Source: Mobula hypostoma | Taxonomy: Eukaryota | Direction: 5' to 3' | Assembly: GCF_963921235.1 (NCBI RefSeq) | Contig: NC_086107.1 | Location: 111,044,001 to 111,108,000 of the forward strand | Length of the DNA stretch: 64,000 nucleotides | In this document: positions 1 through 64,000 of the stretch, one piece after another | Layout of the letters: every line of letters begins with the position of its first letter | How positions within the stretch are numbered: the stretch's first letter is position 1 | Translations under genes and position numbers: made by a program | The notes under the pieces: generated by a model | The model's database searches: none | Told to the model about the DNA's origin: nothing | What the model saw: only the letters and a program-made list of their open reading frames with translations

Positions 1-421
1 TTATCCGATCTGTGCCTCTCATAGGTATACAACACTCATTGGAAGACAGAGGAAGGAGAGGTGACCTTTTTGAAGCATTATGTATTCTGATGGGAATTGG
101 CGGGTGAATTTTGAGATGATGTTTCTATTGGGGAGGGGAGCTGTATACCTAGAACTAGAGGGCAGAGCTTCAGAAGAAGAGACCACCCATTTTGACGAAG
201 GTGAGGAGGAATTACTTCTCTCCTTCAGCTCCTGATTACGCCAAAGTAAAGAATCCAACCTGTCCTTGGAGCTTAGAACTAATCCAGGCAGTTTCCTAGC
301 AAACCTCTTCTTCAACCTCTCCACAGTATCCACATCCTTCCCAAGATGGGTTCGACAGGGCCGGTTCATACTTCTGCTTCCCGTGATCAACTGACGGTTT
401 TTTTTCCTTGCTTGTGTGCAG

Positions 422-627
422 GTCGGGAAGTGGGAGGCAAAAAGACTGACCATGAAGTACCACGTCTGGCCCCGGTACTACTTGTTCTCGGAGTCGGAAG
501 AGGAGGACGACCACCTGAGCATTGTCACGTTGGAGGAGGCGCCCTTCGTCATCGTCGAGGACGTGGACTCGCTGAGCGGGACCTGCATGAGGAACACGGT
601 CCCCTGCAGAAAGCAAGTGAAGCCAAT
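422..627 (+). CDS. GRIN2B: NMDA receptor GluN2 (GRIN2B-like) internal exon A, 206 bp: end of ATD / start of S1
   Basis: Acceptor tgtgtgcag|GTC and donor AT|gtacgt. Encodes [19 protein letters not shown]...[40 protein letters not shown], a recognisable GluN2 motif. Paralogue identity is uncertain (see findings). Confidence 0.93.
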
Positions 628-661
628 GTACGTATCAACCGCCCTGCCCCACTTTGGGTTA

Positions 662-2762
662 GAGGTAACACTCACAGCCCGCTGGAGGAACTCAGCAGGT
701 CGGGCAGCATCCGTGGAAAAGATCGGTCGACGTTTCGGGCTGGAACCCTTCGTCAGGACTGTATGGGGAAGGGGCAGAGGAGAAGGCTGGGGGGAGGGTG
801 CGAAGGAGAAGGCTAGTAGGTTCCAGGTGAAAAACCAGTAAGGGGAAAGATAAAGGGGTGGGGGAGAGGAGGCAGGGAGGTGATAGGCAGGAAAGGTGAA
901 GAAGGAATAGGGGAAAACATAATGGGTAGTAGAGAGAGGCGGAACCAAGAGGGAGGTGATAGGCAGCTGGGGGAGGGGGCAGAGTTTCATAGGGATAGGG
1001 GAAGGGAGGGGGAAGGAATTACCAGAAATTGGAGAATTCTATATTCATTACAAGGGGCTGGAGACTACCTAGACGGTATATGAGGTGTTGCTCCTCCAAC
1101 CTGAGTTTAGCCTCATCATGGTAGTAGAGGAGGCCATGTATGGACATATCTGAATGGGAGTGGGAAGCAGAGTTGAAGTGGGTGGCTACTGGGAGATCCG
1201 GTCTGTTGTGGCGGACGGAGTGGAGGTGCTCGACGAAGCGGTCCCCCAGTCTGCGTCGGGTTTCACCGATGTAGAGGAGGCCGCACCGGGAGCACCGGAT
1301 GCAATAGATGACCCCAACAGACTCACAAGTGAAGTATTGCCTCACCTGGAAGGACTGTTTAGGGCCCTGAATGGTGGCAAGAGAGGAGGTGTAGGGACAG
1401 GTGTAGCACTTACGCTTACAGGGATAAGTGCCGGGTGGGAGATCAGTGGGGATGGACGTGTGGATAAGTGAGTCGCGGAGGGACCGATCCCTGCGGAAGG
1501 CGGAGAGGGGTGGAGAGGGAAAGATATGCTTAGTGGTGGGGTCCTGTTGAAGGTGGCGGAAGTTGTGGAGGATAATGTGCTGGATCCGGAGGCTAGTGGG
1601 GTGGTAGGTGAGGACAAGGGGAACTCTGTCCCTGTTGTGGTGGCAGGAGGATGGGGTGAGGGCCGAAGTGCGGGAGATGGAGGAGATGCGGGTGAGGGCA
1701 TCATTGATGACAGCAGAAGGGAAACCACGATCCTTAAAGAAAGAGGATATTTGAGATGTCCTGGAATGGAAAACCTCATCCTCGGAACAGATGCGGTGGA
1801 GACGGAGGAACTGGGAATAGGGAATGGCATTTTTGCATGTGGCGGGGTGGGAAGAGGTATAGTTGAGGTAGTTATGAGAGTCAGTGGGCTTGTAGAAGAT
1901 GTCAGTGGACAGCCTGTCTCCAGAGATGGAGACCGACAGATCGAGAAAGGGGAGAGAAGTGTCAGAGATACACCAAGTGAATTTGAGGGCTGGGTGGAAG
2001 TTTGAAGTAAAATCGAGGAAATTGACGAGCTCAGCATGGGTGCAGGAAGCAGCACCAATGTAGTCATCAATGTATCGAAGGAAAAGTTGGGGAGCAGTAC
2101 CAGAATAGGTTTGGAGCACAGGCTGTTCCATGTAACTAACGAAGAGGCAGGCATAGCGGGGTCCCATGCAAGTTCCCATAGCTACACCTTTAGTCTGAAG
2201 AAAGTGGGAAGAGCCAAAAGAGAAGTTATTAAGTGTGAGAACCAGTTCCGCCAACCGGAGGAGGGTAGTGGTGGTGGGGAACTGGTGAGGTCTATTATCC
2301 AGAAAGTAGCTGAGGCTTTGAGGCCTTCTTGTTGGGGAATGGAGGTGTATAAGGATTGGACATCCATAGTAAAAATGAAGCGGTCGGGACCGGGGAACTG
2401 GAAGTTATTGAAGAGGTGGAGGGCATGGGATGTATCCCGGATGTAGGTGGGGAGGGACTGAACTATGGGTGACAAAATGGAGTCCAGGCAGGCAGGTACA
2501 AGTTCGGTGGGGCAGGAGCAGGCAGAAACTATGGGTCTGCCGGGACAGTCAGGCTTGTGGATCTTGGGGAGGAGGTAAAACCGAGCGGTGCAGGGTGTGG
2601 GAATTATGAGCTTAGTGGCTGAGGATGGAAGGTCTCCAGAGTTGATAAGGGCGGTGATGGTATGGGAGACAAGGGTTTGATGTCTTTTGGTGGGGTCCTG
2701 TTCCAGGGGTAAGTAAGAGGAGGTGTCAGAGAGCTGCCGTTTGGCCTCTGTGAGGTCGAGGT
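662..2762 (-). mobile_element. Penelope-like retroelement, 5'-truncated and frameshifted (RT + GIY-YIG endonuclease), with 3' terminal region
   Basis: ORFs 2182-2475 (FTMDVQSLYTSIP) and 1019-2254 (GVAMGT, RYIDD, LLYIGETRRRLGDRFVEH) lie in different frames. They are followed by a pyrimidine-rich 3' region and a hammerhead motif. Confidence 0.9.
725..760 (-). ncRNA. Minimal type-I hammerhead ribozyme motif
   Basis: Minus strand reads AGUC-CUGACGA-A-GGG(UUCCAG)CCC-GAAA-CGUC/GACC. It has a complete catalytic core, stem II, a palindromic ACGU stem III and GUC/GAC stem I. Confidence 0.8.
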
Positions 2763-2915
2763 CTCAGCTGCAGCACAAACATGTGAGGAACCGCCCAGGG
2801 TGAACTCCCACCTCTTCGCAGAAGTGCACAAGAGTCAATGTTGAGTAGCGGGGAGGTTTATTCTCTCTGCTAATCAAGGGGAAATCCAACACATTTTCTG
2901 CAAGGACCCAATATA

Positions 2916-3488
2916 TACTCAGTGGCCACTTTATTGCGCACCTCCTGGACTTGATAAAGTGGCCACTGAGGGTATGTTTGTGGCCTTCCGCTTCTGTCGC
3001 CCAGCCACTCTAAGGTTAGATGTGCTGTTCATTCAGGAATGCTCTTCTACCCACCACTGATGTAACATGTGGCTATATGAGTTACTGCCACCTTCCTATC
3101 AACTTGAAACAGTGGGGTCATCCTCCTCTGATCTCTCTCATTAACAAGGCAATTTTCCTCACAGAACTGCTGCTCACTGGATTTAAAAAAAAAAAAATTT
3201 CACACCATTCTCTGTAACTCTAGAGACTGTTGTGTGTGAAAACCCCAGGAAATCAGCAGTTTCTGAGATACTCTAACCTCCCCATCTGGCACCAACAATC
3301 ATTCCATGGTCAAAGTTATTTAGATATCATTTCTTCCCCATGCTGATATTTAGTCTGAACAACAACTGAACCTCTTGACCATGTCGGCATGCTTTTATGC
3401 ATTGAGTTGCCACCACACGATTCGCTGATCAGATACTTGCATTAACAAGCGGGTGTACAGGTGTACCTAATAAAGTGGCCACTGAGTG
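2916..3488 (-). mobile_element. Non-autonomous Tc1/mariner derivative
   Basis: TIR (C)ACTCAGTGGCCACTTTATT / AATAAAGTGGCCACTGAGTG in TA context. The interior is homologous to the transposase HTH remnant at 48490-48744. Confidence 0.85.
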
Positions 3489-3914
3489 CATACTTTGAGA
3501 GGGAGAAATCCTTTTATATAAAATATACTTTGAAATTGATTTTACATAAAGATTATTATGATGTTTCTGTAGAATAGAGATACTTAATATAGATCAAGTC
3601 AAGAGCATTGTAATGCAGTTAGATTCCCATTACATGTTTCAAGATGTGTCTATGAGAATTCCTTATCTCTCTGCAACCAGTGCAGATTATCAGTACAAAT
3701 GTGTTCTGGACCTTTGGGTGCACTCATTTTCCGGTCAGGATTGCAAATAGTGGCATAACATCTGGAAAGGAACAGAATGCATAGATTTCTGCTCCCCCCC
3801 CCCAGATTCACTTAAAGGCTGGCTGCCAGTTGTGGGGGGGGTGTGCGGAGTGAGGGAGAAGCATATCACTTGAAAGAATGCTATGCAGCAGAGAAGGGAA
3901 GGACAAATGAGAAA

Positions 3915-5550
3915 AGACCATGAAACATGTGAGCAGGATCAGGCCATTTGCCCCATTGGGTTTGCCCCACCATTCCATCATGGCTGATTCATTAACCCTC
4001 TCAACCCCATTCTCCTGCCTTTTCCACCTAACCTTTGACGCTCTTACTAATCAGAACCTGTCAACCTCCGCTTTAAATATACCCAATGACTTGGCCTCTA
4101 CAGCTGCCTATGGCAATGAATTCTACCCTCCGGCTAAAGAAATTCTTCCCCATCTTTGTTCTGAATGGATGTCCCTCTATCCTGAGGCTGTGACCTCAGG
4201 TCTTAGACTCCCCCCACTATAGGAACCATCCTGTCTGTGTAACTCTACATAGGCCTTTCAGTATCTGATAGGTTTCAATGAGATCTCCTCCTCCCCTTGC
4301 TTCTAACTCCCGCAGGTACAGGTCCAGAACCAGCGAACGCTCCTCATATGTTAACCCTTTCATTTGTGAGATCATTCTCATGAATCTGCACTGGACCCCC
4401 TCCAGTGCCGAAGGGTCTCGACCTGAAACGTCAACTCTATTTTTTTTTTTCCATAAATGCTGCCTGGCCTGCTGAGCTCCTCCAGCGTTTTGTGTGTGTT
4501 GCACATCTTGTCTTAGGTAAAGCACCTCAAATTGCTCACAATTCTCTGGAAATGAACGCTAACATTGCAATATGCCGGGAAGTGAGTGAAATGATCAGAT
4601 CCAATAGAGTCATAGAGTTATAGATCACCACAGCACAGAAACAGCCCTTCAGCCCATCTAGTCCATGTTGAACTATTATTCTGCCTAGCCCCATTGACCT
4701 GCACCCAGACCACAGCCCTCCATAACCCTCCCATCCACGTACCTATCCAAATTTTCTCTTAAGTGTTGAAATCAAATTCACATCCGCCACTTCCACAGGT
4801 AGCTCGTTCCACATTCCCACCACCCTCTGAGTGAAGAAGTTCCCCCTCCCCAGGTTCCCTTTCATCCTTAATCCATTAACCAGATTGTAGTTCTAATACA
4901 GTCTGGTAATTTTTCTGAGCAGATGGCGGAATGGTGCTAATGCTAAGCAGTGTCTTGGAAAAGTTGGCTGAATTTCCTCTGCAAATTAGCTCCAACAGAT
5001 CCTGTGGGTCTGTTGCATTGTACAAGGTGAAATGACCCAGAGAACTTTTGGGTCCCTTATCTAAGAAAGCATGTGCCGTCATTGGGGAAGGTTCAAAGTA
5101 AGGTTATGAAAATGATTCGGGGATTGAAAGACTTATCATATGAAGAGCTTTTGACGGCTCTGGGCCTCTACTCACTGGAATTCAGAAGAATGGGGGGTAA
5201 CCTCATTGAAACCTATTGATGTTGAAAGGCCTAGATAGAGCAGATGTGGGGAGGATGTTTCCTATGGTGGGGGGAGTCTAAGACCAGAGGACACAGCCTC
5301 AGAATAGATGGGGTGTCCCTTTAGAACGGAGATGAGGAGGAATTTCTTTAGTCAGAGAGTGGTGTTCGCTGGGCATATTTAAGGCAGAGGTTGATAGATT
5401 CTTGATTAGTCAGGGCGTGAAGGGATACAGGGAGAAAGCAAGAGATTGGGGCTGAGAGGAAAAAATGGATCAGCCATAATAAAATGGCGGAGCAGACTCA
5501 ATGGGCCAAATGGCCGAAATCTGCTCCTATATCTTATGGTCTTATGGTGA
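3915..5550. mobile_element. Cluster of CR1 3' fragments plus a Penelope terminal fragment (4409-4503)
   Basis: Homology to the CR1 3' ends elsewhere in the window, in mixed orientations. Confidence 0.75.
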
Positions 5551-6469
5551 AATGATCCATGGTTGTCTATACTAAGGACCTTTTTAGAGCTCTAAACCAG
5601 AAATCACTTCACATCACTGACCTCATATAAACTGGCACATAAGGACTTTGCCCTACATTTTATTCCATTGTCTGTTTTACCGAGCAATTGCACATTCTGC
5701 CGCTGTTATATATTGAGATCTCCATTTATACTTCTGGGTCACTCTTTTGTCTCCTGAAATTAGGATGAAATAGTCTGCCAGAAATCTAACTGTTCCACTT
5801 TCTCCATAGAACGAAGTCCCAATGGGTTGGGCATCCGGCATTTGGATGGATGTTACACAGCCAAACCATTAGCTTCAGGCTAAAATTTACAAATATGTTT
5901 ATTTTAAAAAGTAGGAAATGCACACCAATAAAACTCAAGCCCACTAAGCTTCAGTTGGCTCGATAAATGTACACTTCCTTGGAGCTCTTCAGATCCAGTT
6001 CTGTGATGTTCCCATTATCAGATTCGAGGTCCCTCTCCGGAAAAAAAAGATGCCTTTGGCTGCCTCACTCGGCACTCAGAAGAAAGGTGTAAAAAGATTT
6101 TGGCCCACCATCCATCCCACTCTTTTCGGTGCTGCCTGACCTGCTGAGTTCCTCCGGCATTTTGTGTGTTTTGCTTGGATTTCCAGCGTCTGCAGATTTT
6201 CTCCTGTTTGTGAGTCAGAGGCTAAAGACCACAGCACTTGTGGTGAATACCAAGAAGGTAAGGTCAGGAGAGGTGGAGGAGTGCTTACAGGACTGCCTTT
6301 GAGTCAGTGGACTAGACAATATTCAGGGATTCATCTTCGGCTCTAAACGAATATTCAGCAGTTGTCACCAACTTCATCAAAAACTGAGAGTAAGCTTTCA
6401 AAAGCCATGGATGAACCAGGAGATTCATAGTCTGCTGAAGGCTAGATCTGTGGTATTTAAAACCAGTGA

Positions 6470-7190
6470 TCCAGAACTCACCAACAAGTTCAGGTATAAC
6501 CTACAGAAGGCTATCTCAAGAGTAAAACAGTAATTTGGATTGAAGCTAGAGATGCACATCAACTCTGGCAAGGTTTGCAGACCATTACTTCCTACCAGGC
6601 AAAACCTACCATCATGGCCTGGTATGGAAGCACCAATGCCCTTGAATGGAAAATGCTACAAAAATAGTGGATATGGCCCAGTCCATCACAGGTACAGCCC
6701 TCTCCACCATTGAGGGCATCTAGACAGAGCACAGCTGCAGGAAAGTAGAATCTGTCATCAGGGAACCACATCCAGGTCATGCTCTCTTCTCACAGCTGCC
6801 ATCAGGAAGAAGGTACAGGAGCCTCAGGACCCACACCACCAGGTCCAGGAACAATTATTGCCCCTCAACCAATGGGACAACTTCACTCAGTTTCACTTGC
6901 CCCAACACTGAACTGTTCCCACAACCAATGGACTCACTTTCAAGGATGCTTCATCTCACATTCTTGATATTTATTGCTTATTTATTTATTATCATTGTTT
7001 ATCTTTTTCTTTTGTATTTGCACAGTGTGTTGTCTTTTGTTCATTGGTTGCTTGGCCATCTTGTTCACTGAATATATTGTGGTTGGATTTATTGAGTGTG
7101 CCTGCAAGAAAACGAATCCCAGGGTTGTATATGCTGACGTATGTGTACTTTGATACTGTAATAAATTTACTTTGAACTCTGAACTTTGAA
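6470..7190 (+). mobile_element. Rex1/Babar-type LINE 3' fragment
   Basis: Homologous to 29370-30240 and 57575-58250, with an aataaatttactttgaactctgaactttga tail. Confidence 0.7.
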
Positions 7191-7249
7191 TGGCAGTGAT
7201 GCTTCTCATTCAGATGAGCTCTACGCCTTTTATGCATGCTTTGAAAGAG

Positions 7250-9360
7250 AGAATAAAATTATATCTATGCGAATCCTTGCAGCACCCGGTGACCTTGTGA
7301 CCTCTGTCTCGGAGGCCAATGTCAGAACAGCTTTCAAGAGGGTGAACCGTCTCAAGGTGTGACTCCCTGATGGAGTACCTGTCAGGGCTCGGAAAACCCG
7401 TGCCAGCCAATTGGCAGAAGTGTTCAAGAACATCTTCAATCTTGCACTGCTGCTTCTAGATGTTCTAATCTGCATCAAAAGGGCCACAATCATACCAGTA
7501 CCCAAGAAGAGCAGGGTGAACTGCCCCAATGACTGTCACCCATTTGCATTCACATCTACTGTGTTCAAGTGCTTGAGAGGTTGGTCATGGCCAGAATCAA
7601 CTCCTACCTAATTAAGGACCTGGACCCACTGCAATTTGCCCATCGCCACAATAGGTCTACAGCAGATGCAATCTCATTGGCTCTCCACTTGGCCTTGGAT
7701 CAACTGGACAATTGTAGAACTTATGTCAGGCTTCTGTTTATTGGCTACAGCCCAGCGTTCAACATAATCATCCCCTCAGTTCTAATCAAAAACCTCCAAA
7801 AGCTCGACCTCCTTCTGCAACTGGAACCTTGACTTCCTCACTGGGAGACCACAATTTGTGCGGATTGGAACTAATGTCTCCTTCTTGCTGGCAATCACCT
7901 CAAGGATACATGCTACTCTACTCTTTTCACACCCACAACCACGTGGCTAGGCACAGCTCAAACACCTTCCATAAATTTGCCAATGACAGAACTATTGTTG
8001 GCAGCATTTCAGATGGTGACGGGGAGGTGTACAGAAGCAAGATAGATCAGCTGGTTGAGTGGTGTCACAGCAACAACCTGGCACTCAGTGTCAGTAAGAC
8101 CGAGAAATTAGATTAAATTAGATTAGGTTATGAGGACACGCAGTCCTCTTTTATTGTCATTTAGTAATGCATGCGTTAAGAGATGATACATTATTCCTCT
8201 GGTGTGATATCACAAAAACAAAAGACAGACCAAGACTGAAAAACTAACAAAAACCACATAATTATAACATATAGTTACAACAGTGCAACAATACCATAAC
8301 TTGATGAAGAACAGGCCATGGCACAGTAAAAAAGTTCAAAGTCTCTCAAATGTCCCACATCTCACGCAGACGGGAGAAGGAAGAAAACTCTCCCTGCCAT
8401 GCCCGACCACAGTCCGACTCTGAGTCGTCCGAAAATTTCGAGCCTCCGATCAGCCCTCCGACACCGAGTACCGAGCGCCATCTCTATCCGAACGATTTGA
8501 CCTCAGCCTCAGTCACCAGCAGCAGGCAAAGCCGGGGATTTTGGGGCCTTCCCTCCAGAAGATTCTCGATCTCCCAGTAAGAGCGGCAGCGAACCAGCGT
8601 TTCAGAAATTTCTCCAGATGTTCCTCTGTGCTTTCACGTCTGTCTCCATCAAATCAGAATTGTCCACTGCCCCTATTTAACAGAAATGATATCATTTTCA
8701 CCGGAGAGCTGTGCGCGCGCGTCACGCTGCCATCTTCTCCTCCCGACGTGGATTATGGACTTAAGGAAGGGTAAGTTGAAGGATCACACACCACCTCATT
8801 GAGGGGTCAAAAGTGGAAAGGGCGAGCAGTTTCAAGTGTCAATGTGTCTGAAGGTCTACCCTGGGCTGAATATATTGAAATACTGAAGCAAAATTGCAAA
8901 GAAGGCATGACAGTGGCTATATTTCATTAGGAGTTTGAGGAAAGTTGATATGTCATCCAAGGACACTCATAAATTTCTACAGATTTACCACGGAGAGCAT
9001 TCTCACAGGCTGCATCACCGTCCAGTGTGGAGGGGCTACTGCACAGGATCAGAAGCAACTTCAGAAAGTTGTAAACTCAGCCAGCTGCATCATGGGCACT
9101 AGCCTCCCCAGATCCAGGACATCTTCGAAGGGCAATGCCTCAAAAAGGTGGCATCCATCATTAAGGACCCCCCTCCACCCAGGATATGCCCTATTTCCAT
9201 TGTTACCATCATGGAGGATATACAGGAGCCTGAAGACCCACACCCAATGTTTCAAGAGCAGCTTCATACCCTCCATCATCAGATTTCTGAATGAACAATG
9301 AACCCATGAACACTACCTCAGTATTTTTTCCCTCTCTTTTTGCACTAAATATTTAAATTA
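7250..9360 (+). mobile_element. Degenerate Rex1/Babar-type LINE RT region, interrupted at 8107-8743
   Basis: Remnant peptides IIPVPKK, DPLQFAHRHNRSTADAISLALH..YVRLLFI and FYRFTTESILTGCIT. Confidence 0.8.
8107..8743 (-). mobile_element. Non-coding ~650-bp retroposon, copy 1
   Basis: Collinear with 35697-36377 and 55420-56101. Starts GGAGGAGAAGATGG and ends in a (TCTAA)n tail. Confidence 0.8.
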
Positions 9361-9469
9361 CCATGAAGGTCCTGCTGTTCAGCTTTCTATCCAGCTCCCT
9401 AAAATCCCTCTTCAGGACCTCTTCACCTTTCCTACCCACAGTATGTCACTGGTGCCAATATGTACTAAG

Positions 9470-9515
9470 ACATACATACATACATACATACATATATACA
9501 TACATACATATATAT

Positions 9516-9549
<34 letters not shown>
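9470..9549. repeat. (CATA)n/(TA)n/(CA)n compound microsatellite
   Basis: Directly visible. The tract continues after the SINE at 9866-9905. Confidence 0.9.
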
Positions 9550-9552
<3 letters not shown>

Positions 9553-9865
9553 GGCACGTGGCCAAGTAGTTAAGGCATTGGACTAGCGACCTGAAGGTCG
9601 TGAGTTCGAGCCCCAGCCGAGGCAGCGTGTTGTGTCCTTGAGCAAGGCACTTAATCACACAGTGCTCTGCGACGACACTGGTGCCAAGCTGTATGGGTCC
9701 TAATGCCCTTCCCTTGGACAACATCGGTGTCGTGGAGAGGGGAGACTTGCAGCATGGGTAACTGCTGGTCTTCCATACAACCTTGCCCAGGCCTGCGCCC
9801 TAGAGAGTGAAGACTTTCCAGGCGCAGATCCATGGTCTCGCAAGACTAACGGATGCCATTACTTT
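9550..9865 (+). mobile_element. tRNA-derived SINE
   Basis: A box TGGCCAAGTAG, B box GAGTTCGAG and a CORE-like gtgtccttgagcaaggcacttaa segment. A second copy is split at 17932-18024 / 19849-20071. Confidence 0.85.
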
Positions 9866-10141
9866 ACACACACACACACATATATATATATACACACACA
9901 CACATACTTATTGTAATGTATAGTTTTGTTATTATCATGTATCACATTGTACTGCTGCCACAGAACAACAACAAATTTCATGACATATGCCGATGATATT
10001 AAACTTGATTCTGATAGTTTCCTTCTGAAACCGAGAACAAGCAAAGTCAGTGTGGTAAAGAAGGAAGTAAGTTACCTTACTGGAGTAGAGAAGTGGGACA
10101 ACATTTGAAGCATGTAAAAATGAAATTAGACATGGAGAAAC

Positions 10142-10410
10142 ACAGCATTGCAGCGTAGTAGTTAGCACAACATTTAACAGTACCGGTGACCCGGGCTCAA
10201 TTCCTGACACTCTCTGTAAGGAGTTTGTATGTTCTCCCCATGACTGTGTCGGTTTCTCCCACAGTCCAAAGACCGACTGGTTGGTAGGTTAATTGGTCAC
10301 TGTAAATTGTCCCATGATTAGGCTAGGGTTAACTCTGGTGTGGTTGGGCGGTGTAGCTTGGAGGCTGGAAGGGGCTATTCCGCACTGTATATCATTAAAT
10401 AAAATAAATA
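10142..10410 (+). mobile_element. V-domain SINE (HE1-like); relatives at ~14170-14420 (+), 16450-16790 (-), 28300-28580 (-), 28955-29235 (+), 31555-32360 (+)
   Basis: tRNA-like head followed by ggagtttgtatgttctcccc...cccacagtccaaagac, a V-SINE domain. Confidence 0.75.
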
Positions 10411-11006
10411 AAACAAGGAATTAACAGCTGAAGTCATTAAACATATGGAAATGAGCGAGGGATTCTGACATTGAGCTGAATTAAGGGGATGGTTTAAAGG
10501 GGAGGAAATCTTTGGTTTGTTCTTCATGGCTTGTTCGGGTTGTTGCCTTTGGAGGGGTCGCTGGTTCGTGTCACTTCCCTCAAAGGCGCTGCAGGTTTGT
10601 GTCACTTCCCACGGAAGGGCTAGTCGGCTCCAATGCTCTCGGAGATGTTACTGAAATTCTGAGATTTATAGATTGGACTGAACTTCATATTGGCCCCGTC
10701 CAGTTCTCTGATTCTTTTCTGTTCTCGCCCATTCTTTCTTGTTGCCGATTGGTGGGCAGGAGGTTTGGGTGATCCATTAGTTTTTGTGCGAGGGAGGAGT
10801 TCGGGGGTTTGGAGTTTGTGTGTTTTTGCTTATTTTTCTTTTCATGTGATGGACGGTTGGTGTCTTTCTTTCAACTACTGCGATGGTTTTTTGTATTTTA
10901 TGGCTATCTGGAAAAGACAAATCTCAGAGTTGTATTCTGCATACATACTTTGATAATAAGATGAAAATTTGAACCTCTGAACTTTTTTTTTCTTCATTTC
11001 TTCCAG

Positions 11007-11175
11007 TAATGACACAGAAGGAGGGATGTACATCAAGCGGTGCTGTAAGGGATTTTGCATCGATATCCTGAAGAAAATTGCAAAGTATGTCAAGTTCACA
11101 TATGATTTATATCTGGTAACAAATGGAAAACACGGGAAGAAGATTAACGGGACTTGGAATGGGCTTGTTGGAGAG
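11007..11175 (+). CDS. GRIN2B: GluN2 exon B, 169 bp: S1 ligand-binding segment
   Basis: ttccag|TAAT and GAG|gtaggt. Phase matches exon A (AT+T = Ile). Encodes [56 protein letters not shown]. Confidence 0.95.
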
Positions 11176-11348
11176 GTAGGTCAATCACAAAATGGAATTG
11201 TCTTAAAGGTGATTTAAAATTTGGACTAAAACAGGGCAAACCAAGGTCAATGTCAAGATGAACTGGTATTTTATGAAAGAACTGGAGGTTAAGAATTTAT
11301 AAAGTTGCAATAACGGTTAAGTATTAGAGCCTTTAGTGCTATAATGTA

Positions 11349-12123
11349 CACTCAGTAGCCACTGAGTGTATGTTCACGGTCTTCTGCTGCTGTAGCCCGT
11401 CCACTTCAAGGTTCGACATGGTCTGCATTCAGAGATGCTCTTCTGCACATCACTGTTGTAAAACATGGTTATTTAAGTTACTGTCACCTTCCTGTCAGCT
11501 TGAACCAGTCTGGCCATTCTCCTCTGACCTCCCTCATTAACAAGGCCTTCTTTCCCTCTGTCATCTGTTTTCCTAATGGACATTGAACCCACAATCACTA
11601 CCTCACTACTTTTTTATTTATGTTTTTTTTTGCATTACTTATTTTAACTTAACAATTTAATATACAAATACATACTTATTGTAATTCAACTTTTTTCTCT
11701 ATATTTATTTATTATGTATTTCATTGTACTGCTGCAGTAAAGTTTACAAATTTCATGACACATGCCGGTGATATTAAACCTGGTTCAGATTCCGATTCGC
11801 CTACAGAACCGCCACTCACTGGAAGTTTTTTTTTGTTTCTCGCACCACTCTCTGTAAACTCTAGACACTGTTGTGGTTGAAAATCCCAGGAGATCAGCAG
11901 TTTCTGAGATACTCAAACCACCCCATCTGACACCAGCAATTATTCCATGGTCAAAGTCAGTCACTTAGATCACACGTCTTCCCTATTCCGATGTTTGGTC
12001 TGAACTACAACTGAACCTCTTGACCACGTCTGCGTGCTTTAATGCATTGAGTTGCTACCATATGATTGGCTGATTAGATATGTGCTTTAACGAGCAGGTG
12101 TATCTAATAAAGTGGTCATGGTG
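11349..12123 (-). mobile_element. Tc1 derivative, interrupted by a LINE tail (~11545-11797)
   Basis: Same family as 2916-3488. Confidence 0.8.
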
Positions 12124-13473
12124 TTTATGGAGGAAGCTAAATAAAATTTCCAAAATATTGCCAAATTGACACTTACCATGTGCAAAAAGGAGGGGAAAGA
12201 CTAAGCCCAGTGTTGAGAGTTGAAATCCTGCAAGAATCTCGAGGCAGACGGGTCACACCACCACCTCACTGGAACCAGCCTGCCCACCACCAAGGACGTA
12301 TATACAGAAAAGTGCCAGAAAATGGCCAGCAATACTACAAAGGCTCCCACCCACTCTGCTCAACGACTGTTTGTCCCACTCCCATCAGGGAAGAAGCTAT
12401 GTAGCATTCATGCCAGGACCACCAGTCTCAAAAACAGTTATGTTCCCCAAACAGTGAGGCTGATCAACAACTCCATCCAATAACCCACCCCTCCACACCT
12501 CCACCACCACTACTTTATTATTTCCTGTCAGTCACCTTATGTACAGACGCTCCTGCGCTGAGCATCACTTCACGGACATATAATCAATCTATGTATATTA
12601 TATCGGCTCTCTTATGCATTTATATTTATTGTGTTTTTATTATTGTGCAAAAGAGGACAAATTGTGCAAGTAATCAATATTAAAAAATAAATAAATAATA
12701 CTGAGAACATGAATTGTAGTGTCCTTGAAAATGAGTCAATAGGCTAGGGAGTCAGTTCAACGTTGAAGTGAGTGATGTTATCCACACTGTTTCAGGAACC
12801 TGACGGTTGAGGGGTAATAACTATTGTTGATTGGTTAAAAATCATCTCAATAAACTTCTTTAGATAGATAGATAGATATACTTTATTGATCCCGAGGGAA
12901 ATTGGGTTTCGTTACAGCCGCACCAACCAAGAATAGAGCATAAATATAGCAATATAAAAACCACAAACAATCAAACAACAAAATGCAAACTATGCCAGAT
13001 GGAAAATAAGTCCAGGACCAGCCTATCGGCTCAGGGTGTCTGACCCTCCACGGGAGGAGCTGCAAAGTTCGATGGCCCTTTAGGTTCTTAATTAACTAAG
13101 TGAAGCCTCTTAGTTTAACATAAAGTACTCAGGGTGATGTCCCATCTGTACCTGATCCTTGCCAGCTTTGGGCTTCATGAATCTCAGAGGAATTAATCAT
13201 CTCACACATACTACTGGCTAGCGGAGAAATGCTTCTAACATCACCCCAAGGCTCTGGCTCTCATTGTATGGTTCAAGACTCTTCTGCCAAAAGAAATGAT
13301 CTGCTGTCCAGGCATGTAATCAAGTCTGCAAAACATCTTGAGCAGCTTAGTGGATCAACCCATGTCTTTATTCTTTGTGCATGTGCTTTTCTTATTTAAC
13401 CCGGTGGTGAGGGGATTGTGCCGTTTAACCGGAGGGTTGCCATGGCAATAACAGTCTTGCTCTTTGTTGCCAG

Positions 13474-13627
13474 GTTGTACGGAAGCATGCACACATGGCC
13501 GTGGGCTCCCTGACTATTAATGAAGAGCGCTCAGAGGTGATAGACTTCTCAGTCCCCTTCATAGAGACTGGAATCAGTGTTATGGTGTCACGGAGCAACG
13601 GAACTGTATCGCCTTCTGCATTTCTGG
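13474..13627 (+). CDS. GRIN2B: GluN2 exon C, 154 bp: S1 / pre-M1
   Basis: ttgccag|GTT and G|gtaagt. Encodes [51 protein letters not shown]. Confidence 0.96.
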
Positions 13628-14849
13628 GTAAGTGGTTCTTGTTTGACCAGATCATCTGGATATTTCTTAGATTTTCTATGAAATGTACGGTATCCAGAGA
13701 GACTTCCTTTGTCTGTCCTTGATCTTTATTGGCCTTAGACTACAGAAACCTAAGGTTCAAAAAAGTTCAGAGGTCCATTTATTATCAAAGTATGTATGCA
13801 GTATACAACTCTGAGATTCGTCTTCTCCGGATAGCCACGAAATTAACAAAAAAAAGCACACAGAAGTCATTTCAGACAGAAACAGAAAACCCTCTCACCT
13901 GCACAAAAAAAAAGAACTGCAACACGGTCATCAACCCCCACAACCCCCCCTTCCCTGCACAAAACGCAACAAGAACATCCACCCCTCCCCAGACTCCCTC
14001 CTCCCCATAATGTGCAACAAGAATATTGACCCCCAAATACCCTTCCAGCCGCATGAAAAAAAAACAGTGAGAAAGAATGGGTGAACAAACAGAATATAAA
14101 TATCGTAAGACTGAAAGATTCCTCTGCCAATCTCCGGGGAATTAAGCTCCTCACATTTATGAAGGGACGGAGTGGTAGGTAGCTGTTAGGGTAATACAAT
14201 CACAGTGCTGGCAACCCGGGTTTAATTCCCAGCACTGTCTTTAAGGAGGTTGAACATTCTTCCTGTGACCACATAGGTTTTCCACCAGGTGCTCCAGATT
14301 TCTTCCACATTCCAAATGACCCAAAGATGTATGGGCTAGTAGCTTAATTGGTCACCACATGGAAATGGGTGGTGCAGACTTGTTGGCTGGAAGGACATGT
14401 TACTGTGCTTAATATCTAAATTAAAATTTAAGAAAATCATTGGTGTTCATGTTCTACAACAACACTGACGCAGGAAAGTAGCATCCATTATCAAGAAACC
14501 CCACCATCTAGGCCATACTCTCCTCTCACTGCTGCCATCAGGAAGAAGGTGCAGGAGGAGCCTCAGGACTCGCACCACCAGGTTCAGGAACAGTTGTGCC
14601 CCTCAACCATCAGCTCTTAAACCAGAAGGGATAATTTCACTCAACCTCACTCGCCCCATCACTGAACTGATCCCACAGTCTATGGACTTACTTTCAGGGA
14701 TTCTTCATCTCAAGTTCTCGATTGTCATTGCTTATTTATTATTTATTATTTATTATTTTCTTTTTGTATTTGCACAGTTTGTTGTCTTTTGCACACTGGT
14801 TGTTGTGTTCAGTTTTTCATGGATCCTATTGTGTTTATTTGTATCTGTT

Positions 14850-15787
14850 GTAAATTGGATCAGCAAGTTTGCTGATGGTACAAAGATTGGGGGTGTAGTG
14901 GACAGTGAGGAAGGTTTTCAGAGCCTGCAGAGGGATTTGGACCAGCTGGAAAAATGGGCTGAAAAATGGCAGATGGAGTTTAATACAGACAAGTGTGAGG
15001 TATTGCACGTTGGAAGGACAAACCAAGATAGAGCATACAGGGTTAATGGTAAGGCACTGAGGAGTGCAGTAGAACAGAGGGATCTGGGAATACAGATACA
15101 AAGTTCCCTAAAAGTGGCATCACAGGTAGATAGGGTCATAAAGAGAGCTTTTGGTACATTGGCCTTTATTAATCAAAGTATTGAGTATAAGAGCTGGAAT
15201 GTTATGATGAGGTTGTATAAGGCATTGGTGAGGCCGAATCTGGAGTATTGTGTTCAGTTTTGGTCACCAAATTACAAGAAGGATATTAATAGGGTTGAAA
15301 GAGTGCAGAGAAGGTTTACAAGGATGTTGCCAGGACTTGAGAAACTCAGTTACAGAGAAAGGTTGAATAGGTTAGGACTTTATTCCCTGGAGCGTAGAAG
15401 AATGAGGGGAGATTTGATAGAGGTATATAAAATTATGATGGGTATAGATAGAGTGAATGCAAGCAGCTGAGGCAAGGGGAGAAAAAAACCAGAGGACATG
15501 GGTTAAGGGTGAGGGGGGAAAAGTTTAAAGAGAACATTAGAGGGGGCTTCTTCACACAGAGAGTGGTGGGAGTATGGAATGAGCTGCCAGACGAGGTGGT
15601 AAATGCGGGTTCTTTTTTAACATTTAAGAATAAATTGGACAGATACATGGATGGGAGGTGTATGGAGGGATATGGTCCGTGTGCAGGTCAGTGGGACTAG
15701 GCAGAAAATGGTTCGGCACAGCCAAGAAGGGCCAAAAGGCCTGTTTCTGTGCTGTAGTTTTTCTATGGTTTCTATGGTTCTATGGTT
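14850..15787 (+). mobile_element. CR1 LINE 3' fragment, same family as 45387-47616, opposite orientation
   Basis: ORF segment [22 protein letters not shown]...RPNLEYCVQFWSP and a (TTCTATGG)n tail. Confidence 0.93.
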
Positions 15788-17931
15788 GAATGGCATTCTG
15801 GTTGAATGCCCTAGTCAGGGGATATTTCATTAATTCTGTTATAGTTATTATTCTATAGACTTGTTGAGTATGCCCACAAGAAAATGAAATCCAGGGTTGT
15901 ATGTGGTGACGTATATGTACTTTGATAATAAAATTTACTTTGAACTTTTGAACTTTGTTATCATTACCTCATCAATCAAAAAATTATTTTTTTTTCCTGA
16001 CCCCCCTCAATGCATTTCAATTATAGTTCTCTTGTTTATTTCTAAGATGCATGGAGTCTCATATTGTAAGAAACAGTAAAATATGGAACACCAGCCCAAT
16101 GTGAATGAAAGCCACATTGGAAATAGGTCTTAGTTTAAATCCTGGAACACTTTACCCAACAGCGCCATGACAACAGCTTCACTGGGGTGACTCTGTAAGA
16201 CAAACACAAGTGGGGAAGGATATTAAATCCTGGTCTTATCTTCAATGTCTATGACCCAAGAATGAATAAAGAAAAATCTAGATCTAGGCAACTTGTGAGT
16301 GACCTAAGCACGTACCAGCTCCACAGAATGAAAGGAGGATCTCAAACTCCTGATGCTGTGATTGCCGCGATTCTCAAAAGAGAGATTAAAGATTAGTTTT
16401 ACTTGTCGCGGGAGCAATTTCCTCCAATCCCTGACCTCATTAAAGAGAGAGACGAGACTAGCATTATTTGTCACATGCACATCGAAAGTTCAAAACATGC
16501 AGTGAAATGTGTTGTTTCGTGTCAGCGACCAGCCCAGTCCGAGTAGGTGCTGGAGGAAGTCTGCAAGTGTTGCTATGCTACTAGTAGCAACATAGCACGC
16601 ACACAACTTTCTAACCCTAACCTGGATGTCTTTTGGAGTGTGGGAGAAAACCAGAGCACCAAGAGGAAACCCACAGGGAAAATTGTACAAACTCCTTTCA
16701 AACAATGGCAGGATTTGAACCCCAATCTTCTGATCACTATTGCAGTAAAGTGTTACACTAAACACCATGCTTCTGTGCCACCAGATATGTCATATTTCCT
16801 GGGATTGTCTATATCCCAGGAAAGATTCTCTAAAATGTTCCTTTTCTTGCCCGTACTGCCCTTGCTGAGGTGTAACAACAACTAGTCAGTCAGCCAAACT
16901 CCATTCAAAAATGACATGAGCGTCAGGGTATACCCTCCTCGTGCCTTGGGTTTATTGCAGACTCAAAAGTATGACATAGTGAATAAGGAATGAAACTGAA
17001 AAACAACAAAATACAGTGCAATTACTGTGTTTTTTCATTCACATGATATGCACAGGTAAGTAACAATTTAGTTAAGTTTCCTGCAGGTAAATACTCGAAG
17101 ATTCCGACAAGTAAGTACTACAGGTAAATAGCACGTGTAAACCATTGGCATCCAGATTAGTGTCTAATAAACTCAAAAATAATGTTCGATTTCAGCAACA
17201 TCTTAATGATACCTCTAGATTAAATTCTAAACAATATAATATCAACTTACAAGCAATGCCTCTGCTGGGGAAACAACAAGATGGCTTTAGGTAGAAGCTT
17301 CTTTCATTCCTAACATAAACCTCTGGCTTTCTGCCAGTCAAAGTGCTTTCTTACTTCCTTATTCCTGACTTAACAAGAAGTGACCTTATACAGATCTGAA
17401 ACTGCTCATTTCAAAATAAAAAATGAATGTGCTTAATCGTATAGAAAAAAACATAAATCAAATGCCTGAAGGGCAGAACGCTGTCCGTTCACCATTTCAT
17501 TGGGAAATGTTTCTGCATTCTGCTTTAGAGTCATGGCCTATGATAAAAATAATTTCAAAATGATGCTTCCTCTCAACATTATTCAATAGTGAAATACTAG
17601 TGACAGTGAGGTTCCAGGGACAATGACAGTGTGGTTCTAGTGACAGTGGGGGATTGTGAAACGTTAATGTGGATATTTATTTATTTACTGTCCGTACCAC
17701 TATCTGCTGGTGTTTAGGGCAGCAACTGAGATCCTCCATCTCTGTCTGTCTTTGGACATTCAGACATAAAAGGATTCTTCATTGGAAGAAGCACAGTCGA
17801 CGTTTCGGGCCAAGACCCAAGTCCTGACGAAGGGTCTCGGCCCAAAACATCAACTGTGCTTCTTCCTATGGATGCTGTCTGGCCTGCTGCGTTCCACCAG
17901 CATTTTGTGTGTGTTGCTTGAATTTCCAGCA

Positions 17932-20071
17932 GATTAGTTAAGGCATCCATTAGTCTTGCGAGATCATGGATCTGCACCTGGAAAGTCTTCACTCTCCAGG
18001 GAGTAGGCCTGGGCAAGGTTGTATAGAAACATAGAAACATAGAAAATAGGTGCAGGAGTAGGCCATTCGGCCCTTCGAGCCTGCACCGCCATTTATTATG
18101 ATCGTGGCTGATCATCCAACTCAGAACCCTGCCCCAGCCTTCCCTCCATACCCCCTGATCCCCGTAGCCACAAGGGCCATATCTAACTCCCTCTTAAATA
18201 TAGCCAATGAACTGGCCTCAACTGTTTCCTGTGGCAGAGAATTCCACAGATTCACCACTCTCTGTGTGAAGAAGTTTTTCCTCATCTCGGTCCTAAAAGG
18301 CTTCCCCTCTATCCTCAAACTGTGGCCCCTCGTTCTGGACTTCCCCAACATCGGGAACAATCTTCCTGCATCTAGCCTGTCCAATCCCTTTAGGATCTTA
18401 TACGTTTCAATCAGATCCCCCTTCAATCTTCTAAATTCCAATGAGTACAAGCCCAGTTCATCCAGTCTTTCTTCATATGAAAGTCCTGCCATCCCAGGAA
18501 TCAATCTGGTAAACCTTCTTTGTACTCCCTCTAAGGCAAGGATGTCTTTCCTCAGATTAGGGGACCAAAACTGCACACAATACTCCAGGTGTGGTCTCAC
18601 CAAGGCCTTGTACAACTGCAGTAGTACCTCCCTGCTCCTGTACTCAAATCCTCTCGCTATAAATGCCAGCATACCATTTGCCTTTTTCACCGCCTGCTGT
18701 ACCTGCATGCCCACTTTCAATGACTGGTGTATAAGGACACCCAGGTCTCGTTGCACCTCCCCTTTTCCTAATCGGCCACCATTCAGATAATAATCTGTTT
18801 TCCTATTTTTGCCACCAAAGTGGATAACTTCACATTTATCCACATTAAATTGCATTTGCCATGAATTTGCCCACTCACCCAACCTATCCAAGTCACCCTG
18901 CATCCTCTTAGCATCCTCCTCACAGCTAACACTGCCACCTAGCTTCGTGTCATCCGCAAACTTGGAGATGCTGCATTTAATTCCCTCATCTAAGTCATTA
19001 ATATATATTGTAAACAACTGGGGTCCCAGCACTGAGCCTTGCGGTACCCCACTAGTCACCGCCTGCCATTCTGAAAAGGTCCCGTTTATTCCCACTCTTT
19101 GCTTCCTGTCTGCTAACCAATTCTCCACCCACACCAATACCTTACCCCCAATACCGTGTGCTTTAAGTTTGCACACTAATCTCCTGTGTGGGACCTTGTC
19201 AAAAGCCTTTTGAAAATCTAAATATACCACATCCACTGGTTCTCCCCTATCCACTCTACTAGTTACATCCTCAAAAAATTCTATGAGATTCGTCAGACAT
19301 GATTTTCCTTTCACAAATCCATGCTGACTTTGTCCGATCATTTCACCGCTTTCCAAATGTGCTGTTATCACACCCTTGATAACTGACTCCAGCAGTTTCC
19401 CCACCACCGACGTTAGGCTAACCGGTCTATAATTCCCTAGTTTCTCTCTCCCTCCTTTTTTAAAAAGTGGGGTTACATTAGCCACCCTCCAATCCTCAGG
19501 AACTAGTCCAGAATCTAACGAGTTTTGAAAAATTATCACTAATGCATCCACCATTTCTTGGGCTACTTCCTTAAGCACTCTAGGATGCAGACCATCTGGC
19601 CCTGGGGATTTATCTGCCTTCAATCCCTTCAATTTACCTAACACCATTTCCCTACTAACATGTATTTCGCTCAGTTCCTCCATCTCACTGGACCCTCTGT
19701 CCCCTACTATTTCTGGAAGATTATTGATGTCCTCCTTAGTGAAGACAGAACCAAGGTAATTATTCAATTGGTCTGCTGTGTCCTTGCTCCCCATAATCAA
19801 TTCACCTGTTTCTGTCTGCAGGGGACCTACATTTGTCTTTACCAGTCTGGAAGACCAGCAGTTGCCCATGCTGCAAGTCTCCCCTCTCCACGACACTGAT
19901 GTTGTCCAAGGGAAGAGCAAGAGCCGATACAGCTTGGCACCAGTGTCGTCGCAGAGCACTGTGTGGTTAAGTGCCTTGCTCAAGGACACAACACGCTGCC
20001 TCTACTGGGGCTCGAACTCACGACCTTCAGGTCGCTAGTCGAATGCCTTAACCACTTGGCCACGTGCCCAC
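17932..20071 (-). mobile_element. tRNA-derived SINE (family of 9550-9865) split by the CR1 at 18025-19848
   Basis: ...gggcaaggttgtat | ggaagaccagcag... rejoin to match the intact copy. Confidence 0.85.
18025..19848 (-). mobile_element. Young 5'-truncated CR1 LINE with open RT
   Basis: Uninterrupted ORF from 19848 to 18121 ([39 protein letters not shown]). The 3' tail is an 8-bp repeat, (AGAAACAT)n on the + strand. Confidence 0.95.
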
Positions 20072-20600
20072 ATTAAATCTGCAGATTACCTCGTGTTTGA
20101 GGATTCTTCATCGCTGTTACCATAACAATTTTGTTTTACCAGTTGGGATTGTTAGCCTTCAGCTGAACTGAACCTGAAAGACTAGTGGGCCACTCTTAGT
20201 CTGGTGGTTACCCCTTGACCTGTTTGGCATGGGTGACCTTACCAAGAACCAAAGCATAAAGCCCTGACTCTAACCAGCGTAGTTCTCCAGGTCATTAAGA
20301 CATGCAAGCCTCCAAGCCATGGCAAGAGTTAAGGTTCTCTTGGAGGTAATGTGGGTAATACCATTAGATTTCTGAATGGACAATGAACCAACCCATGGAC
20401 ACTACCTCACTAATTTTTGCTCTACTTATCTAATTTTTTTAAATATATACAAATATTCCGTTTTATAATTTGTAGCTTTTTTTGGAAATTGCTCTGTACT
20501 GCTGCCGCAAAGCAACAAATGTCATTGGAAGTGCCAGAGATAAAAAGCCTGATCCTGTTTAAGTCATGGACTTTCACCGCCTTATTTTGGTCTGTTACAG

Positions 20601-20726
20601 AGCCGTTCAGTGCCGACGTCTGGGTGATGATGTTCGTGATGCTTCTGATTGTCTCGGCTGTCGCAGTCTTCGTCTTTGAGTACTTCAGCCCTGTGGGATA
20701 TAACCGGTGCTTGGCCGATGGAAGGG
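20601..20726 (+). CDS. GRIN2B: GluN2 exon D, 126 bp: M1 helix
   Basis: gttacag|AG and G|gtaagc. Encodes [42 protein letters not shown], which is GluN2B-type. Confidence 0.96.
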
Positions 20727-20914
20727 GTAAGCTGATGCTTTTGCACTACGCACTCTTGTCCACTCCTCCTCTGCCCACTGTGCAGCGGCTGCAAAGCTTA
20801 ATGAAGTTATTGGTCTCTGTTAGTGTGGTGGAGCTGTGGTGGACCAGTGACTTCCACTGCTGTTTCATTGTGTTGGAGTTCATTACACATCTTTGTAGGT
20901 CATTCAGAATGTAA

Positions 20915-22250
20915 TAAGACCATAAGACCTAGGAATGGTCTTTTAGCCCATCTAGTCTGCTCCGCCATTCCATCATGGCTGATTACATCCCCCCTCAACC
21001 CCATTCTCCTGCCTTCTCCCCATAATCTTTGACGCCCAGATTAATCAAGAACCTGTCAATCCCCACTTTAAATAAACCCAAAGACTTGGCCTCCACATTC
21101 CCGTCTATGACAATTCCACAAATTCACCACTCTCAGGCTAAAGAAGTTGCTCTTTATCTCTGTTCTTAATGGACGTCCCTGTATTCTAAGGCTCTGCCCT
21201 CTGGTCCTAGACTCCCCCACTATAGGAAACATTCTCCCCACATCCACTCTATCCAGGCCTTTCAATATTTGACAGGCTTCAATTCGTTCCCTCGTAGTTC
21301 TTCTAAATTCTGGAGAAAAGAGCATCAGTTGCTTTTCCTCTTCTGGGCTGGAGTGAGGGAGAGGGGTTGGTGGGTTATATTCCAGTGTTTAGAAAGGCTG
21401 AGAGGTGCAATGTGAAGTGTGAACTTGGACTTGGGCTTGGGGTAGGGAAGGTAAGCATTTAGAATGTAGAATATGAAGAATGAGGAGTGATTTGATAGAG
21501 GTATACAAAATAATGAGGTGTATAGATAGGGTAAGTGCAAGCAAGATTTTTCCACTGAGCTTGGGTAAGACTTGAACCAGAGGTCATGGGTTAAGGGTGA
21601 AAGATGAAATGTTTAAGGGGAACATGAGGGGAACTTCTTCACTCAGAGGGTGGTGAGAGTGTGGAACAGGCTGCCAGTGAAAGTTGTCGATACAGGTTTT
21701 ATTTCAAAATTTAAAAGAAACTTTGAAAGGTACATGAATGGGAGGTGCATGGGGCAGGATGATGGGACTAGGTAGCATAGTACTTTGGCATGGACGAGAT
21801 GGGCTGAAGGGTCTGTACTGTGCGGTGCTGTTCTATGTTATAGAGTTGTAGAACACTGCAGCACAGTACAGGCCATTCAGACCATGATGTTGTACTGACC
21901 CTTTAATTTACTCCAATATCAATCCAACCCTTCCTTCCCACATAGTTCTCCATTTTTCCTTATCCATGTACCAATCTACCTCGACTACTACCTTCAGCAG
22001 GGTGTTCCATGCACTCACCACTCTGTGTTAAAAAAATATCTCTAAGATAACCTCTGTTATTTTCTCCAATCATCTTAAAAGTATGTCCTCTCATGTTAGC
22101 CATTGCCACCTTGGGGGAAAAGGCGATGGCTGTAAACTCTATCAATGCCTCTTATCATCTTATAGATCTCTATTAAGTCTCCTCTCATCCTCCTTCACTA
22201 CAAAGGGAAAAGCCCTACCTTGCTCAAGCTTACCTCACGAGGCATGTTCT
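20915..22250. mobile_element. Cluster of CR1 3' fragments (20915-21320 minus, 21470-21840 plus, 21840-22250 minus)
   Basis: Remnants of GLDRVDVGRMFP...NFFSLRVVNLWN and CR1-type tails. Confidence 0.8.
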
Positions 22251-23280
22251 GTAGAAGTCAGTTTGTGCTGCTGGAATCAGACACAGGAGAGGTATGCTCT
22301 TTGGGTTTGCAGCATGTCGAGTGGCTCAGGGAGGGGGAGATGCAGGATGAGCTTAGTCCAAGGCACAACCTAAAATGCAGGTTCCAATCTTGTTGGCTTG
22401 CAGATCTCCCAGTGTGGTGCAGTACGATTAAAACTGTATCCCGGGGGGTCAACAACAGGTGCGCCAGGACCCCGTGTGTCATTTCTCTCAGTGCTCCAAA
22501 AGGAGCGATTCCAGAAAACTGATATTGTTATGTCTTTCCTGATTAGGATTGTTATTTTATTTCTAATTACTGGATCTCACAACCTACGTGTGAGTTCACA
22601 GCTGCTGTTGATTGCTTGTTATTGCATTGTTAAGCAATTAGCTTTTGTCATCAGGTCGGCCATTTGAGACCTTTGTACACTTCATTTAGTAGTTAGAAGC
22701 ACTTGTTAGAGGTGAAATGAATTTCAATTAATATTTGAATCTGTCTTTTGTAAGAATGCCGAGAAGTACTGTCTTTTCCCACTGGCTCCTTGCGTTCTGT
22801 AATGTGTTGGTGAATAATAAAATTACCTTCAACTACCACTACGCTGGAATGGAGTTATCCATCTGTCGAGCTGGAGAAAATGGGGAAACACTCTCGAGCG
22901 AGGGCAGATTAGACATCGTCCCCGCTAGCCCCACCTGGATATTTGCATTGGGTTCAAAGTGAGCCACACCAAGAAGCCGTTGGACAAATTGAGACATATT
23001 GAGTTGGAAATGATGGTTATCATGCTTCACTCCAGAAGTACTGAGAGAACAGTGTTATATAATCCAATTTCTACACTCTTCTCTAGAAACCCTCTTTACC
23101 CACTCAGACTGAAATAGAACAGCCTGCATTAACCCAGTGACAGAGCAACAGAAATCTACAAACTGGTCTTCCCAGGTTTCCCCTGCCTCATTGTAATCCG
23201 TTTTCAAACTCATCTGATTCCATGACGTAACTTACAATCTGTTATTCAATGTCTATATATCTATAAACAGTGTGTGTGTA

Positions 23281-23737
23281 TACTGTACCATTTTATTTGG
23301 TACACCTGCACACCTGCTTGTTAATGCAAATATCCAATCAGCCAATCATATGGCAGCAACTCAATGCATATAAGCATGCAGACATAGTCAAGAGGTTCAA
23401 TTGTTGTTCAAACCAAACATCAGAATGGCGAAGAAATGTGACTTTGACCATGGAATGATTGTTGCTGCCAGACGGGGTGGTTTGGTTATCTCAGAAACTG
23501 CTGATCTCCTGGGACTGCACACACGACAGTGTCTAGAGTTCATGGAGAATGGGGAAAGACATTAAAAAAAACATCCAGTTGACAGGAAGGTAACAGTAAC
23601 TTAAATAACCACACATTACAACAGTGGTGTGCAGAAGAGCATCTCTGAATGCAAAGCATGTTGAACCTTGGTGGATGGGCTGCAGCAGCAGAAGACCATT
23701 AGGTTCAAGAGATACCTAATAAAGTTGTTGCTGAGTT
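23281..23737 (+). mobile_element. Tc1 derivative
   Basis: Reverse-orientation, internally deleted copy of the same family. Confidence 0.75.
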
Positions 23738-23892
23738 TAATCTATCTATCTACCTATAGTATCTATCAATCTACTGTATATGTATATATATGTATTATTA
23801 CTGGATCTATGTTATTTTGTATCTAAAACTCACCTCCAATTACTTGATCAGTATATGATCAGGGCAATAAATCCAGAATTTGCCAACCTCCT

Positions 23893-25627
23893 TAGGCATA
23901 GGCAGAAGACTGGCCAACTGGCAGGAGACAAAGAGTGGGAGTAAGGGGAGCTTTTTCTGGTTGATTGCCGGTGACTAGTGGCGTTCCGCAGGGGTCGGGT
24001 GTTGGGCCCGCTATGTTCACGTTATATGTTAATGATCTGGATGACAGAATTGATGGCTTTCTGGCCAATTTTGCAGATGATACAAAGATAGGTGGAGGGA
24101 CAGGTAGTGTTGAGGAAGCAGGGAGTTGTGTTGAAAGACTTGGACAGATTAAGAGAATGGGCAAAGAAGTGCAGGTGGAATCCAGTGTAGGGAAGTATAT
24201 GGTCATTGCACTTTGGTAGAAGGAATAATGGTGTAGACTATTTTCTAAATGGGGAGTGAATTCAGAAATTGGAATTGCAAAGAGATTTGGGAGACCTAGT
24301 GAAGGATTCCCTTAAGGTTAACCTCCAGGTTGAGTCGGTAGTGAAGAAGGCGAATGCAATGTTGGCATTCATTTCTAGAGGAATAGAGTATAGGAGCAGG
24401 GATGTGATGTTGAGGCTCTATAAGGCGCTGGTGAGACCTCACTTGGAGTACTGTGGGCAGTTTTGGTCTCCTTATTTAAGAAAGGATGTGCTGATGTTGG
24501 AGAGGGTACAGAGAAGATTCACTAGAATAATTCTGGGAATGAGAGGGTTAACATAAGAGAAACGTTTGTCCGCTCTTGGACTGTATTCCTTGGAGTTTAG
24601 AAGAATGAGGGGAGACCTGATAGAAACATTTCGAATGTTAAAAGGCATGGACAGAGTGGATGTGGCGAAGTTGGTTCCCATGATGGAGGAGTCTAGTACG
24701 AGAGGGCATGACTTAAGGATAGAAGGGCGCCCATTCAGAACAGAAATGCGAAGAAATTCTTTTAGCCAGAGTGTGGTGAATCTATGGAATTTGTTGCCAT
24801 GGGCGGCAATGGAGGCCAAGTTGTTGGGTGTATTTAGGGCAGAGATTGGTAGGTATCTGAGTAGCCAGGGCATCAAAGGTTATGGTGAGAAGGCGGGGCA
24901 GTGGGACTAAATGGAAGAATGGATCAGCTCATGATAAAATGGCGGAGCAGACTCGATGGGCCGAATGGCTGACTTCTGCTCCTTTGTCTTATTGTCTTAT
25001 AAAATGCAACGTTTGCATTCATTTCAAGAGGACTAGAAAATGGATGTAATGCTTAGACCTTATAAACCATTGGTCACACCACATTTGGAGTCTTGTGAGC
25101 GGTTTTGGCCCTATATCTAAGAAAGGACGTGCTGCCATTGCAAAGGGTCCAGAGAAGATTCTCGAGAATGATCCTGGGAATGAAAAGGTTAATGTATGTG
25201 GCGTGTTTGAAGGCTCTGGACCTTTACTCGGTGGAATTTTGAAGAACAAAGGGGGATTTTATTGAAACCTATCGAATAATGAAAGACCTAGATAGACTGG
25301 ATGTGCAGAGAAATTTTCCAATAGTTGGTGAGTCTAGGAGCAGAGGGCACAGCATCAGAATAGAAAGATCTCATTAGAACAAAGATGAGGAGGAATTTCT
25401 TTAGCCAGAGGGTGGTGAATCTGTGGAATTCATTGCCACAGATGGCAAGTCAATTAGTATATTTAAAGGCAGATACATTCTTGATTAGTAATGGTGTCAA
25501 ATGTTGTGGGGAGAAAACAGGAGAGTGATGTTGAGAAAGAAAATAAATCAGCCGTGATGGAACAGCAGAGCAGACTCGATAGACTGAATGGCCTAATTCT
25601 GCTCTTCTGTTTGATGGTCTTATGGTC
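23893..25627 (+). mobile_element. Two tandem degenerate CR1 3' fragments
   Basis: ORFs with [15 protein letters not shown] and RPHLEYCGQFWSP. Tails end in cttatggtc-like repeats at about 25000 and 25625. Confidence 0.85.
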
Positions 25628-26276
25628 ATTTGCTTCCCAGGCAAAGGCGCAGTCTGGTCTCGCCCAGCAGCTCAGTGTAAAGAAGAGGGTGGGGAAGGAG
25701 TGCCATCCCCGGTAGCATGTAGGCAACTGCTAGCCCTTGTGGCTACAGGGGTCAGGGGGTATGGAGGGAAGGCTGGGTTCTGAGTTGGATGATCAGCCAT
25801 GATCATAATAAATGGTGGTGCAGGCTCGAAGGGCTGAATGGCCTACTCCTGCACCTATTTTCTATGTTTCTATGTTTCTATCATCGAACGTACAGTTCAG
25901 AAACAGGTCCTTTTGCCCACAGTGTTATGCTGAGTTAATTAAATTAGTAGTCATATGGCCAACTAACTTATCCCTGTTCTGTTTCTTGCACATTCATCTA
26001 AGGATCTTTCGAATGTCTCCATTAGCCCAGGGAGTGCATTCCAGGCCCCCACCACTCTCTGGGTAAAAAAATGCCCCATTTCAGAGATGTCTGGGGATCT
26101 GGTCAGGCTGAATTATTCGTGTCCTGTTGTAGGTCAGCAGGAGAGAATCTGATAGCAGTCAAAGTATACCCCGAAACAAACAAGATCATTGGGGTATACA
26201 ATAGAGTAGAGATAGGGTACAAAGGTCTCATTGCGACCTCCAGAACATTGAATTTCCCTTCTTCCGTTGTGTGTAG

Positions 26277-26506
26277 AACCCGGAGGCCCCTCGTTCACCA
26301 TCGGCAAAGCCATTTGGCTGCTCTGGGGCCTCGTTTTCAATAACTCCGTGCCAGTCCAGAACCCGAAGGGGACCACGAGCAAGATTATGGTGTCGGTCTG
26401 GGCCTTCTTCGCTGTGATATTTTTAGCCAGCTACACAGCCAACCTTGCCGCATTCATGATCCAAGAGGAATATGTGGACCAAGTATCAGGCCTCAGCGAT
26501 AAGAAG
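26277..26506 (+). CDS. GRIN2B: GluN2 exon E, 230 bp: M2 pore loop and M3 gate
   Basis: gtgtag|AA and AAG|gtaagc. Encodes [77 protein letters not shown], containing the NN site and SYTANLAAF. Confidence 0.97.
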
Positions 26507-26569
26507 GTAAGCTTCCAGCCACTCTTACATTGGCCCCATGATTGATTAGTTACCTGAGATCTCAAGTAA

Positions 26570-27310
26570 CCCACGTGAAATGCTGGGGGAACTCAGCAGA
26601 TCAGGCAGCATCTTTGGAAATGAATAAGCAGTTGATGTTTTGAGCTGAGAGCTTTCTTCAGGCCTGGAAAGGAAAGGGGAAGATGCTGGGGAGAAAAAGG
26701 TTGGTGGAGAGGAAGGAGACAGGCTAGAAGGTGACAGGTGAAGCCAGGTAAGTGGGAGAGGTAAAGGACTGAAGAGGAAGGAATCTGACAGGAGAGGACA
26801 GTGGACCATGGGTGAAAGGGAAGAAGGAGGCGCACCAGGGGGAGGTGATAGGCAGTTGAGGAGTAGAAGTAAAAGGCCAGAGTGGGGAATGGGAGGAGAG
26901 GGAAGGGGAGGGGAAAAAATTACCGGAAGGAGAAATTAACGTTTAAGCCATCGGGTTGGAGGCTACTTAGAATGAATATGAGGTATTGCTCCTCCACACT
27001 GAGGGTGGCCTCTTCAGGGCAAAAGTGGACTGGCATGTCAGAATGGGAATGGGGATAGGAATTAAAATGATTGGCCATCAGAAAATTCCAAGTTGGCAGA
27101 TGGAGCAGAGGTGCTAGAGAAAGCAATCCTCTTGTTTACGTCGTGTCTCACCAATGTACAGGAGGACCCATCGGGAGCACTGGATACAATAAATGACCCC
27201 AATAGATTCACAGGTGATGTGTTGCCTCACCTGGAAGGACTGCTTGGGGTACTGAATGGAAGTGAGGGAGGAGGAGAATGGGAAGGTGTACCATTTCCGT
27301 CGCTTGCAGT
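26570..27310 (-). mobile_element. Degenerate Penelope-like 3' fragment (GIY-YIG remnant + terminus)
   Basis: ORFs 27114-27332 (LLYIGETRRK) and 26920-27126. The terminus is homologous to 662-1020. Confidence 0.85.
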
Positions 27311-27384
27311 GGTATGTGGCAGGAAGAGGCATAAGGTCTCAAATGTTGTAGACTCTACAGTAGCAATAAGTTTAGATAAACACA

Positions 27385-27755
27385 AGGGATTCTACAGATG
27401 CTGGAAATCCAGAGCAACACACATAAAATGCTGGAGGAGCTCAGCAGGTCAGGCAGCATCTGTGGAATTCAATAAACAGTCCACGATTCGGGCCAAGACC
27501 CTTCTTCAGGACTGGAAAAAGGGAGAAGACGCCAGAGTAAAAATGTGGGGGGAGGGGAAGGAGGCAACGGTTTTAGGTGAAGCCGGGTAGGTGGGAGAGG
27601 TAAAGGGCTGGAGAAGAAGGAACCTGATAGGAGAGGAGAGTGGACCATGGGAGAAAGGGAAGGAGAAGGGGACCCAGAGGGAAGTGATAGGTAGGTAAGA
27701 AGAAGTAAAAGGCCAGAGTGGGGAATAGACGAAAAGGAGTGGGGGAGAGAAAAAT
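27385..27755 (-). mobile_element. Penelope-like terminal fragment
   Basis: Shares the cagatgctggaaatccagagcaacacacataaaatgctggagg terminus and has a decayed hammerhead at 27478-27513. Confidence 0.8.
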
Positions 27756-29369
27756 AAGTTTTGATGCATCTAACACAATACAACAAGCTGGTACGATTAT
27801 TAAGGAAAAAATACCAGATTGTAGCCTTGAGCTATGAAGAGAAAGATCTCAGAACTGAGTCAGGGTTTTGACTGAAGCTGTTGCTGATTCTTCCCCAACC
27901 CCACCCTCTGATTCCAGTATCTGAACTCTGTTGTGTCTCTGAGTTCAATTAAAATGATTACAACTGCAACTGTCTACCAACTGTTCAATCTCTGATCACC
28001 TTAGTTAAGACATTACTTGCTGTTAGTTACACATTTCTGCTGGCTACATTGAATTACTCTGGAACTGAGAAGCTTGCTGGCCACTTCAAAGGTCAGTTAA
28101 AGGCGGTTATTACTCCTCAACCATCAGGCTCTTAAACCAGAGAGGATAACTTCACTCAATTTCTCTCACCCCATCGCAGAACTGTTCCTACAAATTATGG
28201 ACTCACCTTCAAGGACTCTTCATCTCATGTTCTTGATATTTATTGCTTGCATGCTTCTTTGTTTATTTGTGTATTTATTTATTGATTAATCAATTGATTG
28301 ATTGAGATACAGTGTGGAATAGGACTCTCAGGCCCTTCGAGCTGCGCTGCCCAGCAATCCCCCGATTTAACCCCAGCCTAATCACAGGACAATTTACAAT
28401 GACCAATTAACCTACTAACCGGTATGTCTTTAGACTGTGAGAGGAAACCGGAGCACCCGGAGGAAACCCACACGGTCACGGAGGGAACGTACAGACTCCT
28501 AACAGGCAGTGACGGGAATTGAACCTGGGTCGCAGGTAGTGCAACGCATTGTGCTAACCGCTACACTACCAAGCTGTCCCTATTATTATTATTATTATTA
28601 ACTTTTTGTTCTTTTCTTAGCATTTGCACAGCTTGCAGTTTTTTTTTTGGCACACTGGATGTTGTCAGTCCTGTTGGGTGCGGTCTTTCATTGATTCTAT
28701 TGTGTTTCTTGTGTTTACTTAATTGCTCACAAGAAAATGAATTTCAGGGTTGTATATGGTGACTTTGAACTTTGAACCCAACAAGGTGATGACGCCCTTC
28801 TTATTTCTCACTCCACCATAAAGCCTGGTCTCCATGCACATACTCTGCAATGCAGAAATATTTCGCAGATTTTGGAGGCCAGGTTCAGAGGCAGGGATGT
28901 GCACAAATGATGAAACTAGCATGCTAAGACCTTGTCTATTCTAGAGTCATCAAATGGGGCGCCATGGTAGTGTAGCAGTTAGTGCAGCGCCTTTACAGCT
29001 TGGGGTGTACCAGAGCTCGGAGTTCAATTCTGGCACTGTCTGTGTGGAGTTTGTACGGTCTCCACGTGACCGCATGGATTTCCTCCCACAGTGCAAAGAC
29101 GTACAGGTTGGCAAGTTAGTTGGTCATTGTAAATTGTCCCGTGATTAGGCTAGGGTTAAATCGGAGGATTGCTGTCTGGTCCAGTTCACTGGGCCAGAAG
29201 GGCCTGCTCCTTGCTGTAATCTGAAATAAATAAAAACATTTCACCCTTGCAGCTGTAGAATGCAAATAAACAAGTAATAAAAACCTGATATCAGTGATGT
29301 ACGTAACCAGAATGTTCTTGGAAAAAGTCAACTGCTTTATTGGTCAATGAGGTAATTTTGACTCTCCAT

Positions 29370-30240
29370 TCAAAGTTCAAAGTAAATTTTATTATCAAAG
29401 TACATATATGTCACCATATACACCCCTGAGATTCATTTTTCTGCGAGTATACTCAGCCAATCTATAGAATAGTGACTATAAGAGGATTAGTGAAAGATCA
29501 ACCAGAATGCAGAAGACAACAAACTGTGCAAATACAAAAATAAATAAATAGCAATAAATAACTTGAAAATGAGATAAAGAGTCCTTAAAGTGAGATCATT
29601 GGTTGTGGGACCATCTCAATGATGGAGTATATGAGTGTAGTTATCCCATTTTGTTCAAGAGCCTGATGGTTGAGGGGTAGTAACTGTTCTTGAACATGGT
29701 GGTGTGAGTTCTGAGGCTCTTGTACCTTCTACCTGATGGCAGCAGTGAGAAGAGAGCATGACCCAGGTGGTGGGGATCTCTGATGATGGATGCTGCTTTC
29801 CTTTGACAATGTTTCATGTAGATGTGCTCAATGGTTGGGAGGGTTTTACCCATGATGTACTGGGCCAAATCCATTAGTTCTTGCAGGATTTTCCATTCAA
29901 AGACATTGGTGTTTTCATACCAGGCATGATGCAGCCAGTCAATATACTCTCCACTACACATTTATAGATGTTTGACAAGTTTTAGATGTCATGCCGAATC
30001 TCTGTAAACTCCTAAGGAAGCAGAAGTGCTGCCGTGCTTTCTCCACAATTGCACTTATAGGCTGGGTCCAGGACTGGTCCTCTGAAATGGTAACACCAAG
30101 AAATTTAAAGTTGCTAACCCCCTCCACCTTTGATCCTTCAATGGGCTGAAGTCTATAATCAGTTCCTAGGTCTTGCCGACATTGAGTGAGAGGTTGTTGT
30201 TATGACACCACTCAGCCAAATTTCAAAATCCCTCCTGTAT
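29370..30240 (-). mobile_element. Rex1/Babar-type LINE 3' fragment
   Basis: ORF 29641-29961 (KAASIIRDPHHLGHALFSLLPSGRRYKSLRTHT..KNSYYP). Confidence 0.8.
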
Positions 30241-31696
30241 GTTCATACATGGTGCCAGACCCACAGCAACTTGTTAACTCTTTCTCCAAACAGTTAAAGG
30301 TTTCCCCTGGTGTAATGTTGAATCAGGTTCACGGGTCCGGCGAGTGAGACAGGAAATGCGCTAACTTTGAATAGGTACATTAATCATTTATTTTTAAACA
30401 GTAAAAATTCGACTAAACATTCACGTTCCCCAAGTTACAGATACTACAAACCTGAATATTCAACAAACATACTTAATTAAAAATGTACACAGAGCATACC
30501 TTCCCAATGGCCATGTGCGTCCTTGCCTTAAACAAAGGAAGACGACAGCAAGCCCCTTCCACGTATTATTTTACATAGCCCGGATATTTGAAACTGGACG
30601 CCAGGCAGCCATCCAACGGGAAAAGCAACTGTAGTTTCTAAACTAACCAATCACCATGGAAGCAACTTTGGACAATCAGAATAAGGCACGCCCGCACAGG
30701 ACAGCTGGGTGCTCTGGTTTCTTCACACAATGCAAAGACGTACGGTTCGGGGTAGTGAGTCATGGGCATGCTACGGTGCCACTGGAAGGGCAGCGACACT
30801 TGTTAACTCTTTGGGCTGCCCAGCACAATCCTCACTGATTGATACAGGTCAATGTACTGTATGGTTTGATGTACAGGTGACAAATAACTCTCCTTTGTGT
30901 CACCTTGTCGGGGCTGTACTTAGCAACGCATTGACCTTAACTGCCCTCTGAAATGCCAAGCAAGCTCTTCAGTTCAGGGATAACTAGGGTTGGAGATAAG
31001 TGTTGGGGATCTCGTATAAGTGACTTAAAGAAAGATGGCATTCTGTCCTCCCAACATCACCCATCTGACCAAACCTTGCTCAGCTGTCCTGAAACTTAGG
31101 TACAATGATGGATCAATTAAAATCTGCAAGAGTCCTACATCAGAGGAGTGCAGAGATCAAGAAACCTTTCGGGTGGAAAGGGTCTCGGCCCGAAATGCTG
31201 ACTGTTTACTCATTTCCATAGATACTGCCTGACCGGCTGAGCTCCATAGGCAAGAAAAGTTTGGGATGAAGAGGAAAGTCCACGTAGGGATTTGAGAACA
31301 AAACAAGAAACTTTGAAATTGAGATACTAACGTTCTGGGAATTGGAGCGTTCAGTAAACAAAAGTGTAGTGTGGATCAGAAGGATACTCCATCCCTTGTG
31401 AATTGGTGACCGATATTTTCACATGATGTCACTGTCAGATGCCTTCTGCTATTTTTAAATTTGTTCTTGATAAGTGATATTTGGTTCAATTGCCTTCCAT
31501 AGAATGAGTGGTTCCTCTGCCAGACAGAAGTAACGTGGACAGGAAGGTAAATAAGGCAGTACAGTAGATTAGCAGTTAGCGTAACACTTTACAGTGCAAC
31601 GCGTAAGATCGGGGTTCAATTCCCTCCATCACCTGTAAGGAGTCTGCACGCTCTCCCCATGCCTGTATGGGTTTCCTCCCACATTCCAAAGATGTA

Positions 31697-32224
31697 CAGC
31701 ACTGTGCAAAAGTCTTAGGCACATATATATAGCTAGGGTGCGTAAGACTTTTGCACAGTACCGTATTTGTCAACGTGGAGCAAAGAGCAAGTTTGTAAAT
31801 CTGGTGGGTACAAAGAATGTTGGAAATGGTGGGGGTGGAGTGCCAGGGGAGGGATGTGGGACAGATGGCAGAGAAGGAGTGCCGGGGCGGGGGTGGGGTG
31901 GTGGCACTGGTGCAGAAACACCCAGTCTTGAGATACCAGGTAAAGTCATTTGATTCCAAAGAATTGATCACTACAGAATGTTTCTCTGGTGCTTTCTGCT
32001 CCCTTCGCTCTCCCTTCCCCGTTTCCCAACCATCTCTCTGCCCCCTTCCCACTCTCAGTCCACAATGGAGACCCATATCAGAATCAAGTTTATCATCGCT
32101 CATATGTCATGAATTTTTTTTTGTGACAGCAGTACAGAGTGATAAATAAAATTACTACAGTATTGTGCAAAGGTCTAAGGCTCCCTAGCTATGTATATGT
32201 GCCTAAGACTTTTGCACAGTGCTG
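31697..32224. mobile_element. Tc1/mariner-type MITE with ~65-bp self-palindromic TIRs, inserted in a V-SINE
   Basis: TA|CAGCACTGTGCAAAAGTCTTAGGCAC ... GTGCCTAAGACTTTTGCACAGTGCTG|TA. Confidence 0.85.
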
Positions 32225-32864
32225 TATAGGTTAGGGTTCGTAAGAGGTTGGCATGCTATGTCGGCGCCGGATGTGTGGTTGCAGATGTGCCCAGCACATC
32301 TCCGAAGCAAATGAAGTATTTTACTTTATGTTTCAATGCTTGCGTGACAAATAAGAGCTGGTAAAACTGATCCGTGTAGCTTGCAAAAACTGCATGGCTA
32401 AAAGCAAGTAGCCTTGTCTTAACTAAGGTAATCAGGGATTGGACAGTGACTAGAGAGGTTAATTTTAACTGAACTTGGAATGAATCACAGGTAGCATCAT
32501 ACAAAATGGAAACAGGTCTACATCAAGGGGCCCTTGGGTTGGGTCAGGTTGACTTCAATGGACAGCGGAGTTAAGTGGGTATAATCAGTTTACCAGCACC
32601 AGGGTTAGATAAAAAATTATGAAGGCCAAACTGCCAAAAGCTTTCTTTACGACCCTATCTACCCAGGATGTCACTTTCAATGACTAGTATATGCCCAAGA
32701 GGAGGGACCTAGACTTTTGTTACAAGATGCCAGAGGCACGTGATACCTCCCTGTAAACAAAAGCTTTTTAGACCACCAGAGGGCTGTTACGAGCCAACCA
32801 TGTTGCCATGAGCCCTACATGGACAGCTGGCAGCCTGCTGGTGTTAGCAAACAATGAAGACAAG

Positions 32865-33350
32865 AGATTCTGAAGATGCTGGGAACCCAGGGCAACACAC
32901 ACAAAATGCTGGAGGAACTCAAAGGTTCAGGCTGCATCTATGGAAAGGAATTTCGGGCTGAGACTCTTCATCAGGACGAAATAGGAAGGTGGTTGAAGCC
33001 AGAAATAGAAGGTGGGGTGAGGGGGCAGATTGCAAGCTGGCAGGTGATAGGTGAGACCAGGTGAGGGGGCAGGTGAGTGGGTGGGGGGAGAGGGGATAAA
33101 GTAAGTAGCTGGGAGGTGATAGGTGGAATATGTAAAGAGCTGAAGAAGAAGGAATCTGATAGGAGGAGACAGTGGACCACGGGAGAATGGGGAGGTGGAG
33201 GGGGGCATCAGAGAGAGGTGATAGGCAGGTGTGGAGAAGAGAAGAGGTAAGAGGAATGGAAAAAGGGAGAAGGGGAAGGGGGAGAAATTGCCAGATGTTA
33301 GAGAAATCGATGTCAGTGCTATCAGCTTGGAAACTACGCAGACGGAAATG
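32865..33350 (-). mobile_element. Penelope-like terminal fragment
   Basis: Same terminus and purine-rich body. The hammerhead core at 32951-32977 lacks the cleavage triplet. Confidence 0.8.
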
Positions 33351-33834
33351 AATTGCTTTTTAAATGACCAGAGAACAGTTAAGAGTTGACCATGTTGCTA
33401 TGAGCCTGACATGGACAGTTGACAGGTTGCTGGAACGAGCAAACAAAGACTTGTTTTTAGCCTCAGTTCAATTGCTTCTTGGCCACTTTTCCTCAGATCA
33501 GTTTTTTAAAATTTAAACTGTTCTGACAGATTATTAATTGAGACATCTGGACTGCAGTAGTACCAGAAAGTGTGGGGGAAACACGTAGCTGATTCAGATA
33601 CTTTGACCTAAAAGATTAAAACCCTGTTTCTCTGTCCAGGGCATCTGTAGACAGACAGAGACAGGGTTTTAACATTGCAAGTCAATAGCCCTTTGTCAGA
33701 ACTGAGCAACAGGGAAAACAAAAGTGCACGGAGAGGGTGAGAAGGATGGATAGGACAAAGGGAATAAGGATGAGGCCTGGGTTACTATGGTGATAAACTG
33801 ATGCTGAAGCCTTCTGGTTGATGGGTGGATGATG

Positions 33835-34170
33835 GGAGAGAGAGAGAGAATAGACCAAGGAATATATAAAACCTGTGAAATGCAGGTCAGAAAGAGAGAA
33901 GAGTCAGACCAGTAGACGGAGACAGACAGAGAGAAACAGTGAGACATGGAGAGAGAGAGTGAGGGAGAAAGAGAGAGAGAGAGAAAGAGAGATACACACA
34001 GAGAATGAGAGAGATGGAGAGAGGAGGAGGGGGATAGAAAGAAGAGAGAGGAGCGACAGTCAGAGCAAAAGAGAGAGAGAAGCACACACATGCACGCACG
34101 CGCAGATGGAGAGAGAGACATAAAGAGGGAGAAGACAGAGAAAGAGAGAGAGAGAGAGCGAGAGAGAAAA
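33835..34170. repeat. GA-rich low-complexity tract
   Basis: Imperfect (GA)n. Confidence 0.9.
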
Positions 34171-34377
34171 TCTGTGAGGTGCATGTCAGAACTACGGGAA
34201 ACGGGCTGGTATGTCAGGCTGCATTAGTGTCGAGGGAAAAGCAGAGATATTACAGAAGGATTACCCCAAGCAGAGCTGGACTATTAGCCTAGTCACTTGG
34301 CCGCTGCACCACCAGACTCTCCATGTGATGTATGTCTTAACCTCCATCAGTACTCATTTGTCGTTTTCTCTCTCCAG

Positions 34378-34538
34378 TTCCAGAGACCAAATGATTTCTC
34401 TCCTCCGTTTCGGTTTGGGACAGTTCCCAATGGAAGCACAGAAAGAAACATCCGTAACAATTACCTCGAAATGCACACCTACATGACAAAGTACAATCAG
34501 AAATCCGTGCTCGACGCATTAATAAGCCTGAAGGCCGG
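34378..34538 (+). CDS. GRIN2B: GluN2 exon F, 161 bp: S2
   Basis: ctctccag|TTC and GG|gtaaga. Encodes [54 protein letters not shown]. Confidence 0.96.
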
Positions 34539-34619
34539 GTAAGAACATAAATAAAATTGTGTTAATATACTAAGCAGTGGGAATAGGGCACTTTGGTAGG
34601 AGCATATACATTTAGATCA

Positions 34620-35170
34620 TAAGACCATAAGACATAGGAGCAGACTGAGACCATTTGGCCCATCGAGTCTGTTCTGTCATTCCGTCGTGGCTGATTTATT
34701 ATCCCTTTCAAACTCATCCTTTTGCCTTCTCCCCATAAACTTTGACACCCTGACTAATCATGATCCTATCAACCTCTGCTTTAAACATACCCAATGACTT
34801 GGCCTCCACAGCCGACTGTGGTAATAAATTCCACGGATTCACCACTCATTGGCTAAAGAAATTCTTCCTCATCTCTGTTCTGAAAGAACGTGCTTCTATT
34901 CTGCGGCTATGCCCTCTGGTCCTAGACTCTCCCACTACAGGAAACATCCTCTCCACATCCCCTCTATCTAAGCCTTTCAATATTCAATAGGTTTCAAAGA
35001 GATCGCCCCTTATTCTTCTAAACTCCAGCAAGTACAGACCCAGAGCTCCTCATACGTTAACATTTCCATTCCCGGGATCATTCTTGTGAACCTCCTCTGG
35101 ACTCTCTCCAATGCCAGCACATCCTTTTTTTCAGATAAGAGGCCCAAAACTGCTCACAGTACTCCAAGTG
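34620..35170 (-). mobile_element. CR1 3' fragment
   Basis: (ataagacc)n tail and a degenerate RT C-terminus. Confidence 0.8.
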
Positions 35171-35696
35171 TTCCAAGCTTAGTTGGGCCTTAAAATACAG
35201 GCCATTCCTCTGTGTGTTACCCTTCCTAAGGCAAGACCTCGATCTGGGGGATGGGTCCGAGCTATAAAAATTCTTCCAGCTGGATTTTAATTTTTCATTG
35301 GCTCCACACTATGATTAATATGCTCATTAACAGATGGTTAACAACTGTGTTTTAAATCATGCAGGCATTGGTTTTAATTTGGTTCTTTCCCCCAAGACCC
35401 TAAAGGCAATGCAGTGGAGCCAGCTGATGCCTAATCTTAGAGAGAAGAGCTTTAAATGAACACTTCACTGTGGCTACTCTGACCTCTGATAACCCGACTG
35501 GCCCTGCCCTAATAACACTGGACAACAAATTTTTTCCTCAGATTTTTTTTTTGGTTTATGATAGACCACCTGAAGCTAAACACAAATATAATTCCAGCCT
35601 ACTTGTATCACGTAAGAATTTGGAGAAACAAGGAATTAACTTTTATTGAATAAAATGCGTATAATTGCATTATGGTGATGACGCTTTGCAATAGTT

Positions 35697-36377
35697 TTAG
35701 ATTCTGAGAACACTCAGTCCTCTTTTATTGTCACTTAGAAATGCATACATTCATTAAGAAATGATACAATGTTTCTCCAGAGTGATATCACAGAAAACAG
35801 GACAAACCAAAGACTAACACTGACAGAACCACATAATTATAACATATAGTTACAGCAGTGCAAAGAAATACCATAATTTGATGAAGAACAAACCATGGGC
35901 ACAGTAAAAAAAAGTCTCAAAGTCCCCGAGCCGATTGACTCCCGAGTCCCCGATAGCAGGCAGCAAAAGGGAGAAACTCCCTGCCATAAACCTCCAGGCA
36001 CCGTTAACTTGCTGATGCCTTGGAAGCAGCCGACCACAGCTGACACTGAGTCCGTCCTTCCAAAAACTTCGAGCCTCCAACCAGCCCCTCCGATACAGCC
36101 ACCCGAGCACCATCCTCTGCCGAGCCTTCGACCTAACCCGGGCCGCTGAAACAAGCAAAGCTGAGGATTCGGGGCCTTGTGCTCCGGAGATTCCGGTTAC
36201 CACACAGTAGCAGCGGCAGCGAAGCGGGCATTTCAGAAGTTTTCCAGATGTTCCTCCATGCTGTTAGGTCTGTCTCCATCAAATCAGAAATGTGCACGGT
36301 CCCCTACTTGACAGATTACAGATATCATTCACCGGAGAGGCCGCGCGCACTGCCGTCGCGCCGCCATCTTCTCTTCC
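35697..36377 (-). mobile_element. Non-coding ~650-bp retroposon, copy 2
   Basis: Same ends as copy 1. CCGCCATCTT at 36361-36370. Confidence 0.8.
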
Positions 36378-37417
36378 TTAGTTCAACTAAGCTAAAAATG
36401 TTTTGTTTTTGATTTTCATTTGTACTCAGTGTCTGAGGCTTCTCGCTCAAGTGTCCAACAATAATTAGCCAGCATTGATGGATTCCAGTTGCCCTGGTAT
36501 CCTTTCTCCGTGATGGCAATGTCCTAGTGAAACCTTTCACCATGCTCGTCACTGACAGCACCAAGATTTGCAGGGAAGAAGTCTAAATGGGAATGCAGAA
36601 AGTGAATCTTTAGTGACATGTTGCACTTCATGGCTTGGTGCTCTGTAGATGCCAAGAAAATTTTTAACAACACCCTTGAATGCCTTCCATGCAGTTTTCT
36701 TTGGTCCCACTAGAAGTTCTTCAAACTGCCTGTCATTGATGACCTGCTTTCCTTAATCTTGTCATCAGTTACTCTGACTTGAATTATGAATTGAAATAAC
36801 AAATCTAGGCAATTTCAAAAAAAATGTTGCGTGCGTGATAGGGAAATTTCACCGTGATTTTCATGATCAGAAGACCAAAATCCATAAGGTACACCAATAA
36901 GTAGTGAGGAAGTAAAATCTTTGTTGTCCAGTGTTATTGCTCTTCTATTGCTTCAGATTCTCCCTCCAGAGGGATTGCTGGGCAGTGTGACTGACCATAA
37001 AAATGTAAGATATAGGAGCAGAGTTAGGTCATTCAGCCCATCAAGTCCACTCTGCCATTTCATTATGGCTGATCCCGGATCCCATTTAACCCCACACCCA
37101 TGTCCTTTCACCATATCCCCTTGATGCCCCGACCAATCAGGAATCTATCCACTTCTGCTTTAAATATACCCATGTACTGTACTTCCACTGCAGTCTGTGG
37201 CTGAGCATTCCACAGGTTCCCCACTCTTTGGCTAAAAACATTCCTCCTTACCTCTGTTCTAAAAGGTCGCCCCTCAGTTTTGAGGTTCTGCCCTCTAGTT
37301 CTGTCCTTGCCTCAGTGACAAACTTTTTGAGAAAGTTTCATTCCAGGACGTGGGTCTGTAGCCAAGGTAACGGTTTTCAATCCTTCCTCTTATAGAGAAC
37401 CAGCTCTCCCACAACTG

Positions 37418-37418
37418 T

Positions 37419-37481
<63 letters not shown>

Positions 37482-37798
37482 TACTTTCACACCTACACAC
37501 ATACACACTCTCACATACACCGTCGCTCACACACACACACTCACACTCACTCACTTTCACATAACTCATACACTCACTCTCATACACTCGTACACATTTT
37601 CACACCTATACACACACACAGTCATTCACATGCACTCTCTCTCACAGACACACACATGCTCACACTCACTTTCACATAAAATCTCGTATACTCACTTACA
37701 CACCCCTACACACACTCGTACACATTTTCACACCTACACACACACACAGTCATTCACGTGCACTCTCTCTCACAGACACACACACACACACACACACA
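37418..37798. repeat. (CA)n microsatellite and CA-rich degenerate repeat
   Basis: Long perfect CA run followed by a duplicated CA/CT-rich unit. Confidence 0.9.
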
Positions 37799-38394
37799 GT
37801 TACCATCACTGCATTTCAGGGTGTGGTCCAGATCCACCTCACTCCTTCCCCTGGTATTTGTTGACGGTGATTAGTACCACTCACCTACATTTACCTGAAT
37901 CACCTCTGTGAATTTTGCAACATCCATTCACTCTCCTTGTACGAAATCGTGGTGCTGGTTTAGTACATAGGCAGACAATGCTTCAGTATGGGATGTTCCT
38001 CTTAATTGAGGAGCGGCTGCCCTGACAGAGTCCCTCCAGAAGGCAGCAGGTGTTCCTGGTAGGAAGAGATCACTGGCAACTATTGTTGGGACATTGACGC
38101 AGTCTATGTATGTCTACCCACCGGGGAACCTGCATGGAAGGGATTACCAGTGGCTGCCCTCTCCTCTCCTATGGGCTGATGTGTCAATAGTCTCCCTAGT
38201 GTAGCGGTGATCAGCAAACTGAGGTATACAGTGTTTATCAACAGGGTTGGAATGGTCCTGAGGCTGGAGAGTTGAGGGCACTGATGACCTTAATTTCGAG
38301 TGTTTGAAACTTGTACCCGAAGTTTCCTGAGGTCACGGGGTTTGCTCTGCGGATATGCTTCTCGATAATATACTGCTGTTGATTGGTCATTGGA

Positions 38395-38915
38395 CAGGAA
38401 ACAGAGGGCACCAAGATGAGGATACCCTCAGGGTGGAGCACCACACCTATATTCCATCTGGGTAGCCTCCAACCTGATGGCATGAATGTCGATTTCTCGT
38501 ACTGGTAAACAAATTTCCCCCGCCCGGCCCCCTTCCTCTGTTACCTACTCTGACCGTTTACCTTTCTCACCTGTGTATATCTCCCCCGGGTTGCCTTCTC
38601 CTTCCCTTTCTTCCATGATCCACTCTCCTCTCCAATCAGATTTCCCTTTCTTCTGTGATCCACTCTCCTCTCCAGCCCTTTGTCTTCCCTCCCACTTGGC
38701 TTCACCTATCACCTTCCAGCTAGCCTCCTTCACTGCCCCCCCACCCCGGCCACCGATCTTTTTAAGTCCGGCATCTTTCCCTTTCCTGTCCAGTCTCGGC
38801 CGGAAACGTAGACTGTTTATCCTTTTCCATAGATGCTGCCTGACCCGCTGAGTTTCTCCAGCATTTTGTGTGCGTTGCTCTGGATTTCCAGCATCTGCAG
38901 ACCTTCTCATGTTTA
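38395..38915 (+). mobile_element. Penelope-like terminal fragment
   Basis: Contains the GIY-YIG C-terminal remnant (ggtagcctccaacctgatggcatgaat) plus the terminus in + orientation. Confidence 0.8.
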
Positions 38916-39514
38916 TAAAAACAAATGAGTCATTTTTGGGTTCTAACTCATAGGATACCAGAGGAATCGGTTCTGGGTTTCTAGGTGTTGATAGTCTGCA
39001 TTAATAAATAGAAAGAAGAAATTTGCGTAGCCTCCTCCTTGATGGGAGTGGGACAAAAGGTCCATGAACAGGGTGTGTGGGATCCTCCATGATGTAATTG
39101 GTCTTTTTCCGCACCTTCCTGTTTGTACAGTATGCCCTTGATGGTGGGTGGGCAGGCAGCCGTGAGGCATTAGGCAATTTTAACTACCCGTTGTAGAGCT
39201 TTCCTGTCCACTGTGTTGCAGAGATGCGGCACGTTAGGATGCTTTCAGCTGCGCGTCTGTAGAAGGTCACGAGCATTGGTGTGCATGGGCCAACTTTCTT
39301 CAGCTTCCTCAGAAAACAGAGGCATTGGTGAAGTGTGGAGGATGTGATCTGGGACCATGAGAGGCCAGGCGAGATCTGCACTCCCAAAATAAAAAAGAAA
39401 GGTTATTGGTGCTCAGAGCGATCCAGGCCTGTTATCCATGGACTTTGGTGGGAGAAGTGAAGCTGCCAGTGTGGCTCTCTCTGTGAGACATGGAGCAACA
39501 AAGAGTTGTGTTCT

Positions 39515-40190
39515 AAAACAAGAGAAAATCTGCAGGTGCTGGAAGTTCCAGCAATACACCCAAAATGTTGGAGGAACTCAGCAGGTCAGGCAGCATCTAT
39601 GGAAAAGAGTGAACAGACGACGTTTCAGGTCGAGACCCTTCATCAGGACTGGGAAAAAAGAGAGATGAGAAGTCAGAGTAAGAAGGTTGGGGGAGGGGAG
39701 GAAGAAGTACAGGGTGGTAGGTGACAGGTGAAACCAGGAGAGGGGATGTGGTGGAGTAAAGAGCTGGGAAGCTGATCGGTGAAGAAGATAATGGGCTGGA
39801 AAATGAGGAATCTGACAGGAGAGGGTAGAAGATCATGGAAGAAAGGACAAAGAGAAGAACACTAGAGGGAGATGATGGACAGTGAAGGAGTAAGGTGAGA
39901 GACAGAGATGGGAATGGAGAATGGTGAAGGGAGGGGTGGGGCATTAACCAGAAGTTTGAGAGATCAGTTCATGCCATCAGCTTGCCCAGACGAAATATAA
40001 GGTGCTGTTCCTCCAACCTGACTGTGGCCTCATCGCAGCAGTAGAGAAGGCCGTGGACTGACATGTCGGAATGGGAATGGGAAGTAGAATTGAAATGGAT
40101 GGCCACCAGGGGATTCCGCTTTTTCTGGCAGACGGAGTGCAGGTGCTCGGCGAAGCGGCCTCCCAATCTATGTCAGGTCTCACCGATGTA
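39515..40190 (-). mobile_element. Penelope-like 3' fragment
   Basis: ORFs with LYIGET and FAEHLHSV...EEQHLIFRLG, plus the terminus with a hammerhead. Confidence 0.85.
39614..39650 (-). ncRNA. Minimal type-I hammerhead motif (core intact, stem I mismatch)
   Basis: Minus strand reads AGUC-CUGAUGA-AGGGUCUCGACCU-GAAA-CGUC/GUCU, within a Penelope 3' end. Confidence 0.7.
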
Positions 40191-40290
40191 CAGTTGTGCC
40201 CTAAACTTGTCTGCCTCCTGTAAGGTGGTTCCTGTGTGTGCCCATAGTACATGGGAGCTGTTTGCTCTCATTTCCATTTCATCCCTGATG

Positions 40291-43200
40291 AGAAACATAG
40301 AACATAGAAGAGTACAGCACAGGAACAGGCCATTCGGCCCACAGTGTTGTGCTGTACCAGCTAAAAAGCAAATCAAAAACACCCAAACACTAATCCCTCC
40401 TACCTACACAATAGACAATAGACAATAGATGCAGGAGTAGGCCATTCAGCCCTTCGAGCCAGCACCACCATTCACTGTGATAGAAACATAGAAACATAGA
40501 AAATAGGTGCAGGAGTAGGCCATTCGGCCCTTCGAGCCTGCACCACCATTTATTATGATCATGGCTGATCATCCAACTCAGAACCCCGCCCCAGCCTTCC
40601 CTCCATACCCCCTGATCCCCGTAGCCACAAGGGCCATATCTAACTCCCTCTTAAGTATAGCCAATGAACTGGCCTCAACTGTTTCCTGTGGCAGAGAATT
40701 CCACAGATTCACCACTCTCTGTGTGAAGAAGTTTTTCCTAATCTCGGTCCTAAAAGGCTTCCCCTTTATCCTCAAACTGTGATCCTTCGTTCGTCCCCAA
40801 CATCGGGAACAATCTTCCTGCATCTAACCTGTCCAATCCCTTTAGGATTTTATACGTTTCAATCAGATCCCCCCTCAATCTTCTAAATTCCAACGAGTAC
40901 AAGCCCAGTTCATCCAGTCTTTCTTCATATGAAAGTCCTGCCATCCCAGGAATCAATCTGGTGAACCTTCTTTGTACTCCCTCTATGGCAAGGATGTCTT
41001 TCCTCAGATTAGGGGACCAAAACTGCACACAATACTCCAGGTGTGGTCTCACCAAGGCCTTGTACAACTGCAGTAGTACCTCCCTGCTCCTGTACTCGAA
41101 TCCTCTCGCTATAAGTGCCAGCATACCATTTGCCTTTTTCACCGCCTGCTGTACCTGCATGCCCACTTTCAATGACTGGTGTATAAGGACACCCAGGTCT
41201 CGTTGCACCTCCCCTTCTCCTAATCGGCCACCATTCAGATAATAATCTGTTTTCCTATTTTTGCCACCAAAGTGGATAACTTCACATTTATCCACATTAA
41301 ATTGCATCTGCCATGAATTTGCCCACTCACCCAACCTATCCAAGTCACTCTGCATCCTCTTAGCATCCTCCTCACAGCTAACACTGCCACCCAGCTTTGT
41401 GTCATCCGCAAACTTGGAGATGCTGCATTTAATTCCCTCATCCAAGTCATTAATATATATTGTAAACAACTGGGGTCCCAGCACTGAGCCTTGCGGTACC
41501 CCACTAGTCACCGCCTGCCATTCTGAAAAGGTCCTGTTTATTCCCACTCTTTGCTTCCTGTCTGCTAACCAATTCTCCACCCACACCAATACCTTACCCC
41601 CAATACCGTGTGCTTTAAGTTTGCACACTAATCTCCTGTGTGGGACCTTGTCAAAAGCCTTTTGAAGATCCAAATATACCACATCCACTGGTTCTCCCCT
41701 ATCTACTCTACTAGTTACATCCTCAAAAAATTCTATGAGATTCGTCAGACATGATTTTCCTTTCACAAATCCATGCTGACTTTGTCCGATCATTTCACCG
41801 CTTTCCAAATGTGCTGTTATCACATCCTTGATAACTGACTCCAGCAGTTTCCCCACTACCGACGTTAGGCTAACCGGTCTATAATTCCCCGGTTTCTCTC
41901 TCCCTCCTTTTTTAAAAAGTGGGGTTACATTAGCCACCCTCCAATCCTCAGGAACTAGTCCAGAATCTAATGAGTTTTGAAAAATTATCACTAATGCATC
42001 CACTATTTCTTGGGCTACTTCCTTAAGCACTCTAGGATGCAGACCATCTGGCCCTGGGGATTTATCTGCCTTCAATCCCTTCAATTTACCTAACACCACT
42101 TCCCTACTAACAAGTATTTCACTCAGTTCCTCCATCTCACTGGACCCTCTGTCCCCTACTATTTCTGGAAGATTATTTATGTCCTCCTTAGTGAAGACAG
42201 AACCAAAGTAATTATTCAATTGGTCTGCCATGTCCTTGCTCCCCATAATCAATTCACCTGTTTCTGTCTGTAGGGGAACTACATTTGTCTTTACCAGTCT
42301 TTTCCTTTTTACATATCTATAAAAGCTTTTACAGTCCGTTTTTATGTTCCCTGCCGGTTTTCTCTCATAATCTTTTTTCCCCTTCCTAATTAAGCCCTTT
42401 TTCCTCCTCTGCTGAACTCTGAATTTCTCCCAGTCTTCAGGTGAGCCACTTTCTCTGGCTAATTTGTATGCTTCTTCTTTGGAACTGATACTATCCCTAA
42501 TTTCTCTTGTCAGCCACGGGTGCACTACCTTCCTTGATTTATTCTTTTGCCAAACTGGGATGAACAATTGTTGTAGTTCATCCATGCAACCTTTAAATGC
42601 TTGCCATTGCATATCCACCGTCAATCCTTTAAGTGTCATTTGCCAGTCTATCTTAGCTAATTCACGTCTCATACCTTCAAAGTTACCCCTCTTTAAGTTC
42701 AGAACCTTTGTTTCTGAATTAACTATGTCACTCTCCATCTTAATGAAGAATTCCACCATATTATGGTCACTCTTACCCAAGGGGCCTCTCACAACAAGAT
42801 TGCTAATTAACCCTTCCTCATTGCTCAAAACCCAGTCCAGAATAGCCTGCTCTCTAGTTGGTTCCTCGACATGTTGGTTCAAAAAACCATCCCGCATACA
42901 TTCCAAGAAATCCTCTTCCTCAGCACCTTTACCAATTTGGTTCACCCAATCTACATGTAGATTGAAGTCACCCATTATAACTGCTGTTCCTTTATTGCAC
43001 ACATTTCTAATTTCCTGTTTAATACCATCTCTGACCTCACTACTACTGTTAGGTGGCCTGTACACAACTCCCACCAGCGTCTTCTGCCCCTTAGTGTTAT
43101 GCAGCTCTACTCATATCGATTCCACATCTTCCCGGCTTATGTCCTTCCTTTCTATTGCATTAATCTCTTCTTTAACCAGCAACGCCACCCCACCTCCCCT

Positions 43201-44310
43201 TCCTTCATGTCTATCCCTCCTGAATATTGAATATCCCTGAACGTTGAGCTCCCATCCTTGGTCACCCTGGAGCCATGTCTCTGTGATCCCAACTATATCA
43301 TAATCATTAATAACAATCTGTACTTTCAATTCATCCACCTTATTACGAATGCTCCTTGCATTGACACACAAAGCCTTCAGGCGCTCTTTTACAACTCTCT
43401 TAGCCCTTATACAATTATGTTGAAAAGTGGCCCTCTTTAATGCTTGCCCTGGATTTGTCGGCCTGCCACTTTTACTCTTCTCCTTAGTACTTTTTGCTTC
43501 TACCCTCACTTTACACCCCTCTGTCTCTCTGCACTGGTTCCCATCCCCCTGTTGTGAACTAACCTCCTCACGCCTAGCCTCATCCACAATCAGTACCCTT
43601 TTCCTGCCTTCTCCCCATATCCCTTCACTCCGCAATCTTTAAGAGCTCTATCTATCTCTTTTTTGAAAGAATCCAGAGAATTGGCCTCCACTGCCTTCTG
43701 AGGCAGAGCATTCCACAGATCCACAACCCTCTGTGTGAAAAAGTTTTTCCTCAACTCCGTTCTAAATGGCCTACCCCTTATTCTTAAACTGTGGCCTCTG
43801 GTTCTGGACTCCCCCAATATTGGGAACATGTTTCCTGCCTCTAGCGTGTCCAATCCCTTAATAATCTTATATGTTTCAATCAGATCCCCTCTCATCCTTC
43901 TAAATTCCAGTGTATACACCGTGTCCATATCCTTCCATCTTCCTTAAATCTAAGTGCCTATCCAAACATCTCTTAAAAGCCTTTAAAGTAGTTGCTTCTA
44001 CCACTGAACCAAGCAGTGCATTCCACTCTGAGTAAAAATCTTACTCCTCACATCCCCCTTGAACCTACCCCCCTCTCGCCTTCAATGCATGCCCTCTGAT
44101 ATTAGACATTTCAATCCTGGGAAAAAGATACTCTCTGTTCATTCCGTCTACACCTCTCACAATCTTACAAACCACCTCAATCAGATCCCCCCTCAGCCTT
44201 TGGCACTCCAGAGAAAACAGCCCAAGTTTATCCAGCTTCTCGTGACAGCGCATGCCCTCTAAACCAGGCAGCATCTTGGTAAGCCTCTTCTGCACCCTCT
44301 CCAAAGCCTC
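40291..44310 (-). mobile_element. Three-level nested CR1 cluster
   Basis: Three consecutive CR1 tails at 40291, 40409 and 40480. Their interrupted bodies resume at about 43917 and 43580. Confidence 0.8.
40480..43580 (-). mobile_element. Young CR1 LINE with near-complete ORF2 (APE endonuclease + RT), same family as 18025-19848
   Basis: APE motifs NARSIRNK, VGITETWL, VYRPP, GDFN and SDH, plus RT FADD. There is one in-frame stop at 43111-43113 and a small deletion/frameshift near 40793. Confidence 0.95.
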
Positions 44311-45386
44311 AAAATTCAAGAGTGAAGACATTGAAAGGGAATTCTGGTTCCACCAAAGGTGCAAGGCAAGGTTTTGGTGCTCAGCGTGAGTACTGCGCAG
44401 GGCGAGGCGCAGAACAGAGTGTGACATTCTGACCACCAGGGTTTGTGGTGTGTCTAGTTTACAACATTGTTTCTCAGCCTTCAACATTGTCGAAGCTGCT
44501 GTATCTGTCGGGGACCATCAACAATTATTTTGCAAGCCTGAAAAATTCACTGACAGTGAAGCCTGTCTATAGTGTTAGGTCGATGGGATGAGGCAGAATA
44601 ATAGATAGGATCATAGACTGAATGGGCCGAAGGGTCTGTTCTGTAGTGCTCCATGACTCTATTACTGTCAACACTGGTATAAATTGCAGTGGTAAACAGG
44701 GACGTCTTATCCACTAATGATTACAAATGGTAGTAACTGGTGTCGTGAGATCCACAAAGATGAGAAGAACCCTTTTCTCTGTGATAAATGCATAGTTTAA
44801 CTTTGCCGCAATATTTTACCCTGCCTTGTGTTGTCAGATTTCTGGCTTATTGCCTTCACAAGCCAGACCATCAAGATGCACAGAAGCCTGGCCACAGGAA
44901 CCTTTGGGAGACCTGTTTTGAAACTTTACGAGCTAGAGTGACACTCCGCTATTGCAGGATGTGGCATTCAGTTAGCCTGACATCAGTGGTCGGGGAAATG
45001 CTGAAATCTATTATTAAGGAAGTAATAACAATGCACTTAGAAAATAATAATAGGACTAGCAGTTTCAACATGAAACTGGAAGGGAAGTCATATCTGACAA
45101 ATCAATTAGAGCTTTTCTGTGGCTATAACTTGCAGAATAAATAAATAAGACTATAAAACATAGGAACAAAATTAGACCATTTGGCCTATCAAATCTATTC
45201 TACCATTCCATCATGGTTGATCTTCCCTCCCAACCCATTCTCCCACTTTCTCCCCATATCCTTTGATGCCTTTACTAATCGAAAATCTACCAACCTCCAC
45301 TTTAAATATGCCCAATGACTCGGCCCCGAAGGCCACCTGTTGCAATGAATTCCACAGATTCACCACCCTCTGGCTAAAGAAATTCC

Positions 45387-47616
45387 ATAGAACCATAGAA
45401 ACTACAGCACAGAAACAGGCCCTTTGGCCCTTCTTGGCTGTGCCGAACCATTTTCTGCCTAGTCCCACTGACCTGCACACGGACCATATCCCTCCATACA
45501 CCTCCCATCCATGTATCTGTCCAATTTATTCTTAAATGTTAAAAAAGAACCCGCATTTACCACCTCGTCTGGCAGCTCATTCCACACTCCCACCACTCTC
45601 TGTGTGAAGAAGCCCCCCCTAATGTTCCCTTTAAACTTTTCCCCCCTCACCCTTAACCCTTGTCCTTTGGTTTTTTTCTCCCCTTGCCTCAGTGGAAAAA
45701 GCCTGCTTGCATTCACCCTATCTATACCCATCATAATTTTATATACCTCTATCAAATCTCCCCTCATTCTTCTATGCTCCAGGGAATAAAGTCCTAACCT
45801 ATTCAACCCTTCTCTGTAACTGAGTTTCTCAAGTCCCGGCAACATTCTTGTAAACCTTCTCTGCACCCTTTCAACCTTATTTATATCCTTCCTGTAATTT
45901 GGTGACCAAAACTGAACACAATACTCCAGATTCGGCCTCACCAATGCCTTATACAACCTCATCATAACATCCTAGCTCTTATACTCAATACTTTGATTAA
46001 TAAAGGCCAATGTACCAAAAGGTCTCTTTACGACCCTGTCTACCTGTGACGACACTTTTAGGGAATTTTGTATCTGTATTCCCAGATCCCTCTGTTCCAC
46101 TGCACTCCTCAGTGCCTTACCATTAACCCTGTATGTTCTACGTTGGTTTGTCCTTCCAACGTGCAATACCTCACACTTGTCAGTATTAAACTCCATCTGC
46201 CATTTTTCAGCCCATTATTCCAGCTGGTCCAAGTCCCTCTGCAGGCTCTGAAAACCTTCCTCACTGTCTACTACACCTCCAATCTTCGTATCATCAGCAA
46301 ACTTGCTGATCCAATTTACCACATTATCATCCAGATCATTGATATAGATGACAAATAACAATGGACCCAGCACTGATCCCTGTGGCACACCACTAGTCAC
46401 AGGCCTCCACTCAGAGAAGCAATTCTCTACCACCACTCTCTGGCTTCTTCCATCGAGCCAATGTCTAATCCAATTTACCACCTCTCCATGTATACCTAGC
46501 GACTGAATTTTCCTAACTAACCTCCCATGCGGGACCTTGTCAAAGGCCTTACTGAAGTCCATGTAGACAATATCCACTGCCTTCCCTTCATCCACTTTCC
46601 TGGTAACCTCCTCGAAAAACTCCAACAGATTGGTCAAACATGACCTACCACGCTCAAAGCCATGTTGACTCTCCCTAATAAGCCCCTGTCTATCCAAATG
46701 CTTGTAGATTCTGTCTCTTAGTACTCCCTCCAATAACTTACCTACTACTGACGTTAAACTCACCAGCCTATAATTTCCCGGATTACTTTTCGATCCTTTT
46801 TTAAACAACGGAACAACATGAGCCACTCTCCAATCCTCCGGCACTTCACCTGTAGACAGTGACATTTTAAATATTTCTGCCAGGGCCCCCGCAATTTCAA
46901 CACTAGTCTCCTTCAAGGTCCGAGGGAACACTCTGTCAGGCCCCGGGGATTTATCCACTTTAATTTTCCTCAAGACAGCAAGCACCTCCTCCTTTTCAAT
47001 CTGTACAGTTTCCATGGTCTCACTACTTGATTCCCTCAATTCCATAGATTTCATGCCAGCTTCCTTAGTAAATACAGACGCAAAAAACCTATTTAAGATC
47101 TCCCCCATTTCCTTTGGTTCCGCACAAAGCCGACCACTCTATCTTCAAGAGGACCAATTTTATCCCTTACAATCCTTTTGCTCTTAATATACTTGTAAAA
47201 GCTCTTTGGATTATCCTTCACTTTGACTGCCAAGGCAACTTCATGTCTTCTTTTTGCCCTCCTGATTTCTTTCTTAAGTATTTTCTTGCACTTCTTATAC
47301 TCCTCAAGCACCTGATTTACCCCGTTTCCTATACATTTCATACAACTCCCTCTTCTTCTTTATCAGAGTTGCAATATCTCTTGAGAACCAAGGTTCCTTA
47401 TTCCTATTCAATTTGCCTTTAATCCTGACAGAAACATACAAACTCTGCACTCTCAAAATTTCCCCTTTGAAGGCTTCCCACCTACCAATCACATCTTTGC
47501 CAGAGAACAACCTGTCCCAATCCACGCTTTTTAGATCCTTTCTCATTTCTTCAAATTTGGCCTTCTTCCAGTTCAGAACCTCAACCCTAGGACCAGATCT
47601 ATCCTTGTCCATGATC
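45387..47616 (-). mobile_element. CR1 LINE (second family), 5'-truncated, with stops and frameshifts, inserted into an older CR1 fragment
   Basis: RT ORFs 46215-47108, 45972-46196 and 45459-45965. AAATTCC is duplicated at 45380-45386 and 47617-47623. The host CR1 spans about 45145-47890. Confidence 0.93.
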
Positions 47617-48454
47617 AAATTCCTCCTCATCTCTGTTCTAAAGGGACATCCTCCTATTCTGAGGCTGTGCCCTATGGTCCTCGACTCCTCCGCTATAGGA
47701 AACATCCTCTTCACTTCCACTCTATCTAGGCCTTTCAATATTCAGTAGGTTTCAATGAGACCCTCCCTCGTTCTTCTAAACTCCAGCGAGTACAGGTTCA
47801 GAGCCATCAAGTGGGCCTCATGCATTAACTCTTTCGTTCCCAGGATCATTCTCATAAATCTTTTCATTCCTGCGATCATTCTTGTAAGCCATTAGACAGT
47901 GTTTTTAGATTGTCAGGATTATTTCATAAAGTATAACATGGCATTATTAAACAAACGCGGTGTTCTTGGTGATATACTGCTGTTGATGGGTTAATGGACA
48001 GAAAGTATCAAAGGAATACCGTAAATGGGCATTTTTTGTGTTGCAACTGGTGGGATGCCACAGGAATCAGTTCAGGGGCTCTAAAAGGGCTAAGAATGAT
48101 TGAGGCAATATTACAGTGTAATACATTGAAAAAAACTATGTTACAATAAAAATATATAAGTCTTGAAAAGTAGTGCAAAAAGAGAACAAAAATAGTGAGA
48201 TAGTGTTCAAGAGTTCGAGGATCGTTTGGAAATCTGATGACGGAGGGGAAGAATCTGTTTCTAAAACTCTGAGTGTGTGTCTTCAGCCTCCTGTACCCCC
48301 CTCCTTGATGGTAGCAATGAGAAGAGGGCATGTCCTGGGTGGTGGCGGGGTGGGGGGGGTCCTTACTGATGGTTGCTGCCTTTTTGAGAAACATCTTTTG
48401 AAGATGTCCTTGGTGGGGAGGCTAATGCCCGTGACCATTCTGGCTATCCTCCAC

Positions 48455-48938
48455 TGACCTCTCTCATTAACAAGGATATTTTTGTGCATTCAGAGATGTT
48501 TTTCACTGTTGCAACACGTGGTTATTTGAGTTACTGTCATCTTCCTGTCAATTTGAAACCTGTCTAACCGTTCTTCTCTGACCTCTCTCATTAACAAAGT
48601 ATTTTCACCCATCGAGCTGCTGCTCACTTGATTTTTTTTGCACCATTCTCTATAAACTCTATAGACTTCTGTGCATGAAAATCTCAGGAGATCAGAAGTT
48701 TCTGAGATACTCAAATCACCCCGTAACACGGACATCCTTACCAATCAAGTCATTTTGGCACCAACAATCACTCGACAGTCACTCCACTCTTCCCCATTCT
48801 GATCTTTGGTCTGAACAATAACTGAACCTCTTGACCGTGTAACTTAATGCACTAAGTTACAGCCACATGATTGGCTGATTAGATACTTGCATTAGCAAGC
48901 AGGTATACTGGTGTACCTAATAAAGTGGCCACTGACTG
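48455..48938 (-). mobile_element. Tc1 derivative with a transposase N-terminal remnant
   Basis: ORF 48490-48744 (LSISETSDLLRFS..VYRVYREW...DRKMTVTQITT), with the TIR at 48917-48938. Confidence 0.8.
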
Positions 48939-49031
48939 TATATTGTCCAGTAACAGCAGTCAATTCAATGAGGGTTAACATGCTTGGTGAGCTGTAGAGA
49001 CGGCCGAGGAAGGCGTGGGAATTTCTGTTGA

Positions 49032-49307
<276 letters not shown>

Positions 49308-49329
49308 TGAGTGTGGTAAACCATATATA

Positions 49330-49539
49330 TGTTGTAACTGGGTTAACTGTCTGGACACGCCCCTCTGCTGACTGCCCCTGTGGCTCCTCCCACAGTTCCC
49401 TGAATAAAGGTGATTTCGCCTTGCCCCTCCCCTTCAGTCCGGGAGCAGACACTCAGCATGGAGGTCGTATTCTACTGCGAATAAAAGCCTTTCAGTATTT
49501 ACCCCACTTCAGTCTTTTGGAATTATTGAAGGTGCTTCA
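49330..49539 (+). mobile_element. Possible short solo LTR
   Basis: TGTTGTAAC...TTCA boundaries with an internal AATAAA. No TSD was found. Confidence 0.35.
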
Positions 49540-49655
49540 CTGAGAATACAGAATGACCCAGATAGAGTGGTAGTGGAGGCAATGTTTCTAATGGTGGGAG
49601 AGTCTAGAACCAAAGGGTGCACCTTCAGAATACAAAGACGTCTCTTTAGAATGGA

Positions 49656-49849
49656 AACACGAGGAAATCTGCAGATGCTGGAAATTCAAGCAACACACAC
49701 AAAAATTGCTGGTGAACGCAGCAGGCCAGGCAGCATCTATAGGAAGAGGAACAGTCGATATTAAGGGCCGAGGGTTTCGGCCTGTAACGTTGACTATACC
49801 TCTTTCTATAGATGCTGCCTGGCCTGCTGCGTTCACCAGCATTTTTTTG
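49656..49849. mobile_element. Fold-back Penelope-terminus derivative with a 13-bp TSD
   Basis: TCTTTAGAATGGA at 49643-49655 and 49850-49862. Inverted arms at about 49700-49770 and 49776-49849. Inserted into a CR1 fragment. Confidence 0.8.
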
Positions 49850-50129
49850 TCTTTAGAATGGAGATGAAGAAGATTTTCTTTAGCCAGAGGGTGATAAATT
49901 GGTGGAATTCATTGCCACAGATGGCTATTCAAAATGGAGGCTAATAGGTCCTTGATTAGTAAGGGTGTCACAGTTACGGGGAGAAAGCAGGAGAGTAAAT
50001 AAAAATCAGAATCAGATTTTATATCACTGACATACCTGTATGTTATGAAATTTGTTGTTTTGCAGCAGCAGTACAGTGCAATACTTAAAAAGACTATAAA
50101 TTCCAATTGTTTATGTATGTATATATATA

Positions 50130-50375
50130 GCCGGCTGGTGGCGCAGTGACATCAGCGCCGGACTCCGGAGCGAAAGTTCCCGAGTTCGAGTCCAGTCGGG
50201 CCGCTCCCGGGCATGCTTTCCATCCGTGCCGGGTTGAGTGTCGAGCTCACAATTCGGCCTTGTAATAAAAACTGCGCTGTGAGAAGGGCGTGGGGGACCT
50301 CTCACAGAATCTTTCCTCCAAGACAACCACTCGAAAAGTGATTGCCGAGGCTCTGGCAGAGTATGGCGCGCGCGC
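50130..50375 (+). mobile_element. CpG-rich tRNA-derived SINE of a different family
   Basis: A box TGGCGCAGTGA and B box GAGTTCGAGTCC. Ends in (CG)n(CA)n. Confidence 0.7.
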
Positions 50376-50385
50376 GCGCACACAC

Positions 50386-50438
<53 letters not shown>

Positions 50439-50829
50439 TAAATAAATGTAAATCTAATGACAGAGGGGAAGGAACTATTCCTAAAACATTGAGTGTGTGC
50501 CTTCAGGCTCCTGTACCTCCTCTCTGATGGAATCAATGAGACTACGGCATGTCCTGGGTGATGGGGTCCTTAATGATGGATGCCACCTTTTTTTGGGCAT
50601 CACCTTTTGAAGGGGTCCTGGGTGCTGGGGAGGCCGGTGCCCATGATGGAACTGGCTGAGCTTACAACTTTCTGCAACTTTTTCCAATGCTGTGCAGTGG
50701 CCCCTCCAAGCCAGATGGTGATGCAACCAGTGAAAATGATCTCCACGTTACACCTGCTACAGAGATAGGCAGGGAAAACAAATCAGCCATGACTGAGTGG
50801 TGGATTTGACTTGATGGGCCATGCGAAAC

Positions 50830-53515
50830 CATTTAAACTGCCTACTCCTATGGACCTGCACCAGGACCATAGCCTTCATACCACTGCTATCCATGCACTG
50901 ACCCAAACTTCTCTTAAATGTTGAAAGCAAGCTCCATGCACCACTTGCACTGGCAGCTCATTCCACACTCTCATTCCACGGTCACCCTTAATCCATGACT
51001 TCTAGTTGTAGTCCCACCCAACTTCAATGCAAGTCTGCTTGCATTTGCTCTATCTATACCCCTCATAATTTTGTATACCTCTCTTAAATCTCCTCTCAAT
51101 TTTCTACGCTCCAAGGAATAAAGTCCTAACCTGTTCTATCTTCCTTTGTAACTCAGGTCCTCCAGACCCAGCAACATCTTTGCAAACCTTTTTCTGAACT
51201 CTTTCAACCTTATTTAATTCCCTGGTTAAGATCTCTACTGCTGTGCTATGGGGTATTTTATTTTAGCAAGTTTCTGTGAAAGCAGTGTGTCCTGCTAGCG
51301 AGGTTGTTTTGGTTTTGGCTAAAGATAAGGAGCCATATTGTCCAACTTAGGATTGTTGTGTCAGCCAGTCAGGATGGTAGAATGGAGAGAAGATTCTAGA
51401 AAGAGCTGGGTGGAGAGAGATTTCTGATGGACAGAATCAGGCTCCTGGTCATTTGACAGGAGATGTGCAGAGGAATTTCCCCCGGGATCAATAAAGTATG
51501 ACTATGACTATGACTATGAGGAAAGGTTCAGGATAGATGCCCGGAGGATCCAATCCGAGGAGGGAGCCCCTAATAGAAAGAGTACTTTGCGAGACAAAGG
51601 AGTCCAAGAAGGGAAGTTCTACCTGAGATGGGTGATGAGAATTCAGCACCGTGAAGTGAAGCGATGCACCCATCCACTGCAGAAACAAGCTCCATCGTTT
51701 ATGTGCACATTTAAACTGGTTTAACTGTAATGGGATCTTTTATTTTTTATCTTCTTTTCTTTATTCTATTAACTGTTTGATAAAGCTGAAATTGGTGAAT
51801 ATACTTTCTTTATAATTTTATGCTGGTGTGCAATGTGTTATATCTTGGCGACCGATAATTGTGTATGGGCAGTATTTACTCTGCATTCACTCAAATCGAG
51901 GTTCCTTCAATAGGAATTCCCAACGTTCCTGTTTGCTCGAACCCTAAATCATACCAACCCTAGGTGTGCATTGTTTATGAAGGGTGCCCGTCTCACCGCT
52001 GAGTCACGTGGCTGTCAGCAGAGTTAGCTAACGAGCCAAGCTGGCATACAAGCTCTAGTGAGAGGGTTACACTTATTTACAACATTCCTGTACGTAGGTG
52101 ACCAAAACTGCACACAATACTCCAAATTAGGCCTCACCAATGTCTTGTACAACTTCAACATAACATCCTGTCTCCTGTACTCAGTACTTTGATTTATGAA
52201 GGCCAATGTGCCAAAAACTTTCTTTACGACCCTATCTACCTGTGATACTATTTTCAACGAATTATCGGCCTGTATTCCCAGATCCCTTAGCTCTACCACA
52301 CTCCTCAGTCCCCTTCTGTTCACTGTGTAAGTCCTTCCCTGGTTGGTCCTACCAAAGTGCAACATCTTGCACTTGCCTGTATTAAATTCCATCTGCCATT
52401 TTTTCAGCCCATCTTGCCAGATGATCCAGATCCCACCGCAAGCCACGATTGCCTTCCTCACTGTCCACTAGACCCCCAAATCTTGGTTAAAAGGTTCTAG
52501 TGAAAGGTTCGTTCTTCCAGCACAAGTGTTGCTTGCGAGCTCAATTTTAACATATAAAATCCCGCAAGTTAACCACGTTGTCATCTAGATCATTGATATG
52601 GATGACATAGGTTATAGGTATATAGGTTATAAGGAATCTGAGGGCCAGCCTGTACACCAAGAGTATGTATATGGAACAAGCTACCAGAGGCAGGTATATT
52701 AACAATATTTAAAAGACTTTTGGACAGGTCCAAGGATCGGAAGGGTTTAGAAGGATATGGGTCGAATCTGATCAAATGGGACTGCATTTAGAACATAGAA
52801 TAAAGCACACTACAGCACTGTACAGGCTTTTTGGCCCGTGATGTTGTGTCAACCAATTAACCTACTCTGAGATCTAATGTATCTGCCTCTGCCACTACCC
52901 CTGGCAGCATGTTCCACACACTCATCACTACAGGAGGATAGCAGATATGATGTTGAAATTGTTTAAGATATTTTGGTGAGGCCTAATTTGGAGTATTGTG
53001 TGCTGTTTTGGTCACCGACCTACAGGAAAATATAAATAAGGTTGAAAGAGTGCAGAGATAATTTACAAGGATGTTGCTGGGTCTTGAGGACTTGAGTTGT
53101 ATGGAAAGATTGGATAGGTTAAGACTTTATTCCTTGTAATATAGAAGATTGAGAGGAAATTTGATAGAGGGATACAAAATTATGAGGAGTATAGACAGGG
53201 TAAATGCAAGCAGGCTTTTTTTCACTGAGGTTGGGTAGGACTACAACCAGAGGTCATGGATTAAAGTAAAAGGTGAAATGTTTAAGGGGAACATGAGGGG
53301 AAACTTCTTCACTCAGAGGGTGGTGAGAGTGTGGAACAGGCTGCCAGTGCAAATGTGAGTCCAATTTCAACATTTATGAAAAGTTTGGATAGGTACATGG
53401 TTGAAAGGGGTATGGAGGGCTATGATCCCGGTGCAGGCCGATGAGAGTAGGCGGTTTAAATGGCTCGGTGTGGACTAGATGGGCCAAAGGGCCTGTTTCT
53501 GTGCCTCCATGATTC
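50830..53515. mobile_element. CR1 fragments (minus 50830-52485, split by a solo LTR; plus 52930-53515)
   Basis: ORF 52024-52461 (KWQMEFNTGKC...RPNLEYCVQFWSP). Confidence 0.8.
51213..52071 (+). mobile_element. Probable solo LTR (~860 bp)
   Basis: Ends in GGGTTACA. The left end TTTAATTCCC resembles a mutated TGTAA.CCC. CTTA flanks both sides (51209-51212 and 52072-52075) and the host CR1 is collinear across it. Strand is tentative. Confidence 0.6.
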
Positions 53516-53789
53516 TCTGTGTAAAAAACTTAACCCTGCCATTTCCCCTATGCTTCCTTCCCATTACCTTAAAATTGTGCCCCCTGGCGTTACCAATTTC
53601 CACCCTGGGAAAAGGTCCCTGGCTGTCCACTCAATCTATGCCTTTTATTATCTTGAATACCTCTATGATGGGCATTTCAGGTTGCATGAATGATTTGCTG
53701 GATTGCTCGATAACTGCACTTGTGCTATTTATCATACCAGTTTGAACTCACAAGTATGTATGTGTCTAATGTGGTGTCTGTCGGTTTGG

Positions 53790-54170
53790 AAGTCAGACCT
53801 GTTGTCACGCGTTCCGCTGTTGGTCGGGGTCGATCATGGATGTTGTGTCCTTGCAGTCAAGATGATACACAGACTGGGGCAGTACGATATGGAAAGCAAA
53901 CTGTTGCCCGTGCAGCAGGCTCCCCTTCTCCACCCAGCTGATGAATCCAAAGGAACGGCAGAGACCGGTATAGTTTGGCAGGGGCAGTGTCGCAGGAGTT
54001 GCCAGTCAGCAGTGAACTCAGAGCAGGACTGCCTTAGGGACTCAGGCTCCGGATGTTTCCTCGGAGTTTACTCCCGAAGCCTTCCCCATGAGTACAGGCA
54101 GCTTAGGTTTGAGATCAGGCTTTTCCTTCTCCGAGGTGAGCTGCCAACCATAGCTGATGAGCCCCATCCA
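53790..54170 (-). mobile_element. Probable non-autonomous RTE-like element
   Basis: Shares a diverged block with the body of the SINE at 9550-9865. The RTE assignment comes from recalled similarity to RTE 5' UTRs and is unverified. Confidence 0.45.
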
Positions 54171-55419
54171 TAAGGGCTTCTAATTACACAAAAACCTGAA
54201 GAAACCTGCCAACTGACTAACAGAACTTGTTAACATAGTTAATTAAATGCATAAGAATCGTACAACATTTAAATGCCACGCGGAGAGTCGGGTGCAGAAA
54301 GATCCCTCCATTGGCTGGTATAGGCAAAATGAGGGTCTGGTAAGACACTGGCACACTCGGGTGCAGTGGTCAGTCTAGGCCCAATCAAAAGGCGTAAATG
54401 TCGTCCTTTACATCGTTTTTATGAACGCAAGATACTAAGGACATTAAATACTGCAGGACGATGCCGTCGATGAGTTGCTGAATACCAATGTAGTTTGTCT
54501 TATTGCATACCGTTGTTGTGTTGTGGCCTGGACTTGTCGCGTACCATTGCGATGGCGTGGTGCGCGGCACGGGCGACTGTCTTCCATGTTTTTATCGGGA
54601 TCGCACGACCCTGTTGGACATTAGTCCGGTTCACAGGTTCGTTGGTGAAGCCGATGGTGGGGGAGCTGCATTGCCTCGGTTGTGGTGAGAACTAGGCCAT
54701 GGAGCTTAGACATTATGCCACAGGGTTTGCCTATTTCAACTGCCCAGGGGAGGAGACAACAGAGGCGGTGTGGGAGAGAGCAGAGGCCTCTTTGTGCGCG
54801 TTGTAGTCCATACTGGGTTGGGGGCTGGCCCCTCCCATTGATATTGCTCTCTCAGCACTGCCTCTGGTGTTTGCTCAGTGTTGCCCTTCAGTGTTCACTT
54901 GGTGGAAGAACAAGTTGGACCAGGACAACTCATCACCAATCTACAGGACATGCCACTCGGGGGGCTTCTTCTTCCTTGTGGCGGTTGTATGTTGTTCTAA
55001 AATCATAACCGTATGTGCTGTCTGTGATATGTGCTGTGTGCTGTCGGTAATGTGCTTTGCATCTTGGCTCCAGGGGAATGCTGTTTTGTTTGGCTATATT
55101 CATGTATAGTTGAATAACAATTAAATTTGAACTTGACATTGAACTTGAGATGGGCCAGTAGGAAATGGAATTGGTTTATTGTTGTCATTTGTACTGATGT
55201 ACTGTGATAAGCTTGCCTTTTACACTGTTCATACAGATCAAATCATTACCATAAGACCATAAGACATAGGAGTGGTATTAGGCCATCTGGCCCATGGTGT
55301 CTGCTCTGCCATTCCATCATGGCTGATTTATTATCCCTCTCAATCCCATTCTCCTGCCTTCTCCCTGTAAACTTTGACACCCTGACTAATCAAGAACCTA
55401 CCAACCTCCGCTTTAAATA

Positions 55420-56101
55420 TAGATTAGATTAGATTATGAGGACACTCAGTCCTCGTTTTATTGTCATTTAGAAAGGCATGCATTAAAAAATGATACAATG
55501 TTCCTCCAGTATGATATCACAGAAACACAAGACAGACCAAGACTAAAACTGACAAAAACCACATAATTATAACATATAGTTACAACAGTGCAAAGCAATA
55601 CTGTAATTTGATAAGAGCAGACCATGGGCACGGTAAAAAAAAGTCTCAAAGTCCCGATAGCCCAACATCTCACGCAGACGGTAGAAGGGAGAAAACTCTC
55701 CCTGCCATGAGCTTCCAGCGCCGCAAACTTGCCTGGAAGTACCTGACCACAGTCCAACTCTGAGTCTGTCTGAAAACTTCAAGCCTCTGACCAGCCCTCC
55801 GACACCGAGCACCGAGCACCGAGCACCGAGCACCATCTCTGCCGAGCGCTTTGAGCTCGGCCCCGGCCGCCGAGCAACAAGCAAAGCTGAGGATTCGGGG
55901 CCTTCCCCTCCGGAGATCTCGGATTACACAGTAGCGGCGGCAGCGAAACAAGCATTTCAGAAGTTTCACCAGATGTTCCTCCGTGCTCTCACATCTGCCT
56001 CCATCAAATCAGAATTGTGCACAGCCTCCTACTTGACAGATTACAGATATTCATCACCAGAGAGGCCACGCGCGCTGCATCGTGCCACCATCTTCTCCTC
56101 C
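55420..56101 (-). mobile_element. Non-coding ~650-bp retroposon, copy 3, inserted in a CR1 fragment
   Basis: Same ends as copy 1, with an internal (CACCGAG)n mini-repeat at about 55803-55830. Confidence 0.8.
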
Positions 56102-57574
56102 TGCCATCTAATGTACCCAATGACCTGGCCCCTACAGCCGTCTGAACCAATGAATTCCACAGATTCACACCCTCTGGCTAAGGAAATTCCTCCTCATCTC
56201 TGTTCTAAAGATATGTCCTTCTATTCTGAGGCTGTGCCCACTGTAGGAAACATTCTCTCCATGTCCGCTCTATCTAGGCCTTTGAATATCTGATAGATTT
56301 GGACTATAAGACCATAAGATATCGGAGTAGAATTAGGCCATTTGGTCCATCGAGTCTGCTCCACCATTTCATCATGGCTGATCCATTTTCCCTCTCAGCC
56401 CAATATCCTGCCTCTTCCCGTAATCCCTCATGCTTTGACTAACCAAGAACCTGTCCACCTCTGCCTTAAATACACCCAAAGCCTTGGCCTCCATAGCAGC
56501 CCATGGCAACAAATTCCAAAGATTCACCGCTCTTTCAATGAGATCCCCCTCATTCTTCCTAAACTCCAGTGAGTACAGAGTACAATTGAGGTAATACAAA
56601 GTAAAACAACAGCAGAATGCAGAATGCAGTGTAGCAACTGAGAGGAAGTACACTGCACGGAGACAGTAAGTTTCAAGATCATGACAAAGGGGATTGTGAG
56701 GTTGATAGTCAATTTTATTAGACTAGGGAACCACTCAACAGTGGTTAGAAGCTGAACTTGTATCTCGTGGTACCTGCTTTCAGGCTTTTGTATCTTCTGC
56801 CGCATTGGAGAGGGGAGAGGAGAGGATGGGTAGGGTCTTTGATTATGCTGGCGGCATTACTGAGGTAGTGAGGTCTGTAGACAGAGCCCATGAAGCATGG
56901 CTGCTTATTTGTAGCGTCATTCATTCCTTCAATAAGAAAAGGCAAATATTCAAGCCAGTTAAGGCTAATTTTAGTTCTTCTACTAAGATGGCTTCATAAA
57001 TTAAGAAATAGACTCCCAGATGGAACACTGGAGGAGACTCATTTAATTAAAAATTGGATGATGTGGTGGGTGAGTGTGGAACCAGGGGGTTGAAAGTTGG
57101 AACGAACATTTTCCCATCGGCACAGAGCCATCCCTTCAGCCCTCCTGAGCTTACTCCTCATCATAATTACCTTGTGTTCTTGGGAAAGGGACTCCATTCT
57201 AATTAGCAGTGTGACACAATGTGACGTCAGCTCAAGAGATACCTAAATTTAGTCTGGTTTGTGGTTAACGATTTGATATTTAAATACTGTCTTTGTCTCT
57301 TTGTATGGTTCTCTGGGTCCTGGTTTAAATCCAGGCAAGGTTAGTGTTGTCCACGCTCGCCGACTTAACCAATTTCCCCTGGGATCAATAAAGTATGACT
57401 GAATGGCAGGAGGTGAGTTTGGTCACTGCTGTCAATAGCTACTGTATTGAGAGTCTCCCTGGACAACAGTGTGGCCCTTCTGAAACGTGTGTTCGGTTCA
57501 GACTTGGCCAAGCCAGTAAGTAATGAATAAGCAACTCACACTGGGAGTTATGCTCCTGTCCCTGACTTCCTTGT

Positions 57575-58530
57575 TGGAAGTTTGCGTGGATTTGGCACGT
57601 CGGCTAAAACTTTGACAAACTTCTGTCGATGGACATTGGAGAGTATCCTCCAATGTTGCATCACGGCCTGGTATGGAAACACCAATGCCCAGCAATAGAA
57701 AGGCGCACAAAAAATTAGTGGATACAGCCCAGTCCTTCACAGGCAAAGCCCTCCCCATCATTGAGTACATCTGCTTGGAGCACTGCCACAAAAAAGTGGC
57801 GTCCATCATTAAGGAGCCCACCATCAAGGTCATGCTCTCTTCTCACTGCTGCCATTGGGAAGGGGGTACAGGAGCCTTAGCTCCCATGACACCAGGTTCA
57901 AGAACAAGTGTTTTCCTTCAGTCATCAGGTCTTGAACCAGTGAGGTTAACTTCGCTCACCTCAACACTGAACTGATTCCATAACCTATGGACTCACTTTC
58001 CAGGACTCAACAACTCATGTTCTTAATATTATTTATTTTTCTTTCTTTCTTTCTTTCTTATTCATTCATTCATTCATTCATTCATTCATTTATTTATTTA
58101 TTTATCTATTGTGGATCTTTTTTGGTATTCTCACAATTCGTCTTCCTCTGCGTGTTGGTTGTCAGTCATTGTGTGTAGTTTTTCATTGATTCTTTGCTCT
58201 ACTGTGAATGCCTGCAAGAAAATGAATCTCAGAGTAATATCTGGTGGTGTATACATTACTTACTTAAGCCCAAGTCCCCTACTGGGAAACAGGCCATCGA
58301 CAACAATTCACCAGAGTCCTCTGTCCTGTGCCTCCCCAGGAGTAGCCCATCCTGGTGTATCCTTCCTCTCCTAGGGGATGAGGTCTTTGAAGCTTCTGTT
58401 GGTGTCTCTGTAGCTCTGGGTTTTTATGGGATGGGATTGCCAGTCTCTTGCCCAGCCCTCCTCCTTTCGCAGTCGGGCTTGGCAGAGTTAGACATGTACA
58501 TACTTCAATAATAAATCTGCTTTGAACTTT
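57575..58530 (+). mobile_element. Rex1/Babar-type LINE 3' fragment with an internal insertion (~58255-58490)
   Basis: Peptide KKLVDTAQSFTGKALPIIE..KVASIIKEP and the shared tail. Confidence 0.7.
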
Positions 58531-59259
58531 TGATGCTAACATTCCTGATCTTGAGGAACAAAAAAAAACACCGAGGGGAGCAAGTAATCTCCCTCTGGAA
58601 TGTGGGCAATAGATTAAATCTTAGTATGCAGGTGGGACCCAGCCACTTGTCATTATAGCATCTTGCATCCAAATTTCAGGAGTTTATTGAACTGGTGTCG
58701 GAATAATCATCCAAAGTGTTTTTATTTTGGACTTTGGAGTGTGAAGTCGGCGCCAATTGCTGACCGGTGTCAGTCTGAGTGGTAGATTCTGCATGGCTGT
58801 AGACTCTGCAGTTGTCTGCAGAGGCAGTGGTCCATTATTTCAAGTGGGAGGAGGAAGATCTGGTCACTACCAGCCTTGCTGGCTACAGCTTCCGGGAGTC
58901 TGACTCCATGGTTTCCCTCCCACCTGCTCCCCCTGGCCTGGCCTGTCTCCAATGCTGCCCACTCGCGACTGTCCTGGGATTGGCGGACCATCCCTGTGGG
59001 TGGGATGGAGGAATGGGGCTTATTCTGCGGTTCTTGTTTTGCTGCTTGGCATGTTCTGTTTTGTTCTGCTGAACATTGTGGACATGTTATGCTGGCACGG
59101 GAATGTGTGGCGACACTCGCGGGCTGCCCCCAGCACATCCTTGGATTGCGTTGGCTGTTAACCAGTTCACTAAGTGCTTCAATGTACATACGAATTTGAG
59201 TCTGAATTCTCTCTCCAATCTTCTACCACTGCGTAGTGGGCTACAGGGGTACTGAATGT

Positions 59260-59593
59260 ATCTCTCTCTCTCTCGCTCTCTCTCCCTCCCTCTTGCTCCC
59301 TGTCTCTCTCTCTCTCTCTCCTTCCCGTATACTAAATAAGTATATGACCATTGATATATATATATATACACATACACACACACACATACATACAGTATAT
59401 ATACACACACATGCATATTATAAGACTCCTGTACCTAATAAAGTGGCCACTGTGTGTACATTCATAGTCTTCTGCTGCTGTAAGCTATCCACTTCAAGGT
59501 CAAAGTCGCATTTCTTCCCTTATCCTGATGATATTTGGTCTGAACTCCAACTGAACCTCTGAACCAGGTCTTCATATACTGTATATATTTTCA

Positions 59594-59631
<38 letters not shown>
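59260..59631. repeat. (CT)n, (TA)n and (CA)n microsatellites
   Basis: Directly visible. Confidence 0.85.
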
Positions 59632-59635
<4 letters not shown>

Positions 59636-60104
59636 AGGTAGTGTATGTGGGACTATTGATGGCTGAGGGGAAGAAGCTGCCCCTGAGATGTTGACTGTGT
59701 GTCAGTGCAGTGTGGGGGGGGGGGGCGGTGGCGGTGTCACCCCGGACAGAATTGCTCCCACACCCTCAGGTAAATGCTCGAACACAGCAGTGGACATTAC
59801 AACTGTGTGCTCACACTCGCAAGCAAAATGGGCTGCTGACGACAGTGTGTAATTAATTTTCATTCACACAGTGTTCCTTTCTCGACTGTCTTTGGGGAGT
59901 CATTAACATATCATCAGATTCTTGTGTCTTTGCTGATGGAGATCAAGACTGTGCAGGTTCCCGGCAAAGTGGAGTTCAAGGGCATGTAATAAATTGTTTG
60001 CTGGTCGGGTTTTAGACCTCATTTTACTTTGATGTAATAAACAGTGTCAAAAACTCTCATTGTCTTCTGAGTACCTTCAGTACTCAGTACTCTCAGTACC
60101 TTCC

Positions 60105-60517
60105 GAATCTAATAAAGTGGCCACTGAGTGTATGTTCATGGTCTTCTGCTGCTGTAGCCCATCCATTTCAAGGTTCGACGTGATGTGCGTTCAGAGATGC
60201 TCTTCTGCACACCACTATTGTAACGTGTGGTTATTTCGCATCATTCTCTGTAAACTCCAGAGAGTGTTGTGTGTGAAAACCCTGGGAGATCAACGGTTTC
60301 TGAAATACTCAAGCCACCCCATCTGGCACCAACAATCATTCCACGGTCAAAGTCGCTTAGATCACACTTCTTCCCCATTCTGATGTTTGGTCTGAACCAG
60401 AACCGAACCTCTTGACCATGTCTGCATGCTTTTATGCACTGAGTTGCTGCCTCACGATTGGCTGATTAGATATTTGCATTAATGAGCAGGTGTACCTAAT
60501 AAAGTGGCCATTGAGTG
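60105..60517 (-). mobile_element. Tc1 derivative (another fragment at ~59425-59570)
   Basis: Same TIR and interior as 2916-3488. Confidence 0.8.
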
Positions 60518-61101
60518 TAGCGTGTGGCAAACAGGAAAGCAGTCGAACCCGAAGGCACCGTTGCCGCATCGCTGGCATTACTGCCAGACCACTGGCAGCA
60601 TTGGTACTAGTAGTGGTGTTGTGATCACTCAAGTCGAGTTTGACATTCTCCTACTGCATTATTCCCTTAATTGAGAATGGCTCTGTGTGTGACTTTGGCG
60701 GGGGGGCAGGGGTGAGGCTGATGCATGGGCAGCCACCTTTACAGATCGGGGTCAGGGTCCATTGACATGGAAGATGAGATGACTGGGGACCATTCGCTGC
60801 TGCAGCCTTCTGTCATCTTCTCTGCCGTTGTGATGTGGCATCATCTCCTACCAGCCCCACCACCGAGCTCTTGGTTGGACGGCTCTTTGTCCGGAACCAC
60901 ACCATCCCCCTTGACCTCACCGCCAAGGGTGACCCTCCCAGGAGCTAAGCGCCAGATGGCAAAAGTCCAGACGGCATCGCTGTCGGGTTCTCAGGATTTC
61001 ACAGGACTCTCCACCGCCACGTGGTGACAATCCTCGTACAGTGTGACACGCACAGAGCCTCCAGTATAATCGTGCACGTGGGCACGTATGCTGGATTAAT
61101 G

Positions 61102-61557
61102 GTCATAGTCATACTTTATTGATCCCGGGGGAAATTGGTTTTTGTTACAGTTGCACCATAAATAATAAATAGTAATAAAACCATAAATAGTTAAATAGTA
61201 ATATGTAAATTATGCCAGGAAATAAGACCAGGACCAGCCTATTGGCTCAGGGTGTCTGACCCTCCAAGGGAGGAGTTCTAAAGTTTGATGGCCACAGGCA
61301 GGAATGACTTCCTATGACGCTCTGTGTTGCATCTCGGTGGAATGAGTCTCTGGCTGAATGTACTCCTGTGCCCACCCAGTACATTATGTAGTGGATGGGG
61401 GACATTGACCAAGATGGCATGCAACTTAGACAGCATCCTCTTTTCAGACACCACAGTGAGAGAGTCCAGTTCCATCCCCACAACATCACTGGCCTTACGA
61501 ATGAGTTTGTTGATTCCGTTGGTGTCTGCTACCCTCAGCCTGCTGCCCCAGCACACT
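61102..61557 (-). mobile_element. Rex1-type LINE 3' fragment (related end at 12863-13078)
   Basis: ORF 61278-61616 (INKLIRKASDVVG...HPLH...CNTERHRKSFLPVAIKL) and a tail gggatcaataaagtatgactatga. Confidence 0.75.
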
Positions 61558-61769
61558 GGAAAAGAGTCTGAAAAGTGGGTTAAGTGGAAGGAAGGTTTTG
61601 TGATCAGGATGTACAAGGGTTATTAGTTCATCATAGACAAGTTAAAGATTGCTCTATTTGTCAGATACATACAATGAATGAGTGTCATTTCCCCAAAGGC
61701 ACCCTAACTACAAGATAATGAATTAGCCCCCTTCTTGTTACATAATCTATAGTGTTTCATTGTGTGATG

Positions 61770-62440
61770 GATCAGACAGTCACATGTATATCAAAACATC
61801 AAAACATACAGTGAGAGGCGTTTCTGCGTCAACGACCAACACAGGCCGAGAATTGTGCCTGGCGGCAGCCCGCAGAACTCACTGCGTTTCCGCCGCCAAC
61901 ATAGCAAGCCCCCACCTCACTATCCCCAATCCACACATCTTTAGAATGTGAGAGGAAACCGGAGGTCCCGGAGGGAACCCACATGGTCACGGGAAGAGCG
62001 TACGTACAGACTGCGCGGGAGTCGATCCCTGATCTCACACAGCCGATGCTGTAAAGACATGCGCTGTCCTCTACGCTACCATGCTGACCATCGCTTGTTT
62101 TCCTGGCGGATGCCCAATGACCTGCTTCATGCCCCTGGCGTTCCAATAGATGCCGCTGGGGCGTCAGGGTGGCGTGGCGGGTTGGCGTTATCGCTCTACA
62201 GCGCGCCAGCTGTAAGATCAGGGTCCCGCCACTGTCTGTAAGGAGTTTCTCCTCGTGACCTTTTGAGGCTCATCCCACGTTCCAAAGGCGTGTGGGTTAG
62301 GGTGAGTAAGTCATGCGGTTGGGGCCCTGGAGTCGTGGCATCACCTGCGGGCTTCCCTCACGCCAATCCTCGCTGATTTGTTAGGACGCAAACTGCATGC
62401 TTCGATGTTTCGATGAACATGTGACATATAAAGCTAACTG
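61770..62440. mobile_element. Two diverged V-type SINEs head-to-head (61770-62085 minus, 62165-62440 plus)
   Basis: V-domain remnants in opposite orientations, just upstream of exon H. Confidence 0.65.
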
Positions 62441-62502
62441 TTAGTCGTCAGCTCCCTGCGCTCTGAGTAACCTGCTGTCTTATTACCCCCCTGTGCTTCC
62501 AG

Positions 62503-62741
62503 GAGACATGGAGGAGCTGGAAGCCCTCTGGCTGACCGGCATCTGTCACAACGAGAAGAACGAGGTGATGAGCAGCCAGCTGGATGTCGATAACATGGCG
62601 GGCGTGTTCTACATGCTGGGGGCTGCTATGACACTGAGCCTCCTCACCTTCATCTGCGAGCATCTCTTCTACTGGCAGCTACGACATTGCTTCATTGGCA
62701 CCTGCACGGGCAAACCCGGCCTCCTGTTCTCCGTCAGCAGG
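62503..62741 (+). CDS. GRIN2B: GluN2 exon H, 239 bp: end of S2, M4 and proximal CTD
   Basis: gcttccag|GA and AGG|gtaagg. Encodes [80 protein letters not shown]. Confidence 0.96.
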
Positions 62742-62904
62742 GTAAGGACACGCCCTTCCCTCCTTAAATAAAACTTCATATTTAACATTTAACCTGGCCT
62801 CCTGTTCTCCGTCAGCAGGGCAAGGCAACACCCTTACCTCTTCAAATTAAAATTTAAAATTTAAAATTTAACCTGGCCTCATGTTCTCAGTCAGCAGGGT
62901 AAGG
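62713..62904 (+). repeat. Tandem repeat (period 78-79 bp) containing three copies of the exon H 3' end and donor
   Basis: aaccyggcctcmtgttctcmgtcagcaggGYAAGG at 62713, 62791 and 62870. Confidence 0.92.
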
Positions 62905-63402
62905 CTGAACCTTTTCATCTCTGCTTTCTGCATCTGCGATGATATTGGTGTCTGAAAGCACCCACATAAGGTGTTAGAACATAGAACAGTACAGGCCCTT
63001 CAGCCCACAATGTTGTGCCGACCCTTTAACCCACTACTCACATACCCCTCCATTTTTCTTCCATCCATGTACCTATCAAAGTGCCTCTTAAATATGCCTA
63101 ATATATCTGACTCTACACCACCCCTGGCAACGCGTTCCATGCCCCTACCATTCTCTGTGTGAAAAAAACTACTTTTAACACACCCTCCCCATACTTTACT
63201 CCAAAGATCTTAAGAGTTATGCCTTCTCACTTTAGCTATTTTTACCCTGGGAAAAAGTCTGTGGCTGTCCACTCTACCTGTTTGTCTTATCATTACTGTA
63301 GAAAAAATAGAGTTCAGTCCCTTGGCCATCACCTGGTAACCTTGTAACCAGTCCCTGATGAACTGGAATTAGTAACAGGTTTATTATCACTGTTTATTAT
63401 GC

Positions 63403-64000
63403 TTTCTCCGTAACTTCCGCCACCTCCAACGGGATCCCACCACTAAGCACGTCTTTCCCTCCCCCCCCCCTGCATTCCGCAGGGATCGCTCCCTACGCAA
63501 CTCCCTTGTCCATTCGTCCCCCCCATCCCTCCCCACTGATCTCCCTCCTGGCACTTATCCATGTAAGCGGAACAAGTGCTACACATGCCCTTACACTTCC
63601 TTCCTTACCACCATTCAGGGCCCCAAACAGTCCTTCCAGGCGAGGCAACACTTCACCTGTGAGTCGGCTGGGGTGATATACTGTGTCCGGTGCTCCCGAT
63701 GTGGCCTTTTATATATTGGTGAGACCCGACGCAGACTGGGAGACCGCTTTGTTGAACACCTGCGCTCTGTCCGCCAGAGAAAGCAGGATCTCCCAGTGGC
63801 CACACATTTTAATTCCACATCCCATTCCCATTCTGACATGTCTATCCACGGCCTCCTCTACTGTAAAGATGAAGCCACACTCAGGTTGGAGGAACAACAC
63901 CTTATATTCCGTCTGGGTAGCCTCCAACCTGATGGCATGAACATCGACTTCTCTAACTTCCGCTAATGCCCCACCTCCCCCTCGTACCCCATCTGTTACT
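63403..64000 (+). mobile_element. Penelope-like 3' fragment with open GIY-YIG domain, running off the window
   Basis: ORF 63673-63966 (IYCVRCSRCGLLYIGETRRRLGDRFVEH...IDFSNFR*) is closely similar to the C-terminus of 1019-2254. Confidence 0.9.

Follow-up and report, generated by a model that had tools for sequence, protein, structure and literature searches.

The kind of motif considered here, its place in Penelope-like elements (PLEs) and a dimer model for its activity were published in 2014 (Cervera and de la Pena 2014, PMC4209133), and what we describe is at most a new member of that family. The accessible part of that paper reports that the Schistosoma motif did not cleave as a monomer and cleaved at a low level as a dimer. 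For the anole motif, the consulted text of Frangieh et al. 2024 (PMC11167929) describes cleavage that proceeds with the help of protein and that in vitro insertion can do without: in this one reconstituted PLE, insertion was equal with a dead ribozyme, and RNA-seq showed no read ends at the cut site of the element. As far as the available text of Craig et al. (bioRxiv 10.1101/2021.04.23.441226) goes, truncated copies in inverted orientation are known from PLEs and a C-x(2-5)-C-xx-C linker marks the Neptune and Nematis clades. Non-LTR retrozymes with hammerheads are described, in the accessible part of a further preprint, from one chondrichthyan genome (bioRxiv 10.64898/2026.07.22.740005).

We analysed a 64,000-nt stretch of Mobula hypostoma DNA (the window), in which a sequence-only reading had pointed to a minimal hammerhead near position 725. 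The reading that we favour, with a probability of roughly 85 %, is that this hammerhead lies in the 3′ pseudo-LTR (pLTR) of a truncated, frameshifted PLE, that active members of the family likely cut after GUC only when two copies pair or when assisted by protein, and that the lone antisense copy seen here is likely inert. Among the titles listed by literature searches on Penelope hammerheads, including those of sharks and other Chondrichthyes, none deals with this family, within a collection that lacks Repbase and most subscription journals.

The hammerhead at 724–761 and the element that carries it

The sequence-only reading had described a full minimal hammerhead on the minus strand, cut between 729 and 728, and the sequence is as it stated (Table 1). 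From 761 to 724 the minus strand reads CAGUC CUGACGA A GGGU UCCA GCCC GAAA CG UC/GACCG (slash, predicted cut between 729 and 728), with every hammerhead core letter present: CUGACGA at 756–750, GAAA at 736–733, CG at 732–731 and UC at 730–729. This is the CUGANGA ... GAAA ... UH core of PLE minimal hammerheads (min-HHRs), in which A749 is the additional base that follows position 9 and precedes 10.1, while G748–C737 is the G10.1–C11.1 pair. Stem III is, as claimed, loopless and palindromic (ACGU, 733–730), the CG at 732–731 forming a palindromic 15.2/16.2 with no loop 3. Stem II (748–745/740–737), first read as 3 bp, in fact has 4 bp, including one U.G pair, and a 4-nt loop. The 3 bp given for stem I (761–757/728–724) are contiguous, but an A.C mismatch followed by a C–G pair extends the stem. 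At the mismatch position, U is present in 8/8 of the other listed copies that keep it, giving 5 bp in the majority, and the pairing letter makes up 47 % of the summed depth in contigs of sequencing run X1.

An exact-pattern scan of the window returned one match (0/100 shuffles), and a strict descriptor (core letters, three or more pairs in each of stems I and II, and a pairable 15.2/16.2), applied to both strands, matched 724–761 only, against a mean of 0.01 in 100 dinucleotide shuffles. Rfam returned 12 matches at E≤5, with no hammerhead among them, and the motif departs from the canonical Rfam type-I hammerhead, which has a looped stem III and a 6-bp stem I with tertiary loop contacts, in having no loop 3, a short stem I and no Rfam score. 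Exact DNA patterns of the motif gave no matches in viral contigs or in prokaryote genomes, and a protein search of viral contigs confirmed none of five candidates.

Table 1. Coordinates of the features discussed, as positions in the 64,000-nt window
Feature	Position	Strand	Basis or remark
GluN2 (GRIN2A/2B-type) coding exon of host gene	422..627	plus	phmmer vs PDB, AG...GT bounds
Element tail past cut site, common to other copies	661..723	minus	BLAST, alignment, nhmmer
Minimal type-I hammerhead	724..761	minus	sequence, descriptor, shuffles, alignments
Pyrimidine-rich 3′ untranslated part of pseudo-LTR, stop codon to hammerhead	762..1018	minus	
Penelope-like ORF remnant, RT + C-terminal GIY-YIG	1019..2763	minus	ORF list, tblastn, Pfam
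Head-to-head pair of ORF-less ends, junction inside hammerhead	17780..17870		39-nt arms, 87 %
Second copy with all core letters (listed as 39614)	39619..39646	minus	fails strict descriptor
ORF-less ends joined head-to-head, centre in stem II	49701..49847		71-nt arms, 87 %, 5 nt apart

The placement at a Penelope-type terminus holds: the hammerhead lies 263 nt past the stop codon of an RT and GIY-YIG ORF remnant, in which an unbroken frame of 433 aa includes YIDD, the linker C-x3-C-x2-C and, at the C-terminus, the VIY...YIG endonuclease. Searches by tblastn with full-length relatives revealed a frameshift near 2300–2320 and a 5′ truncation at about 2763, so that about 240–400 N-terminal residues of the relatives are missing. 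Over 432 aa the remnant shares 50 % identity with P0003, a relative of 904 aa, and PF26215 is listed for 60 of its 62 longer relatives; its own Pfam matches (GIY-YIG, E 5e-4; RVT_1, E 7e-3) are both weak and under the curated cut-offs. The linker between RT and endonuclease is conserved in the alignment of the window ORF with its relatives, and by this linker, which Nematis shares, the element may be Neptune-type. The outer boundary of the tail is approximate (650–680). The tail was considered as a possible ORF start and dropped; tblastn with 11 full-length relatives matched no tail. No full-length element with both pLTRs was found in the window.

The exon that had been placed about 100 nt from the motif is confirmed as GluN2, matching GluN2B/2A chains (phmmer against PDB, E 4e-27) and ending 98 nt from 725, with the element antisense in the following intron. 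As the motif is antisense to this gene, host pre-mRNA carries its reverse complement, and the closeness to the exon is without evident meaning. Contigs bearing on this locus came from runs X1, X5, X9 and X17 (of 24 listed), and they can show neither RNA ends nor strand; the X17 contigs do not cover the exon. Contigs from two organism labels span the exon into the tail (560–707 and 560–701), suggesting that the insertion may predate the split of these organisms. In X9, a single run whose type was guessed to be RNA, unique-flank cover stops at about 627, the exon end. Further along the window, the 20414–20914 (+) frame, for which Pfam returned no match, holds a stretch that we take to resemble a further GluN2 exon (transmembrane region).

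Structural selection across related loci

An alignment-based search of metagenome contigs returned 437 relatives, the best 80 of which were used. In these 80, the strict descriptor matched 22 times (17 sense and 5 antisense, one of the latter a poor long-loop match), against 0–1 matches per shuffled set (20 sets). The endonuclease end was mapped in 46 loci; six with less than 200 nt of flank were left out, and 40 were scored. A hammerhead-like motif lay at +85 to +162 behind the endonuclease in 23/40, with an exact core in 15, and on the opposite strand in none of the 40; in the remaining 17/40, all with at least 200 nt of flank, our search pattern found no motif. Among ten loci with an N-terminal match, four (L008, L019, L027 and L036) have a motif that either precedes the ORF or coincides with its start, which fits a repeat at both ends of the element. 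The relatives carry either 5′ motifs (these four) or 3′ motifs, none having both in one locus, and the window copy is itself 5′-truncated.

Covariation was assessed on 15 aligned motifs, comprising two from the window and 13 from loci selected for family breadth. All 15 can form the closing pair of stem I, with four pair types represented; true partners were paired in 82 % of cases compared with 20–42 % for slid partners, and there were 38 double-change cells compared with 13.5 after shuffling (0/500 shuffles as high). The descriptor that supplied most of this set itself requires paired stems, and kinship inflates shuffle tests; a pairing-blind test is fairer. For 19 distinct exact-core matches retrieved with no pairing rule, such a test found 45/57 stem-I positions paired, against 22 with shuffled partners (0/10,000), and CG occupied 15.2/16.2 in 14 of these 19 motifs. 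The motif is under structural selection at the family level, across related families. It is there, and not among the window copies, that the stem covariation which the sequence-only reading had proposed to look for was seen.

The motif in L009, L068 and L079, all fetched as relatives of the RT, is the Acropora digitifera Neptune hammerhead of Fig. S3 in Cervera and de la Pena 2014, which may link the window element indirectly to Neptune. One metagenome contig (L019:319-3729) holds an intact 1136-aa PLE ORF with a tandem repeat on both flanks; the hammerhead, at 338, follows shortly after the first ATG of this ORF, and the frame thus reads through the motif. In four loci (L065:2394, L074:1129, L039 and L063), C replaces U4 in the core (CCGAC..), reflecting either decay or a recurrent core variant.

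Copies in the window and abundance in the genome

About ten homologous motifs had been listed for the window (725, 4409, 17820, 26630, 27478, 31178, 32951, 38791, 39614 and 49770); BLAST and alignment support the homology of all ten, and there are three further matches, namely 6085 (tail only) and inverted halves at 17818 and 49777. The profile search of the window gave these 13 matches (nhmmer profile built from the ten listed copies and the tail-only 6085; one weak row, E 0.36, dropped). All core letters are kept in two of the ten listed copies, 725 and 39614, and only 725 passes the strict descriptor, since in 39614 the basal pair of stem II is G.U and stem I contains a U.U mismatch. Elsewhere the damage varies: copy 4409 lacks the 5′ core, 17820 and 26630 are altered at G12 and G16.2, 27478 is altered at A15.1 and carries a G where the cut would fall, truncation reaches into the motif in 31178 and 49770, 32951 has a deletion across the cut site and 38791 is without CUGANGA. 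Preferential conservation of the core, on which the sequence-only reading had also staked its claim, was not seen among the window copies, with mismatches at 7/92 core and 39/330 tail positions (p=0.34, a small sample; gaps were excluded, as was the foreign 5′ sequence in two truncated copies). Such decay of the core at a rate indistinguishable from the tail is as expected for insertions that decay neutrally.

None of the 13 matches starts at the cut site; the sequence on both sides of it is kept in 11, while one is deleted across it and one is tail only. Inserted copies would therefore not derive from RNA cut there, unless it had been re-ligated, and this lack is consistent with the anole findings. 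Two of the 13 matches are clear cases of head-to-head units centred on the hammerhead (Table 1), and there may be a pause or template switch at stem II, which two cases cannot establish. A third inversion, suspected by eye at 31178, was not recovered by the repeat search.

Two same-direction PLE ends lie at 27694–27391 and 27338–26546 (−), both with broken hammerheads. The second starts in the endonuclease region, about 50 nt past the tail of the first, and the two represent either a partial tandem or an insertion beside an older copy. A head-to-tail retrozyme array was not found in the window, 27513 and 26665 being separated by an endonuclease fragment. At 63319–64000 (+), an endonuclease-coding PLE fragment has 80 % DNA identity to the 725 element, and its 3′ repeat runs past the end of the window.

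The claim of a very large genomic population of ribozyme motifs held for abundance only. From two DNA-type runs, about 47,000 contigs each align to 560–1160, and the summed depth over 728–748 is about 1.3e5 and 1.1e5 times the unique-flank depth in the two runs, a ratio that is a sign of a very abundant repeat only and gives no copy number. The population is mostly fossil, as 2/10 listed window copies keep the core, 1/10 is intact by the descriptor, and core decays like tail. A speculative and rather doubtful extension is that the genome holds some 100,000 copies of one hammerhead-bearing PLE end, well beyond the counts published for vertebrates, and that stem II is a preferred stall or template-switch site for the RT, yielding ORF-less head-to-head units. 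If so, the hammerhead would shape insertion structure from uncleaved RNA.

The window also holds unrelated repeats. A repeat with inverted ends at 2911–3482, likely of the small DNA-transposon type, has homologous pieces near 11354–12127, 23288–23441 and 60116–60519 and includes an Rfam mir-9256-like hairpin (2911–2977, below the gathering score). Long RT-type ORFs at 18121–20001, 40750–43110 and 45459–47138 presumably resemble LINEs of the CR1/L2 class; between the first and the second, the stretches compared agree to about 98 %, suggesting that these two are young.

Mechanism, alternatives and comparison with known systems

The minimum-energy fold of a single copy is a rod that joins the core GACG to the cut-site CGUC (−11.3 kcal/mol, compared with −7.3 kcal/mol for the open hammerhead fold); given this preference and the lack of a stem III in a lone copy, the monomer is predicted to be inactive. 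The two-copy minimum-energy fold from ViennaRNA differs from the active dimer, and the folding z-score of the motif (−0.65) is not significant. By analogy with what is published for other elements, a tandem pLTR-ORF-pLTR transcript could let its two copies form a common stem III from their ACGU palindromes; in active elements these copies would then cut slowly after GUC, trimming unit-length or circularisable RNA at a step other than insertion itself; alternatively, active members might cut with the help of protein. The copy at 725 is likely inert, judging from its strand, its isolation and its broken ORF.

It is unlikely, though it accounts for several observations, that the motif is kept mainly as a structural signal for the RT/endonuclease of the element (binding, pausing or template switching), with self-cleavage incidental. 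Core mutants of the anole motif leave insertion in vitro unchanged and RNA ends at its cut were absent from RNA-seq (PMC11167929, accessible part); in the window, both head-to-head junctions fall inside the hammerhead and no copy begins at the cut site. However, the letters that vary little or not at all between families are the catalytic ones of the hammerhead, whereas the stems swap freely. According to the same part of that paper, the anole motif does cleave, with dependence on C3/G8 and rescue, and the minimal RNA for anole insertion does not need the full pLTR.

Far less probable still is a host role that has kept the copy at 725 intact, for instance cutting an antisense transcript over the GluN2 exon. 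Despite the frameshift in its element, no other copy in the window matches the strict descriptor, and the exon-to-tail contigs of two organism labels would allow an old insertion, but those of organism B stop short of the hammerhead itself. The pre-mRNA, antisense to the motif, does not contain it, no partner copy lies nearby and no other copy shares the stem I mismatch; given that cores diverge by about 8 % per site (7/92), one or two intact cores in ten copies are unremarkable. Chance resemblance, to which the lack of an Rfam hammerhead match and the non-significant z-score might point, is already refuted by the descriptor results against shuffles, the fixed position and covariation in relatives, and the agreement with the published consensus.

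On the reading of a pLTR hammerhead in a decayed PLE, the single locus matters little, its motif, placement and dimer model having been published in 2014. The family could be used as an extensive set of natural mutants for asking what PLE hammerheads do in vivo, because copy ends, inversion junctions and core conservation by subfamily are countable over very many copies.

The closest likeness is to the PLE min-HHRs, as set out in the accessible part of PMC4209133: type-I topology, CUGANGA with one extra base, G10.1–C11.1 and GAAA, a palindromic 15.2/16.2 without loop 3, a short stem I, placement in the 3′ repeat of a 5′-truncated copy, and mostly single dispersed motifs with opposite-strand pairs. 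Stem II has 4 bp here, as in the Acropora Neptune motif, compared with 7–8 bp in Schistosoma. The species names consulted in Table S1 and Fig. S3 of that paper include no cartilaginous fish. Our crude depth ratio of about 1e5, which includes decayed copies, exceeds the 4,000 descriptor matches in coelacanth and 9,000 in Xenopus given there, but the two measures are not comparable.

With Neptune, as the available text of Craig et al. describes it, the element shares a single RT and C-terminal GIY-YIG ORF, the C-x(2-5)-C-xx-C linker, a hammerhead in the pLTR, a tail and inverted truncated copies; the window copy differs in being truncated and frameshifted. The anole element PAc (Poseidon, Anolis carolinensis; PMC11167929, accessible part) likewise has a pLTR hammerhead followed by a tail. 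Its clade is Penelope/Poseidon and its ORF start falls inside the hammerhead, unlike in the relatives L008, L027 and L036, where the conserved ORF start lies about 200 nt or more downstream. Non-LTR retrozymes, in the consulted part of bioRxiv 10.64898/2026.07.22.740005, resemble the window copies as ORF-less, hammerhead-bearing units related to PLE pLTRs. They form head-to-tail tandem units, whereas those in the window occur in head-to-head pairs or as truncated ends scattered along it, and the 725 copy, unlike a retrozyme, is joined to its ORF. Taken on its letters, the motif at 724–761 appears to have every min-HHR trait that can be read from sequence.
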